DNA from: Dimorphilus gyrociliatus
Lineage: Eukaryota; Animalia; Annelida
Assembly: GCA_904063045.1 (NCBI GenBank)
Contig: CAJFCJ010000016.1
Location: forward strand, 62,001-126,000
Reading direction: 5' to 3'
Length of the DNA stretch: 64,000 nucleotides
This document shows positions 1 to 64,000 of the stretch, piece by piece. The notes below the pieces were generated by a model. That model searched no databases. It was not told the origin of the DNA and saw only the letters and a program-made list of their open reading frames with translations. Both the position numbers and the translations under genes were made by a program. Positions within the stretch are counted from its first letter, which is position 1, and each line of letters begins with the position of its first letter.

Positions 1-2203
1 TACTCCACGCGTTTTTTGGCAGGGAACAGAGTATAGTAAGACCAGATTTCTGTTTAAATCAAGGAGAGTTTGCTGATCCAACAGTGAGGTTTTTATACAT
101 TGTAAATTGAAAAGTATGTCAAATATGAACATAATCTTCTCCGATATGAAAGGTGTTTCTTGGATGTGAAAACTTTAGTAGAATACAAGTGCAATTATGA
201 AAGATATTGCGATCAAAAGGTTGATGGGAATTTATTCTCAATAGCTAAGGATATGGGAAGTAATTGGACTCCAAGTGAATGTCCGAAAGATACAAAACGC
301 TTCCTAATGGTTGACTATGCTTGTGAAAGTTTGTATTAAAATATAGAAATAAAGAAATATAACGGTTTATTAATAGAAAATTATATTATCTCGAAGGAAT
401 AAAAATAGCAGAAGCGTGCTACGGAGAAAAGTTATATGCGAATTGTCCTAAAAATTATAAAATTAAGCAACATTCTGTCTTCTTTGGAAGATTAGACGGA
501 AAAACATGTTTACCGAAGAATAAAGAGTTCTATTCTCAAGCCGAATATGGAATTAGGCAGATTGATAATTATTATCTATGCCATTATAATCAAAGCATAG
601 TATCAAGTACAATACAGTCAATATGCGAAGATAAAGAAACCTGCATCTTTAACGTTCATGAAAATTTACTTGAAAATTATCCATCTCACCACGAAAATAA
701 ATGTCCGAAAGATGTTCAAACTTATCTACAATTTTATTATGTTTGTAGTCATCGTTCAAGTATGATTCAAGATTTAAAATGTTATGGAGAAACATTTCAA
801 CCATCTTGCGGAAAAGGTTATTTAATTAATATAAAATCATCTTTCAGAGGACGATTAACACCAGCCGATGCCCAATGTGAAACGGAACCGTTAGAAAACT
901 TTAAAGGACCGTAAGAGTTTACTATAAATACAATAAGATATTTAACTTTAGCGATTATTCTTAATATTAAAAAGATGTCAAACGGAATTGATTACTGCCA
1001 TAGCGCAAAGTATTGAAAAATGTCATCTTAAGTCATCTTGTAGTTTACCTAATACTGATACATTTTGGTCCAAATTGAATGCAACTAATCGAGTTTGTAG
1101 CGAAAGCGATAAACCTTTCATGTTTCATTTATACGAATGTAAACCTAGGAGTTCAATTATTGCTTGTCCCAAAACTGCACCAAAAACAATAGAATGTCCT
1201 AAGAATTATGCAATTAAACCTATTTCAGCATTCTTCGGTCGTCATAACGACGTCAATTGTCTTGATCCAAACGAAGAGATAGAAATGGAAACTGCGTAAG
1301 TAACTAGATAAACGTGTAGCTTATTCTATAACAAGCATATCTTAAGTATATTCAACCTCATTTTCAGCTGTTTCTCTGACTCTGATAGAGTATTATCAAA
1401 AGTTAATGAGATATGCCGAGGAAAGAGGGCGTGTAATTTAGAAGCAAATGCGTCAATCTTTTACGATGAAAGTACAGATTCCCGAATGAGATGCAGAGAA
1501 GAGATGTTTTATAAACAATATCTATGGGTAAATTATGAATGCAGCCAAACTAAATGCTTATTTCTATCTGATAAATTGGAAGCTGAAATAGAACAATGTA
1601 TAAGCGATTACAAGAAACTATGTATTCTAGACATGTCAGACAATTGTTTTCGAACTTCGTTAAAGAGTTTAGAAGACGAAAAAGACTGTTTGACGTATAC
1701 AAGACGGTTGAAAGCCTATTACGAGTACTGGTTACCTGCTCATAAGAAGACAATGTGTAACTTTCCAAAGTGTGCTTTTAATTTCGCTCGAAAAGTGCCA
1801 GAAGTGTCCGAAATCTATAGAAAGATTGCTGATCCACAAAAACATTACGTAATCGATCCCGTCAAATGTACATTCATAAAGGAATATGGTAAATTAAGTA
1901 AAGAAGGATCATTACTGGAGCAAAGTTGTCCAGAGGGATCAGCAGCTGTAATGACATTCTATGCAGATATATTTGGTAATTTTGAAGATAATCACGATGC
2001 AATAATAAAAGGATGTAAGTCTAATAACATACGATTATGAACACTTTAATTTATTCCCTTTCTTTTGAATAGGTCCGGACAGTGCATCAATTATGGAAAA
2101 GATTGGATCTCACAACCAATCGTCAAAACAGGGTATATCATTAATCGGTATCATCATTTGTTTACTATGCCATATATCTACGAATTGGGTGTTCTATTTC
2201 TAG
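1..2203 (+). CDS. Multi-domain SUEL/rhamnose-binding lectin-type protein (5'-partial) with a Cys-rich C-terminal domain and a hydrophobic GPI-like tail
   Basis: Four repeats of the SUEL pattern (C..C...I..AFFGR....C ... C....C.... C ...L.V.Y.C) across exons 1-88, 153-328, ~397-910, 975-1295 and 1368-2014. GT donor at 2015 and acceptor at 2072 add a last exon (PDSASIMEK...GISLIGIIICLLCHISTNWVFYF*, stop 2201-2203). Confidence 0.75.
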
Positions 2204-2497
2204 TACAATCTTTTAAATATATTAAATAAAGAGAAATTAAAAAGAAATTGTTGTAAAATCATTTATTTTAAATTATGAAAAAGCAACACAGTGCGAATAT
2301 AGGACAAGGTAAATAATAAAGCTTATAAACAAGTGAATATTACTATATTTCTTTTTTATATAAAAAAAGTTTTCTATTATTATTTATATTTGAAAATTTT
2401 GATAATTTTACTTGTTAATATTTGTTAAATAGAATTCTCTTTTCTTCTTTCTTTTAATTATTTCAGATTTTAAATATTGTGTATAGGGATTCTCTTC

Positions 2498-4773
2498 TTA
2501 CTTTGTTTTCCAGCCATTTTCTTGGCAATGAGTAATAGTCTGTTTTATAATTTAATAATTATTACAACGAATTTACATCTTTCAATAGTTTTCTACTTAC
2601 GTTACACTTTTTAGCGTTCTCCATACTGGCGCACCAGAATGCTGGGCCAAAAGTACATTCATCTGTACCGAGAAGATGTTGAGCTGTTTTTTGTGTGCTT
2701 GAAGTACACAATCCAATGGCTGTGCAGATTTGTTGAGGAGCCATTTCAGCGGCTAATAAATGAATTATCAATGGACCATACTGTTGAACGAGACTGTCAC
2801 ATTCTTGAGTGAGACTCGATGGCAAAAAGTTGCAAACTTTATCCATAACTGCTTCAATTTCTTGAATTGTAGAATTTTTTTGTAGCATTGAATCAACGTA
2901 TTGCATTACCGTTTTACAAATTGGGCAAAATTCACCAGCTTTAACTTTGATTGGTATCATTTTGACCAATTTCGTATTAGTAGAACATAAACCGAGGGTA
3001 CGGCAAACCATTTCTGGTTTTAATTCGCTTATCAGAAGTTTTACCATAGCATTGCCATATGTTTTAACGAAATCGCTACACTGTACCTTGATAGTATCAG
3101 GCAAGATTGAGCATACTTTGTTCAATGCACTGATAACTTCCTCTTCTGTACTATTTTTGTTAACGAATCTTTCCAAAGTATTGATAACGAATTCGCAAAG
3201 TACACATTCTTCACTGGAAACTTTTACTGCCTTCATCTTTTCTTGTTTTACAATCTTTTCAGTTTGTTGTCTAATAACACTGACTTTATTAAACGCCGGA
3301 TTATTACAGAATCCCAAAGATTTACATCTAGCATCACCATCCAATTCAGTAGCAATAAGATCGAAAAGAATTGCTCCATACTCGGATATTTCTTGCTTAC
3401 ATTGCGATTCAAATGGGCCTAATTTAGTACAAATTTCCTCAGAGATTATAGTTTCAACGTATTTTTGTACGAGAACATTTGTATCGACCGCCTTTAAATC
3501 CTGAAATAGATTATATTTTATATTATGGCAACTATTAAATACAATATAAATACTAATTGTAAGCTTTCCAAGTACTTACATTGAAAACTGTCTTGCACAC
3601 ATTGCATTCGTAGTCACTGTTCAAACTCGAAGCGTATCCGTATAACTTCATATTAGTAAGTTTGAGTTTTGGTAAAACTGTATGATCTCCAGCAGTACAT
3701 AAACCCAAAGCGGAGCAGACTTCAACTGGTTGTAATTCTTGTTTGATCATGCTAAACAACATTGGTATATATTGTTTAATTGCATCATCGCAAGCCGATG
3801 CTAAACTTCCGAGGAAATTGCAAAGGTTATTTTCAAAATATGTTTCAATTTTCTTTTCAGTTTCCGGTTCACTAATCAGAGCTTCGACATCTGTCATAAT
3901 CTTTTTACAATCATCGCAAATCTTGTCATTTGTTTTCGTCAACATCTAAAAAAAATGAGAACAATTAGGAAATTAATAATTTACTTCCGATTTGGCCTTA
4001 TGATTATTTGTCAAAAAATTTTGTACCATTTTAATAGGACTCTGTTTATTCGCTGGTAAAATTCTTAGGCGTGGCTGTACCAATTCGATAACTTTTGGGT
4101 TTGTTAATTTCATTTGGGGCTTGCATATTCCAATAGCATTACAAACTTGTTGAGGATTCTATTCAAAAAGGTTAGGTTAGTCTTTATAGAATCGTAAATA
4201 GGACATTTTTTATTATTATACTTACCAAAACGCTTTTGATTAATTGGAAAATTTCAGGTAAATAATTGTCAACTGCTGCAGTGCAATCTTTTGCGATGGT
4301 TTCATCAGGAATGATGGTACAAGCATTCGCCAAGTAGTTTTCGATAGCTTTCTATTCATTTTTAAAATGTTTTTAAGATTATTTCACTTGTTTTATCTTT
4401 TACAGTTTTATATAAATGTTTACCTCTGTTTCGGCGTTTGATAAAGCATCTCGAACGGTCGTTATCAAAGTTTCACAAAAAGTGCAGATATCGCTTGTCT
4501 TGAAACCAATCAATCGTTTGAGAGTTTAGAAATTAATTTGTAAACAAATTTATAACCTACTTTATCGCCTTTAAATTGGCTCCAAACGTTTGTTATGCAA
4601 GTGTCGATTTTTTTACATTTAGTGGCGGTTTGCAAATTTTTGCAAAATTCCGCTTGATTGTCGCAGGATAAAGCACCTAGAATTGAAGGAATAGTTAGAT
4701 ATATAGACTAAAAACCTTTATTTAACATACTGCAACTTGCTATAAATGCACACAAGGCAAAAAGCTTCAACAT
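2498..4773 (-). CDS. PSAP: Prosaposin (signal peptide, SapA, five SapB domains, SapA)
   Basis: ATG 4773 (MLKLFALCAFIASC signal peptide). Repeated C..C...C...C...C.....C SapB motifs. C-terminal SapA LLGTDECTFGPAFWCASMENAKKCN spliced to TITHCQENGWKTK* (stop 2498-2500). Confidence 0.93.
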
Positions 4774-4835
4774 ATTTAGCTTGAATCAATCTAGCTGTTA
4801 TAAACAATGAGATTTTTTGTTATAGCTCTTTTCCC

Positions 4836-4857
4836 GTCACGTGATTTATCATATGAC
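4836..4857. promoter_or_regulatory. CLEAR-like E-box pair (GTCACGTGAT, TCATATGAC) upstream of prosaposin
   Basis: GTCACGTGAT at 4836-4845 and TCATATGAC at 4849-4857, 63-84 nt upstream of the PSAP ATG; matches the TFEB/MITF CLEAR consensus GTCACGTGAC. Confidence 0.6.
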
Positions 4858-5767
4858 GATTATTAATGGTAGTCTTACCAACAAACGTTCCGCTTTCAAA
4901 ATAGTTAGCTATACCTACATATTATTTTCGTACATTTATTAGAAAGACAATAATTTGTTAAATTAAAACCATAATGAGTTTCAAGCTTTTGTTAAATATC
5001 TTATAAATATCTTAAATAAGAATTTTACTGTGTTTTTATTTTTTATACGAAAATAGGCATTCCAAGTCAAAAGAGTCTTTTATATTTTTTTTAGAAGCGC
5101 TTTCCAATTCTACATAATCTGAGAATTTTCCCTATAAAGTTATATTTATGCCGTTAAATATATAGTACCTTTGTTCAAGCAAAGATTGTTTATATTAGAT
5201 TTGTAATAATTAATCAGTTAAGTTAAAAAGTGTTTTCCGAGTAAAATTTAATTTAAGTGCACCATTTTCTCTGTCGAATTAAACTGTAATGTTAGTATTT
5301 CATACATTATCATAATTGGTTTATTGCCATACTGCGTAATCAATATTGCTATTAAACTTTATTTACTCCTGTAATATTAATAAAGAACATTAAATCCATT
5401 TCCAAGTGTTCACTTTAAAACATATCGGCTTGAATCAATACTTTCAAAATATGCTGCTTAAAATGCATTAATCTATAAGTTTATTAATATAGTTTGCTTA
5501 TTATTTGTTTTTTTTGACAGTTAGTTTCTATATAAAACAGTAGTTGTATATATTTTATGCTATTAATCCCTTTAATAGATATCCTAAATGCATAAATACT
5601 TTAATTACGTAACTTATATATTGCGCAACAGTTTAGAAATTCATGTATGATTAATAAATATATTAACAGACTGATTGGATAAGAACCAATGAAAAGTTTA
5701 AAATGGTAGTGTGGCACGATTTCCGGTTGTGAAATCATAGCAGAAGACAGCAAGCAAACGCCGAAAT

Positions 5768-8700
5768 ATGACGTTACCTCGTTTGACAAGATTCTTGAGA
5801 TCGTTATATAATGAGAAAGACCAAAATAACTTGAATAATAATTCTAAAACTGCTTTGCTACGTAAGAAGCGAGAAAAATGTATTGAATGGGAGAAAAGAA
5901 GATCTTTTGATTGGACTAAATTGTCATCTGTTGTGAAACAATATTGCAAAGAATCTGATGTGCTAATTAAAGCTTTCCTAAAGCACACAAAAAACATAGG
6001 TACGGAAAATTTAAGGCTATTTTACACAACTCCGAAAGATTTATATGTAGAATTGTGAAATTTATGTTTTAAGTTTTTTGATTAGATTGTGTTCATTCAT
6101 TTAAATCATGTATACTACAGCTGGAAAGGAAAGTCAGCTTGAAGAACAACATTCAGCAGCCGTTTTCCTGTTTGATTTATTCAAAAATGATGAAAAACTC
6201 TTAGTTTCTGCTCGTAATACAATACGAGAAACTTTTGGACCATTTTCAAACGAAGATTGTGATAAAATTTTCCAATTGGTGAGAAAAATTGTTTCTGAAG
6301 TTCCAAGCGAAATATTTGAAAATTTGCAAAGTAGTGAGAATAATGACAGTAATAGTATTTTTGGAAGAAATATAACCTTCGGCCTCGTACCCGATAAATT
6401 ATCTGATCCTGAAAATTTTGAAAATTTCCGTATGCTTACTGATTGTACTGTAGACAAATTGGATTTAGAATATATTAGAGATGAAAGCCAATCATTAACA
6501 AAGGAACAACAAGTCCCCAAAAATAGTAATAAAACTGAAGATGATAGTGATTGGCTGAGGAAAAGAATGTATGAAGAGATAGCTGATAGCGCCCATATAA
6601 GTGCTGTTACATTAAATATTCTAGCTTCTGCAAAGTCTAACGATCAAATACAAGACGAGGTAGAAAAGAAATTTTAGAATACAAAAGCTTTATATATATA
6701 TAGTTATGATTTTAAATTATTTCAGCTATTCGAACTACTTGGCTGGGAGAGAATTGATTTTATTAGTGAAATTCTACAAAGACGACAGAAAATTAATTTG
6801 TCACTATTAAATCAAAGCAAACAAGGTTACATATTTTTTTTAATATAAAAAACAACGCTTATTATCTCTTCTTTTCTATAAATAGTTACAAAAAAAGTAA
6901 AGCCATCTTACGGATGTCAAATTGTTGTGCAAGTAAGAATATTTGAATCTAATCTATGTTTTTTACTATTAATTGATTGTCAATTAATTATATTTTATTA
7001 TTCTATTCAATAGTCGGACAAGGAGAAGGATGTTCAGAAACAAATGAGAAAAGATGATAAAAGATCAAGAAATAAAAAGGGGGATCAAAATGAAGATAAT
7101 GAAGCAGACTTTGATATACTTAGAATGCGAGTTGAAAGAGAGAAACAATTGGTGGAGGCCCGGCTAAAACCTCTTCTAAAACCTATGAGAAAGGAGGAAA
7201 TTAAATTCCCATTTGTATTCGATGGAATGTCTGAAGCTAAGAAAATGGCAGCTTTAATTGCCGGAAATAAGGTAGTTATTTAATTCTTTTAAAAAAACAT
7301 TTAAAGACAACAACTTGTTGAAACTTAGATGTCTCTACCAGTTGGAACTAAGAAAAGATCTTTTGATGGTTATGAGGAAGTAGATATACCACCGAGCCAA
7401 CCTGCACCAACACATATAGGACAACATCGAGTACAAATATCCGAACTAGACAAGGTAGAACTAATAATATAATTCTGTCGTTCTCAAGTAGAAATTGACA
7501 TTATAATTTGATAAATGTATAGATCGGAAAGATGGGTTTCTCAGGAATAAAAGAATTGAATAGAATTCAATCAGTAGTATATCCAACTGCATATACATCA
7601 AATGAAAATATGCTTATTTGTGCTCCAACCGGAGCTGGTAAGACAAATGTTGCCATGTTAACTATATTGAATACAATTAAGCAACATTTGGAAGATGGAA
7701 TTTTGAAAAGAGATAAATTTAAGGTTCTGAAAACTTTTAATAAATTATTATTTCAAATATTTGATCTTTAATAATAAATTAATATTATTCAGATTGTTTA
7801 CGTTGCCCCAATGAAAGCTTTAGCAGCAGAAATGACTGCAACATTCGGACGTAGATTAGAGTCTTTAGGGGTTGTGGTAAAAGAATTAACTGGTGATATG
7901 CAATTAACAAAAGCTGAAATTCTAAGCACTCAAGTACTATGTCAATAAAATTCTATTTTCTAATCTAATAAATCATTCTTCCGGTTAATAGATGCTAGTG
8001 ACGACACCTGAAAAGTGGGATGTTGTTACGAGAAAAAGCACTGGGGATATCTCTTTAACTCAAGTTGTTAAACTTCTAATCCTTGACGAAGTTCATCTGC
8101 TGCACGAGGGTAGAGGTGCTGTTATCGAGAGTATTGTTGCTAGGACACTTCGTCAAGTTGAATCTTCCCAATCTCTCATTCGAATTGTTGGTCTATCTGC
8201 TACTTTACCAAATTATTTAGACGTAGCAGCCTTCTTAAAAGTTCAACCTTATAGTGGTCTTTTCTTCTTTGATGGAAGATTTAGACCTGTTCCATTAGGA
8301 ATGACATTTATCGGCGTAAAAGTAAGTCCCTTAAAACCAAACAGAATAAGCTATTTAAAAAACGGTAATTTCATTAAAACAGGGTTACAACAAAACAACT
8401 CAAATGAATGAAATGAATGATGTATGTTATGAAAAAGTTCTCGAACAAATTAAAAAAGGAGAACAAGTTATGGTTTTTGTTCATGCTAGAAACGAAACTG
8501 TAAGAACTGCAATGCTTCTCATGGAAAAAGCAAAGAATGATGGAAAAATTGAATTATTCCGTCAAGATTCAGAAGCGGCCTACGACGACACGCTTAAGCA
8601 AATCAACAGATCAAGAAATCGAGCACTCCAACAGCTAGTTGAAGAAGGGTTTGGTGTACATCATGCCGGAATGTTAAGGCATGATAGAAATATAGTTGAA

Positions 8701-11700
8701 AAATTATTTTCTAAAGGCCATATTAGGGTTTTGGTTTGTACAGCAACGCTTGCCTGGGGTGTTAATTTACCAGCTCATGCCGTTATTATTAAGGTTAGTG
8801 ATATATTTTATATTTTTTTCTATATACTAAACAAATTAAACTAGGTGAATTTTGTATCAACAAATTAACTAACTACTTCCATCCTTTTATTATATTTCTT
8901 ACCGAAATACTCTTCAAATTCTTCCATACTGTCATATTTACAGGCAACATTTAATACACACAGACTGTTTATTATCTTATAAAAAGTTGTCTGAAGCCAG
9001 TTCCAAGGATCTTCAATTTTAGCGAATGATAAAAAAGGAAGATTTTTAGGTCTAAATCCCATAATTCCAATTCTCAATTTACTATCAGTGTTCTTTTTAT
9101 CCTTGATGATATGAACTGAATAATTCGAATGTAGGAAATTTTCGACAAGGTTATAGTCAATATCAGAAAGTCTTGAAGTGGCATTTCTAATTAGTAGTGC
9201 GTCTAGTTGTTTTTCATTTACAGCCAATAATGGTAAATATTCAAATTTTATTGATGGATTATCAGCTATTTCAACATCCACATCCAATCTCTTCATTGCT
9301 TTTGACCATAATTTATCTAATGGTTTAGAAACTATTATCCTTAATTTCCATTCTGGGAAGAATAGATATCTTAATTGAGCATTTCTCAGAGCACCGTAAA
9401 GTTGATCTTCGCTATTGATTTGAACGGTTATAATTATTAATTTAGACCTTGAAGGTGATTTCTAAGAAATTAGATTAATATTTTATTGAATAAGATGGAT
9501 TAAAATAAAATCAATTAGAAGCTTACGTTCCGATTTTTCTCATGAATATGCAAACATTTTGTAAGAAATTTTCGATCTTTTATGACCTGACCTTGCCATA
9601 AATATTGTGTTTGTCTTGTCACAGAATATCTTGTTTTGGTTTGAACGTGTTTTACCAAAACAAAGTTTAATTTTGACACTCTGTGTGGAGCGTAAATGAA
9701 TGACATCCAATTGTCACCCCACCAATCTGTAAACAATTGCGGATAGTACCGACCAAAGATATCAACATGAGTTCTATGCACAAAATCATACGTAATTATA
9801 AATTCATTTCCTCCTGAATGTTTTGGACCGACAGCTCCTATATTTCTTGGTTCAAACGATAGTAAACTCATAATAAACCCTTCAGTCCAACCAGACGTTT
9901 CTAATATAGTATCATCATTTATTCTATATAAATAGTCGTTACCGTCCAAATAGGCTATCATCATCGCGTCATTTTGAGACCACGTTGGACGCTTATCGTA
10001 CTTGCATTCGTGAAATGTAATTGATGCCGAAATTTTCCTATTGTAACAAAAACTGTGAAACTTTTTCTGGAAGCTAATCCTATTTGCCTCTTTCTCAAAA
10101 AACCAATCATTGAAATCATAGCCTAAGTAAAAGTTATACGTCATTCCTGGAGAAAATGTTTTAACGAATGACGGCATAAAATGTCTAAAAAATGGTGTTT
10201 TATTTAAAATATCCTTATCTCCATTTGGCACTTCTCTTGTAGTAATACCCAGACCAATACCAATATTAAAATATTTCGTTCTAAATGGAGAAACTTCAAA
10301 TTCATTAACAATTTTAGTAATCTTTACGGTATTGGTTTTGTTCGACTGAAATAATAAATAACGAGACGTCAGTTAATACTTTATATAATCTAATAATAAA
10401 TTGATAATAATTAACATTCACCTGTGAATTTGTTATAAACTGTAAATTTAAAATTTTCATTCTCCTCCAAGATTGAAAAATTATTAAAAAACCAATGAAG
10501 AAAGCGATTATAACAAAAAATCTTATTAATTTCTTTTTCATCGTGCTTTTTAAGTATTTGGAGTATATGTTCAAGTTTTATCCTTATATACGGATCGATA
10601 TTTTTGAAAGCAATTGAACATATGTTATCCAAAGTTTTATTTGTAATTCTTAATGTCAATAAAATCTCCACAAATTATAATAATAGTTTTACAATCGTAC
10701 ATAAAAAAAACTCTAATTTTGCCAATATACAGTATAGTAGTGGATTTATAAAGGTGTATATACCTGTATATATATATATATATATATTAGTATATGAATT
10801 TTGAAACAAACATTTATATACATTTTTTCTTATTCTTTTCTTATCCTTTGCTTAGGGAACTCAAATTTACGATGCTAAACGAGGTTCATTCGTTGATTTG
10901 GGTATTCTTGATGTTCAACAAATCTTTGGTAGAGCTGGTCGTCCACAATTCGATACTTATGGTCATGGAATGATTATTACAACTCATGATAAATTACCGC
11001 AGTACTTGTCACTCTTAACTCGCCAAAGTCCAATCGAAAGTCAATTTATTGAAAGTCTAGTTGATAATCTTAATGCTGAAATTTGCTTAGGAACGATAAC
11101 AAATCTCGAAGAGGCCAGTCAATGGCTACAAGAAACGTATTTATACGTTAGAATGAGAGCAAATCCTCAAGTATACGGAATAAGCTATTTAGAATATCAG
11201 GAAGATCGAACTCTAGGAGAAAAACGAAGAAAACTGATTATAGATGCTGCGAGAGATTTAGATAAAGCTAGAATGATTAGATTTGACGAAAAGAACGGTT
11301 TTCTTCACTCGACTGACTTAGGTAGAACTGCAAGTCATTACTACATAAAATACGCTACAATTGAAGTAAGTATAAATTTAAAACTACAAATAAATAAAAG
11401 TATACTCTTTATGTTTTTTTCTTGTTCAAATAGACAATTAACGAGCTACTTAAATCTCAAATGACTGAGGACACCATTTTTTCAATGCTCTCTAAAGCTC
11501 AAGAATTTGATCAGATAAAAGTGAGAGACGACGAACTTGGTGAATTAGACGATCATTTAGATAAAACATGTCAATTAAGAGTTTTAGGAGGAACTGAGAA
11601 TGGTTATGGAAAAGTAAATATTCTACTGCAAACTTATATTGGCAGAGCTAGTATAGATTCCTTCTCATTAGTATCCGATCAAGCCTACGTTGCACAAAAT

Positions 11701-14700
11701 GCTGGTAGAATTGCCAGAGCTGTCTTTGAAATAGCTTTAAAAAAAGGTATGGCGATTATGTCTGGACGTCTATTAAACGTTTGTAAATTAATTGAAAGGC
11801 GTTTATGGCCAAACGAACATCCACTTTATCAATTCGGCAATACGATATCTTTCGATATTTTACGTAAGCTACAACCATCTCTAACGGATCCTAGAAAGAG
11901 AGGAAATGATTTGTCATTAATCAAACTAAAAGAGATGGATTCTAAAGAGATAGGACTATTTATTCGACATCCGAAAATGGGTAGTACAGTCAAATCTTGC
12001 GCGCATCAAATTCCCATGCTGGATATAGAGACGACTATCCAACCTATTACTAGAACAGTCTTAAGAGTAAGATTGCTGATAAAACCTGATTTTCGATGGG
12101 AGGATAGAGTGCATGGAAATGGTTCGGAAATATTTTGGATTTGGGTAGAAGATCCGGAAACAGATCATATCTATCATGTGGAAAATTATCTAGTGAGTAA
12201 GAAGCAAGCGAAAACAAGGGAGGAGCAAACTCTTGTATTCACCATACCGATTAATCAGGATCCTCTACCAAGTCAATACGTTCTTAGATGCATATCGGAT
12301 AGATGGCTCGGCTCTGATAATAGTCAAGCTGTGTCCTTTAAACATCTAATCTTACCAGATCATCATTTACCTCACACAGCTCTACTGGATTTGCACCCAT
12401 TACCTAAGACAGTTTTAAAAGATAAAAATCTGGAGGCCTTATATCCATTTGACCATTTTAATCCTATTCAAACACAAGTATTCCATCCAGTATATCATAC
12501 CGATTGTAACGTTCTACTTGGAGCTCCAACAGGAAGTGGAAAAACAATAGTAGCCGAATTAGCTATGTTTAGAGTATTCAGAGAATATCCAAACGCTAAA
12601 GTAAAACTTTGATTTATAATAAGAATATTGATAAAATTAATTATCTTTTGTGTAATATTTTTAGTGCGTTTATATTGCTCCTCTGAAGGCTTTAGTTCGG
12701 GAAAGAGTTGACGACTGGAAGATAAGACTACAAGAAAAATTAGGAAAAAAGTAAGAAAGATAAAATTTTAAATGAACAAATTTGAATAATCCTTACAATT
12801 CACGTTCTTTCAGTGTTGTTGAATTAACTGGAGATGTTGCACCAGATATGAAGTCGGTAGCTAATGCCGATGTAATAGTAACTACACCCGAAAAATGGGA
12901 CGGTATATCTAGAAGTTGGCAAACTAGATCTTATGTTAAATCTGTTAGGCTATTAGTTATTGATGAAATTCATTTACTTGGTAATTTAATTAGTTAACAT
13001 AGTATATGTTATATAAATTAAATATTTGTCGTTTAGGTGATGACAGAGGTCCCGTGTTGGAAGTTATCGTCTCAAGAACCAATTTTATTTCTTCCCATAC
13101 CGACTACAAAGTTCGTGTTGTTGGATTATCGACGGCACTAGCAAATGCCCGAGATTTAGCTGATTGGTTAGGTATTAAAACAGTAAGTAGAATCTTAAAT
13201 AAATGTTGAAATTAAATCATTTTTTAACATTAATATACTAATAATAAATGTTGAAATTTTAGATAGGACTCTTTAACTTTCGACCATCTGTTCGACCAGT
13301 TCCATTAGAAGCTCATATACACGGATTTCCGGGCAAGCATTACTGTCCAAGAATGGCCACTATGAATAAACCTGCTTTTCAAGGTATCATTTCTAAAAGA
13401 ATTATAATAAAATGTATTTATTTTATGCAAACTTCAGGAATTAAATTACATTCACCTGAGAAGCCTGTCTTGATATTCGTTTCAAGTAGAAGACAAACTC
13501 GTCTAACTGCACTTGACCTAATCTCTTTCTTAGCTGCCGATGATAATCCTCAACAGTGGTTGAATATGCCCGAGAATGAGGTTAGTATTCGTATTTGCAA
13601 TATAGTTTTTACCTACCGAAATGAGGCTGTAAATGAAAATTTTTCTTTATTTATTAATAGATGGAAAATCTAATTTCTGGTGTTAAAGAGCAAACTTTAA
13701 AGTTAACTCTATCCTATGGAATAGGTCTTCACCACGCAGGTTTAGTTGAAAGAGATAGAAAAACTGTAGAAGAATTATTTGTTAATCAAAAAATTCAAGT
13801 TTGTTGTCAATTTTTATCTTGAATTCGTTATTTATTAAAACAAATTCAATAGTTTAATTTATCATTGTTTTTTAGATTCTAATAGCGACTTCAACATTGG
13901 CATGGGGCGTTAATTTTCCAGCACATTTAGTTATTATTAAAGGAACAGAATACTTTGATGGAAAACAAAAACGATATGTTGACTTTCCGATAACAGGTAG
14001 TAAAGAATATTGTTACAATATAAATATATATATATATATATAACTATAAATGGAGCGCATTATAATATATACAGTATATTTTTTTCTTTATTCTCTTTAG
14101 ATGTTCTACAAATGATGGGTAGAGCTGGCCGTCCTCAGTTCGATAACGAAGGAAAAGCTTTAATATTCGTTCACGATCAAAAGAAACATTTCTACAAGAA
14201 ATTTTTATACGAACCGTTTCCTGTAGAATCAAAGTAAATATTTTATAGAAAGCTTATTTTTGCCCTCATTCCATTCAGTAACAAATTCTTATCAAAAAAT
14301 GTTTTTCATTAGCCTATTAGCGGTGCTACCGGAGCATTTAAACGCTGAAATTGTAGCGGGAACTATTCAATCAAAGCAAGAAGCTATGGATTATATTACA
14401 TGGACCTATTTCTTTAGACGATTAATTATTAATCCTAGTTATTACGATCTTGAAGATACGGATCACGGCACGCTTAACGTCTATTTATCAAAATTAGTCG
14501 AAAAGTGTATTCAAGAATTAGCATTAGCCGGTTGTGTAACAATCACTGAAGTTAGTAATTATACAATTAAATCTAAATAAATTATACTACTTTTTATTGC
14601 TGTTCACCCAGGATGGTTTAGGTTTACAGCCAACGGACTCTTCGCGTATAGCTTCATACTATTATCTTAGTCATTTTACAATGAAAATGTTTGATGAAAA

Positions 14701-16072
14701 GCTCAACTCCAATTGTGAATTAGAAGATCTGATTGAAATTTTATCAAATTGTCAAGAATACGCCGAACTTCCTGTTAGACATAATGAAGATAAGTTAAAT
14801 AGCGATTTAGCTCAGGATCTGCCTATCTCACTAGCATCCCATGCAATGGATAGTTCACATACAAAAGCCCATTTACTACTTCAAGTAAAGAAACAGATCA
14901 AATTTTATCTTATATCTTTCTTTGTGAAGCTAATATTTTTTCTTCCCTCCTCAATCTAGGCCCATTTTAGTCATGCAAATCTACCTTGTTCCGATTACGC
15001 TACCGACACGAAATCTGTTATGGATCAAGCTATAAGAATTCTACAAGCTATGTTAGATACTTGCGCCGGCCAAGGATGGCTCGTAACTTCGATAAGAATT
15101 ATCAATTTAATTCAAATGATCATTCAAGCCAGATGGTTAAACGATTCAACATTATTGGTTCTTCCTCATATTGATAGTCGTATTTTGCCAAAGCTTGCAA
15201 TGTTGAAAAATTGTCACGTGAGATGTTTACCCGAACTTATGCATTACGTTGAGAGAAATGGAAAGAGTGCTGTATATGACGCGCTTAGAGACGATTTAGG
15301 AAGACCAGCTATCGATGATGTTAGTATATATATATATATATATATATAAATTTACATACAGTATATACTGTCTATTTTTTATTATATATAGTAATTCTAA
15401 CATTTGTTTTCTCCTAAAAAGATATTCAAAGCTTTAGGTTCCTATCCTAAAATTGATGTCATCATGTCGGTAAAAGGAATATTGAACGATGGCTTATTAA
15501 GAGATAAACGAATTGAAAATATGCACGGTCAGTTGAATGGTTATCAAAAAAATATTTTTATAGACCATTAACTTTTTCCTTTCGAGTAGAAAGTGGACCA
15601 AATGTTTCGGACAAGAAATGGTTACAAGTTTCATCGGATACCGAATATACATTAAATTTATCACTTATCAGTTTAAATATGAGAAGGGTTTGTATTGATA
15701 TTTAATTTGTATTTTACTAATCTAATTTATAGCCATGAAAAATGCTCTGATTAACGATCAATCTTTCAGAGAAAGGAAAATAAAGCTTTTGCCCCGTTCT
15801 TCCCTAAACCAAAGGACGAAGGTTGGATAATTATTATTGGAGACGTCGATAAAAAAGAGCTAGTTGCCTTAAAGAGAGTAAACTCCCTCAAGGGAAAGGA
15901 AACTAAAACTAGCATTGTGTTTTACACACCAGAAGATTGCGGTAGAGTGATATACAGCGTTTATGTACTAAGCGATGCGTATCTTGGCCTTGATCAGCAA
16001 TATGATTTACACTTGGAAGTTCAAGATATAAGTAACAAACCGAATGATGACTATGACGAAGAAGAATTATAA
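5768..16072 (+). CDS. ASCC3: Activating signal cointegrator 1 complex subunit 3 (tandem Ski2-like helicase-Sec63 cassettes)
   Basis: N-terminus [13 protein letters not shown] resembles ASCC3 MALPRLTGALRSF. Two helicase cassettes ([12 protein letters not shown] and [12 protein letters not shown]), [12 protein letters not shown] and [12 protein letters not shown], Sec63 regions. Many short GT-AG introns; stop TAA 16070-16072. Confidence 0.96.
8865..10541 (-). CDS. Nested antisense 3-exon type II membrane glycosyltransferase-like protein (about 511 aa) inside an ASCC3 intron
   Basis: Exons 10541-10422, 10345-9527 and 9461-8865, joined by phase-0 GT-AG introns (CAG|GTGAAT...TTTCAG; AAC|GTAAGC...TTCTTAG). 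Basic N-tail plus TM ([22 protein letters not shown]), GT-A-like domain ([14 protein letters not shown]), and a second domain (GALRNAQL...FPEW...RNATSRL). Confidence 0.8.
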
Positions 16073-16496
16073 GTGATACTTTTTCACCCTTTGAAGAAAA
16101 AACGATTAATAGGAAATTATGATTATTTTCTAAAAACAAACCAATAGAACTTTTTATGTCGTATTTAAATATTTATTAATCACTAAGCTCTCTTTAAAAA
16201 TGAATAATAGTTTGTTTATTCTTTCTATAATAATCTTATTTCTTCATTGTAACATCTGAATAAAACAACTAAAGTCTTAGTTAATTTATTGATGTATTTA
16301 TATATAATAGGTACTATGCAACTCAATAAGAAAAAAAATTAGATGTATAAACAGTATTAAGTAAGCATTTAGCAACAGTCCTAGATCATTAACAAATTCG
16401 ATAACGTCATAGAGCCTTTTTTTAGTCTTAATACCAATCTTCTTTATATGTATTTTTCTTTTTGTATATTTGTAATGCTTTTTCAACCAATCTACA

Positions 16497-16888
16497 CTAA
16501 TAGTTCAATTCGGCTAAATTCCTCATCCTTTTCACTCTCGTTCCTCCGTTAATTCCCGTACTAACAACGTAAATTGAACAATTTGGAAACATCTCATTGT
16601 CGAAATTCTAAATATATAAGATTTATTATTAATTATTAAAAAAATACAATGAATTAAGATTCTGTTTACTTGAGGATGAGTAGCTGCATACTTGAATATT
16701 AGGAGAACGAAACAAATGATCATTATTCCACCTGTTACGTAATAGACGATTTCATCTGTTGAAAGACGAATTTGATAATTTTTTCTATTATCCTGTTGAA
16801 CTTTTTTCCATTCGGCTCCGGAAGAAAATCGTTGACCGATACTTAAAAAAGTACAAGCTATAAATAGAAGCTTAATTGAACGACCCAT
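16497..16888 (-). CDS. Small orphan single-pass membrane protein (about 109 aa)
   Basis: ATG 16888, signal-peptide-like start and TM (IVYYVTGGIMIICFVLLIF). CAA|GTAAAC donor and TTTAG acceptor give a second exon NFDNEMFPNCSIYVVSTGINGGTRVKRMRNLAELNY* (stop 16497-16499). Confidence 0.6.
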
Positions 16889-17646
16889 GTTATTTTCAAT
16901 ACAACAATTAAGGTTTTCAACCTGTAATAATTTGAATAATAATTAGTTTAAATATTATAATTATGCATTTATTAATAATATATTCAATAATGAAACAAAC
17001 AAAAAAGAACTATTTGTTTATACTTTGTAAAATTTTCAGTTCGTCTCCTCCAAATACCCAAGTAATGTGACGAGTTTATCTCTAACATGACTTTTTTTTA
17101 ATTAAAAACCTTCCAAAATAGAACTCAAAAGCCTCAAATAAAAAAAGAAAGCAGTTGGGTGAGTTTCTTCCCAGTTTTTCTCTCTTGTTTCTTTTTTTTT
17201 AACCATACGCCTAATTCTAACTTATTTAATATATAATATAAAGATACAAGTATATTTATTTTTCGATTACAGTATTAGAATATATTAATTATTAATGATT
17301 AAATAGAAAAGCAGGTGTTTTTGTTTTTTTTGGGGAGGGGGCGTCTATATATAAACATTCTCATTAAAGGGTGTTGTTATTATAACTGAATTCAAAAAGT
17401 TTCGTAAAATTAACGATAGATGGCGTGATTTTAACAGTTTCCATTGGTAAAATTGTCTCGAAAAAAACATTCATTATGGCTGACTAAGAAATTTTTAAGC
17501 GAAGTGTGTTATAAGAAGTCTGTCAAACCAGATACTGTTTTTTATATTTTCCAAGCTCAAATGATATATTCTTATCTATAAAATAAGTATGACGCTTTGT
17601 TATTTGCTGACTTTTACAGTTATTATAGTTATATATTAAAATAGAG

Positions 17647-20570
<2,924 letters not shown>

Positions 20571-20688
20571 TACAAATCCGAATCTACACTATAAAGAAAC
20601 ATGCTAAAAAGTAGAAAAAAAATAGATATTTTAATTTTTAAAAGTAGAAAGAGATTTATTGTAAAAGCACTCATTTTGCAAGAAAGAA

Positions 20689-20893
20689 AGAGAGAGAGAG
20701 AGAGAGAAAAAGGACAATAATTAAAAAGTATTGGAAAGAATGATTTAAGAAAAACAAAACAAAAAATTATCTGTTTTCTATTTAACCTGCAGGTCAAACC
20801 TTTTTACTGTCTCTTAGAATAAATTTTTATTTTTTCCCCCGATCTCTTCCTTTTTTTGTGTTCTTATTATATTATTATTATTATTATTATTAT
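20689..20893. repeat. (AG)9 at 20689-20706 and (TTA)n at about 20870-20893 in the RSPRY1 3' region
   Basis: Direct reading. Confidence 0.85.
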
Positions 20894-21533
20894 ATTAATT
20901 GGTAATTTCACAAAATATGTCCATGTTTAATGACTATTTACAATAAATTTCTATATACGATGTATAAAATATATATATACAGTATATATATACAGTATAT
21001 GCTCATACAAACTATATTTAGAATATATCCTTTTTGAAATATTTATACCTATAGTAGAAAGACTGTGTAATTTATTTATCTATCAGCTTAAACTTTTAAC
21101 AAGAAGATACTTTTTCTTCTCATTTATCCTTAATCCTATAGCTCCTGTTAAATCCGACTTTTGAGATTTCGTTGTCTTTCGCTGTTGGAATAAATCAATT
21201 AAAATTAAATTAACGAATGAAATCTCATTCCTTTACTTTTAAAGTCAGGATTCCTTCATTTGTTCTTTATTGACAAACTTTACAACTAGTCGTTCTTCTA
21301 TCTCTTCCTTAAGTACTCTTAAAAGAAAATATATCAGATATATCATTTCCCTCACTTTTTTTTAAAAAAAAGGAATTAATTTATTGAACATTAAATTAAA
21401 AAAACGATAATAATGTGATGTAAATTAGCTAATCAACAAGCTTACTACAAAATTCGAACTAAGTAACATTATACAGCATATTAATATATCGATACAACTT
21501 CAAAGTGGAGAAGAATTTTGTTTCGAGTAGAGT

Positions 21534-24500
21534 TTATTGTCTAGATTGCAATTGAGAAATTCGAGATCGAATATTTTCGTACAGCTGCTTGTTTGTCGTT
21601 GCACTAACCCCTCCCAATCGTTCTAATACTTGAATATCCTTATTCTGAGCTGCCAAATCAATAGCCTCTTCAACTTTTCTGTTTGTATTTGGTTATTATT
21701 AGATATATAGAAATGATGAAATAAAAAAAAAAGAAGCTATATTTAAATTGCAAGTTTTAATAATAAAGTTAAAAGTATGAATAAATTAAAAAAAGAGTAT
21801 ACATACCCTATTTCAAATAATAATCTAGGTCTATCTTCAACTGGTACCTTTACTACGTACTTCTCAGCTATGTCTAATTTATTATACTTGATACACATTT
21901 CCACGAAATGCTAGAAAAAGAACCATTTAACAAGCGTTTAATCATTAATGCCATTAAATATAGCCAAAAAATTAATATAATACGGTATATGTATATTGTT
22001 TATATCAACCTCATAGCCTATCGGACTTTTTTTGGCTTTACCAAAATCTTCAAGTTCGCTCCATCTATCGGATTCGGCTAATGCTTCCACTTTAATGTAG
22101 TAATAAGATTTCTCCGAAATTTTAAAATCTTTCTTTAGCTGATCGGCCAACTTAAAACGACCTTCACCAATCAATTTCGTAATTGTTTGGTTTAATGATA
22201 AATCGATATATGACTGTGAGAAATCAACTTCCAATCTCTTCTGCTGTTCTAAAAGCTTAACTTGATCTTCGGTTTGCTTCAAAAAAGAAAAATTAATATA
22301 AATATATTATACAATTGAAGATTTTTAAGGGAAACAAATACCTTAGCTAACCAATCACATCTGGCTTTCTGGAAACATCTCGCAGCTTCCTTCAAATTAT
22401 CTATACGATTCGTAAAGGTCTAAAAAAGAAAAATAATAATGTTTAAAGTGTAAAATATAAATATTTTTGTTTATCAATAACACCTCATTTTCGTAACTAT
22501 CCATAATTAAATGCTGTCCCATTAACATAAAATTATCTTGCATTGAATATAAATCTTTTAATATTCCTCTATTGTTTTGCCTGCAATACTACAAATAGAA
22601 ATTAATGAAAATAAAAATTAATTAATAAAGTTGATAAATAAAAAAAGATTTAATTAATAATTAACTATATTACTTGTAAGTAATAATCGAAAGCTTGGGT
22701 ATTTTTTTGAGTTAACATATGTAGAAAATCAACTTGAGCCATCGTATCTTTTAAATGTAATAGGGCTTGATAAATCAAATCGACATCTCCACTTTCAATT
22801 GCTTTAGAGAGAGCAGTTTCGTTTCTTTGCATTTTTAAAAGCATTGGAACCTATTATTAATTATTTAAAATATTATAATTTGTTCAGTTTATTTTTGTAA
22901 ATATTTTATTTGTATTTAATTTACTTGTTTTGAAGATCTGGGTTCAAATTCTAATAATCTAGCAGCCAAATCTCTCCTTTCCATCTTTAATGCTTTTTCA
23001 GCAATATGAGCGTAGGCCATATAGTTTGTTCCTAATTTACCAACAATACAATCGGCTATCACTTCGTCCGATTTATCCGATTGACTTATTTTAAAAGTAG
23101 CCCATTGACCAAAAATTCTTTCCCTCTCTTGATTCAATTTTAAAAATTCACAAATTTTTACAGCCAATGCAAAATGCTTTCTAAGTATTAGTCTATCTAA
23201 TACAACTGGTAAAGATAGATGCTTGAATTGTTTATAACTTATTCCTATGCCGATTTTAGGTGATCTTAATTCATTTAACACTCTTAACTCTTCACAAGCA
23301 GTTAAAAAATCAGTTGGATCAAATTCAGTTAGGAACGTTTTACCAAATGATGCGGCGTTTAGTAAAAGTTTTTGACATTTCGCCGAATCGTATTCTAAGG
23401 TGGCGCATTTTATACAATTTGCAACAGCTTCTGATAGTTTCTCTGTAATATTTCTTAAATATTCGTCTGCTTTTTGTGACATTAATGTAAATTGTTGATA
23501 GGCCTCTATTAATTGATTGTGGGCCTCCATTGTACCTAGAAGATAGGCTGTTTGAAGGACCGTCTCAACTTTGTGTAAGAATTCATGATCAAAGCTCGAT
23601 AGAATTCTCACCCCATCCAACTCAGCTGAGCAGTAAACAGGTTCCTCCAAACTATATCGAATCGGTTGAGAAGATGAAGAGGCTGTGTCAAACACCATCA
23701 TTTCATCAGTATAACAACATACTATTGCTCCAGTTCCACAAAACTCTAAATGTTTTGGCCTTGATCTCATATCAGTTCGAATTTCTCTATTTATTGTTTT
23801 GAAATCTTTTGTCCCTATCCATATTCCCCCATTGTCACCATAAACAGCAATAAGCTGTTGATTAAATGAGACAGCGATGTCAATAATAGATTCGAAGTCA
23901 TATTCTTTGACCAATTTTAATTGACCAGTTAAATCTAGAGTATATAGATTGGCATTCTTCGCAACTAAAACATTACAAGATCTTTCGGAAGTTATAACAT
24001 GCCATATAGGGGTTGAGCGCAGGTCAGAAATTTCAGCTAGCTGACGAATATTCATAGCTTCAACATTAGTTACAATAATAATTCTATAAAAGGAAGTCAT
24101 GACTGCCAGTCCAGTATTTGTTGAATACGTGAAAGTCTTTGCTTGAATTATCTATACATCGAGTGTTAAAAATGATATCTTAAGGCAACAATAACATTAG
24201 CTATAATTGTCTTACTCGTTGTTCTTTAGCAGTTTCTCCCATTCCGAAATGTTTTTGCATTTTTCCAAAAATATTATACACTAAAACTGTCCCTTCATCT
24301 TGAACACAGAGTAACTGTTCGGAAGTTGTCCATCCTATATGAATTACTTTTCCCGATGACCACTGAAAAGAGTCAACTTTTTAAACTATGAGCTTTTCGA
24401 TAGAAATATTCAACTGCTTAAACAAGAGAGAATAATATATTAGTATGTAAATAATATACTTACGGGAGTTTGAGCTAAAGTTTTACCAGCACTGTTGAAA

Positions 24501-24832
24501 ATGTATAGAATTGGCATGGATGTTGATGTTGTGGGAGGCCCCCTAGATACATCCCTTAGAAGGGCTAGAAACATGATTTAAAGGAAATTTTTAGCAAGAA
24601 ATTGAGCAAATTGACCTCTGTAACATACCAATTGGACCACCATAAGGTGCAATAGCAATTAAATATAATCCAAGATTGCTTTTATCCCAGCACATAGTGT
24701 ACATATTTCGTTTCCTATAGCGATAAAACAAGAATTAACCACAATAACAATCTATTTTGGGCTATCAAACAAAAGAAGGAAAGACCTATAATAATGATCC
24801 TCTAATCGGTCCCACTCTGTTGTAAACTCCAT
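21534..24832 (-). CDS. VPS16: Vacuolar protein sorting 16 (HOPS/CORVET)
   Basis: ATG 24832 ([17 protein letters not shown]), [44 protein letters not shown]-type region, KKSPIGY. Last exon ends RISQLQSRQ* (21534-21536). Confidence 0.94.
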
Positions 24833-25478
24833 TTTGCAAGAACTGAAAGGAATCTATTTGCTACTTTATATAAATCTATTTTTCGCCCACCAGATGGGAA
24901 TATTTTGCCTTTGAATTTTCCAGTAAAAACTGGTTAAACCGGGAAGATTTAAATGATAACTTTAACTTTATCATACTTTATTATCAACATATCCTTGAAT
25001 TATAATTTCGCGGTCAATAGACTACATTAAATACATGAGCCTAATAAAGAACATGATTTGGTATTCCGATCACTTGACAACTGTGCTCCATATGTATTTC
25101 ACTCTAACTTTCTAAGAACAAGGAAACAATCGAAATACTCATTTTTATATACAAACACAATTATCAGTAAAACACGATGCAAATTCCTTTAGTCATTTTT
25201 ACGCAACAAACCAGTTAATTACATTTTTTTCTAATATAAAGTTTCTGCGTCAAAAGTTGTATTCAGAAGTTTTAAGCTTAGATTTAGCAGTTTTTCTATG
25301 CATAATATTGATGTTAGTGTCCTTAATTATTGGTCCTTATTTGTCCTTTTATAACCACAAAATTTAAAAAACCACAAATCAAGCTAAAACAATCATGAAT
25401 GCAACAAAAAACGCAGAAATCGTAAATAACGTTCTTTCTTGTTTAATTATCTTGTTATAATTTTGTTGTAGTATGCAT

Positions 25479-26467
25479 CTAGAAAGCAAACAAGATGAGG
25501 AAGGCCATCATCAAGCAAAATAGACCCATAGCTTCGGACAAGGCGAAACCCAAGATGGCGTAGGAGAACAGTTGAGGCTTCAATGACGGATTTCTAGCAT
25601 AACCGATAACTAGCGAGCCGAAAACGGATCCGATACCGGCACCTAAATAAGAATAAAGATAAATTAGTTTGTGTTATATGCAAAAACTTCAGATTTTATA
25701 AAGAGGATTAATCAGATTATAAAGGTCCACATAGTACTTCAGAAGAACGAAAGTCAAATTTTAGGTTTTTCATCATTTAAAAAGCTATTAATGTCCGAAG
25801 CAGTCAAACTGATTACAGTTAGAAACCTCTAAGGTCAAAGTCTGGATCAAACCAATCATATTGCTTATGACATTCACCACTTATAGTGAATTTACTTTGA
25901 GGTGACATTGCCAAATTTTACAAAAATTTAGCTCCTCGGAATTATTAATAGCTATACAAGGATAGATAACTTGAAAATTACGGACCTGATCCAGCTGCTC
26001 CAACGGTAGCAGCTCCGGCTCCGATGTACTTAGCGGCTTGATCGATGTCTCTTTGGACGGTCGATGTTTGAATACATCTGACCTGTAAAAATGATTAATA
26101 TTATTTAAAAATACCATAAAAATTGTCTAATACACACCTGAGCCAAGTCGAGCTTTCCGTTGGCCGATTGAAATTGGACAACAGTGGCACCGAGGTTCGG
26201 TTTTAAGCATGATCTCAAGACCTATTAAAATCGTAAAATATTTTTAAAAATTTTCATTACCAATAGTTATAAAATGTTTATAATCAGCTTTATACAAGAA
26301 AATTTGGGAGTTTGGATAGCTACAATGGCGGTCATTGCAGTTGACATTGAAAAATGTCCGATGACGTTTAACATCGTTTTTTATGCAAAATAACTGATAT
26401 TATTCCGAAAAAAATGTATACATACCACGTTTCTTGCTAATGGGGCTAAACTCATGCAGGAATTCAT
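25479..26467 (-). CDS. ATP5MC: Mitochondrial ATP synthase subunit c (lipid-binding protein) precursor
   Basis: Four coding exons, missed by the ORF track: [14 protein letters not shown]|VLRSCLKPN...|[32 protein letters not shown]|[54 protein letters not shown]. Confidence 0.97.
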
Positions 26468-27067
26468 TGTTATTCAATTTTCCTATACGTCCTGGGAAAA
26501 ATTAATCTGAAAGATCAAATGAATTATTCCTCGATATAAAAAGAGTTAACAGATGAAAATCGTAAATACAACGCCTTGAAGCGTCTTTAATGTTTTTCAA
26601 TAAAAAGAATTTAAAAAATAAGCTCGAAAAGACAGATATTTACAGAGTTAAGCACGAGCTACAAACCTTTCTAACCGGCTCGAAGGACACGAATGCTCGA
26701 TTTACGCATGCGTTAATATGGCCGTCGTTAGCAGGTCACCCATTGGCTGACACGCTAAAAAGCATCTTTGACATAAACTGTGTCTACCCATATTTCGTAT
26801 CAGACAGCCAGAAATATCGAAAAATAAATAACGTAAGCTAGTACTTATTTTCAAATTAAATTATTGATATATTTAAAAAGTGTTAAAAAGCTTTACATAA
26901 TCTACTAATTTTCGTTTTAGAGTTGCTTATAAGTAGTGCGGCACCCTTAGAATTTTCGTTTTTACTAGAAAAATCTGGAAAGGAACACTGACAATTTATC
27001 AGATTGCCTATAAATATAACATTTTGTACGCGTGTATTACGGTTTAAACCAATCAACGTTCAGAGCT

Positions 27068-27075
27068 TGACGTCA
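27068..27075. promoter_or_regulatory. CRE/ATF site TGACGTCA with an upstream CCAAT box at the TMBIM6 promoter
   Basis: Perfect palindrome 40 nt upstream of the TMBIM6 ATG; CCAAT about 20 nt further upstream. Confidence 0.45.
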
Positions 27076-27114
27076 TTTTGTTTTAGAAGTACACAAGTCA
27101 CTGAAAAGAAAATC

Positions 27115-29348
27115 ATGGCTGATTTCCAAAAAAAGCTAGAAAATTTGACGAAATTTCATCATCTGTAAGTTTAATTCCCTGTCTTAATGTTAATATCATA
27201 TTACTGCATAGGCAGTACATGTTTTTAAGGGAAATCATTTGTTTATTCATTGACTTTTATAGTAAATTCATGAATATAATTATGAAGCGACTTTATTTCT
27301 CTTTATTACTTTCATAAACCTCATGTTGTCTATCAATATACAATTAAAGAATATAGATTTCTGAAAAACAGCAGATAATCATTTTTTTATGTCAACATTC
27401 CAGTTTCTTATTGTGTCAAAAAAAAATAATGATTATCCATTCGCTAACCACAACCTGAGGTTATAATAAAGTACTAAAAAGGTTTAAATCAATGTTTTTA
27501 TTTGCCTATTTATTGTTGTGTAGGTCAAACCTCGATTTATTAAGAGATTTTTTTAAAATATAATATGAAATAATAAAATCCATCACTAAAGTTTTAAATT
27601 TTACAGATCAAAATCCGTTAAAGAACATTTGAAATGTGTCTACGGAACTTTAGCCATCGGAATGGCTCTTGCGGCAGCTGGTGCATATGTTCACATATTC
27701 ACAGCTCTGCTAAGGGTATCTTGAATATTGTTTTATCTCTACCAGTATCTCTTTACATTTTAATATCATTTTCAGAATGGATTTTTGACTTTAATAGCTT
27801 CGATTGCCTGTTTGTTCGCCCTGTACAGCACACCACATAACAGAACAACTGAAAAGAGGCGTTTAGCCTATTTTGGTGGATTCACTTTTTGTGCCGGTAT
27901 TTCTCTTGGTCCTCTCCTTGAAAGATTGATCATGATAGATCCAAGGTAATTTATTTTCCTTCTTTTTTTCTAATTTATTATGAAAAATGGCTTTTCTGGT
28001 TTAAAAGCGTGACATGTTGATGATATACATGAAGTCTCAGATACATATTGTAAAACAGTATTGATTGTCTCATGAAAATATGTTTAATTATTCTCAATTC
28101 CAATTTAAAGAGCTCTTTAGATTGATTAACATGTTTTTCTATTTATTTTTTCTCCGTCCTAATAGAAAAATTACCTACATTTAAAAATTAATAACTAAAA
28201 AATAGTTCATAATACTAGTAAATTTTCAGATAATTTATTCTATTGAAACTATATAATGATGCTTTAGGTTATTTATACAAAAAAAATTGAAATCTGTCAT
28301 GCAAATGCTACGTTTTCTGTGATGTCCCATTTTGTCCCATTTCCTTACGAAAGTCAACTGAAGGTCAACTTTCCCCCTTCTATCAACCTTACCATTTCTT
28401 TATCATTTTAGTGTTTGTTTCCTGAATACTTTTTCTTAACATACTGTATAGTAATGAGCTTCAACACGAAGCTTTTAAGAAACATAACATTAGCTATTTA
28501 ATAGGTATATAACAAGGTTTACCGTATTACAGATAATCGATTTCTTTGAAACTTAAAACAGACGACGAAATAATCATATCTATAATACTTCTATTTAGTT
28601 TTAATCAGTATAAAAAGATTGCTATATACAGTATGTAACATTCTTTGTCTTTAGATACGTTGAACCGTTTTGCTATTTGATATGTGAAAGACTTATCTTC
28701 TGTACTTAAAATATTAATATAAATATTTTTTCAGTATCATTACCACTGCTTTAACCGGAACGGCAATGATATTCATCTGCTTCTCTCTGTCTACCCTTTA
28801 CTCCAACAAACGACCAAGTTTATTCCTCGGAGGTAACCTTCTTAAATAAGATCATTCACAGTTAATAGCTTAACCTTCTCTGTTTAGGTCTTCTTTCGTC
28901 TGGTATATCTTGTCTACTAGTAGTTTCCCTCGCCAATATATTTTTCAGATCAAACCTAATATTCCAGGTAATAACACAACCGTTTTTGAAAGATGTACAT
29001 ACCTTATTTCTATATTTAAAATGTATCTTTTTTAACAAATCAACAGTTTGAATTGTATGTTGGATTCGGTATCTTTTGCCTTTTCGTAATATACGACACC
29101 CAAATGATCATTTACAAGCGTGAAAACGGTGATGATGATTACATCAAGTAAGATTTATTTCTATTTGAATATATACTGTATATATATATATATATATATT
29201 TGTTATGTTAATTATAAGTTCCTTCATGTATGTTTTTTTTTTCAGGCACAGTTTGGATTTGTTCATTGATATGATTGAGATTTTCCGCTATCTTGCTATA
29301 ATTCTTGGCAACAAAGAACAAGGAAAGAAGAAGAAGCGTGATGATTAG
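27115..29348 (+). CDS. TMBIM6: Bax inhibitor 1
   Basis: [17 protein letters not shown]|[36 protein letters not shown]-like [25 protein letters not shown], basic tail [12 protein letters not shown] (29346-29348). Confidence 0.94.
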
Positions 29349-29643
29349 TTTTGGGATGTTACGATTGAATGACTGAATTAAGAATATAATAGAGTGACTG
29401 AAACAGTTTTCACATGTCTGTTATTGATGAATGAAACGTGAAATTCTTGAAATACTAGTACACTATATATAACATAAATGTATGCGTATATATATATATA
29501 TATACATATGCATTCAAATTTTAAGTAAATGTCTTATAAATTAAAAATGTCACGTAAAACTTAACATTTATTAAAAACGGCTATTTGAAAGTTTCAAAAA
29601 TTCATTCAAGATTATTGAGTACTTTCCTAATGAGTGTACATGT

Positions 29644-30003
29644 CTACTTTTGTTCTGTAGACATAACACTCTCTTGATCTTCCCTTCCATCATCTTCCAA
29701 CAACATTGCGATATCATTTTCTTGTTTTTCTGTTTCCAGCCAGCTCTTCAAAGCATCCTATTGATAGATACTTATATATAAATTTTTCGAAATTATTGTA
29801 AAACTTTCAAAAATTTAGGATGAATGGGATTTAAGAGAGATTATCTTGAGCGATAAAGTAAGTTTATACCACATTACCTCCTCAGATTGCAATTTACTTA
29901 ATTCGTTGTTGATTTTTTCTATTTGATTTTCATAAAACCTTTCCTCTGTCCGTAAAATATCTAGTTTTTTATTGAGATCGATCTCGTCTTTCGCAACAGC
30001 CAT
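29644..30003 (-). CDS. SNAPC5: SNAPC5-like (SNAPc 19 kDa subunit), 79 aa, two exons
   Basis: Exons 30003-29878 and 29757-29644. KKLDILRTEE...INNELSKLQSEEDALKSW aligns with the SNAPC5 pattern SRLQELRKEE...LHDQLNRLKVEELALQS (from recall); acidic tail. Confidence 0.62.
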
Positions 30004-30122
30004 CTTATAGAAAATAATATGGTTACTAAGAGGTTTACTTAAATAGAAGGCACCCAAGTGCCGAGGAATCGGCAGCCAGTTTTTCCTTGTTAAAATATGA
30101 GAATCGAAAACGAGATTGCCTA

Positions 30123-32149
30123 ATGGCTGCTTTCTTCATAAATACGTGCAACTTTTCCGAATGTAATTCGACGTTTTCGAATCTCGCTGAACTAATTGAT
30201 CATGTTGAAACAACGCATATAGGTATTTATGATATATTTACTTAAAAAAAACTAGCAAAAACTATTTTCTTTAGTCATACATCATCCTTTTGTAAGCGTA
30301 CCCTCTTTTGTTACTATATATAGACTATTTCACAACACCGGGATTCCAAGGAATACCTTATCAGCTGTTTATTATTTACATGAATGTTTTTGTTTAACAG
30401 AAACGGATCCTGATTTCTTGGAACAACAAGAGAACGCACAGCCGAACTATTTGCCTTTAAGTTATATTTTAAGGTAATCATTAGTTTTTAAAGTTTTTAA
30501 AACTTCTCTGTAAGTTGAAAAGAATAAATAATACTGTATAGTTCTACTATAGATGCTTTTCAAATAAGTATATTTGAGTACTTATGAAGGGCATGTTGTG
30601 TTGTTCGCTCATCAATTATTATATTTTATAACAATACTTATACGAAGATAATTTATTTCACTAATCATAAACTGCACTAGTGATTTTTCAACTATCACTT
30701 TGTTTTTCATTCTCTTTCTATTAACGTATTATCTATTTAATTGATTTATCTAAATAAGACAAGATTATATTATTTACAGACACAACAGGAGTTCAAATAA
30801 GGCGAATAAGATTTTTTTCAATGCACAACCATCTTCCTCAATTCAGAGTCCTTTAGCCGGAAGCGAATGCGAATATGACGCTTTCGATACCGATTCTAGT
30901 AGTATTGATTCATGGGCGTCTGACGGAATAAAGACTCAAATTGTAGGGCTTCCCCCTCCCAAAAGAATTCGTCATCAAATTCCTTCGGACAGTGTCGAAC
31001 GGCCGTATATATGTCAAGTAGAAGGTTGTGACAAACGCTACAAAAACGTTAATGGAATAAAGTACCATTTGAAAAACGGCCATAAGAATCTAGACGACAG
31101 GTCAGTAATAGCTTTTAATTAATATTTAGCAAGCAAAACTCTTGATTTCCCACCACTTCTCTAAAAAAAATTGAAACAAATGATGCCGTTGATAGATTAA
31201 TTACTTTATAATCATATGTTGACTGTATATGTCACAGACGAGTCTTAATTCAATATGTTACTCTCACTTCTCTAGTTGCTTTACCAATCTATTTTCTTCA
31301 GTATTCCCTCTCTAAATCTCGTAGAAGGTGTAAAAGTAATGCACCAAAGTAGTGTAAAGATCTCAAACTACAATTGGGTGTATAGTATATGCTATTAGAA
31401 TAGCATTTAGACTAAAATATATATAACAAATATTTATTGCTTAGGGTCCAATAAAAATTTAAAAAGAACTTTTACTGAACATCGCCATACGAATTTTATG
31501 GAAAAAATTTTCCGTATTGAACATTTGTTCATTCATTAATATTTAAGTACCATATGTCAATTCTAATATGCTGCTAACAAGTCTACTTTGTACATATATT
31601 CAGACTATATAATTAAATACCCAGGTCAAATGGGATATCTGTAAGCGGGAGTCAATTTTTTTTCTCGGAAAAATAAAGATAGCAACTCTTGTATGCAATT
31701 TAAATTTAGTATATTTTCTTTCTCTTCCAATATGATTTGGTTGTTTGTATAGTGTTACAAATACCCTAGTTTTCGGACAGCGTACTAAACTATTGACTGA
31801 GATACTCTAGAATTAGATATATATTTTAGATTCACATCTACGATAAAGTTATCTTATTTTTTAAGAGATGACAAACATGTTCGAGTTTGCTATATATCGG
31901 TTTTTGCTTTCCTTATATAGGACTATAGGCAAAGCTCCTACATTTTCATGCCATTGCGGAAAAATTTTCAAGACGCACGCAGGATTACGAAATCATACTC
32001 TTGTCCAACACCCATGTTCCGGACCTTCCGTTGAGAACGTGTTCGATCACTTCGTAAGTTCCACTGGAAGCACTTTCCCTATTTAACAGCGCCACCTAAC
32101 AGCAGAACAAATCTTCGACGACTTTCCCAATCGCTACTCCGAAGAATGA
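30123..32149 (+). CDS. JAZF1: JAZF1 zinc finger protein
   Basis: MAAFFINTCNFSEC...LAELIDHVETTHI, QPNYLPLSYI, CQVEGCDKRYKNVNGIKYHLKNGH, CHCGKIFKTHAGLRNH. Stop at 32086 if the 36-nt 3' intron is retained, or 32149 if it is spliced. Confidence 0.93.
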
Positions 32150-32773
32150 ATTAACATGCAGAAAATAACTCCGATATTTCGTATTTAGAATGTTCAATGT
32201 TTCCTTCTTTTTATTCTATTTTTCGTGTTGTAAAGCCGAGATATACTTGCTTTCATAAGTCGGCTTTTGTTTTCTACTCACTTGGTTTTTTTCGAATAGT
32301 CATCGTATTTTTTGATGAAAAGACTGATTAGATGTTGCTATAAAAATGGTATATTATGCGGTAACTATGCTATACTGTACAGCTTTTTATCTACTGCCAT
32401 TTCTAAAGCTTCAAAGAAGCACAAATTTCTTAATAGAAATCCGTGCTGAAGTTTCCAATAATACATATAAAATGTAAAAAATTCTGTTATCAAATGTACA
32501 AATCTCTTTGTTTGAAGTAATGTGACTTTAAGATAAATTATAAAGTTCAATTTTAAAAAATGGCGCCAATAGGATGCTGAAAAATCGTACATTTTAAATT
32601 TAGTAAAAATAATTTAATTCATTTATTTATATATTAATATATCTGTATTTATGTTTTAAATATACACTTGATTGTTTTATTTGGAATTTCTGTAAAAATA
32701 GATGCGAGCCTGCAATTGTCCTTTAGCCGCCATATTTGTCCTTGGTATCGGTGAATTTCATATAGACTAAACT

Positions 32774-33350
32774 ATGCTTTCCGCTCGTTTATTGACCGCC
32801 AGGACCTCTACTTTGGTCAACAGCGTAAAAGGTACTTTTAAGAGAACATTTTTAAGCACATTTTAGTTTTGATCAATTAATGACGAGGAATCCAGTGCTG
32901 GATATTCGAGTAAAGTGTGGAAAGTCGTTTAGTTGGTTATTGCCTTAAATTAAAATAAAGTGTAAAAATTAAACAGACAACTTTTAATTTTAAGTACAAG
33001 AATTATTCGCTCATTAATCTTTCATTTAAAATAACCTCAGCCATAAAAGTTCGCAACATGGGTGATCACGTACCAGCTCACTGGAAATCAGCTAAACAAG
33101 TTGCCGCTGATACGTGCGCTACTATGGATCATTTACCTAAAGCAACTATCCCTTGGCAACAATATCATGGAAAGATGAACGCTAAATGGAACATCCAATT
33201 GGCGGCTTCTACTCTCTTCTTCTGTGTAACCATGTTTGCTGTAAGTTTTATCATTAAAATAGTTTGCTCAAATAACGATTACACTCTATGCAGATGCAGA
33301 AGTCAGGAGTGTTCCTTTTCTTTGGCCCACCCGCCATGAAGAACAAATAA
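32774..33350 (+). CDS. prag01 (Deltameth_res) family small mitochondrial protein, invertebrate COX7B-like
   Basis: Three exons: MLSARLLTARTSTLVNSVK (mitochondrial presequence-like), TMDHLPKATIPWQQYHGKMNAKWNIQLAAS plus TM, and ...FFGPPAMKNK*; matches the prag01 pattern T.DDLP.P...W......YN..L. Confidence 0.7.
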
Positions 33351-33619
33351 ATATGCGTGAATATGAAATAGACTCATTACAAAATGCGAATAGTAAAAAG
33401 TTTACAGTAAAATAAACTTGTTTCTGCCAATTGATCACATTGTTTTAAAACTTAAAAATTTAATGTAATATGAAAAATATGTTTCAATTGCAGGTATAAT
33501 AATCCCACAGTGAACAAACAAAAAACCAAACTTAGTTTACTCAGATATTAGATCAAATAGTATATTACAGTTTTAAGTTTTAAACTATTCGTAATATTTA
33601 ACAAAAAATTACAGAGTTC

Positions 33620-36245
33620 TCATGTTGCCATTACTAAATCGGAAGCCATCTCTGCTGCGGCATGAGTTTCTTCTAGTGACGTAAATTGAGAAACATCTAA
33701 TGTATTATTTGGATTATCACTTCCATCTGTGATCTCTTGCTCTGCATCAGATATAGAAATAAGCTTTCTTTATACAGAAAATGTTAATTATACAAACCTC
33801 CATCAATTATTCTTGTGGGTGTTATTTCATCAGGTGCAACCGCGCCTAATGATAAGCCTTGTTCTTCGCATCCCCTCTCTAAGTGATGTTGTAAAGCAAA
33901 CTGGGACCGGAAAGATCTAGCACACTTGTTACAGATAAAAGTTTTGTCAGCGTGTTTACGTTCAATATGTTTTCGTATATCGGTAAAAGTATAACCAAAA
34001 AAGTCACACATTCCACATTTGTAATCCCGTTGACCTCTATGCCTAAAAAAGTATTAAAGTTAATTTCGGTCAAAAATGTCCTCCTCTTAACCTTTTTTCG
34101 TGCAATTCTTTGTTTTTCATATGTCGAAATAATTTCCCGCAACTTTGGCATTTATACTTAGGCTCCTGATGCACCACAGCGTGTTTACTAATATCCGATC
34201 GCTCACTCCCACTGTTTTTCAATTAATCAAGCAAATGAAACTTCGAAAATCCCTAGAATTTGTAACATACCGATAATCACAATGACTACATTTGTAGCGT
34301 TTTACTGCAGCGTGAGTTCTTTCATGCCTTTTCAAATGCGCTTTCCTTGTAAACTTTCTATCACAAGTCGAACAGGAATAGTGCTCTTCCGGTGCTTCGT
34401 GAACCATTTTAATATGCATTTTTAATATATACTGATCCTAAAAGAAATAATAAATATACTGATGCTAAATATATATATATGCAAAGATACGAAAACATAC
34501 TTTATAACTTTTCTTGCAGATTTCACATACTATTCCATTTGGATCGTGACGCTGCATATGACGTTTCATAATATAAGCAAACTCAACTTGCAAACCACAA
34601 ACTGTACAGTAGTTTTTAGGGTGAGTTTCCTAATTTGTAGAGGTAAAACACCAAAAATTAGTTCTTTAATTGGTCAAAATATTATAATTTTACCTTGAAA
34701 TGGTTATCTAGTTCGTCTTTATCAAAGCAAAGAAATGCACAACATTTACATTTAAATGTATCTGCTTCATGAGTCATGATATGCTGCTGATAGTGTTGAG
34801 TGTAGAAAGCTTGGAAGTCGCATTTGGGGCATTTTAATTTAGTAAGTTGCGATGCATCAGTTTTAAGACCAATGAGCGGTTGTTTATCGAATTTCTCATC
34901 ATCCGTAGAACTTTTGTTCAAAGGCTCAGCTACAGGCAATTTTTAAATAATTAACAAGCCTATTAGACACAAAAAAATGAAAGGAAAAAAACAAAAACCT
35001 TCTATTTCTACACCATTGTAGTTTATTTTAACAGAATCTTTTTCAGACACAACTTCGGCAGCGTTAGTTGTTTCGCTAGCATTCTGAAAGGTGGTGAACG
35101 TTGATTTTTTTATTTTTATAAAATTAGAAATCTTTTTTAGTGTATACCTGATTGGGAGCTATTAGAAACGTTTTACCATCTTCGGTGGTGATCATAGGTG
35201 GTAATATGTTCTCACTTGGCATACTTTTTCTCGGTCGGCCTCTTCCTCGTTTAACTTAAAATGATAGTCATTTTGCAAGTACGTTCTCTTTTCTTCAAGA
35301 TAATATTGTAACAAACCTGGAATACCAAGACCGGCAAGATAATTTTGAACAGCTAATGGGGTAAGTTTAGGTTTTCGAAGATCACTACTCGTCGTCTTGA
35401 CACGGGTAATCTCAGGCTCAGTTAGGTCAGGCCCTAAGGATTCATCTATGACTTCTATTTTGACGTCAGTTGGGAAATCTTCCTGAACATCATCTACTTC
35501 TTCTCTTTTGTCAGTTTTTTCAGAATTTTGAACTGTGGAATTTTAAAGTTAAGATAAATACACAAACATTCGACATGTAAATTAAATAAAATGACTTACC
35601 TAACCAAAATTTCTTAGATTTTCTCTTGAGACGACAACTACGTTTAACTCCATCGTTTCCTAAAATCAAGTGCATTGGGTTGTAAAAAGACTATCGGATC
35701 AATAATTTACTAACCTATATTTTGAAGACCTAATAAACCTTCGGCCGCAGTACTCTCATCACTTTGAATGACTCGTTGTTGCACCAACTCGCAATCGTCC
35801 ATTTTTTCGTTTCCTTGGTCTCCATCCTCTTCCCCGTCTTTTCCACAAGGAACAGCCATAAGTTGACCTGATTCTGGATCTTGTCTCAAAACACATTGAA
35901 CACCGTTTATTACAACTACGGTATCAGCGTCAACAGCAAATGCATTTTCTGCCGGCTGAAAGGTTTATGACTTTTATTCCCTGCTCTGTGATATTAATGT
36001 AGGAAAGTTGCTGCAACTACCTCACAAGATTTCTCCGAATATTCTTGTTCTATCTCTTCGGCTTCTATAGTATTATATTGATCGAAAACTCCGGATATGA
36101 TATTTGCAGATGTACCAGATTGTTCAGTGACTAAAAAGTTTGCTATTTATTTGGATTGCTTTCAAGAAAGTTTTTGTTCTTTACCTTCATTATTGTCGTC
36201 TAGAGAATGAACTTGAATAAAGTATTCAGAAGGATTCGTGTCCAT
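33620..36245 (-). CDS. C2H2 zinc-finger transcription factor with AT-hook
   Basis: ATG 36245; AT-hook KRGRGRPRKS; about 8-9 C2H2 fingers (e.g. CSTCDRKFTRKAHLKRHERTH, CGMCDFFGYTFTDIRKHIERKH); last exon ends ASDLVMAT* (33620-33622). No confident orthologue. Confidence 0.85.
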
Positions 36246-37226
36246 TTTTGATGCTACAGAGAGCAGAATTTCTTAACTTTCATCTAAACCTAATTGTAAC
36301 ACAAGTATATAATTCGCTGTGTTTAGGATATGTTTTATATGTATAGTGACAATGGCAGTGTAAGATTTATTAACCTTATTCTTCAAGTCTTGTCTCTCAT
36401 TACCAATTCAAAAAATGTGAACAGTTTTATGACCTTTTAGTGTTATTTCAAGCTTATACATATGTTTTGAGGTATTTCTGTGGATGTGTTCGATTTATTC
36501 TATATTTACGATACGTAATGTTCTGTAGATATCAGACTGCATAGAACATTTACGCAGAATGTAGAATGGTACATTCATACCAAGAAACAAACAGTCTTAA
36601 TTAGATATAAAATGTCAGATATATGAAAGACAATATTAAATATCTAAGGCTATATTTTATAACGATGGCTTCTATTGCTCTCAAGTAAATAATAGGGTCT
36701 AGAATAGTAACACCGGGCTAAATTTTTCAGTGCGGTCTAAATTTTTTTTATAGCAATTTCGCATTTATTTATAATTCAAATTCGACTAATTAATTTTGCT
36801 ATAATTGGTAGCAAACAGCAGGAAATCTTCGAGAACAGTGGAATATATTACTCACCTCAAAAAAACACAAACCAAAGCCCATGTAGACAGTCTTAGAGAA
36901 AGAAAAGCGGAAGTAGTTCTGACTGCAGCGCCACAATATCCGCTTTGTATTTTTGGCGGGAAACTCAGTAAACTGAAAAACTTATGAAAATCTTTTCCTT
37001 AAAATACCACTAAATATTAAACGTTTCGTTCAGATTTCATTGAGAAATAAGCAGTAAAACATACACAAAGTTTTATTGAAACTTGCGAGTTTCCATATAG
37101 AACATTCTCTTACAAATTTGAAATTGAACACCATAAAACGAAACGAGTTATCAAAATGTAAAAATATCTATAAATTTTTACTATAGGGAAGAAAGAGTAA
37201 ATTTATCCTTATTAAAAATTTTTACA

Positions 37227-38466
37227 TTATTCGGTTGAACATTGTATTATTTTTCTAATATTTTCGGCATCCTTTAATAGCTTGTTATTTTCTGGAGCGA
37301 TTTTTAGGGCTGCTTCATAATCTTGTAAAGCTTCAACATAGCATTCTAATTCACAAAATGCAGTTCCTCGACGAACATGGGCTTTTAATCGACTCTCAGC
37401 GTTTTGATTGACAGGGGGAGTTAATAGTTCCAATGCCCTGGAAGAATCTTCTAAACACTTAAATAGATTTCTAACTTTAAGATGGCAAGCTGCTCTATTG
37501 GAATAAAGGGACGGTAACTTAGGATTGAGTCTAATCGCGTGAGACAAAACAGCTATCGCAGATTGAAAATCTCCAACTTTAAAAAAATTGTTGGCTTTTT
37601 CTCTGAGGTATTCCGGGTTCTTATCCTCTTCTGTTAAATCTTCATCTTCCAATTCAATACGTTTTTTGGCTTCATTCTGCTTTTCCAGCCATTCCTCCTC
37701 TTCTTTGAGTTGACTTTCTCTAGCGGCAGTTGGAAACACTCGTTTTGTAAATGAGACATTTATTGTCCCAGTCTCTCTTAAAGGTTGTTTTTTCTCTTGT
37801 TCATCGAATATTTTTGTCGATTTTGGCTGAACATTGAAAGTGAAGGGTTCTTTCTTCGAATATTTTTGTGTATGTTCATCTAATAGCCTTCTCTACAGAA
37901 TAAATAGCATGTAAAATCAGCTACGATTGTAAATTAATACAAGTTACCTGTTCTTCCATTTCTTCTTGTGCTAATTTAAACTTTTCTAGTTCTTCGAATG
38001 CTCTCTCTTTTTCGGAAGTTTTGATTTTTTCAATACGCTCTCTTTCTTGCTGCTCTATATTCATTTGTTCACTAACAGCTAATTTATCTGTTTCTCTTTT
38101 CTTTTCTTCTTGTTCTTTTTTTTTTCTAATAGCTCTCTCTTGCGAAAATTTTATAGCTTCATCTCTCAGTTGCCTCAGGTAGCTCTTGTCGTCTAAATTA
38201 TCAATTTGTAAGCTTTCCCAAATTTCAGGTATTTCCTTTTCTAATTTAAAGAAAATTACTCCATCGCCAATTTTAGTTGAACTTTCCTCGTCTTTAACAG
38301 GCTTTTGCAAAAAAAATTCACACAGATACGGTGGATACGACGCTTTCAAATAGAAATTTGTAGAAAAAATGTCTACTTTATTCGCTTTTGTTCCCTTCAA
38401 GGGAAGAGTAATGTATACATGACTATCATCCTCTCTCCAAGAATAATCTTTGATAATGACCGGCAT
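37227..38466 (-). CDS. DNAAF4: Dynein axonemal assembly factor 4 (DYX1C1; CS domain plus TPR)
   Basis: [25 protein letters not shown] (CS/p23 domain), [12 protein letters not shown] motifs ([24 protein letters not shown]); one intron at about 37897-37946. Confidence 0.96.
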
Positions 38467-38874
38467 GCTTCTTTGAGCCTTTTACTTGAATGTTTATACA
38501 GTAGTCAACGAAACAACACGCATGCGCTAACTTATAGCAGACGGCTGAGCAAAAATCCTGCATGTTCCATGCGTTCAATTATCGCCCACACCAAGACTCG
38601 TGCGTCAACTATTTGACTATATCCAGGTAATACACATAAATAAAGTAAATCTCTATGAATTTTAAAGTGATATTTTTCCAGTAAATGTTATTTTTTCTAC
38701 TTAGCTAGGTCGTAGATTTAAATTACAAAATATTAATTACAACATATATAAACTGTGCAGTATCAAATACTTAGTTGACAGGATAAGCATCATTAAAAGA
38801 TGATAAATTTTTTCAGGAGCACGAATATATTGGATTTCTTCTATATATTGAGTTTTAATTTATCATAAAGTGAT

Positions 38875-40638
38875 ATGGGGAAAAAGAAAAAAAACGACGA
38901 CGAAGGGAAAATAGAAAGTGAGGAAAAAAATGAGGGCGGCAGAGATAAAAATAAAACAAAAGTATGATGGTATATTAGTAGTTAAGTATTATTTTTAAGT
39001 TTTAAAACATTTTTCGATTAATAGGCCCAAAAAAGAGTGGATGATGAAAAGAGGAGAAAAGAATCATTTAAAAATTTTGTGAAAGAAAGAGAACAAAAAG
39101 CAAAGTTAATTTCTAGTGCATTATCAATTGATAGTGTTGGTATTGCTATTATTAAATATTGTTTCATTAACAACCATTCTATCGTAAAATTTACAGTCTA
39201 AAAGTAACTCATCGAAAATAATTTTCGATTCGGACGATGAATACATTCCTCCTCCTTCGGAGCAAGTAAACGAATCCAAAAATATAAATCAAGTAGTTTA
39301 TAACAAACAAATTTTAATGGATAACATATTATTATATTGCTGTTATAGGAAGAGGGTAGTGAAAAGAAACTTAGTTTATTCAAGGATGACGATGATTCTG
39401 ATTCAGAAGATGATCATAAATTTGAGCATAAATCCCAATTTGAGGGAAAGTCTGGTCAAAAAGTTCGTATCAAGTTCAAAATGAATGTTAAATTTTAAAG
39501 TTTACTTTTGCAGCTTATGAAACTTCAAGCTAAATTTAAAAAAGATGAAAGATTTACAATTGATGAACGATTTAAAGAAGATAATTCGAGCGAAAGTGAG
39601 CCAGAAGTTGATAAACAGAAAAGTTCAGATCTTTCCAATGAACGTCAGGCATCTTTAGCTATATTAGAAGAAGTTATGCAAAAAAAAATTACTGATGATA
39701 AAAAGAAAAAAATTAATTTCAAGTATTAATTGATCCTCTTACTCAAAATAAAAATTATTTCATTTATTTCCATTATACTAAATTAGGGATACGGCTGCGA
39801 TGCGATATGATCCAACTCAGGATAAGGAAGATAAAAAAAAAAAGAAAAAGGAAGAGAAGAAGAAAAAATCCAAGTTAAAAATATAATTTTCAAAATGAAA
39901 TACAATTTATAGTGTATCATTTGTTTTTTTTAGAAAAAGTAAAGAAGGTACAGATGAAGTGAAAGTAGAAGATGATAAAAAAGAGTTAGATGAAGTGAAA
40001 CCTTTAACACATGAGGAAAAATATTATAAGCTTGAATCGTCATCCTTAGCTGATGCTTTTAAAAATACTGAGAAGAGTACCTCTTTTTCGCTACTTGCTG
40101 CTTTCGGAAGAGACAATGACGAAGAAAATGAAAAAAAAGATAATGTTGCGGAAACTCCTTTAGGTTTCAATATTCTTTTTTCATATTGTATACAACCTAA
40201 CATTATTCTGATTTTAATATATGCAGTGAAAAATAAAGTACAAAGCACTGGCAATGATAAGAAATTCGACGATGAAAGCTCTTCAGACAACGAAGGAGAT
40301 GAATGCAAGAGTAAACACGTGGAGGAAACACCCCCATCTAACTCAAAGAGTACTTTTTTCTTATGGTCAGGGGACTCCAGACTTAAAGGTATTAATTCTT
40401 TGAAATTGAAAATTTTCATCTCTAAAGTATATGTTTACAGAAGCCAATTATTTTGCTACACGCGAAGCATCAAATAACGAAGATTGGAAGAATAAGCGAA
40501 CAGAGCTTGTTGATGTAAGTTTTGCCTGTATTTACTAGTTACTAATTTAATTAGCATATTTTTGTATAGCTCTACCGTAAGAAAAGGAAAAAAGCAATGA
40601 GATTGAGAAAAGAATTTCAGTCGAAAAGGAGAAAATAG
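38875..40638 (+). CDS. NOL8: NOL8-like nucleolar protein (C-terminal conserved part only, no RRM)
   Basis: QFEGKSGQKLMKLQAKFKKDERFTIDERF matches the NOL8 motif; KIIFDSDDE, MRYDP, FSLLAAFG and a basic C-terminal LYRKKRKKAMRL; about 10 short exons. Confidence 0.82.
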
Positions 40639-41477
40639 AAAATTCCGACAAGAGAATTCTGGTTTTTTCACATATTATTTAAACTGTCTAATCGCATTTA
40701 AATATTGTTAAATTGTCACAGATTATAACTTTCTTAAGTTCTAAAAAAATCCGTTTTTTTCTTTTCTAAGTTATCACAAACACTTAGTTAAATCTTACAC
40801 ATTGTAATATAGGATTGGTAATAGTCTAAACACGATAGATTTGAAAGAAAACTGATTTCCCCATTTTTAGTTGAAATTCGCTTTTACTCATTTAAACCCC
40901 ATAGATAATAATAATAGTTTATCTATTGAAAAAACTAGCAAATAGCTGCATTTTATACTTTTTAAGAGAGCTTATCTTCTTTTGAGAGAACATCTTGTCC
41001 TATTCAGAAACAAATATTATGGAACAATAAGATACGACTAATTTTGATTAGTGGTCAATTGTCAGACTAGAAAGTGAAAGTTACTTTCGTTTTTATCAAA
41101 TCGTAGGCTTGTGCAAGTCAGTGAAATTTTACATCGACTCATATATGTCTACGTAGATTGTTGATTGTCACGATAATCTGTACTTATGAAAATATCAAAT
41201 CTAGAAAAGTTAGTCACTTCAAAATTTTTAAGACAATTCATTCTGAATCATCTCAAAAATGAAAAATATGCAGAATAGTATGGCTCGAACTCATATTCAG
41301 TACGGAATAAAATACAGTTACGCGGAATACTACTCCATACCTTTACGAGAGTGTGATCCCTAAAATACAGAGTTAAATGAATATAATTTTAAAAATGCCG
41401 GATTGTTTCTTATATAGTGCCTCCATTAACTAAATCTAAAACTTTCCTTTACAATCTTAATACTTGTAAGAAGTCTT

Positions 41478-41489
41478 TGCGCATGCGTA
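41478..41489. promoter_or_regulatory. NRF-1-like palindrome TGCGCATGCGTA upstream of RAB6; related sites at 26704-26713 and about 38518-38527
   Basis: Matches the GCGCATGCGC consensus, in promoter-proximal positions. Confidence 0.5.
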
Positions 41490-41544
41490 TTAGAAATTCG
41501 CCAGGCTGGACGTTTATATATTTCTAAAATTTCTATATATTTAA

Positions 41545-43200
<1,656 letters not shown>

Positions 43201-44320
43201 TTTTGGAGAGTTATTAGATTATGAAATTGTTTGCGCTTTTTACTAGTGGAACCTGACATGGATATTTTTTCTGTATAATTTTTTGTATGTTGCTGTTCCG
43301 CATTATTCTCAGTTGTAAAAAAACAGTGAAACCGATATTCAGTAACTGCATATTTCCTCGTTCAACTTTTGAGAGGTAAAAAGAGATTGGTCTGAATTTT
43401 TGCCATCAGTGGTTATGCCATTTAAAATATAAATATGCAAAAAATTATTTTAAATGAGATCCATTTCAAAGGTATTACAAAAAAGTAACTGTTAAATAAT
43501 CATCAACGATGTAGATAAAGTCACCTGAGAATGGGTACATTTTATTTGGTCAAATTATGTTTAAAAAAATATATATAGAAAAAATATGGAATTAAAAGAA
43601 TTAATTATGCACTAACAATAAGTATATGCAAATATTTTTAAGGGGGAACTAATTCACTTTATAGAGAAAAAACGCTATTGTGCTATATTTATTGAAATTG
43701 TTGAGGAAACGCCCTTTAGCATTTATACTTATAGAAAAACAATTTGCTTTCACTGATTAAACTATTAGCAGTTGATACTTAAATTGTAAAAGAATTACCT
43801 GATTATTCTGTAACTTTTCAGTTTGAAAACTGCATGTATAAGAGCTAAAATATGTCTTAAGCATGTATGTAAACTATATGATTACTAATAATTAATGATA
43901 TTGACGCACAAATACCTCAAAGCAAAATAAATCATTAATTGAAAAACTTTGGAATTTTTTACCTTGACAATCTACTTCACAGCTGTTACATTAGCTTCTC
44001 CAACTCCTCATCCCCAGTCTCCGGTTCAGTCATCGTGTTCGTGTTGAAAACGAATTTTTATATTTATTTATGCTAAATTGCAATTTCTGAACAAAGGTGG
44101 CATTAATACAATTTTTTATAAAATTGATGTATTTTCTACTTTTTGATTTCTTTAATAAAATATCAAACATGCGTGAAACTTCATGCATACTGTTTCTATT
44201 CATCCTTTGTTAAATTTTTCATTCAGCGCCACCTGTCTTATTCGTTAACAATTATCGTCTGCTAGACGTACGTTGTTAATTTTCGCTGCCTCCGATCGTT
44301 ATTGAACAGTGCAATAAGAG

Positions 44321-45252
44321 ATGAGTGATAATCAGAATTTTCAAACGGTTAAACTGCAAGGAAAAGTAGTAAGAGGATTTGGTAGAGGTAGTAAAGAAAT
44401 CGGAATTCCTACAGGTAAATATATTTTTATCATTGAAAGAGAAAAGTAGCAACTCGCATTCTGTGATGTTGAGGTTAAAAATGAGGTGAATAGGTAACAT
44501 TGACTGTAAATTTAAGTTTCAAAGAAACTTTATATATAATTGTATAAATATATATAATGAATAAAATAATGCGTTTGAAATACTGTAAACTCTATTCAAG
44601 CTATCAATTCCAAGAAATTATTCGGCATACATTTCGAAGTAAACGACTATTTCTTTGAACTTTTTTCACTTTCTTTCAAGGCATGATGTAAAAAGCCTAA
44701 TAATTCTGTATAAAGGATAAAAACTCCTCCCTACCCATATACTGCAGAATCAATACTGTTAATTTATATTTTCAGCTAATTTCGAGCAATCTGTCGTTGA
44801 GAGTCTGCCCACAGAATTTCCATGTGGGATCTATTTTGGATGGGCTAAACTGAATAATGAACCAGTTAGGAAAATGGTAGTTAGTGCTGGATGGAATCCC
44901 CATTTCAAGGATTTGAAAACAAAAGCAATTGTTTGTAATTGTTTACTTTTACTTTCAGTTAAAGAAAAAGAACCACGTTTTCCCCACAGGAAACTCACAT
45001 TTTACATTCTTACAATACTGATTTTTATGGAAGTGACTTGAGAATTATTATAACAGGTTATATTAGAGAAGAGAAAAAGTTTGATTCTTTAGGTAGGGAT
45101 CATAAATTATTAAAATTGAAAGGAGACTTTATATTTCTTCCTTAATTTCAGATGCTCTAATTGAAGAGATGCAAAACGATATTCGCTTTGCAAAAGAGAA
45201 ATTAGACCTTGAAGAGTACAAAAAATATATTTCAGATCCTTTTTTCAAGTAA
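44321..45252 (+). CDS. RFK: Riboflavin kinase
   Basis: GKVVRGFGRGSKEIGIPTAN, GIYFGWA, MVVSAGWNPHF, ETHILH, DFYGSDL, GYIREEKKFDSL. Confidence 0.96.
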
Positions 45253-45903
45253 TATATTTAAAATTTTCTTTGAAAAATACACAATATTTCAGATCTTTAT
45301 AAAACGTTCTATTCTTTTTTTGTTGTTGCTATTTTCCTAAATATTTATCTATTATACCAGGAAAGTTACTTTTTATCAACAATATTCTAAAATATTAATT
45401 TTATCCATGGAACATTGATTAAAATAAAATATTAATCTTTAAGATAAGAAGAATTTTTTAAATATAGGCCTACTAAAGCGTATAGTATAACATGGTTATA
45501 GTCGTGGTTATAAAAATATATAGATTAGAATACGCTGTCAGCGTAATACGACAAAAATATTTTGTCTTCCTATTTGAAGTTCATTACACTATCTGGAATA
45601 ATTATTGCAAAGAGATCTTATATCTCAGACACAAAATGTCTTTTGGCTTATATAAATAACGAATTAATAAGATATAATAACGGGATATAAACTGTCTTAA
45701 AAAGCGAAACACAAATTAAAAAGCAAATCACTTTACATCTATACAGTTAATATTTAGTGCTTAGTCAAAAAAAAGTCTTTCCTTTTAACAATGTCAATGT
45801 TTAATACACAAAGCACAGTGGTTATTAAATTAATATTAGTAATTAATACCGTAGCTTGGTTATACCACAACTACAACCATTTTGTACTTCACACATTCAA
45901 ATC

Positions 45904-46926
45904 ATGTTTCCTGACGATAACAAACCCAAAGATCCGCTAATGGCGGATTTTGACAATCGCCTATCAACTTTTCAGGACTACGACGAAGAGAGTCAGCCCT
46001 TAAAAAAAGAAGTTCTTTGTAAAGCTGGATTTTTTTTTATTGGACCATTTGACAATGTGAAATGCTTCTTTTGTGGTTTAGCTGTAAAAAATTGGAGGTC
46101 TACAGATGATCCATGGCACCACCACGCGAGACTATCACCAAAGTGCCCACATGTTTTGAAAATGAAGGGTCAAGAGTTTGTTCAAAAACTCAGAATTTCA
46201 AAAGCGGTGTGTGACATTTAACATAAATTAAGCTGTAGTGTAAACCACATATATTAGAAACTTTCAGAGAACACTCCAACAATGGTGGCTGATGAACCTT
46301 TTAAAGTACATCCAGATTTGTTTCGAAGGGTAAGTTATTCAACTTGGATGTGATGGAAAATGTCTACAAATATATCGTTTTGCCCTAACTCTAACCAGCG
46401 CTTGTGTTTGCCTAACCTTTTTGAATAGCTAACCCTTAGATGGGATTTCCACTAATTACAAATCAATAGATATCTTCGTCCTCCTAGCCATTTGTCAATT
46501 CAAAATCTATTCTACCTCATTTGTGAACGATTTCCATTAACCCCAATTAATTCAATGATAATATCTATAGCTTTTGCTTGATTTTAGCTTGAAAGCGAAG
46601 ACAGTAGTGAACCAAAAGAGCGGCCGGGCAAAATGCTAAGTTCGATGGAATTACGTATGAGAATGAGTCAACCTTTTACCCGGGAAGTTACTGCCATGTG
46701 TGAAGCTAATTCTATTCCTGCTGATTTCGTTAGAATGGCGCTTGAAAATAGATTTCATGAATGTGGAGATGATTTCGAAAATGCTGAACAGTTCATAAAG
46801 GGTATATATAAACTATTAGATGCTAGAAATGGAAGAGGAACAGCTGTATTTACTATTCAGTCATCGGTGGAGTTGGATAAAGAAAACGAAGAAAGTGAGA
46901 GTTGTATTAGAAGTAATAAGTCTTAG
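45904..46926 (+). CDS. Inhibitor-of-apoptosis family protein with one BIR and a UBA-like region, no RING
   Basis: BIR with intact Zn ligands (CFFC...HARLSPKC, AGFFFIG, W...DDPW). Exons 45904-46206, 46258-46329 and 46588-46926. FVRMALENRFHECGDDFENAEQF resembles the IAP UBA region. Confidence 0.8.
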
Positions 46927-47054
46927 TTTCAATCGTAAGTGTATTTTTTAGATTTTTAGGTTTTTTTGTCCTTTTCATTTCATAGATTTCAATATTGTAT
47001 ACTAAAAAACGTGAGCACACGTTACCCACGTGAGTCTCCTGGCTGCGATAAATA

Positions 47055-50000
47055 TCATGATTTTCGGACTAATTCCTCTATCTAATATCCAAAAAAAAAC
47101 AACCGTGGTGTTCATTGTCTATATAACTTTTTAAAGTGAAATTACCTGGCATCTGTACATAGCTTTCACGTCTTGAAGATCAAGTTTCAATTCTTCTGCC
47201 TCTTCAACTTTTTCGCCATACATTTGTAAGAGAGCTTGGTACCGTGAATCTAATTCCTATATAAAATACATGAAAAAATTATTCTATAAAATAGAAGAAT
47301 GTTTTCTGCTTCTACTATTAGGTAAAGTATTTACTTTATAATTCTTTTTTAAATTGTCAAGTTCTATTAGTTTTTCTGATAAAGTTAAATTATTATTTGT
47401 AACTTTAACCAATTCTTGCATCATTGATTCTCGATTTCTTTCTAATTCCTTTATTTCGCTCTGAGAAATAATTTTTTTTATAATAAGCAAAAATGAAATA
47501 AAAATACAAATAAATGTTTACTTGTAATTGGACAATCTCTCCTTCTCTTTGTTTAAGAGTCGACTGTAAAGCTTCAAATACGTTACCATTGCCAAAATTC
47601 CTTAGATTGTCGTATAATGACGTTTTATTTTGGAAAATAGTTGACGGGAATGTTAAATCATCGTGTGAAACGTATGGAGTCGATCTACCACTTGATGATT
47701 GTTTACTGAACATACTTTCATTCATTGAAATTGAATCGGAAGGGTTAATTTGTAGTTGTAATTGCATTTCCTAGTAAATAAAATCATTGATAATAATATC
47801 TGTATAAATATAGAGCAAGGCCATATTATTTACTTTATCTTGAAGTTGCTCTTGAAAAGCTAACACTTTTTTTCTTTCGTTTTCAATTTTCATACTTTCC
47901 ATTTCCAAATGACTATTTAATTGTATATTCTGCTTCTTTAAATCAGATATTTCGTGCTCCAACGACACTGTTTTAGCTCTTAATTTTGCTTCGACACTGT
48001 ATAGTTTTTTTAATTAAAAATTAATTTAATTAATTATAAATAATTAATATACAATAAGCCTACTCAGTTCTAGAATCTTCTGCAAGTAATAATTTCGCTT
48101 TTGTTACTTCGTAATCGGAAAGTAAATGACTTTTTTCATTTCTTATTGTAGATAATTGCGATTCTAGAGACATGATTTTAGCATTGAGTTGCATAACTTT
48201 TTCGCTAGCGAGACGTTCTCTCTCTTGAAAATTGCTTGTCTGCATTTGAGCATCGTTCAGGCGATCTTGTAAATTTTTTTCAACTACTTCATAGGTACTT
48301 GTTTGCTCACTGAACGACGCTTGCAAGTTTTCAATTTGACGGAGTAGTGGGCGAGTTGCGGCCGTAACGTTACCGGTTAAATCTTGGTGACGATCGTCCG
48401 CCTCTTGAAGACGTTGTTGTAAATCGTTTATCTCTTGCTTATAGCAATCTTCTTTACGCCTTAGTTCTCTTTCCGTTTTAGAAAGACATTGCTGTAATTA
48501 AGATAATTATTGTATATTATTTAGATTATTTCAAACTATTACTACAAACAGACCTGTAAATCTTCAATTTGACTAAAAAGTGACTTTTCTTCTTCTTTAG
48601 CTTCCCTCTTATACTGTTCTAGTGCTACAAGTAAATATCGATAAATAGTAAAACTTTCTCTTATGATTATTATGATTATTATCATTCAAGTAGATTACCT
48701 GATCTTAATTGTTCTTGAACAAACAAATCTCTACTTAAGGCAGCTTCTTGTTCTTCGCTGGCTTTTGTTGCCTTTTCTTTATGTAGGCCAGCAATTTCTC
48801 TTTTAAAACAATATAAAATTTGTATAATATAAATAAAAATTAACGTTTAAAGACTACAAACTTATAAGCTTTTTCAAGAGTTGCCTGCAAACCTCTGCAT
48901 TTCTCTTCGGCATCTTCAAAATCGCTCTAAAACAATTAAAAAAAAATCGTATATAGTATGAAAAAGAACCGGAAGATAAAACAAAGGAAGATATTTTAAT
49001 AGAAATTATTCCAACTTTTAATTTGATCATATCATTTTCTTGAGATTGAACAGCGGCATTTTGTTGAGTAATAGCTTCCGCTTGTTTCTTTAATAATTCT
49101 TCTTTGGAATCTATTACTTTCTTTAAATATTCAATTTCATTTTTTTGCTTTTCAATTAATGAACTTAAATGGAAAAAAAAAGAAAATAAACGTTTATTTT
49201 TGATATTTAAAAAAAAAAAGAAATGAACGAAAGTAAAACTCACGAATTCGACTTTGACAATTGATCATTATCCTTTTCTTTGGCTCTTAATTTTTTAATA
49301 ATTATACTATTCTGTAATTGTTGTTTAGATAATTTCTCTCCTTCTTCTAATAACTCGGCAATAATTTGTTCTTTCTCTTTTAAAGCTTTTTCAATAGCTG
49401 ATGTATCCCATCTATATAATAAGATGAAAAGTGAAATACATACGTTAAAATAGACATTTATCGATAATGAAAGTATAAATATTATATTACAAACATTTTA
49501 TTCTTTAACTCTGACTGTAATTTTTCATTTTTATTCACTAAATCGTCAACTTCCTTATTCCTTTGAGAAAGAAGAGATTGAACTTTTGCGAATTTTTCCT
49601 CATATTCTACCGCCAAATTCTTTATTTCGGTTAAAGTTTTCTCTTTAGTTGCAACGGCGTCTTGTACTTGACTATAAAATTTTAATAAACAATATTCGTT
49701 TATATTTATAATAAGAAAAAAACAAAACTTTTCATTTACTTTTTTAATAAGTTTCCAGTTTCTTGTAATTCAATATTTTCTTTACTTAATTCTAATAGTT
49801 TATGCTCTCGTACATCTAATATTTCAGCCATTTCACCAAGTTTCTATATAAATATAGAATTATGATAAAAATTTAATAAAGAAATAATTATCTATAGATT
49901 AGAAATAAACAAAACAAGTTATATGTGTAATAATATCAATAAGAGAGAAATAGACAAGAAGAGAAGTGGACAATTAGAACGATTTGTTACTAGATATAAG

Positions 50001-52605
50001 AAGAAGAAAATTGATTAACAAGAATTGTAACAATGTCAACCAGAAATGTTCATTTCTTTAGTAACTGTACAAGAATTAGTAGTTGTTTTTTTTATTGATT
50101 TTAAAAGAATCTATCTATTTACATATTTACAAAAATAATGTTAAAATATGACCATTTTGGTTAATTATATTAATATTTTAAGCAGACTTTTTTTTTCTCT
50201 GTATTCTTATAATAAAGTAACTAATACTTTATGAATTATCACTCATATTCTAATGCTTTAGAGACAGTTCTAAAAAAATGATTTCATATTGTTTGCTGCT
50301 TAATTAATAAGACAATTGAAAAAAAAAGTGAAGACATAAAAAAAAAGACAAACATTTCTTTTTATCTTTTTACTTTTAGTAAAAAAAAGTGTCACTTGAA
50401 TAAATAATTAAGGATTGATTTTGTTTTTAAAAAGTAAACAATGAAAGAATATGACTATTTTCGTATTCCGTCTCGTATTTTTTTCTTGATAATTGATTAT
50501 TTATAATGAAAAATATCAATTCTTTTATACGGATATATCAATCCAAAATTGTTTATTGCTAAAAAGAAAAAACCTGTCCTACATTTCCACTGTTCATCTC
50601 CAATTTTCTTTCTTCATTTAATGTTTGTGGCTGCTAATTGTTTAAGCATACTTTTAGGGTCTGGTTGAGAGTAGAACTTAGAGGAAACTATTAACATAGA
50701 TGTATTTTTTGTGTCTTTACTTTTTTTTTAATTAAGATAATAATCCATTTCACTAATACTATAAACACCTAGAACTATATATACAGCATATACACTTAAC
50801 GTGCTTTATAAAGTAAACAAACCTTTAATAGCTTCTCAGATCGAAATGGATCATTTTCTGATGCTGAATATTTTCAAAATAAAAAGATAAGAAAACTATT
50901 TTCTTAATTAATAAAAGTAAATATAACTCACAAAGAGACTGGCAAGCGACAAATTGCCTACCAACAGAATCAAAACTCGACCCACTATCAGACCTTTGGT
51001 GTAGACTTGGAGGACTGCTTCTTCTAACAACTTTTGACATTAATTGCCTAACAGGAGATGCTGATGTTCTATCTTTATCGCCATTTGGTGTTGGAATAGA
51101 AAGGATTTCAATATCTGAAGAAGTTGTTGTTTCTATTTCATCAGCTGAAGTATGTCCTGAATCAAGTTTTAAAACGTCAATGGAAGATCTTCCATTGGAA
51201 TCAGTAGAGTTAGAATCTTTATTCACTTCCGTCATGGCATCCTCCAGAAGATTTTTAACAGAATTAGTAAGCTCTGATTCGACAATTATTGTTTGGTTAC
51301 TATCGCTAAGTTCGGCTCTAGAATCCGATGAGCTTGTATTCGATATGGTAACTTCTTCAGGTATTATTGTGCTTGAAGAGGAACTATTTCTAATTTTCCC
51401 TAGCTTATCATCTTTAGCGGGCTCCTGATCTGAGCACTCTTCAAATGGCCTATCTTCCTGAGGAATATTTTGGGATATGGTTTCCACAACTTCCTTACTA
51501 CAAGAACTTGATTCAGTTTCGTCCACAGCTTCAGTTCTGTCGATATTTATACTCTCCTTCCCTTCAGTACTCTCTGAGTCTAGGGTCCTTTCAAGAGTTG
51601 AAGTATCCGATTCAGCATTCAAGCAAGTAGTTTCCCCTGCAGGTTCTAGACTGCTAGCAGTTTTTAAATCAGCGGAAATTTTCATATTTTCATCAATTTC
51701 CATTAAATCACCTTCGGGTAATAAGACACTTTCATTCGTCCAATCGCCCTTAGCGCTCATGAAAGAATCCGTAATTTTTACGGCAAAAGTAGAAGATTCT
51801 AAATACGATTGTTTCACTTTTAATTGATCATTTGTATTTAATAATTCATCACGCTGAACTCTAAAATCTCTCTGAGCCTCCTCTTCCGAGGGTTTCTTAT
51901 TCATAATATTTTCTGCATCACTTTCGCCAACTTCTTCAAAATTTGAACTAAGGGTATAACTATCTTCATTAACAGCAGCTTCATGGGCGGTGTCCACTTT
52001 AAACTTGGACACGGAACTTTGAGGACTACTGCGAGAAGGTTGACAAATTTCTTTTACAGATTTACTTGAACTTTCTTGACCGTCATTACTATTATCGAAC
52101 CAAGTATTCCAAAAACTTTCATGGTCTTTCGATTCAAATGTTTTAGGTTTTGTGGACTCGTCAGTTGATTTCCTGACAACGGACTTAGTATCTATAATAA
52201 ATATAGACTAAATTAAACAAAATGTAAGCTGAATGATGTTCTATATTCCGAGTTAGATAAGATCAGATATTACGCAATAAAAATTCAATATAATTTTGTT
52301 GACTGATATTAATAAACTTTAAAAAACTTTATTAGAATGCATACAATCTATCATGATTATAAATAATAACTAATTGGATTTATTATTTGGTTATGAGAAA
52401 ATGGTGAAGTTTAAAGAGAAACTAAGAGAATTTACATAAATGGAGGATTTTAACAAATTTTCGTTTATGTCTGAAAGTGATATTGACCTGTTACGTTTGC
52501 TTCTTCATCCTCCTGAATATCTAACACTTTATCTATTTTCTTTTGGGCAGTTTTTAATGTTTTTGTGGCGAAATTCGACAACGAAGCAGAGTCCCACCAA
52601 TTCAT
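47055..52605 (-). CDS. TMF1: TATA element modulatory factor 1 (golgin TMF1)
   Basis: MNWWDSASLSNFATKTLKTAQKKIDKVLDIQED, GHTSADEIETTTSSDIEILS, long coiled coil, TRPLLRQIENLQ, LQSTLKQREGEIVQLQ, LLQMYGEKVEEAEELKLDLQD, IEELVRKS*. Confidence 0.95.
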
Positions 52606-53812
52606 TTTTATCCTAAATACTATTTAACAATTAAAGGTCGTAGTTTCTATGTGCTTTCATCAAACCAAACTAAACAAATTCCTTTATATAATGTTCAAAT
52701 ATTGTAAGCAAACTCCTTTAACGAAATTATAGATGAGCAACGCTATTTGTTGTCTAAAGTAGAAATGCCATCAAGGCAACAACCATGTTCTTAGTTTCGT
52801 ATTTTGCTTGTTTTTATTTTTTTTAGTTCGGGTTCGCTGTCACGTTGTCGACAGTCAATCTATTTCCTACTCATTTTGTAAACGGCTCTGGTAACCAGAT
52901 TTCCCTTCACTCGAACAAGACTATATAAATGGTCTGAAAATTTTTTTTACACAGGTGTTACAAACAGGAAGCCAATGAGAACAATCCAATAATTACTATG
53001 TTATTTTATTCATTTATCGTAAGATTTTCGATAATCTATAATTTAAATTTCTTTTTTAAAATTTCGCAATAAAACATTCGATCTATAGAAAGCAAAATTA
53101 TGCCAATGGTAAAACAGTTTGTAGGTAATAGTGAGTTATTTTATTTTAAAAACAAAATAAACAATGCTTATGGAAAATAATCACAAAGAAGGCAAAACCA
53201 ATAAAACTAAAAAAAAAAACAATAAAACGTTTAAAAAGAGATTTGAGTCAGTTATTCAATGCACAGACTATATTTATAAGGCGATCTCTTTTAATAGTTA
53301 GCTTATGGTCAAGTTTCCATATGCCCCTTACTGGTTAATTGTTCCCACTGCAAAACGAATCTTTGAATTGAAATACGTTTATTACTCCATGTGTTTACTT
53401 ATATACAATAAAGATCATAGCGTGTATACAAAAACTGTATGGAAGGTACAGGATATCTGAAGATAATACTATTATTACCATATGATTTTAAGCGAACGAA
53501 GAATTTTTTGGTCAACCCGAAAAATAAACTAGACTAAAAAAGAATAATTAGTTCGCCTCTAAAAATGGCATTAAAAACATTTAATCGGCTATTTAAAACA
53601 CTATTTCTCAAGCCAATTATCATAGTTATCATAGTTTATCATAGCTGTGTATTTTTACTATACCTTGTTAGAATTTGTTTGGTACCAATCATTCATTACT
53701 TTTATCAAACATTACGGTAGTAAAACCAACGTACAACTGATTCCTTACAGTTAAAGTCAGAGATGAACAAGAAAAATTAACCAATTGTTTAAATAACGAT
53801 AAATATTTCCCG

Positions 53813-56326
53813 TTATGCAATTTGACCGTCTTCTAATTCTTGTAATAGTTTTTGTCTTCTTCTTTCCAGTTCTCCTTCACTTAATTCACTTTCTGAATTC
53901 GTACGCTCTCCTTCCTCAGATGCGGAATGAACAACAGGAGTTAACTAAAAGTAAAAACATATCAAATAGCTACACACAAAAATAGGAAATGTTTTTTATC
54001 AACTTACTGATTTAGATTTCCGACTTTTCTTTTTTTTGGATTTTTTATGCCTCTTATTATCATGCTCGGCTGTAAATGAAAAGTATTATATAATCATTTT
54101 TCAAATAGATTAATTTAAAATAAAGTTTTGATATTTACCCGAGTCAGAAGGCGACTCAGAAGGAGATTTTGAGCGACATTTTTTTTTCTTTTTCTTCTTC
54201 CTATTTTCTTCTTCAGAACCACTGCTTCTAGAGTTGGAGCGAGATCTCTTCTTTAACTTCTTCTTAGCTTTATTACCACCTATTAATAAAATACAATATT
54301 AAACCTCAAAGTTGATTGTCTATTAGTATTTAAATTTACCTTTATGTTGATGGAAACAAGTGTTTTGTAAAGCATGAATATACTCTTTAAAAAACCTTTC
54401 TCTATCACTCTCTAGATCAACGGCTGTGAAAGCTGGATGAGACGCGTATAAATTTCGGACACTCTGCCATGAATCTTGAGGTTGAATTGCTGGATCAGAT
54501 TCTGCTAACAAGTTTTTAAAATTATTCTCAATTTTTTTAATTCTTCTTGCTTCTTCTTTCTCTCTTTCCTTTTCTCGAGCTTCTGCCTTTTCTACTAAAC
54601 TATTATACGTTAATTTTAAATTTCCTTTGTCCAAGTTCTCTGAGCGTTTATCAACGGATACTATTGTCGCCATTTCCTCAAATTTAGTATTTATTTCTAC
54701 TGTGAACTTTTTATCTTTCAGTATCTCTTTGACTGTTTTTTTCTCATCGTAGAACCGAGCTTTCAAATCTTCTACGTAAAATTTAAATAGATCTAGAGGG
54801 GTTGAGCCCGATTGTCCTAACATCGCTGTAAATCTTTGATCTTGTGATATAACAACGTATAAATCCATCCATAAAGACATGGAATTTAATTGGCCAGTTT
54901 CGTGTAGCTCGTCTAATAATACAAGAAATCCTTCTCTATTCTTTCTTTGTTGTCGTTTTAACATTTTTTTCTTATGTTCTTTCTCTTCTTCGTGTTCTTT
55001 TTCCAATTCTTTAATGTGATCTTCGAAACATATTAATGCATCCTCCTTATCCATATTTTGAAGTTCGTGATCTTCAGTAAACTCTGTATTATCTAGAAGC
55101 ATTTGTTGAGCTTCTGTCCATGTTGTTTTGTACGTTAAATCTGGCATTTTGTCCAGTATTTGAGAAAACTTTTTTATATTCTGTTTTCGCAGTCTTTTCG
55201 CCTCCTCCTATAGTAATGGAAATAAAATTTCTCATTTATTATGCTTCTATTTATTATATTACACGTATGACACAAAAATAGTAATAACATACCTTCTCTC
55301 TTTTTGCAACCAACACTATAGCATCTTGGAAGACTTCTCTTCTATCTCTTTCATGTACTGCTCTCCATTGAGGCCTATCCAAAAACAATTGTTCTGCTTT
55401 TCGAAACTTTAAGTTTGAATGGACTCTTTCATTTTCAACTAGAAACGTTTCTAGGTCCTCTTTAGCTTTCTTTTGTTTCTGCCGTTGTTCTTCTTTTTCT
55501 TCTTTTGCTCGTTGTGTTTTGTACTGATTGAAAATTTGCTTCTTCTCAGAAAGACCCTTGAGAGCCGAGAAAATTGGATCAGATTGGATAATTTTCAATG
55601 CATTTTCCCAAGATGTATTAGAACCAATTTTTTTCTCGGATAGCAATTTTTTGAAAGCGTCCACCATCTCTGATTTGTTTTTAAATTTGATTTCTTCCAC
55701 TACTTGTTCTGGGGTGGCTACAGCGCTTAGAGTAGCCTCCATGGCTTTTACTATAGCAGATTTTGATTGGGTTGTTATTGGGCTTTGGACACGCTGAGCA
55801 TTCTCTTGTGCAATCTGACTCTCAATCTCTGTTAGCTCTTTCGGTTTCGTCCAAATCGATTCTTTCGTTTTAGAATTATAGTAATAGATGCGCCCGTCAT
55901 CTGCACGATGCTCTTTCCAGGAGCATTGAGAAAGTAACAGTTCCGATCTTGACTTTAAATCATCTGGTTTCTCCCAAACAGATCTTTTCGTCTCAGAATT
56001 GTAAAAAAAGGTCCGCCCATCAGCCGCTTGATGTTCCGTCCAAGGGGATTTCTTTTGAGGATCAAAATGGGGTGAATAAGTCGAAGGAGAGTTCGAATCG
56101 CTTGTCTGTATACCGGGGGGTCTATGAGGTGGCATTGCCGGCGGTGGTTGCATCCCCATATTCATGCGAAACGGTTGAAATCCTATACCGGTATTGTTGA
56201 TCACTTAAAGCTTATTATATCGTACAAGTTCTTACCTTGTGGGGGCATTCTGGGTGGAGCTGACCAGCCACCCGGTTGGAAATTACCAGGGGGTGGGCCC
56301 CTTGGTCCTCCTGGCATTCCGCTCAT
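53813..56326 (-). CDS. PRPF40A: Pre-mRNA processing factor 40A (2 WW plus FF domains)
   Basis: Pro-rich start, two WW domains ([30 protein letters not shown]), FF repeats, [17 protein letters not shown]-terminal [16 protein letters not shown]. Confidence 0.97.
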
Positions 56327-56751
56327 CCTTTAGATTATTAATTAACTCGTTTTGTCATTAAATAAACAGGATCTTTGTAGAAGCTGAACGCGTCTTCAAA
56401 GAATACCAGTTCTTATTCACAAAGAATGTGACTATTTCGCAAAATTAGTACCGGTAAATTTTAGTAATATGGTTACAGGTTCCGGCACAAGATTTTTTTG
56501 GATAGTTTTCAACAAGTGATTTTAGATTAAAAATTAGTTTTTCTTTCCAAAGTAGAATAACAAGAAGACAATTATTTTCAATTAAAAGAACGTTATAACA
56601 TAGCTTTTAACACATGAAACTATTTTCTGAAATGACTCTAATTTCTATTTACATTAAAATCTGTTGAAAATACTATTTTCATTGTTTAATGTCAGGTATA
56701 TAATAATCATAAGTTAAGTTTTAGTCATAAACTATAAAAGTTTATTCATTA

Positions 56752-57333
56752 TTATTTTAGATAAAATAAAAAGTCGCTCTTTTTATCAATCATAATTTCG
56801 ACAAGTGAAATCAGATAGGGAGAATTTCTTATTTGATTCTTCTCTATATCCGACTTTTTTTTGCTTGCGAGCTTCAAAGAGATAAGCTCTTGGTATGCAT
56901 TAACAAGACGCATCCAGGATACGCAGTTGTCAAACATTCCTGGCAACAACTACTGGAAAAAAGCATACATAAGAAGTCCAGTGATGAAAATTGTTCCAAC
57001 AACGCCAAACAATTGAACGAGAATAATTGAGAAATCTCCAGAAATTTCACCAACTATAAAAGGATGGCAAAACGCATAGTATAATGCTGTACAAAGGATA
57101 GATATCACAATAAGTTCAGTGATAACATCAGCGTTGGTTGGTCCAAACTTCCTGCCTAGTTGTCGCCAAGTAGGTCTAAGAGGAAAAAAACATATAATAG
57201 CCATCTAATAACAATCGAAGTTTTTTTTACCAAAGGCTTATCATAAGATTATTATACTATTAGAATGTGTTCGATAATTTAAAATAGTGAAAAATTCATG
57301 CACTTACCTTTCAACTGCGTATCCGAGTCATTG
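56752..57333 (-). other. In-frame downstream extension of NAA20 (candidate readthrough/recoded region) with an intron at 57176-57307
   Basis: After the NAA20 UGA: CAA UGA CUC GGA UAC GCA GUU GAA AG|GTAAGT...TTTTTTTCCTCTTAG|A CCU ACU UGG. The frame stays open 75 codons (two TM helices) to UAG 56950-56952, then 65 more codons to UAA 56752-56754; AATAAA at 56746-56741. Confidence 0.55.
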
Positions 57334-57349
57334 TCATTCAAGCTCCTCT
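56878..57349 (-). other. Long rod-like RNA secondary structure in the NAA20 mRNA
   Basis: Nested inverted repeats read from the sequence, including a perfect 13-bp pair (57312-57324 with 56917-56929) and a 13-bp pair with 2 GU (57157-57169 with 56940-56952), plus about six more helices in colinear order. Confidence 0.8.
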
Positions 57350-58103
57350 GGTCTAATTGGATCTTTAGGAGCTATTAGAGATTTCTTCTCTTTGTCGGCT
57401 GGCAGCGCCTTTCTCATATCAAATGCATCTTCTTCAGCCTCAGTCGGTGTTCCTGAATAGTAACTGAGAACTCGTCGATATACAATATAGCCGAAATTTT
57501 CGTACATTTTTATGGCAACTTTATTCGAAACTCGCACAAAAAGGTCAACAAAATGGCAATCTTGCCTTTAGAAAAAGAATGTTATAAATAGAAAATGTTG
57601 TTAAAATACGAAAAATAGACTTACTTTTCAGAATATTCTTCTAATGACTGCATAAGCTTTCTTGCTATTCCAAGTCGCCTATATTCTGGTGCTACTGTGA
57701 GAGCAGTAACATGACCATGCCAGTTATCCCCAGTTCCCTCAACTTTTCCTAAGACTATAGTAAATACAAATTAAATTTAACTCTTTATATTTTTATACTC
57801 GTATTAACTCACTGTATCCCTGAATTCTACCATCAGGCCCTTCAGCTACCAAACATAGCTCTGGCCATTTGGTTAAATACATCATGTAGAAAAAATTTCC
57901 ATACTATTAAAACGAAAAAATAGAGATTTATTGTTTGAACTCTATAAAACTATTTAATATAACTTACAGTTTCGGTATAAGGATCAAGGTTTCTGTGGGT
58001 AGTTGAGCGATATTAAAATATATTTTTAAAGTTACTTTTGTTGAACTTACATATTATTAAATTGAAAAAGGTCACTAGACGTGAAAGGCCTAATATTTGT
58101 CAT
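57334..58103 (-). CDS. NAA20: N-alpha-acetyltransferase 20, NatB catalytic subunit (176 aa)
   Basis: MTNIRPFTSSDLFQFNNINLDPYTETY, WHGHVTALTVAPEYRRLGIA, FVDLFVRVSNKVAIKMY, EDAFDMRKAL, ends PIRPEELE*; five coding exons. Confidence 0.97.
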
Positions 58104-58731
58104 TACAACCCAAAATTCGTAAGTAACAAATATTCACCAAATTAATAGATTATTAACAACTCAAATCCTCAGCAAACACAAATGTGATATATTTTAAATC
58201 AATGCCGAACTTCATTCAAAAAGAATATTTTTTGTTCACTGCATAATACAATCGGATATATAGAACACACAACGCCACCTAGTTTCTGGTTGTCGATACA
58301 ATAGTAATATTGCCAGTAATATGATTTAATACATTGAAAACTAATAATAGTAGATACACTAAAACACTTTTATCGAATTAATATATCAATTAAAATTTGT
58401 TGAATATGCTGTCAACGATTAGATAAAAACATATAAATAACAAATAGCTATATATACCAAAGCCCTTTAGAGTATAGTATAGAAAAAGTTAAACAAGCGT
58501 ATAGTAGGGTTGAATAGTATTTTTTAGAAAGTTTATTTTGCTTCTAAAACCCTAAAAAAGAGTTAAAAGTTAGATGGCGCCACAAACGAAATTCATATGT
58601 TGAGCTATAAACAACTGGAGAATCTAGAAGATTTTTTATAGAATTTTATGGTAGTTCTCGATTCTAATATTTTGCCAATATCCCGCGAAACTTTTGGTTT
58701 ATAGGTAAAAACAAGACGTGTTTTTAAAAGG

Positions 58732-60676
58732 ATGGAGAATGAAGAATTGGTAAATAAACTGAAAGAATGTACAAGGCGCTATGAGGATCAATGTGATGCA
58801 GAAACTAGGCTTGAGTGCAATCAATATCTGACCTTTCATTCGCGTTATGAAAAAAATTTCTCTCCATATAATTTTGGATTAAAATTCAATAGTTTTGCAA
58901 AGTTAATAGATAATGAAAGGCAGAGAGGAGGATTTGAAAATTTTAGGGAAGAAACGGGCGAAGTTTTAGTATCGGAGAACAGAAGTTTCGATTCTTGGAA
59001 AAGTTCTTTATCTTTCGATAAAGTGAAAGATTTAGATTTTGTTCAAAACTTTTTAATGTGTTGTAAGAAATCTTCAAAGTTATTTGACGCCTTTGAGGAA
59101 GTTGACCAGCCCATTAGGTGAATAATCTGTATGAAAGAGGAAAAACGATAATGGATGTAATTTCTTATAAAGAGATTTATCAATTTGTTATTTTCAGATT
59201 GGGTGGATGTGGATCACAGTCTCTAGATGGCTCAAATGAAGAAAAGAATGAATTTGAAAGGAGAAAGATACCTCCCAAGAGTACACTATTTTATTCTAAT
59301 TCTCAGGCAAGACATGACCCTCCTACGAGATCGATATCTATTGAAAAAGAAGAGAAAAACAGATATACTCATGAGGAGCATCCACCACCTCGTCATGTCG
59401 ATAAAAGTAGTTTACCCGGATTTAAAACGGCTAAAGAACAATTACTTGAAGATATGAAAACTAAAGGAAAATCAGCGTCGTCTTTCAATCAGAATGGACC
59501 GTCTAAAAAATCACTCGGGGGTAAAAGAACTATTCACTCCAGTTTTGTTCCCCCTCGAATTGGTGGTGGGAATGATAATCAGCCCCAGTCAAATTCAAAT
59601 TCTTCAAACTCTTCGAATACATCCGATGCCTTTAAAGAATTATGTGCTGATGAGAGGTTGAAAAACTTTGAGCCTAAAATTGTTGAATTAATCATGAGCG
59701 AAATTGTTGACAAATCGGCTCCAATAAGATGGGAAGATATTGCCGGGTTGGAATTCGCTAAAAAGACTATTATGGAGGTAATTGTATATCCAATGCTGAG
59801 ACCCGATTTATTTTCTGGTCCATTGAGACAACCTCCGAAGGTAATTTTTACATTGGTTTTTTATCAGTGTCTAAAATATTTAGCTTTACTTAAATTGTTT
59901 TCAGGGTGTTCTTTTATTTGGTCCTCCAGGGACGGGGAAGACTTTAATTGGAAAGTGCATTGCGTCACAGTCCAACTCAACTTTTTTCAGTATATCGGCG
60001 TCAAGCTTGACGTCTAAATGGGTAGGAGAGGGTGAAAAATTAGTGAGATGTCTATTCGCACTTGCTAAAGTTCATCAGCCCTCGGTAGTCTTTATTGACG
60101 AAATTGATTCTCTACTGTCTCAAAGATCTGGTTAGTTTAGAGAGCTCTGTAGGGAAGATTAGAGGTCTAATTTATATTTTAATTGTAGATAGTGAGCACG
60201 AATCGTCTCGGAGAATTAAAACTGAATTTCTAGTGCAATTAGATGGAGCTACAACGGAAGATGACGAAAGAATATTATGTATAGGAGCAACGAATCGCCC
60301 GCAAGAGATAGACGAAGCTGCTAGAAGAAGATTCGTAAAAAGACTATACGTTCCACTACCTGATTATCCGGCTAGAATTCAAATATCTAGAAAGCTGTTC
60401 TCTAATCAATCACATAATCTATCCGAAGAAGATTTCGAAAATATTGGTGGGAAATCTGATGGATTTTCAGGAGCAGACATGACTAACTTATGCAGAGAAG
60501 CGGCTATGGGTCCTATAAGAGCTATAAGAGATATCAGTAAAGTAAAATCTGACGAGATAAGAGCAATTTCAATGATGGATTTCGATGCTGCTTTTAAAAC
60601 TGTAAAAGCTACAGTATCGAATGACGATCTGGTTGGATATGTTAAATGGGATAAGCAGTTTGGAGCCGGTTGTTGA
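58732..60676 (+). CDS. FIGNL1: Fidgetin-like 1 AAA ATPase
   Basis: KKSLGGKR...[31 protein letters not shown], Walker [41 protein letters not shown]; introns 59118-59198, 59842-59905 and 60131-60190. Confidence 0.93.
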
Positions 60677-61186
60677 AATATTATACATGTTACACAAAAT
60701 ACAATCACGTTTTTTCTCATCTTATATCAAATGAATGAAAAAAAGAGAAAATAAAGCAAAATAATTAAAGTCTCCTACTTTAATTTTGAAAAGTAGTTGA
60801 CGAGAAAATGCAACATCATGGGAGAAATGATTGAATTTATGTTGAATTTAATTAAAAACCAATTAGCTCAACAAAAATCTAATTAAAAACAAAATGAAAT
60901 AAATTTGGTTTATTAAAAAATTCAGTAGAAGTAACGAAATATAATAATGTTTTTAACGTCAAAATAAGATCAATTTTAATACGTTTTAACAGCTAATCTC
61001 TGTATTGAGTTAAAAAAATTTTTGTTCTTAATGATGATAATGACAATAATGTAGTCGAAGATTACATTACGGCTAAAATATATATATTGGCACGATTGAC
61101 TAGAAATAAGCCATATGTATACTGTATATATACAAGTATTTTATATAGTATACATTTATTTATACATATATATTTAAATTTTATAC

Positions 61187-61679
61187 ATTGCTTCCTATTT
61201 GTGAAATTTCCCAATTCATGAAATGGTCATTTACATGTATAAGTTGTAAAATCTCTTACAATTTGCTGAATGATGGACTTTTGACTGTCAAAATAATAGG
61301 TTCTTTAAAATGTTATATTCACACCTTATATTGCAAACAAGATCATATCCATACTGTAAACCCATCTTATATTCTGGTATAAATTAGCTTAATAGATAAA
61401 TGTACAACGTTATGATTTCAAATTTTTTGAAGAAATGTCATTGGTGAGAATGTCCTTTCAATTTTAAAAGGACTCTGTAAAGAGAAGATTAACACATTTA
61501 CAGAAATTTTGAGCTTGTTTCATATAGTGAAGAAAATGTACAAAAATATCAATGGGAAGTAATGGCTACCAAGGAATCTGTGCCTCTAAAAGAACTTGCA
61601 ATTAGAGAGATTGTTAGAGCAGGAAGCAAGCAGGTTGTCCATTTCGTGAAATGGGCAATTTCACATAATGGGATGTAAT
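61187..61679. repeat. Imperfect inverted repeat (30-nt core, 26/30 identical) flanked by TA-rich microsatellite
   Basis: 61200-61229 TGTGAAATTTCCCAATTCATGAAATGGTCA versus the reverse complement of 61636-61665, TGTGAAATTGCCCATTTCACGAAATGGACA. Confidence 0.75.
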
Positions 61680-61924
61680 ATATATAATATATATATATAT
61701 GTGTGTGTGTGTGTTTTACTATGACAGATATGTTATTTTCCATTAATAGGTCATACAATAGTGCAGACATAAGTAATTGTTTAGATGATTCATTGCAGTT
61801 AATTGGTTAAAAATTTTCTCTTCTCTCTTATAAAGAACTGTCGGAGCATTTAATACTCGAATAAATCAGTGAGCAACGTGGTTCATTCAAAAATAATAAT
61901 TAATATTAAACACTTGTTTCCTTT

Positions 61925-64000
61925 TCAGTCTTCTTGGATGACCTCCTTGGCCCCTATTTCTGATTTGACTTTCTTAAAACATTCTTCCAAAAAGGTGTGC
62001 TATTATTAAAAAAATATTCGTTATATTTATTAAAAATGAACTAGATGAGTATATTATAAACTATATATAGAAAATATAGGAAATATGGGAAAAATTTCCC
62101 ATTTTTAGAAATACAGTATTATTCCCAGTGTTTGTAATTATTTGCATTGTATAAATAATATCTTATTGTCTATCCTTTGTATGACGTATTATTTCTTTAT
62201 AGTGTAGTTAAATACAATATATGTTATATAGTGTATTTTCCAAAAATATCAATACTTACAAAATTTGTAAATATCCGAACTAATCTCGGTTTCTTTCCAG
62301 GTCTTTCGTATTCAAAGTTAAATGAACTGCCGTTATAATCTGATTCAAAACTTGAAATATCTTTCCAACTGAACTCAATTACTTGGTTCTATGAATGAGA
62401 TTATATTTTATTATTGACAACTCCCAAAAAAAATGACCAGCTGATTGAGTAACTTACCTCTACAGTTCCATCTTCTTTGCAGGCTTGTAATCTAAAAGCG
62501 GTAAACGACACTCTGGCAACCACGTGACCGTCTTTTCTCGAATCGCACGAACAGTGAGGAAATGCAATTTCACCGTAGTTATCGAACGATGCCACCTCGA
62601 GCAAGTATTTGTCAATTCTATTGGCCTTCTTTAAAACATTTATATGGGAAACTTTCGATGGTTTAACTTTAATATTTCCCTTCGAAATATCCTCCGTAAC
62701 GTTGTGAAAGACAAATGAACGGGCCAGCTGGTCTTCATATAGTATTTCCTTTTCTAACTCAATGTTAAAAAGCCATTTTTTAAGGGCAATACAAGATGGA
62801 GCCGCAGTATTATAGTTTTGAATGTAGATACTATGAGGTTGTTCCTGGTCCATAATTTTACGATCTAAAATACAAGAAACATTCTGGTTGACAATATGCA
62901 AAATTCGTATTTAGATTATAAAATAAAGAATATAATTACCGAAATTGGTGTCAACAATTTCAAAAAGTGCAAAATGTTTCGCGATTTCGGTTTTCATACC
63001 AATCTTTTTCGTTACTAACTGTTTTTTGATATTTTTGTTTTTTTATAAAGAAAATAGAAGATAGTGGAACGTGTATATAAAATATTATTTCTTAGCTGAA
63101 CTTACTGAATGAACTTTTCTGGCGTCGGCATCTTTTGATATAATTATACTTGCAATATTTTTATCGGGTAATAAAATCTTGAGTTGAACTTCGCTTTTAT
63201 CACTCGTCTAGTAAAATCATATATAAATATAATATAAGATATGATAATAAGACGCTATCAACTTACTCCATTTTCTGACTGTGTTCCAAGGAACTCCTGC
63301 ATGCCATCACTATCCGCAATTACCCTAACTGAGCATACTTTTTCTAAATATTGTTCTAAACCTCTCCGCCTAGCATCCAATTGTTGTTCAGACATTGTAA
63401 AAGGCCATTTGCCAGGAAATTTTGGAAATTGAAAATCGGGGAATTCTCTTTTTAGAATATTGTGAATGTTAGAAAATTCTCTATATCTCCTTGAACATAG
63501 ATGACGTCCTGCCATGTGTATATGATACACAATAAACCGACTGTCCGAATCACGTAGTGTCTCATAGTCTGGTATAGTTATAGGCAACGACCGCTTATCC
63601 GAATAATCAACTGTTGAAGGTCCGGACGATTCATCCGACGGTTCTAGACGTTCGGCAACTTGTCTTGGAACTGATATAACTATTTTATAAAAAAAATTAC
63701 ATATTAGATAGTCACGTAACAGTTATTAAATATTAGTAAACATATATTTTCTTACCTGTTAATGTCAAAACATCTCCTCCAGATTTTATCAGATCAACAA
63801 CATGTTTGTGGGTGGAACCTTCCACATTAGCCCCATTACTGGAGGAAACCAATAAAATTTTAATTAAAAGTTAATTATGATATATTTTAAGCCGATAAAG
63901 ATTATAATCTGGACAGTTTTTAAATGGAAATAATATATATGGACTACCCAATTGACCAGATCGGTAAATAAAAAGAGAAATATGTAAATTGTAATATGTT
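61925..64000 (-). CDS. SNX27: Sorting nexin 27 (PDZ-PX-FERM-like), 5'-partial
   Basis: PDZ end ([17 protein letters not shown]), [17 protein letters not shown] ([36 protein letters not shown]), [19 protein letters not shown]; last exon ends EVIQED* (61925-61927). Confidence 0.96.

What the first reader, a model, noticed from the sequence alone, without database searches (positions are those of the whole stretch)
56878..57349. Splice-dependent rod-like RNA duplex (about 80 bp, 8 helices) built on the NAA20 stop region
On the minus-strand transcript I can pair, in strictly nested order: 57349-57340 with 56878-56889 (10 bp); UGACAAUGAC 57336-57327 with GUCUUGUUA 56909-56901 (9 bp, 1 bulge, contains BOTH NAA20 UGA codons); GGAUACGCAGUUG 57324-57312 with CAACUGCGUAUCC 56929-56917 (13 perfect bp); then, only after removing intron 57176-57307, UUGGCGACAACUA 57169-57157 with UAGUUGUUGCCAG 56952-56940 (13 bp, contains the downstream UAG); GGAAGUUU 57152-57145 with GGACUUCU 56979-56972; CCAACCAACGC 57141-57131 with GCGUUGUUGG 57005-56996; UGAAC with GUUCA; and AUUGUGAUAUCU 57111-57100 with 57026-57037 (10/12). 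The right arm is continuous while the left arm is interrupted by the intron, so the structure is encoded at the spliced-mRNA level. Several G-U pairs fit the minus strand, and the region is markedly more GC-rich than neighbouring UTRs. I know of no described element like this in NAA20/NatB mRNAs. Function is inference: a readthrough stimulator, an ADAR substrate, or a dsRNA-binding-protein/hairpin-siRNA platform.
Basis: partly seen in the sequence, partly recalled or inferred. Interest (0 to 1): 0.92.

Follow-up and report, generated by a model that had tools for sequence, protein, structure and literature searches.

The report
Conserved long-range stem at NAA20 stop
In this small worm genome, the NAA20 mRNA carries a conserved 13-bp RNA stem starting 9 nt after a leaky double UGA stop, closing over a conserved in-frame two-helix membrane peptide, which is the known layout of stems that make ribosomes read through stop codons.

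Summary

**What holds up**
- The intron 57307-57176 is spliced exactly as proposed, in this species and in two related lineages.
- All eight listed pairings exist (78/80 pairs).
- The spliced region folds better than shuffles (z = -4.8).

**What does not**
That is about 40 bp, not 80.
- They form equally well in unspliced RNA.

**Comparative evidence**
- In a relative about 11-15% diverged, the two partners of the 13-bp stem lie in perfectly invariant blocks (34 nt and 58 nt).
- The 74 codons between them evolve as protein in the NAA20 frame only (BLOSUM permutation 0/5000; other frames P = 0.34 and 0.38).
- UGA-CAA-UGA-C is invariant.

**Reading**
- A 13-bp stem, a 9-nt spacer after UGA1 and a 250-nt loop match the extended 3' stem-loop readthrough stimulators of alphaviruses and Drosophila kelch (Firth 2011).
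- Most likely this is a readthrough stimulator producing a rare membrane-anchored NAA20 isoform, a new member of a known kind. No translation data were available to test this.
- The scan had already noted the double-stop readthrough on this same stretch (s1-080410).

The parts
57337..57564 (-). Last coding exon part of NAA20 (76 codons, ending ...PIRPEELE at the position where NAA20 normally ends).
   Evidence: The transcript contig X3 gives the exon structure. The 176-aa CDS was rebuilt from the exons. The best protein hits are NatB catalytic subunits at up to 69% identity. Organism A differs by 14 synonymous and 2 non-synonymous codons.
57328..57336 (-). Double stop UGA-CAA-UGA. UGA1 is 57336-57334 and UGA2 is 57330-57328. 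Each is followed by C. CAAUGA after UGA1 fits CARNBA, and CUCG after UGA2 is close to CUAG.
   Evidence: Sequence. Invariant in organism A and in lineage D-G. The motifs are as cited in PMC4132726.
57325..57333 (-). 9-nt spacer (CAAUGACUC) between UGA1 and the 5' arm of the stem. Only 3 nt separate UGA2 from the stem.
   Evidence: Known stimulators have spacers of 7-9 nt (PMC3159437).
57312..57324 (-). 5' arm of the 13-bp perfect stem (h3), GGAUACGCAGUUG.
   Evidence: I7. Pair probability 1.00 in spliced and unspliced RNA. Invariant in relatives.
56917..56929 (-). 3' arm of h3, CAACUGCGUAUCC. It lies 250 nt downstream in the spliced mRNA (382 nt in the gene), in the true 3' UTR just after the extension's UAG.
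57309..57342 (-). Left invariant block (34 nt, 0 differences in the relative). It holds the last two NAA20 codons, both stops, the spacer and the 5' arm.
   Evidence: P(0 differences in 34 nt) = 0.004-0.013 at the local divergence.
56883..56940 (-). Right invariant block (58 nt, 0 differences). It holds the 3' arm of h3, the 3' half of the junction helix and a local 9-bp hairpin. Conservation collapses immediately 3' of 56883.
   Evidence: four runs are identical here, with 5 substitutions and 2 indels in the next ~25 nt, followed by an unalignable segment. P(0 in 58) = 8e-5 to 6e-4.
57176..57307 (-). 132-nt GT..AG intron inside the loop of the structure, 27 nt after UGA1. It is phase 2 in the NAA20 frame (AG|A).
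   Evidence: The joint 57308/57175 is in X3, and the same joint is in X2, X10 and X13. The other four introns of the gene are 58-64 nt.
56953..57175 (-). Main part of the in-frame extension ORF (74 full codons in the terminal exon). Together with 57327-57308 it gives an 81-codon extension after UGA2, with two hydrophobic helices.
   Evidence: Translation. Coding signature in this frame only. Hydropathy is kept in the relative. AlphaFold gives two long helices, pLDDT 70. No homologue was found.
56950..56952 (-). UAG that ends the extension. It is paired within h4.
   Evidence: Unchanged in the relative.
57157..57170 (-). 5' arm of h4 (13 bp in the window, 11 bp in the relative).
   Evidence: Pair probability 0.95.
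56939..56952 (-). 3' arm of h4.
   Evidence: The A-to-C change at 56941 in the relative shortens the helix by its two end pairs.
56932..56935 (-). 3' strand of a 4-bp helix whose 5' strand (57309, 57308 | 57175, 57174) spans the exon junction. This is the only truly splice-dependent element.
   Evidence: p = 0.99 in both species. The G-to-A change at 57308 in the relatives turns a G-U pair into A-U.
57130..57141 (-). 5' arm of h6 (4-5 bp plus 6 bp).
   Evidence: (p = 0.95). Two one-sided pair-preserving changes: 57135 A-U to G-U, and 57130 G-U to G-C.
56996..57006 (-). 3' arm of h6.
   Evidence: Unchanged in the relative.
56891..56916 (-). Local 9-bp hairpin directly abutting the 3' arm of h3, inside the invariant block.
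   Evidence: p about 0.9 in both species.
56714..56746 (-). AAUAAA (56746-56741) and the mRNA 3' end (about 56714). The spliced 3' UTR measured from UGA1 is 488 nt.
   Evidence: Sequence. End of the X3 contig. UTR length.

Best explanation
The NAA20 mRNA (minus strand) carries an extended 3' stem-loop of the kind that stimulates stop-codon readthrough.

**Shown**
- NAA20 ends at UGA-CAA-UGA-C.
- 9 nt after the first UGA begins a perfect 13-bp stem. Its partner lies 250 nt downstream in the spliced mRNA, just past the UAG of an 81-codon in-frame extension.
- The stem is continued inward by a 4-bp helix across the exon junction, a 13-bp helix (h4) and a 10-11-bp helix (h6).
- The two stem arms lie in blocks that are invariant in a diverged relative.
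- The codons between them evolve as a protein in the NAA20 frame.

**Inferred**
- When a ribosome has UGA1 in its A site, the base of the stem sits at the mRNA entry channel. This slows or alters termination, so a near-cognate tRNA sometimes decodes the UGA. The leaky contexts help (UGA-C at both stops; CAAUGA fits CARNBA).
- A small fraction of ribosomes pass both stops, cross the exon junction and add a two-helix hydrophobic tail. The result would be a rare membrane-anchored form of the NatB catalytic subunit.
For: - **Intron and frame.** The joint 57308/57175 is seen in a 100%-identical transcript contig and in two related lineages. The NAA20 frame continues across it.
- **Stem.** 13 perfect bp make this the only GC-balanced 13-mer inverted repeat within 600 nt in the 64-kb window. 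Pair probability is 1.00 in the full mRNA. The region folds with z = -4.8.
- **Geometry.** The spacer is 9 nt, the stem 13 bp and the loop 250 nt. Firth et al. report VEEV at 8-9 nt, 11-12 bp and 101 nt, and Drosophila kelch at 8 nt, 14 bp and 268 nt (PMC3159437).
- **Two conservation peaks on the arms.** There are 0/34 and 0/58 differences, against 12% in NAA20 coding sequence, 15% in the extension and 25% or unalignable just downstream. The joint probability is 3e-7 to 8e-6. The chance that two such blocks hold a perfect 13-mer complement is 1.5e-5.
- **Coding signature of the extension, in the NAA20 frame only.**
  - 10 synonymous and 14 mostly conservative changes, with no stop and no indel. 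The other frames give 5/19 and 1/23, with 4-5 new stops.
  - BLOSUM score is 283 against 222.8 +/- 16.2 for random placement, 0 of 5000. The other frames give P = 0.34 and 0.38.
  - 74 open codons have P = 0.013 by shuffling.
- **Structure kept in the relative.** Its MFE is -105.6, against -91.9 +/- 5.3 for the same 31 substitutions placed at random (P = 0.005, also when matched for codon position). Three one-sided pair-preserving changes occur in core helices.
- **Precedent.** Both stops and their contexts are invariant in three lineages. Double and triple readthrough, the TGA-C bias and enrichment of structures 3' of readthrough stops are documented in insects (PMC5100048).
Against: - There are no ribosome-profiling, proteomic or reporter data. 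Translation past the stops is inferred from one pairwise comparison, plus a partial third lineage.
- Two stops 6 nt apart look like a fail-safe terminator. The stem is well placed for UGA1 (9 nt) but not for UGA2 (3 nt), so the yield of the long form could be very low.
- The 13-bp stem shows no variation at all, so there is no compensatory change. The blocks are conserved in their loops too, which means something besides pairing is selected there.
- An in-frame ATG in the intron (57204) could in principle give the peptide from an unspliced or internally initiated transcript.
- Two differences in 57153-57175 of the relative could not be read.
Confidence: 0.45

Rival explanations
1. It is a conserved long-range 3' UTR structure with a function other than recoding. 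It could compact the 488-nt UTR so that the poly(A) end comes close to the terminating ribosome, protecting the mRNA from long-UTR decay. It could instead be a binding platform for a double-stranded-RNA-binding protein that controls stability or localisation.
For: The stem and rod are real, stable and conserved. The invariant blocks include loops and a local hairpin, which suggests protein contacts. The 3' UTR is long and holds an intron.
Against: It does not explain why the loop evolves as protein in the NAA20 frame (0/5000). It also does not explain why both stops have leaky UGA-C contexts, or why the stem starts at the canonical 9-nt spacing. No helix exceeds 13 bp.
Confidence: 0.17
2. It is a splicing splint. 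In the pre-mRNA, h3 ends 4 nt before the 5' splice site and h4 starts 5 nt after the 3' splice site. Both pair with one continuous downstream strand. The 132-nt intron would be looped out and its ends brought together, promoting its removal.
For: h3 and h4 form with p = 1.00 and 0.95 in unspliced RNA. The spacing between them is 11 nt on both strands once the intron is removed. The intron is twice as long as the gene's other introns.
Against: The bridging strand is transcribed 220-290 nt after the 3' splice site, so splicing may already be done. This reading does not explain the position relative to the stops, or the conservation of h6 and of the coding extension. It could be an added role rather than a rival.
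Confidence: 0.1
3. The two-helix peptide is a separate small gene, translated from the ATG at 57204 in an intron-retaining or internally started transcript. In that case the stem has nothing to do with the NAA20 stops.
For: An 84-aa ATG ORF at 57204-56950 lies in the same frame. Protein-level selection on the ORF does not by itself say how it is translated.
Against: The only assembled transcripts, in three lineages, are spliced, and the intron has no coverage. The ATG lies in the polypyrimidine tract, 29 nt before the acceptor. This reading does not explain the in-frame junction, the invariant stops or the stem spacing. The ORF has no homologues.
Confidence: 0.1
4. It is an A-to-I editing platform. 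The duplex recruits ADAR, which turns UGA into UGG (and UAG into UGG), recoding the stops at the RNA level instead of by ribosomal readthrough.
For: On paper both UGA codons can pair with 56901-56909, and the UAG is paired in h4. The outcome would be the same extended protein.
Against: The helix over the UGAs has probability 0.01, because a conserved local hairpin wins. No helix exceeds 13 bp. The RNA contigs show no A-to-G difference from the genome, although contigs hide minor variants.
Confidence: 0.06
5. It is a relic of an inverted duplication or a chance palindrome, or a hairpin-siRNA precursor, with no present role in translation.
For: The two arms resemble an inverted duplicate of the spliced sequence, with equal 11-nt spacing.
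Against: The arms are invariant across a divergence that makes the neighbouring UTR unalignable. The arms are not a repeat family in the window. The structure is kept against random substitution placement. The duplex is too interrupted to be a Dicer substrate.
Confidence: 0.03

Closest known systems
Extended 3' stem-loop of the Drosophila kelch readthrough site (Firth et al. 2011, PMC3159437)
   Same: It is a cellular gene with a UGA stop. The spacer is 8 nt (here 9), the stem 14 bp (here 13 bp, perfect) and the loop 268 nt (here 250 nt spliced). The arms appear as two peaks of nucleotide conservation, and the in-frame extension is conserved as protein.
   Different: Here there are two stops 6 nt apart. 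The context is UGA-C (kelch has UGA-A). An intron sits inside the loop. The 3' arm lies beyond the stop of the extension, in the true UTR, so the loop is the whole extension. The loop is itself zipped into a rod by further conserved helices. The animal is an annelid and the gene is different.
Alphavirus (VEEV, Sindbis) UGA-C readthrough stem-loop (PMC3159437)
   Same: UGA followed by C, a spacer of 8-9 nt, a stem of 11-12 bp and a loop of about 100 nt. The stem was shown experimentally to raise readthrough up to 10-fold.
   Different: It is a viral polymerase gene with a single stop, both arms lie inside coding sequence, and there is no intron.
Long-distance readthrough elements of plant viruses (tombusviruses, PMC3234231; barley yellow dwarf virus, as cited in PMC4132726)
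   Same: Readthrough depends on base pairing between a site next to the stop and a distant downstream segment.
   Different: The distances are 700 nt to several kb, the genomes are viral, and the process is linked to replication elements. Those papers were seen here only as an abstract and a citation.
Double and triple readthrough candidates of Anopheles and Drosophila (Jungreis et al. 2016, PMC5100048)
   Same: More than one in-frame stop is passed. There is a TGA-C bias, the first stop is conserved, and conserved RNA structures lie 3' of 9-10% of readthrough stops.
   Different: Those are insects. NAA20 is not reported among readthrough genes in any text I could search. The structures there were sought only within 100 nt of the stop.
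Plant eRF1 autoregulation by readthrough plus a 3' UTR intron and NMD (PMC5397192, title and abstract only)
   Same: A readthrough stop is combined with an intron downstream of it.
   Different: Here the intron is only 27 nt after the stop, and nothing was tested about decay. This is a lead only.

Membership tests
Extended 3' stem-loop readthrough stimulator (alphavirus / kelch type, Firth 2011) | Leaky stop, typically UGA followed by C | tested here: met
   UGA-CAA and UGA-CUC are both UGA-C, and both are invariant in three lineages.
Extended 3' stem-loop readthrough stimulator (alphavirus / kelch type, Firth 2011) | Spacer of about 7-9 nt between the stop and the 5' arm | tested here: met
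   The spacer is 9 nt after UGA1. It is only 3 nt after UGA2, so the feature is met for the first stop only.
Extended 3' stem-loop readthrough stimulator (alphavirus / kelch type, Firth 2011) | Stem of 11-14 bp closing a large loop (about 100-270 nt) | tested here: met
   13 perfect bp, a loop of 250 nt in the spliced mRNA, and pair probability 1.00.
Extended 3' stem-loop readthrough stimulator (alphavirus / kelch type, Firth 2011) | Two peaks of nucleotide-level conservation that coincide with the two arms | tested here: met
   0/34 and 0/58 differences, against 12-15% between and beside the blocks.
Extended 3' stem-loop readthrough stimulator (alphavirus / kelch type, Firth 2011) | In-frame downstream ORF with a protein-coding evolutionary signature and a conserved stop | tested here: met
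   BLOSUM permutation 0/5000 in the NAA20 frame only, with no stop or indel. This rests on one pairwise comparison.
Extended 3' stem-loop readthrough stimulator (alphavirus / kelch type, Firth 2011) | Compensatory changes in the stem | tested here: inconclusive
   The 13-bp stem does not vary. Neighbouring core helices show three one-sided pair-preserving changes and one end-pair loss. The only two-sided change (57111/57026) is in a helix that is not predicted to form.
Extended 3' stem-loop readthrough stimulator (alphavirus / kelch type, Firth 2011) | Disrupting the stem lowers readthrough and restoring it rescues readthrough | not testable with these tools
   This needs reporter assays.
SECIS element (selenocysteine decoding of UGA) | Match to a SECIS covariance model in the 3' UTR | tested here: not met
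   An Rfam scan of 56500-57500 at E up to 10 gave only chance-level matches, none to a SECIS family.
Long dsRNA substrate (hairpin-siRNA precursor or hyper-editing ADAR target) | Near-perfect duplex well over 20 bp | tested here: not met
   The longest uninterrupted helix is 13 bp. The robust helices are separated by internal loops.
Long dsRNA substrate (hairpin-siRNA precursor or hyper-editing ADAR target) | A-to-G differences between RNA and DNA, or small RNAs from both arms | tested here: inconclusive
   The X3 RNA contig has no difference from the genome, but contigs drop minor variants. No small-RNA data were examined.

The most novel reading that the evidence does not exclude
An annelid makes a membrane-anchored form of the NatB catalytic subunit by reading through two UGA stops. 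A conserved long-range stem drives this. Its loop is the entire recoded extension, it contains a spliced intron, and one of its helices exists only across the exon junction. Recoding would then be coupled to completed splicing. This would be the first kelch/alphavirus-type readthrough stem outside insects and viruses, and the first membrane-tethered NatB.
Probability: 0.35. Interest if true: 0.72.

Novelty: new member of a known kind. Interest (0 to 1): 0.62.

Why it matters
Programmed readthrough with an extended 3' stem-loop has been shown in viruses and inferred for a few insect genes.

A conserved example in an annelid would show that the device is widespread in animals. The features are an unrelated housekeeping gene, a double stop and an intron inside the loop.

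It would also be a compact natural test case: a 13-bp stem, a 9-nt spacer and an 81-codon extension.

For N-terminal acetylation, a rare two-helix membrane-anchored NAA20 would point to NatB activity localised at a membrane. That is not known for this enzyme.

It also shows that "UTR structures" found by eye should be checked for hidden coding extensions.

Tried and rejected
- **Homologues of the extension peptide:** none in Pfam, the 5.8-billion-protein word search or the ESM Atlas (best score 0.86, below the useful level). It is an orphan.
- **Fetching relatives' genomic DNA through the NAA20 exon protein:** the best hit was 69% identical, so there were no close relatives to fetch.
- **Exact scan of JGI metagenome contigs with 35 nt of the invariant block:** no match.
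- **Repeat-family or transposon origin:** the arm sequences occur nowhere else in the window beyond chance.
- **Rfam:** only chance-level matches, no SECIS and no credible snoRNA.
- **Alternative splicing to skip the stops:** no in-phase GT donor upstream of the stop except a weak AT|GTAC that would delete 55 residues. Skipping the last coding exon would be out of frame (read from the sequence). Only one joint is seen in the contigs.
- **Frameshifting:** not needed, since the extension is in frame 0.
- **SECIS-like AUGA/GA arrangement around UGA2:** considered by eye and rejected. The tandem G-A pairs would not abut the helix, and no model matches.
- **Third ORF after the UAG (note s1-082321):** the relative has 1- and 2-nt deletions and a replaced segment (63 nt by 65) downstream of 56883, so that part is not conserved as coding.
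- **First shuffle script:** it hung and gave nothing, and was redone.
- **Not done:** both read-laying runs were used, so the two unread differences in 57153-57175 and the relative's intron could not be read.
Full report
**1. What is in the sequence**

On the minus strand the window holds the NAA20 gene. A public transcript contig (run X3, 1083 nt, 100% identical, depth 261) lays out six exons: 58167-58051, 57992-57968, 57903-57813, 57754-57624, 57564-57308 and 57175-56714.

The rebuilt CDS has 176 codons and ends ...PIRPEELE. The last coding exon gives up to 69% identity to NatB catalytic subunits.

The stop region reads UGA (57336-57334), CAA, UGA (57330-57328), CUC.

The joint 57308/57175 skips 132 nt with GT..AG on the minus strand. 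It is also used in organism A (X2) and in a second relative found identically in four runs (X9, X10, X13, X16).

The mRNA ends about 56714, 27 nt after AAUAAA (56746-56741). The spliced 3' UTR measured from UGA1 is 488 nt.

**2. The pairings**

- The repeat finder reports the perfect 13-bp inverted repeat 56917-56929 / 57312-57324 (I7).
- It is the only perfect 13-mer inverted repeat with at least 45% GC within 600 nt in the whole window. The other 68 are AT-rich.
- The arm sequences are not a repeat family.
- The spliced 340-nt region has MFE -106.9 kcal/mol against -79.8 +/- 5.6 for dinucleotide-preserving shuffles, z = -4.8. The unspliced form gives z = -3.8 and the opposite strand z = -3.45.

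**3. How much of the rod is believable**

Pair probabilities in the partition function of the whole 1083-nt mRNA:

| Helix | Mean pair probability |
|---|---|
| h1 | 0.00 |
| h2 | 0.01 |
| h3 | 1.00 |
| h4 | 0.95 |
| h5 | 0.04 |
| h6 | 0.95 |
| h7 | 0.03 |
| h8 | 0.03 |

- h2, the helix said to contain both UGA codons, loses to a local 9-bp hairpin (56916-56891). h7 and h8 lose to a local hairpin at 57124-57103.
- The probabilities are the same in the unspliced RNA 57564-56714. The structure therefore does not need splicing in order to form.
- Splicing does add a 4-bp helix whose 5' strand spans the junction (57309, 57308 | 57175, 57174 with 56935-56932; p = 0.99). It also makes the spacing between h3 and h4 equal, 11 nt on each strand.
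- The robust rod is about 40 bp: 13 + 4 + 13 + 10.

**4. The loop is a coding extension**

The frame of NAA20 continues through UGA-CAA-UGA, across the exon junction (codon AG|A), and stays open for 81 codons to a UAG at 56952-56950.

The peptide has two hydrophobic stretches (Kyte-Doolittle 19-residue means up to 2.4). A single-sequence AlphaFold model gives two long helices at residues 11-41 and 47-73, with mean pLDDT 70.

It has no detectable homologue. A fixed frame of 74 open codons arises in 1.3% of shuffles of this stretch.

**5. Comparative evidence**

The second relative was laid at a threshold of 80 letters in 100 alike.

| Segment | Differences | Rate |
|---|---|---|
| NAA20 last coding exon, 57343-57564 | 27/222 | 12% |
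| Left block, 57309-57342 | 0/34 | 0 |
| Extension ORF, 56953-57152 | 30/200 | 15% |
| Right block, 56883-56940 | 0/58 | 0 |
| 56863-56882 (X10 only) | 5/20 | 25% |

- The 56863-56882 stretch also carries two indels nearby. After it, a 63-nt stretch (56757-56819) is replaced by 65 unrelated letters.
- The left block holds the last two NAA20 codons, both stops, the spacer and the 5' arm of h3. The right block starts just after the UAG and holds the 3' arm of h3.
- At the local divergence, the joint probability of both blocks being unchanged is 3e-7 to 8e-6. The expected number of perfect 13-mer complements between two such blocks by chance is 1.5e-5.
- Organism A is also identical over 57309-57345. 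It differs from the window in the NAA20 exon by 14 synonymous and 2 non-synonymous codons, so these lineages are well separated at silent sites.

**6. Coding test**

I rebuilt the relative's sequence from the difference table.

| Frame | Synonymous codons | Non-synonymous codons | New stops | BLOSUM62 observed vs permuted | P |
|---|---|---|---|---|---|
| NAA20 frame | 10 | 14 (R-K, N-D, L-I, I-V, S-T, L-F, F-Y, V-I, M-L and similar) | 0 | 283 vs 222.8 +/- 16.2 | 0 of 5000 |
| Second frame | 5 | 19 | 5 | not matched to this row | 0.34 or 0.38 |
| Third frame | 1 | 23 | 4 | not matched to this row | 0.34 or 0.38 |

- The codon counts are and the BLOSUM values. The two calls number the non-NAA20 frames differently, so their P values (0.34 and 0.38) are not assigned to a particular row.
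- No indel occurs in the extension. The synonymous fraction in the NAA20 frame has permutation P = 0.019.
- The BLOSUM permutation places the same substitutions at random sites with the same original base.
- The hydrophobic profile is kept.
- The extension is therefore under protein-level selection in the NAA20 frame. This rests on one pairwise comparison.

**7. Structure test**

- Placing the relative's 31 substitutions at random gives MFE -91.9 +/- 5.3. The real relative has -105.6, P = 0.005. The result is the same when codon position is matched.
- In the core helices the changes are one-sided and mostly pair-preserving:
  - 57308 turns G-U into A-U in the junction helix.
  - 57135 turns A-U into G-U in h6.
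  - 57130 turns G-U into G-C in h6.
  - 56941 removes the end pairs of h4, which goes from 13 to 11 bp.
- h1 is broken by two synonymous NAA20 changes.
- The one two-sided compensatory change (57111/57026, A-U to G-C) lies in h8, which is not predicted to form.
- 55 high-probability pairs are shared by the two species.
- Two differences in 57153-57175 could not be read.

**8. Comparison with what is known**

Firth et al. 2011 (PMC3159437) describe "extended" 3' stem-loops that stimulate readthrough.

| Case | Stop context | Spacer | Stem | Loop |
|---|---|---|---|---|
| VEEV | UGA-C | 8-9 nt | 11-12 bp | 101 nt |
| Drosophila kelch | UGA-A | 8 nt | 14 bp | 268 nt |
| Here, from UGA1 | UGA-C | 9 nt | 13 bp | 250 nt (spliced) |

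- In those cases the arms show as two separate peaks of conservation. In VEEV the stem raises readthrough up to 10-fold.
- Here there are likewise two invariant blocks on the arms.
- The six bases after UGA1 (CAAUGA) fit the CARNBA readthrough consensus. UGA2 is followed by CUCG, close to the CUAG motif (motifs as cited in PMC4132726).
- Jungreis et al. 2016 (PMC5100048) document double and triple readthrough. They also report the TGA-C bias and enrichment of conserved structures 3' of readthrough stops in insects.
- I found no paper linking NAA20 or this species to readthrough.

**9. Mechanism proposed**

Shown: the spliced mRNA, the invariant leaky stops, the stem and its geometry, the conservation pattern, and the coding signature.

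Inferred:
- With UGA1 in the A site, the base of h3 stands at the mRNA entrance of the ribosome. The adjoining hairpin 56916-56891 may stack on it.
- Termination is delayed, and a near-cognate tRNA sometimes decodes UGA.
- A fraction of those ribosomes also pass UGA2, helped only by its context. They then translate the two-helix tail to the UAG inside h4.
- The long form should be rare, because two stops must be passed.

Possible added roles are looping out the intron (h3 and h4 flank both splice sites) and compacting the long UTR. Neither was tested.

**10. Limits**

- There are no translation data.
- Relatives were available only as difference tables from assembled contigs, so there is no relative intron sequence and no minor variants.
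- The name of the organism (Dimorphilus gyrociliatus) comes from an earlier unchecked note of this scan and was not verified here.
- The same stretch was noted before in this scan as a double-stop readthrough candidate (s1-080410). My tests support that reading and tie the stem to it.

**11. Verdict**

This is a real, conserved long-range stem, about half the size claimed. It is not a novel class of element.

It is most likely a kelch/alphavirus-type readthrough stimulator acting on the NAA20 double stop. It counts as a new member of a known kind, and is interesting for its gene, its taxon, its double stop and the intron in its loop.

Noticed in passing
window 56950-57204 (minus strand): An ATG inside the intron (57204, in the polypyrimidine tract) opens an 84-aa ORF in the same frame as the extension. 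The peptide could therefore also be made from an unspliced or internally started transcript. No such transcript is assembled in the runs examined.
   Followed up: partly
window 57176-57307: The intron after the stop is 132 nt, about twice the length of the other four introns of the gene (58-64 nt). It lies only 27 nt after UGA1.
   Followed up: no
window 56891-56916 (minus strand): A local 9-bp hairpin (UGGAUGCGU ... AUGCAUACCA, with a 7-nt loop) directly abuts the 3' arm of the 13-bp stem. It lies inside the invariant block. It might stack on the stem or bind a protein.
   Followed up: partly
window 57097-57129 (minus strand): A local hairpin inside the extension ORF is strengthened in the relative by three non-synonymous changes (GUU to AGU and UCU to ACU). 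These create two new pairs, which may reflect joint selection on the peptide and the RNA.
   Followed up: partly
window 56752-56949 (minus strand): After the UAG the same frame stays open for 65 more codons. In the relative, however, the stretch downstream of 56883 has 1- and 2-nt deletions and a replaced segment, so it does not look coding.
   Followed up: partly
window 57443-57710: A coral metatranscriptome run (X1) holds a spliced NAA20 fragment at least 99% identical to the window. The animal, or a very close strain, was therefore present in that coral sample.
   Followed up: no
window 56699-56731 and 57224-57256: A 33-nt, 73%-complementary, AT-rich inverted repeat links the intron to the tail of the 3' UTR. 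It is probably chance in AT-rich sequence.
   Followed up: no

Follow-up and report, generated by a model that had tools for sequence, protein, structure and literature searches.

A candidate membrane-anchored form of the acetyltransferase subunit NAA20 in dinophilid annelids, possibly made by readthrough of two UGA codons

The NAA20 gene of Dimorphilus gyrociliatus, encoded on the minus strand of the window analysed here (64,000 nucleotides of contig CAJFCJ010000016.1, to which all coordinates refer), is followed by two in-frame UGA codons and, across an intron, by a conserved reading frame for two hydrophobic helices. Our best reading, to which we give even credence, is programmed double readthrough leading to a membrane-anchored NAA20 of ~260 aa. 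The fuller proposal, namely that dinophilids possess a membrane-anchored NatB catalytic subunit obtained by passing two UGAs and programmed by a splicing-dependent long-range RNA rod, is put forward tentatively, with a confidence that falls slightly short of even.

NAA20, its stop codons and the intron behind them

The coding region of NAA20 (57337..58103, minus strand; 176 aa) comprises five exons (58103-58051, 57992-57968, 57903-57813, 57754-57625 and 57565-57337), the junctions of which are present in transcript contigs, and its spliced translation is identical to the D. gyrociliatus protein DgyrCDS10560 (CAD5122110.1; P0003). The protein is 64-68% identical to animal NAA20 proteins and orthologous to them over the full length; the Pfam domain Acetyltransf_1 was found on the NAA20 orthologue, and the protein belongs to the NatB catalytic subunits (GNAT). 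Its C-terminus (..PEELE) is the usual end point of all animal NAA20 proteins. The longer database entries from other animals (192-238 aa), considered as possible cases of a C-terminal extension, owe their length to N-terminal additions or to an internal duplication, and all of them retain the usual C-terminus.

Past this end point the mRNA reads UGA CAA UGA (57328..57336, minus), with the first stop at 57336-57334, a single Gln codon, and the second stop at 57330-57328 followed by C (CUC). The initial annotation had singled out these stops as potentially leaky, and their context proved to be conserved: the 18 bases around them (CTTGAA TGA CAA TGA CTC) are identical (18/18) in three species, D. 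gyrociliatus, sp2 (genome, L001) and sp3 (transcript, L005), compared with 45% identity at the third codon positions of NAA20 and 15% in the distal UTR. The relatives are represented by the runs SRR233722xx and SRR31837527 and by the coded organisms C and D, and a further contig from a relative is X5. UGA CAA UGA C is invariant in the three species, but the extension may end in TAG or TAA, and this combination of invariant first stops with a TAG to TAA change in the terminal one corresponds to the pattern described for readthrough genes, where the leaky stop is invariant and the terminal one can vary (PMC5100048). The segment behind the stops, CTC GGA TAC GCA GTT GAA AG (57308..57327, minus), encodes Leu-Gly-Tyr-Ala-Val-Glu and the first two bases of the junction codon; the relatives differ from it solely by a synonymous change of TAC to TAT, for which a helix described below shows the compensating change, and by a replacement of Arg by Lys (AGA to AAA).

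The intron that follows (57176..57307, minus; 132 nt, GT..AG) lies in the annotated 3'UTR. Its donor (AAAG/GTAAGT) stands after 57308, 26 nt past the first stop, its acceptor (CTCTTAG/A) before 57175, and the codon formed across it is AG+A, i.e. Arg. In transcript contig X3 (1083 nt, 100% identical to the window) this intron (joint 57175/57308) and all four introns of the coding region are spliced out; the relative's contig X5 has the same structure with the joint at 57175/57309, and so does the independent sp3 transcript L005. The transcript evidence consists of assembled contigs (Logan) of RNA runs, which drop minor isoforms and hide minor variants or editing. Two genomes cover the intron, those of D. 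gyrociliatus and sp2; in the latter it is 51 nt long, and both 132 and 51 are multiples of 3. An AATAAA poly(A) signal is located at 56746-56741 (minus), and the last position of the transcript contig is 56714. The stops, donor, acceptor, junction Arg, extension, AATAAA and helix are all where the initial annotation had put them on the minus strand, and the intron that it had predicted in the 3'UTR is real and in phase. Conservation in the relatives places the arrangement well beyond what chance would give.

The extension: coding constraint and predicted helices

The extension exon (56953..57175, minus) provides 74 codons and the last base of the junction codon and ends in a terminal stop (56950..56952, minus) that is TAG in D. 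gyrociliatus and TAA in sp2 and sp3. The spliced frame reads ...PEELE-stop-Q-stop-LGYAVERPTWRQ...YAFFQ-stop. Spliced translation bore out that, past the two stops, the spliced mRNA has no in-frame AUG able to start the extension, the sole Met of which lies near its C-terminus. The ORF is open, of equal length and free of indels in D. gyrociliatus, sp2, sp3 and X5; frameshifts or stops in orthologous extensions, named beforehand as the observation that would speak against readthrough, occur in none of the relatives examined. The other two frames were said to hold at least 4 stops each, which overstated the case, as we counted 3 in each over 74 codons.

The extension is under protein-coding selection. 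Its dN/dS is 0.36, 0.21 and 0.25 in the comparisons among D. gyrociliatus, sp2 and sp3, and ~0.39 for X5, an approximate value since the extension of X5 had to be reconstructed from a list of differences in which ~5 near the piece ends are missing; for NAA20 itself the same comparisons give dN/dS 0.013-0.025 and dS ~1.35-1.4. The differences in the extension are distributed over the three codon positions as 20:8:25, 17:8:31 and 18:2:24. In a permutation test of the whole exon, amino-acid changes were far fewer than expected and stops were absent (0/20,000, P < 5e-5, for both D. gyrociliatus pairs; P = 1.5e-4 for sp2-sp3), and for the central 42 codons, which lie outside the long-range RNA helices, codon periodicity and the excess of synonymous changes persist (P 0.002-0.005). 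When the observed changes are placed at random they usually create stops, while the real frame stays open. The alignment displays wobble-only changes in ALYY, HP and GEI.GDF, and conservative I/L/V/F swaps in both hydrophobic segments. The dS of the extension (0.6-0.9) is lower than that of NAA20, which indicates that part of the conservation is at the RNA level.

An antisense gene was considered as the cause of this conservation and rejected: the ORFs on the plus strand reach no further than the end of the exon, and the sense codons CTA, TTA and TCA give stops in the aligned antisense frame. A third extension past the TAG at 56950, where 65 codons are open in D. gyrociliatus, was dismissed as well, for sp2 and sp3 stop after 19 and 21 codons, respectively, and the similarity ends at the helix partner.

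The two transmembrane segments suggested by the initial annotation reappear in all three species as a predicted hydrophobic hairpin. Helix 1 corresponds to extension residues ~18-36 (57070..57126, minus) and helix 2 to residues ~51-70 (56968..57027, minus), both with 19-residue Kyte-Doolittle windows of at least 1.6 in each species; the AlphaFold2 model of the extension (pLDDT 70.8) has helices at 13-41 and 47-74. Basic residues number 4 to 5 in the N-terminal flank and 0 in the loop; acidic ones number 1 to 2 and 2, respectively. By these predictions the extension has the make-up of a two-pass membrane hairpin preceded by a basic linker. Searches for relatives of the extension yielded no Pfam family, and features from the ESM Atlas were uninformative (best 0.86). 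A word-indexed search with the single ORF gave no match; a profile of three ORFs matched only P0001, the relative's own ORF, as did HMMER run against 1.84 billion representatives. Outside dinophilids these searches revealed no homologue.

Long-range pairing and the competing explanations

Two helices, obtained in both MFE and alifold predictions, connect the surroundings of the extension. In H1 (13 bp) the left arm GGATACGCAGTTG (57312..57324, minus), separated from the first stop by 9 nt and from the second by 3 nt, pairs with CAACTGCGTATCC in the distal 3'UTR (56917..56929, minus). In H3 (14 bp) the left arm CTTGGCGACAACTA (57157..57170, minus), which holds the codons for TWRQL, pairs with TAGTTGTTGCCAGG (56939..56952, minus), which takes in the terminal stop. 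H1 had been proposed in the initial annotation as a 13-bp helix after a 9-nt spacer, and it is now backed by one compensatory change, C-G to U-A, in sp2 and sp3; H3 exhibits one compensatory change and two G-C/G-U changes. The terminal TAG is paired within H3, where the replacement of its G by A is matched by a compensating CTA to TTA substitution. In the native spliced transcript H1 and H3 fold in both the MFE and the centroid structure (z = -2.58). The 3'UTR is kept up to the right arm of H1, with 30 of 39 columns identical, compared with 9/60 in the next 60 nt. Since the left strand spans the exon junction, the H1/H3 rod forms only after splicing. The stops themselves take no part in the conserved helices; the stretch that they occupy is either unpaired or folded into a weak local hairpin. 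The helices could also serve another purpose, for instance by shortening the effective 3'UTR.

As the extension has no start codon of its own in the spliced mRNA, ribosomes that pass both stops are its most likely source. Most ribosomes would halt at the first UGA and release the ordinary 176-aa NAA20, and a minority would decode both UGAs with near-cognate tRNAs, probably helped by the AA before the first stop, the CAA after it and the C after the second. The long-range rod may further assist readthrough, with its first 13-bp helix beginning 9 nt after the first stop; it would loop out the whole extension ORF and pair its terminal stop. The product, of ~260 aa, would keep NAA20 on the cytosolic side of a membrane to which the hairpin tethers it, and a single cellular mRNA would link recoding to RNA structure and to splicing. 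Three hallmarks of readthrough genes are present: a coding ORF after the stop, conserved stops in a favourable context and a 3' RNA structure with covariation. It counts against the proposal that with two stops to pass the yield would be the product of two efficiencies, and that tandem stops are usually taken as a fail-safe.

The alternative that survives best, unlikely in our judgement, is that the extension exon is a separate gene for a micro-protein of 81-84 aa with two membrane helices, started from an ATG inside the intron. Transcripts of such a gene would begin within or just before the intron, or retain it; the NAA20 mRNA would merely run through, its 3'UTR intron removing the start codon, and the match of frame with NAA20 would be coincidental. 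The initial annotation had itself named an independent start at ATG 57204 as the rival explanation, and this has become stronger. The in-frame intronic ATG (57202..57204, minus; TAG ATG G, with TAG directly before it, A at -3 and G at +4) is followed by no stop before the acceptor, and the same holds for its counterpart in L001, at 5001 (TAA ATG A, A at -3). An in-frame intronic ATG is expected by chance at 0.13-0.17 per species and jointly in both genomes at ~0.02, a comparison that rests on two genomes only. Moreover, a gene caller chose exactly the micro-protein ORF in the relative (P0001), and coding selection on the extension fits a micro-protein equally well as readthrough. However, all three assembled transcripts (X3, X5 and L005) are spliced and devoid of the intronic ATG, the L001 intron of just 51 nt would require the start site to fall within ~30 nt, and if transcription begins earlier there are short ORFs upstream of the ATG. 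The intron-encoded N-termini (AIICFFPL and IFVSL) differ and are not conserved, the frame match with NAA20 costs this explanation a factor of 3, and it leaves unaccounted for both the invariant 18-base stop block and the covarying helix, the left arm of which lies upstream of the intron. Even so, it would give a lineage-specific conserved membrane micro-protein whose start codon is spliced out with its host's 3'UTR intron, in itself unusual.

Alternative splicing is far commoner than readthrough, and the extension might be an alternative last coding exon reached by skipping, with the acceptor at 57175 joined to one of two phase-2 donors, that of exon 4 (57625) or that of exon 1 (58051), although we consider this distinctly improbable. 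In the first case the AUG-initiated product would comprise half of the GNAT domain and the hairpin (~174 aa), in the second 17 aa of NAA20 and the hairpin (92 aa), and no recoding would be needed. The phases agree, as the 53 nt of exon 1 and the 299 nt of exons 1-4 alike end in phase 2, which is the phase of the acceptor and of the post-stop donor, and skipped forms could be hidden among the minor isoforms that Logan contigs drop. Yet no 57625/57175 or 58051/57175 joint occurs in any transcript contig aligned, no protein of the 92-aa type was found in the protein collections searched, and the 174-aa product would be deprived of the C-terminal half of the acetyltransferase fold. Nor does skipping account for the invariant stop block, or for a helix arm that lies in exon 5 and would itself be skipped.

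It is very improbable that the extension is untranslated today and conserved only as an RNA rod, which might for example stabilise or localise the mRNA or draw the poly(A) tail towards the stop, with its frame a relic. The RNA-level constraint is strong (reduced dS, covarying helices and a conserved partner region in the UTR), and the fold z-score given above also counts for this explanation; against it stand the codon periodicity that the central 42 codons keep outside the helices, the frame that stays open despite the stop-making potential of random changes, and the wobble-only pattern with its conservative hydrophobic swaps. The slightest chance belongs to recoding of the UGAs by another route, either A-to-I editing to UGG guided by the duplex or selenocysteine insertion: a long imperfect duplex adjoins the stops, both are UGA and annelids possess ADARs, but both UGAs lie outside the conserved helices, ADAR disfavours a 5' G such as precedes the A of UGA, the transcript contigs have A at both stops (though contigs hide minor variants), and a search for SECIS elements gave no match at E up to 10 in positions 56500-57600, L004 and L005, which argues against a selenoprotein.

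Two further routes were rejected. A cryptic in-frame donor that would remove the stops alone is not available, as no in-frame GT donor lies within ~170 nt upstream of them; the only conserved in-frame GT donors in NAA20, at nt 101 and 359 of the CDS, are both weak and would truncate the protein. A trans-spliced or operon mRNA is ruled out by the genome paper, in which neither trans-splicing nor operons are reported for D. gyrociliatus (PMC7854359).

Comparison with known systems

Type II readthrough signals consist of UGA-C, a spacer of 8-9 nt, a stem of 11-12 bp and a loop of ~100 nt (PMC3159437; PMC3542737). Double readthrough of NAA20 would closely resemble the viral members of this class (alphavirus nsP3/nsP4, tobra-, furo- and coltiviruses), which share with it UGA-C, an 11-13-bp stem 8-9 nt after the stop, arms parted by a long, less conserved loop, and raised conservation at synonymous sites with compensatory changes (PMC3159437). 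In contrast to them, NAA20 is a cellular gene of an annelid with two stops one codon apart, almost all of the extension ORF is contained in its loop of ~250 nt, an exon junction falls within the left strand, and a second helix pairs the terminal stop. The conserved readthrough genes of Drosophila and Anopheles (Jungreis et al.), including double and double-stop candidates, likewise have an in-frame coding second ORF, a conserved leaky stop with C after it, and a sharp loss of conservation past the last stop (PMC5100048). The present case differs in being spiralian (Dinophilidae), in having stops parted by CAA rather than adjacent and an intron between the stops and the extension, and in drawing its evidence from 3-4 species instead of 12-21 genomes. 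The type I context of tobamoviruses, stop-CAR-YYA, is similar in that CAA, a CAR triplet, comes directly after the first UGA (PMC3542737). The next triplet in NAA20, however, is UGA and not YYA. For yeast, Namy and co-workers (2001) reportedly described a looser consensus, CA(A/G)N(U/C/G)A, with which the CAA UGA of NAA20 agrees.

With respect to the product, the resemblance to NAA60 is one of idea only: there too the catalytic subunit of an N-terminal acetyltransferase is held at a membrane by its C-terminus, and by this analogy NatB activity might be tethered. NAA60 is a separate gene product with a constitutive C-terminal anchor, whereas the NAA20 extension has no detectable homologue or Pfam family and would sit on a fraction of NAA20 molecules. 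In the case of targeting signals added by readthrough (peroxisomal LDHB and MDH1, AQP4ex), a minor C-extended isoform relocates a housekeeping protein; the addition to NAA20 would differ from these in being a 75-aa two-helix membrane hairpin that is encoded beyond a splice junction as well as two stops.

No membrane-anchored NAA20 or NatB isoform is known to have been described; a full-text literature search for NAA20 with readthrough returned a single paper, a review on Naa10. Insects and viruses provide many documented examples of conserved programmed readthrough, spiralians hardly any. If the proposal is correct, part of NatB would be bound to membranes, perhaps where ribosomes sit on the ER or on the surface of an organelle, and the locus would represent a compact natural cassette, ~300 nt once spliced, that relies on the joint action of two stops, a splice junction and a covarying long-range helix.

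The NAA20 gene and its spliced 3' end

The NAA20 gene (window G+C content 31%) comprises five coding exons on the minus strand (58103–58051, 57992–57968, 57903–57813, 57754–57625 and 57565–57337), whose joined translation of 176 aa is identical to the annotated D. gyrociliatus N-alpha-acetyltransferase 20 (P0003; DgyrCDS10560, CAD5122110.1). The C-terminus of this protein, ..PEELE, coincides with the end of the NAA20 proteins of other animals, and none of the longer NAA20 database entries carries a C-terminal tail, their extra length being N-terminal additions or an internal duplication. The 238-aa entry from Notodromas monacha (P0006), in which ~70 residues of the GNAT core are duplicated internally and the N-terminus is absent, appears to be an artefact of gene modelling or assembly rather than an extended NAA20.

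The GAA codon of NAA20 is followed by UGA CAA UGA CUC GGA UAC GCA GUU GAA AG and then by the donor GTAAGT of a 132-nt 3'UTR intron (57307–57176, minus strand, acceptor CTCTTAG); introns of this species have been reported to be ~60 nt long (PMC7854359). The extension exon, on the same strand, continues the NAA20 frame with the junction codon AGA and 74 further codons up to a TAG at 56952–56950, and each of the other two frames contains three stops, fewer than the at least four counted in the initial annotation. Transcript evidence comes from assembled Logan contigs, in which minority variants and minor isoforms are hidden. A 1083-nt contig from RNA run X3 shows no differences from the window, is spliced at the four coding introns and at 57175/57308, and ends at 56714, 27 nt beyond the AATAAA (56746–56741); matching pieces are also present in run X4. 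A 1126-nt contig from run X5, a relative of ~90% identity representing a fourth lineage, exhibits the same five junctions with AAA as the junction codon, and L005 is a further spliced transcript from a third lineage (sp3). The 3'UTR intron is therefore real, and the proposal that it joins the extension to the NAA20 frame is borne out by the X3, X5 and L005 transcripts. In the dominant mRNA, NAA20, the two stops and the extension exon share a single frame, and the poly(A) site is located past the extension. In the genomic contig L001 of the dinophilid relative sp2 the intron is 51 nt long and the stop region reads TGA CAA TGA CTC GGA TAT GCA GTT GAA AA/GT, with identical text in the spliced L005.

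The lengths of both introns, 132 nt and 51 nt (L001 4970–5020), are divisible by three. Run X5 also contains a more abundant 448-nt contig (record 6), which matches over 36 nt only, around the acetyl-CoA-binding motif (57694–57729), has flanks unlike the window, and is probably another GNAT gene or derives from another organism in the sample. A 209-nt spliced NAA20 contig from a coral metatranscriptome (run X1; 57443–57710) differs from D. gyrociliatus at one base in 209, which suggests the presence of the worm, or of a very closely related animal, in that aquarium or sample.

Coding signal and distribution of the extension

An HMMER search of 1.84 billion representative proteins with the 84-aa genomic ORF identified a sole relative, an 81-aa ORF of sp2 (P0001, 66% identical), which on the sp2 contigs L001–L004 lies directly 3' of the last NAA20 exon, ahead of the same PRPF40-like neighbour; no family or homologue was found beyond dinophilids. 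This neighbour, which is PRPF40/TCERG1-like and encodes WW and FF domains (55500–56330, minus strand; L001 6121–8164), has the same order and orientation in sp2, and thus local synteny has been kept across a dS of ~1.4. VPS4-like AAA ATPase ORFs lie upstream on L001.

The comparison draws on two genomes and four lineages. The extension ORF is open and equal in length in D. gyrociliatus, sp2 and sp3, free of the frameshifts and stops that the initial annotation had regarded as contrary evidence, and that of X5, an approximate sequence rebuilt from listed differences, is open as far as those differences show. Pairwise dN/dS values among the three species are 0.36, 0.21 and 0.25 (~0.39 against X5, approximate for the same reason), and the differences are distributed over codon positions as 20:8:25, 17:8:31 and 18:2:24; in NAA20 itself, synonymous divergence is saturated (dS 1.35–1.40, dN/dS 0.013–0.025). 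When the observed substitutions were moved to random sites of the same base (20,000 permutations), only 7–29% of the permutations were free of stops, and the mean number of amino-acid changes was 28–35, versus 19–24 observed (joint P: 0/20,000, i.e. <5 × 10-5, for both pairs involving D. gyrociliatus, and 1.5 × 10-4 for sp2–sp3). For codons 16–57, which lie outside the long-range RNA helices, the joint P is 0.002–0.005. In the alignment the motifs ALYY, HP and GEI.GDF vary at wobble positions only, and both hydrophobic stretches exhibit I/L/V/F swaps. Judged from these substitution patterns, the extension is a protein-coding sequence.

Kyte-Doolittle windows reach at least 1.6 at residues ~18–36 and ~51–70 in all three species; the N-terminal flank carries 4 to 5 basic versus 1 to 2 acidic residues, the loop 2 acidic and no basic ones, and AlphaFold2 predicts helices at 13–41 and 47–74 (pLDDT 70.8). 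In sp3 only, an internal in-frame ATG (L005 655–663, ADIMTV), absent from D. gyrociliatus and sp2, could be the start of a 56-aa product.

The stop block and the long-range RNA structure

The sequence CTTGAA TGA CAA TGA CTC is identical at 18 of 18 bases in D. gyrociliatus, sp2 and sp3, compared with 45% identity at NAA20 third positions and 9 identical bases out of 60 in the distal 3'UTR, and the codons just 5' of the block do vary synonymously (GAG GAG versus GAA GAA). The first two stops are invariant, and the terminal one varies between TAG and TAA; an invariant leaky stop with a variable terminal stop is typical of readthrough genes, and double and adjacent-stop candidates have also been reported in Anopheles (Jungreis et al., PMC5100048). 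The first UGA (57336–57334) stands between AA and CAA, the latter matching CAR in the type I motif (PMC3542737), and the second UGA (57330–57328) is followed by C.

A long-range rod is common to the MFE folds of the spliced region (D. gyrociliatus and sp2), the three-species alifold consensus, and both the MFE and the centroid fold of the native spliced L005 (z = -2.58 for L005). The 13-bp helix after a 9-nt spacer, described initially, was recovered in MFE, alifold and centroid folds as H1 (57324–57312 with 56929–56917), which begins 9 nt past the first stop and 3 nt past the second. It is accompanied by the 14-bp H3 (57170–57157 with 56952–56939) and by the shorter helices H2 (directly at the exon junction), H4 (57151–57144 with 56993–56986) and H5 (57141–57130 with 57006–56996), all on the minus strand. 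Because its left strand crosses the exon junction, the rod exists in spliced RNA only. H1 contains one compensatory change (C-G to U-A). In H3, the change of the terminal stop from TAG to TAA is compensated by CTA to TTA; this helix also has two G-C/G-U changes and is broken once in sp3. The right arm of H1 marks exactly where conservation of the 3'UTR ends. The dS of the extension (0.6–0.9, versus 1.4 in NAA20) is consistent with a second, RNA layer of constraint, and the N-terminal residues PTWRQLGRKFGPT as well as GTIF may owe part of their conservation to the RNA.

The short conserved stretch LLPGMFDNCVSW after TAG 56950 is the right strand of the RNA structure. D. gyrociliatus has 65 further open codons past this stop (56752–56949, minus strand); a third extension was rejected, as the frame is closed by a stop after 19 codons in sp2 and 21 in sp3, and similarity does not continue past the helix partner.

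Possible routes to translation of the extension

The best reading of the comparative data, to which we would give an even chance, is that both UGAs are read through; it accounts at once for the match in frame, the invariant stop block, the position of the helix and the missing AUG, the spliced D. gyrociliatus mRNA having, as initially noted, no in-frame AUG after the stops. One of two real rivals is exon skipping to the extension acceptor: the donors of exons 1 and 4 are of phase 2, the same as the post-stop donor, so that AUG-initiated products of 92 or ~174 aa would be in frame; however, the transcript contigs, in which minor isoforms are invisible, contain no skipped joint and the searches returned no such protein. 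The other real rival, a stand-alone micro-protein of 81–84 aa made either through intron retention or from an internal start site, is possible, since an in-frame intronic ATG occurs in both genomes (57204, TAG ATG G; L001 5001, TAA ATG A). Each of these ATGs is immediately preceded by a stop and followed by none, an arrangement seen at 12–17% of acceptor-like sites in these sequences, which gives a probability of ~0.02 for both. Yet it leaves the stop block and the helix arm upstream of the intron unexplained, and the intronic ATG is absent from all assembled transcripts. In the D. gyrociliatus intron, TATAATAA lies ~50 nt upstream of this ATG and may be a chance occurrence in AT-rich sequence. 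RNA-level constraint as the only cause of the conservation is disfavoured by the coding signal that persists in the central codons. Editing of the UGAs is unlikely, given that neither stop falls within a conserved helix and that the contigs carry A (minority variants would be hidden). No SECIS element was found, hence selenocysteine is not supported; trans-splicing and operons have been reported absent in D. gyrociliatus (PMC7854359). The ~170 nt that precede the stops contain no in-frame GT donor; conserved in-frame GT sites exist only at CDS nt 101 and 359, where they are weak and their use would truncate NAA20.

A literature search for NAA20 and readthrough together retrieved only a Naa10 review. 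As a candidate for readthrough of both UGAs, the locus resembles, on comparative criteria, a type II signal and the insect readthrough genes. The type II stimulators of alphaviruses and plant viruses have a geometry close to that of the rod, with UGA-C, a spacer of 8–9 nt, a stem of 11–12 bp and a loop of ~100 nt, and their stem boosts readthrough 3- to 14-fold (PMC3159437). In contrast to both these signals and the insect genes, the D. gyrociliatus stops are separated by one codon, an intron lies between them and the extension, the RNA structure is splicing-dependent and has the extension entirely within it, and the payload is a predicted two-helix membrane hairpin on the NatB catalytic subunit. 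The likeness of such a putative anchored NAA20 to NAA60 would be functional only.
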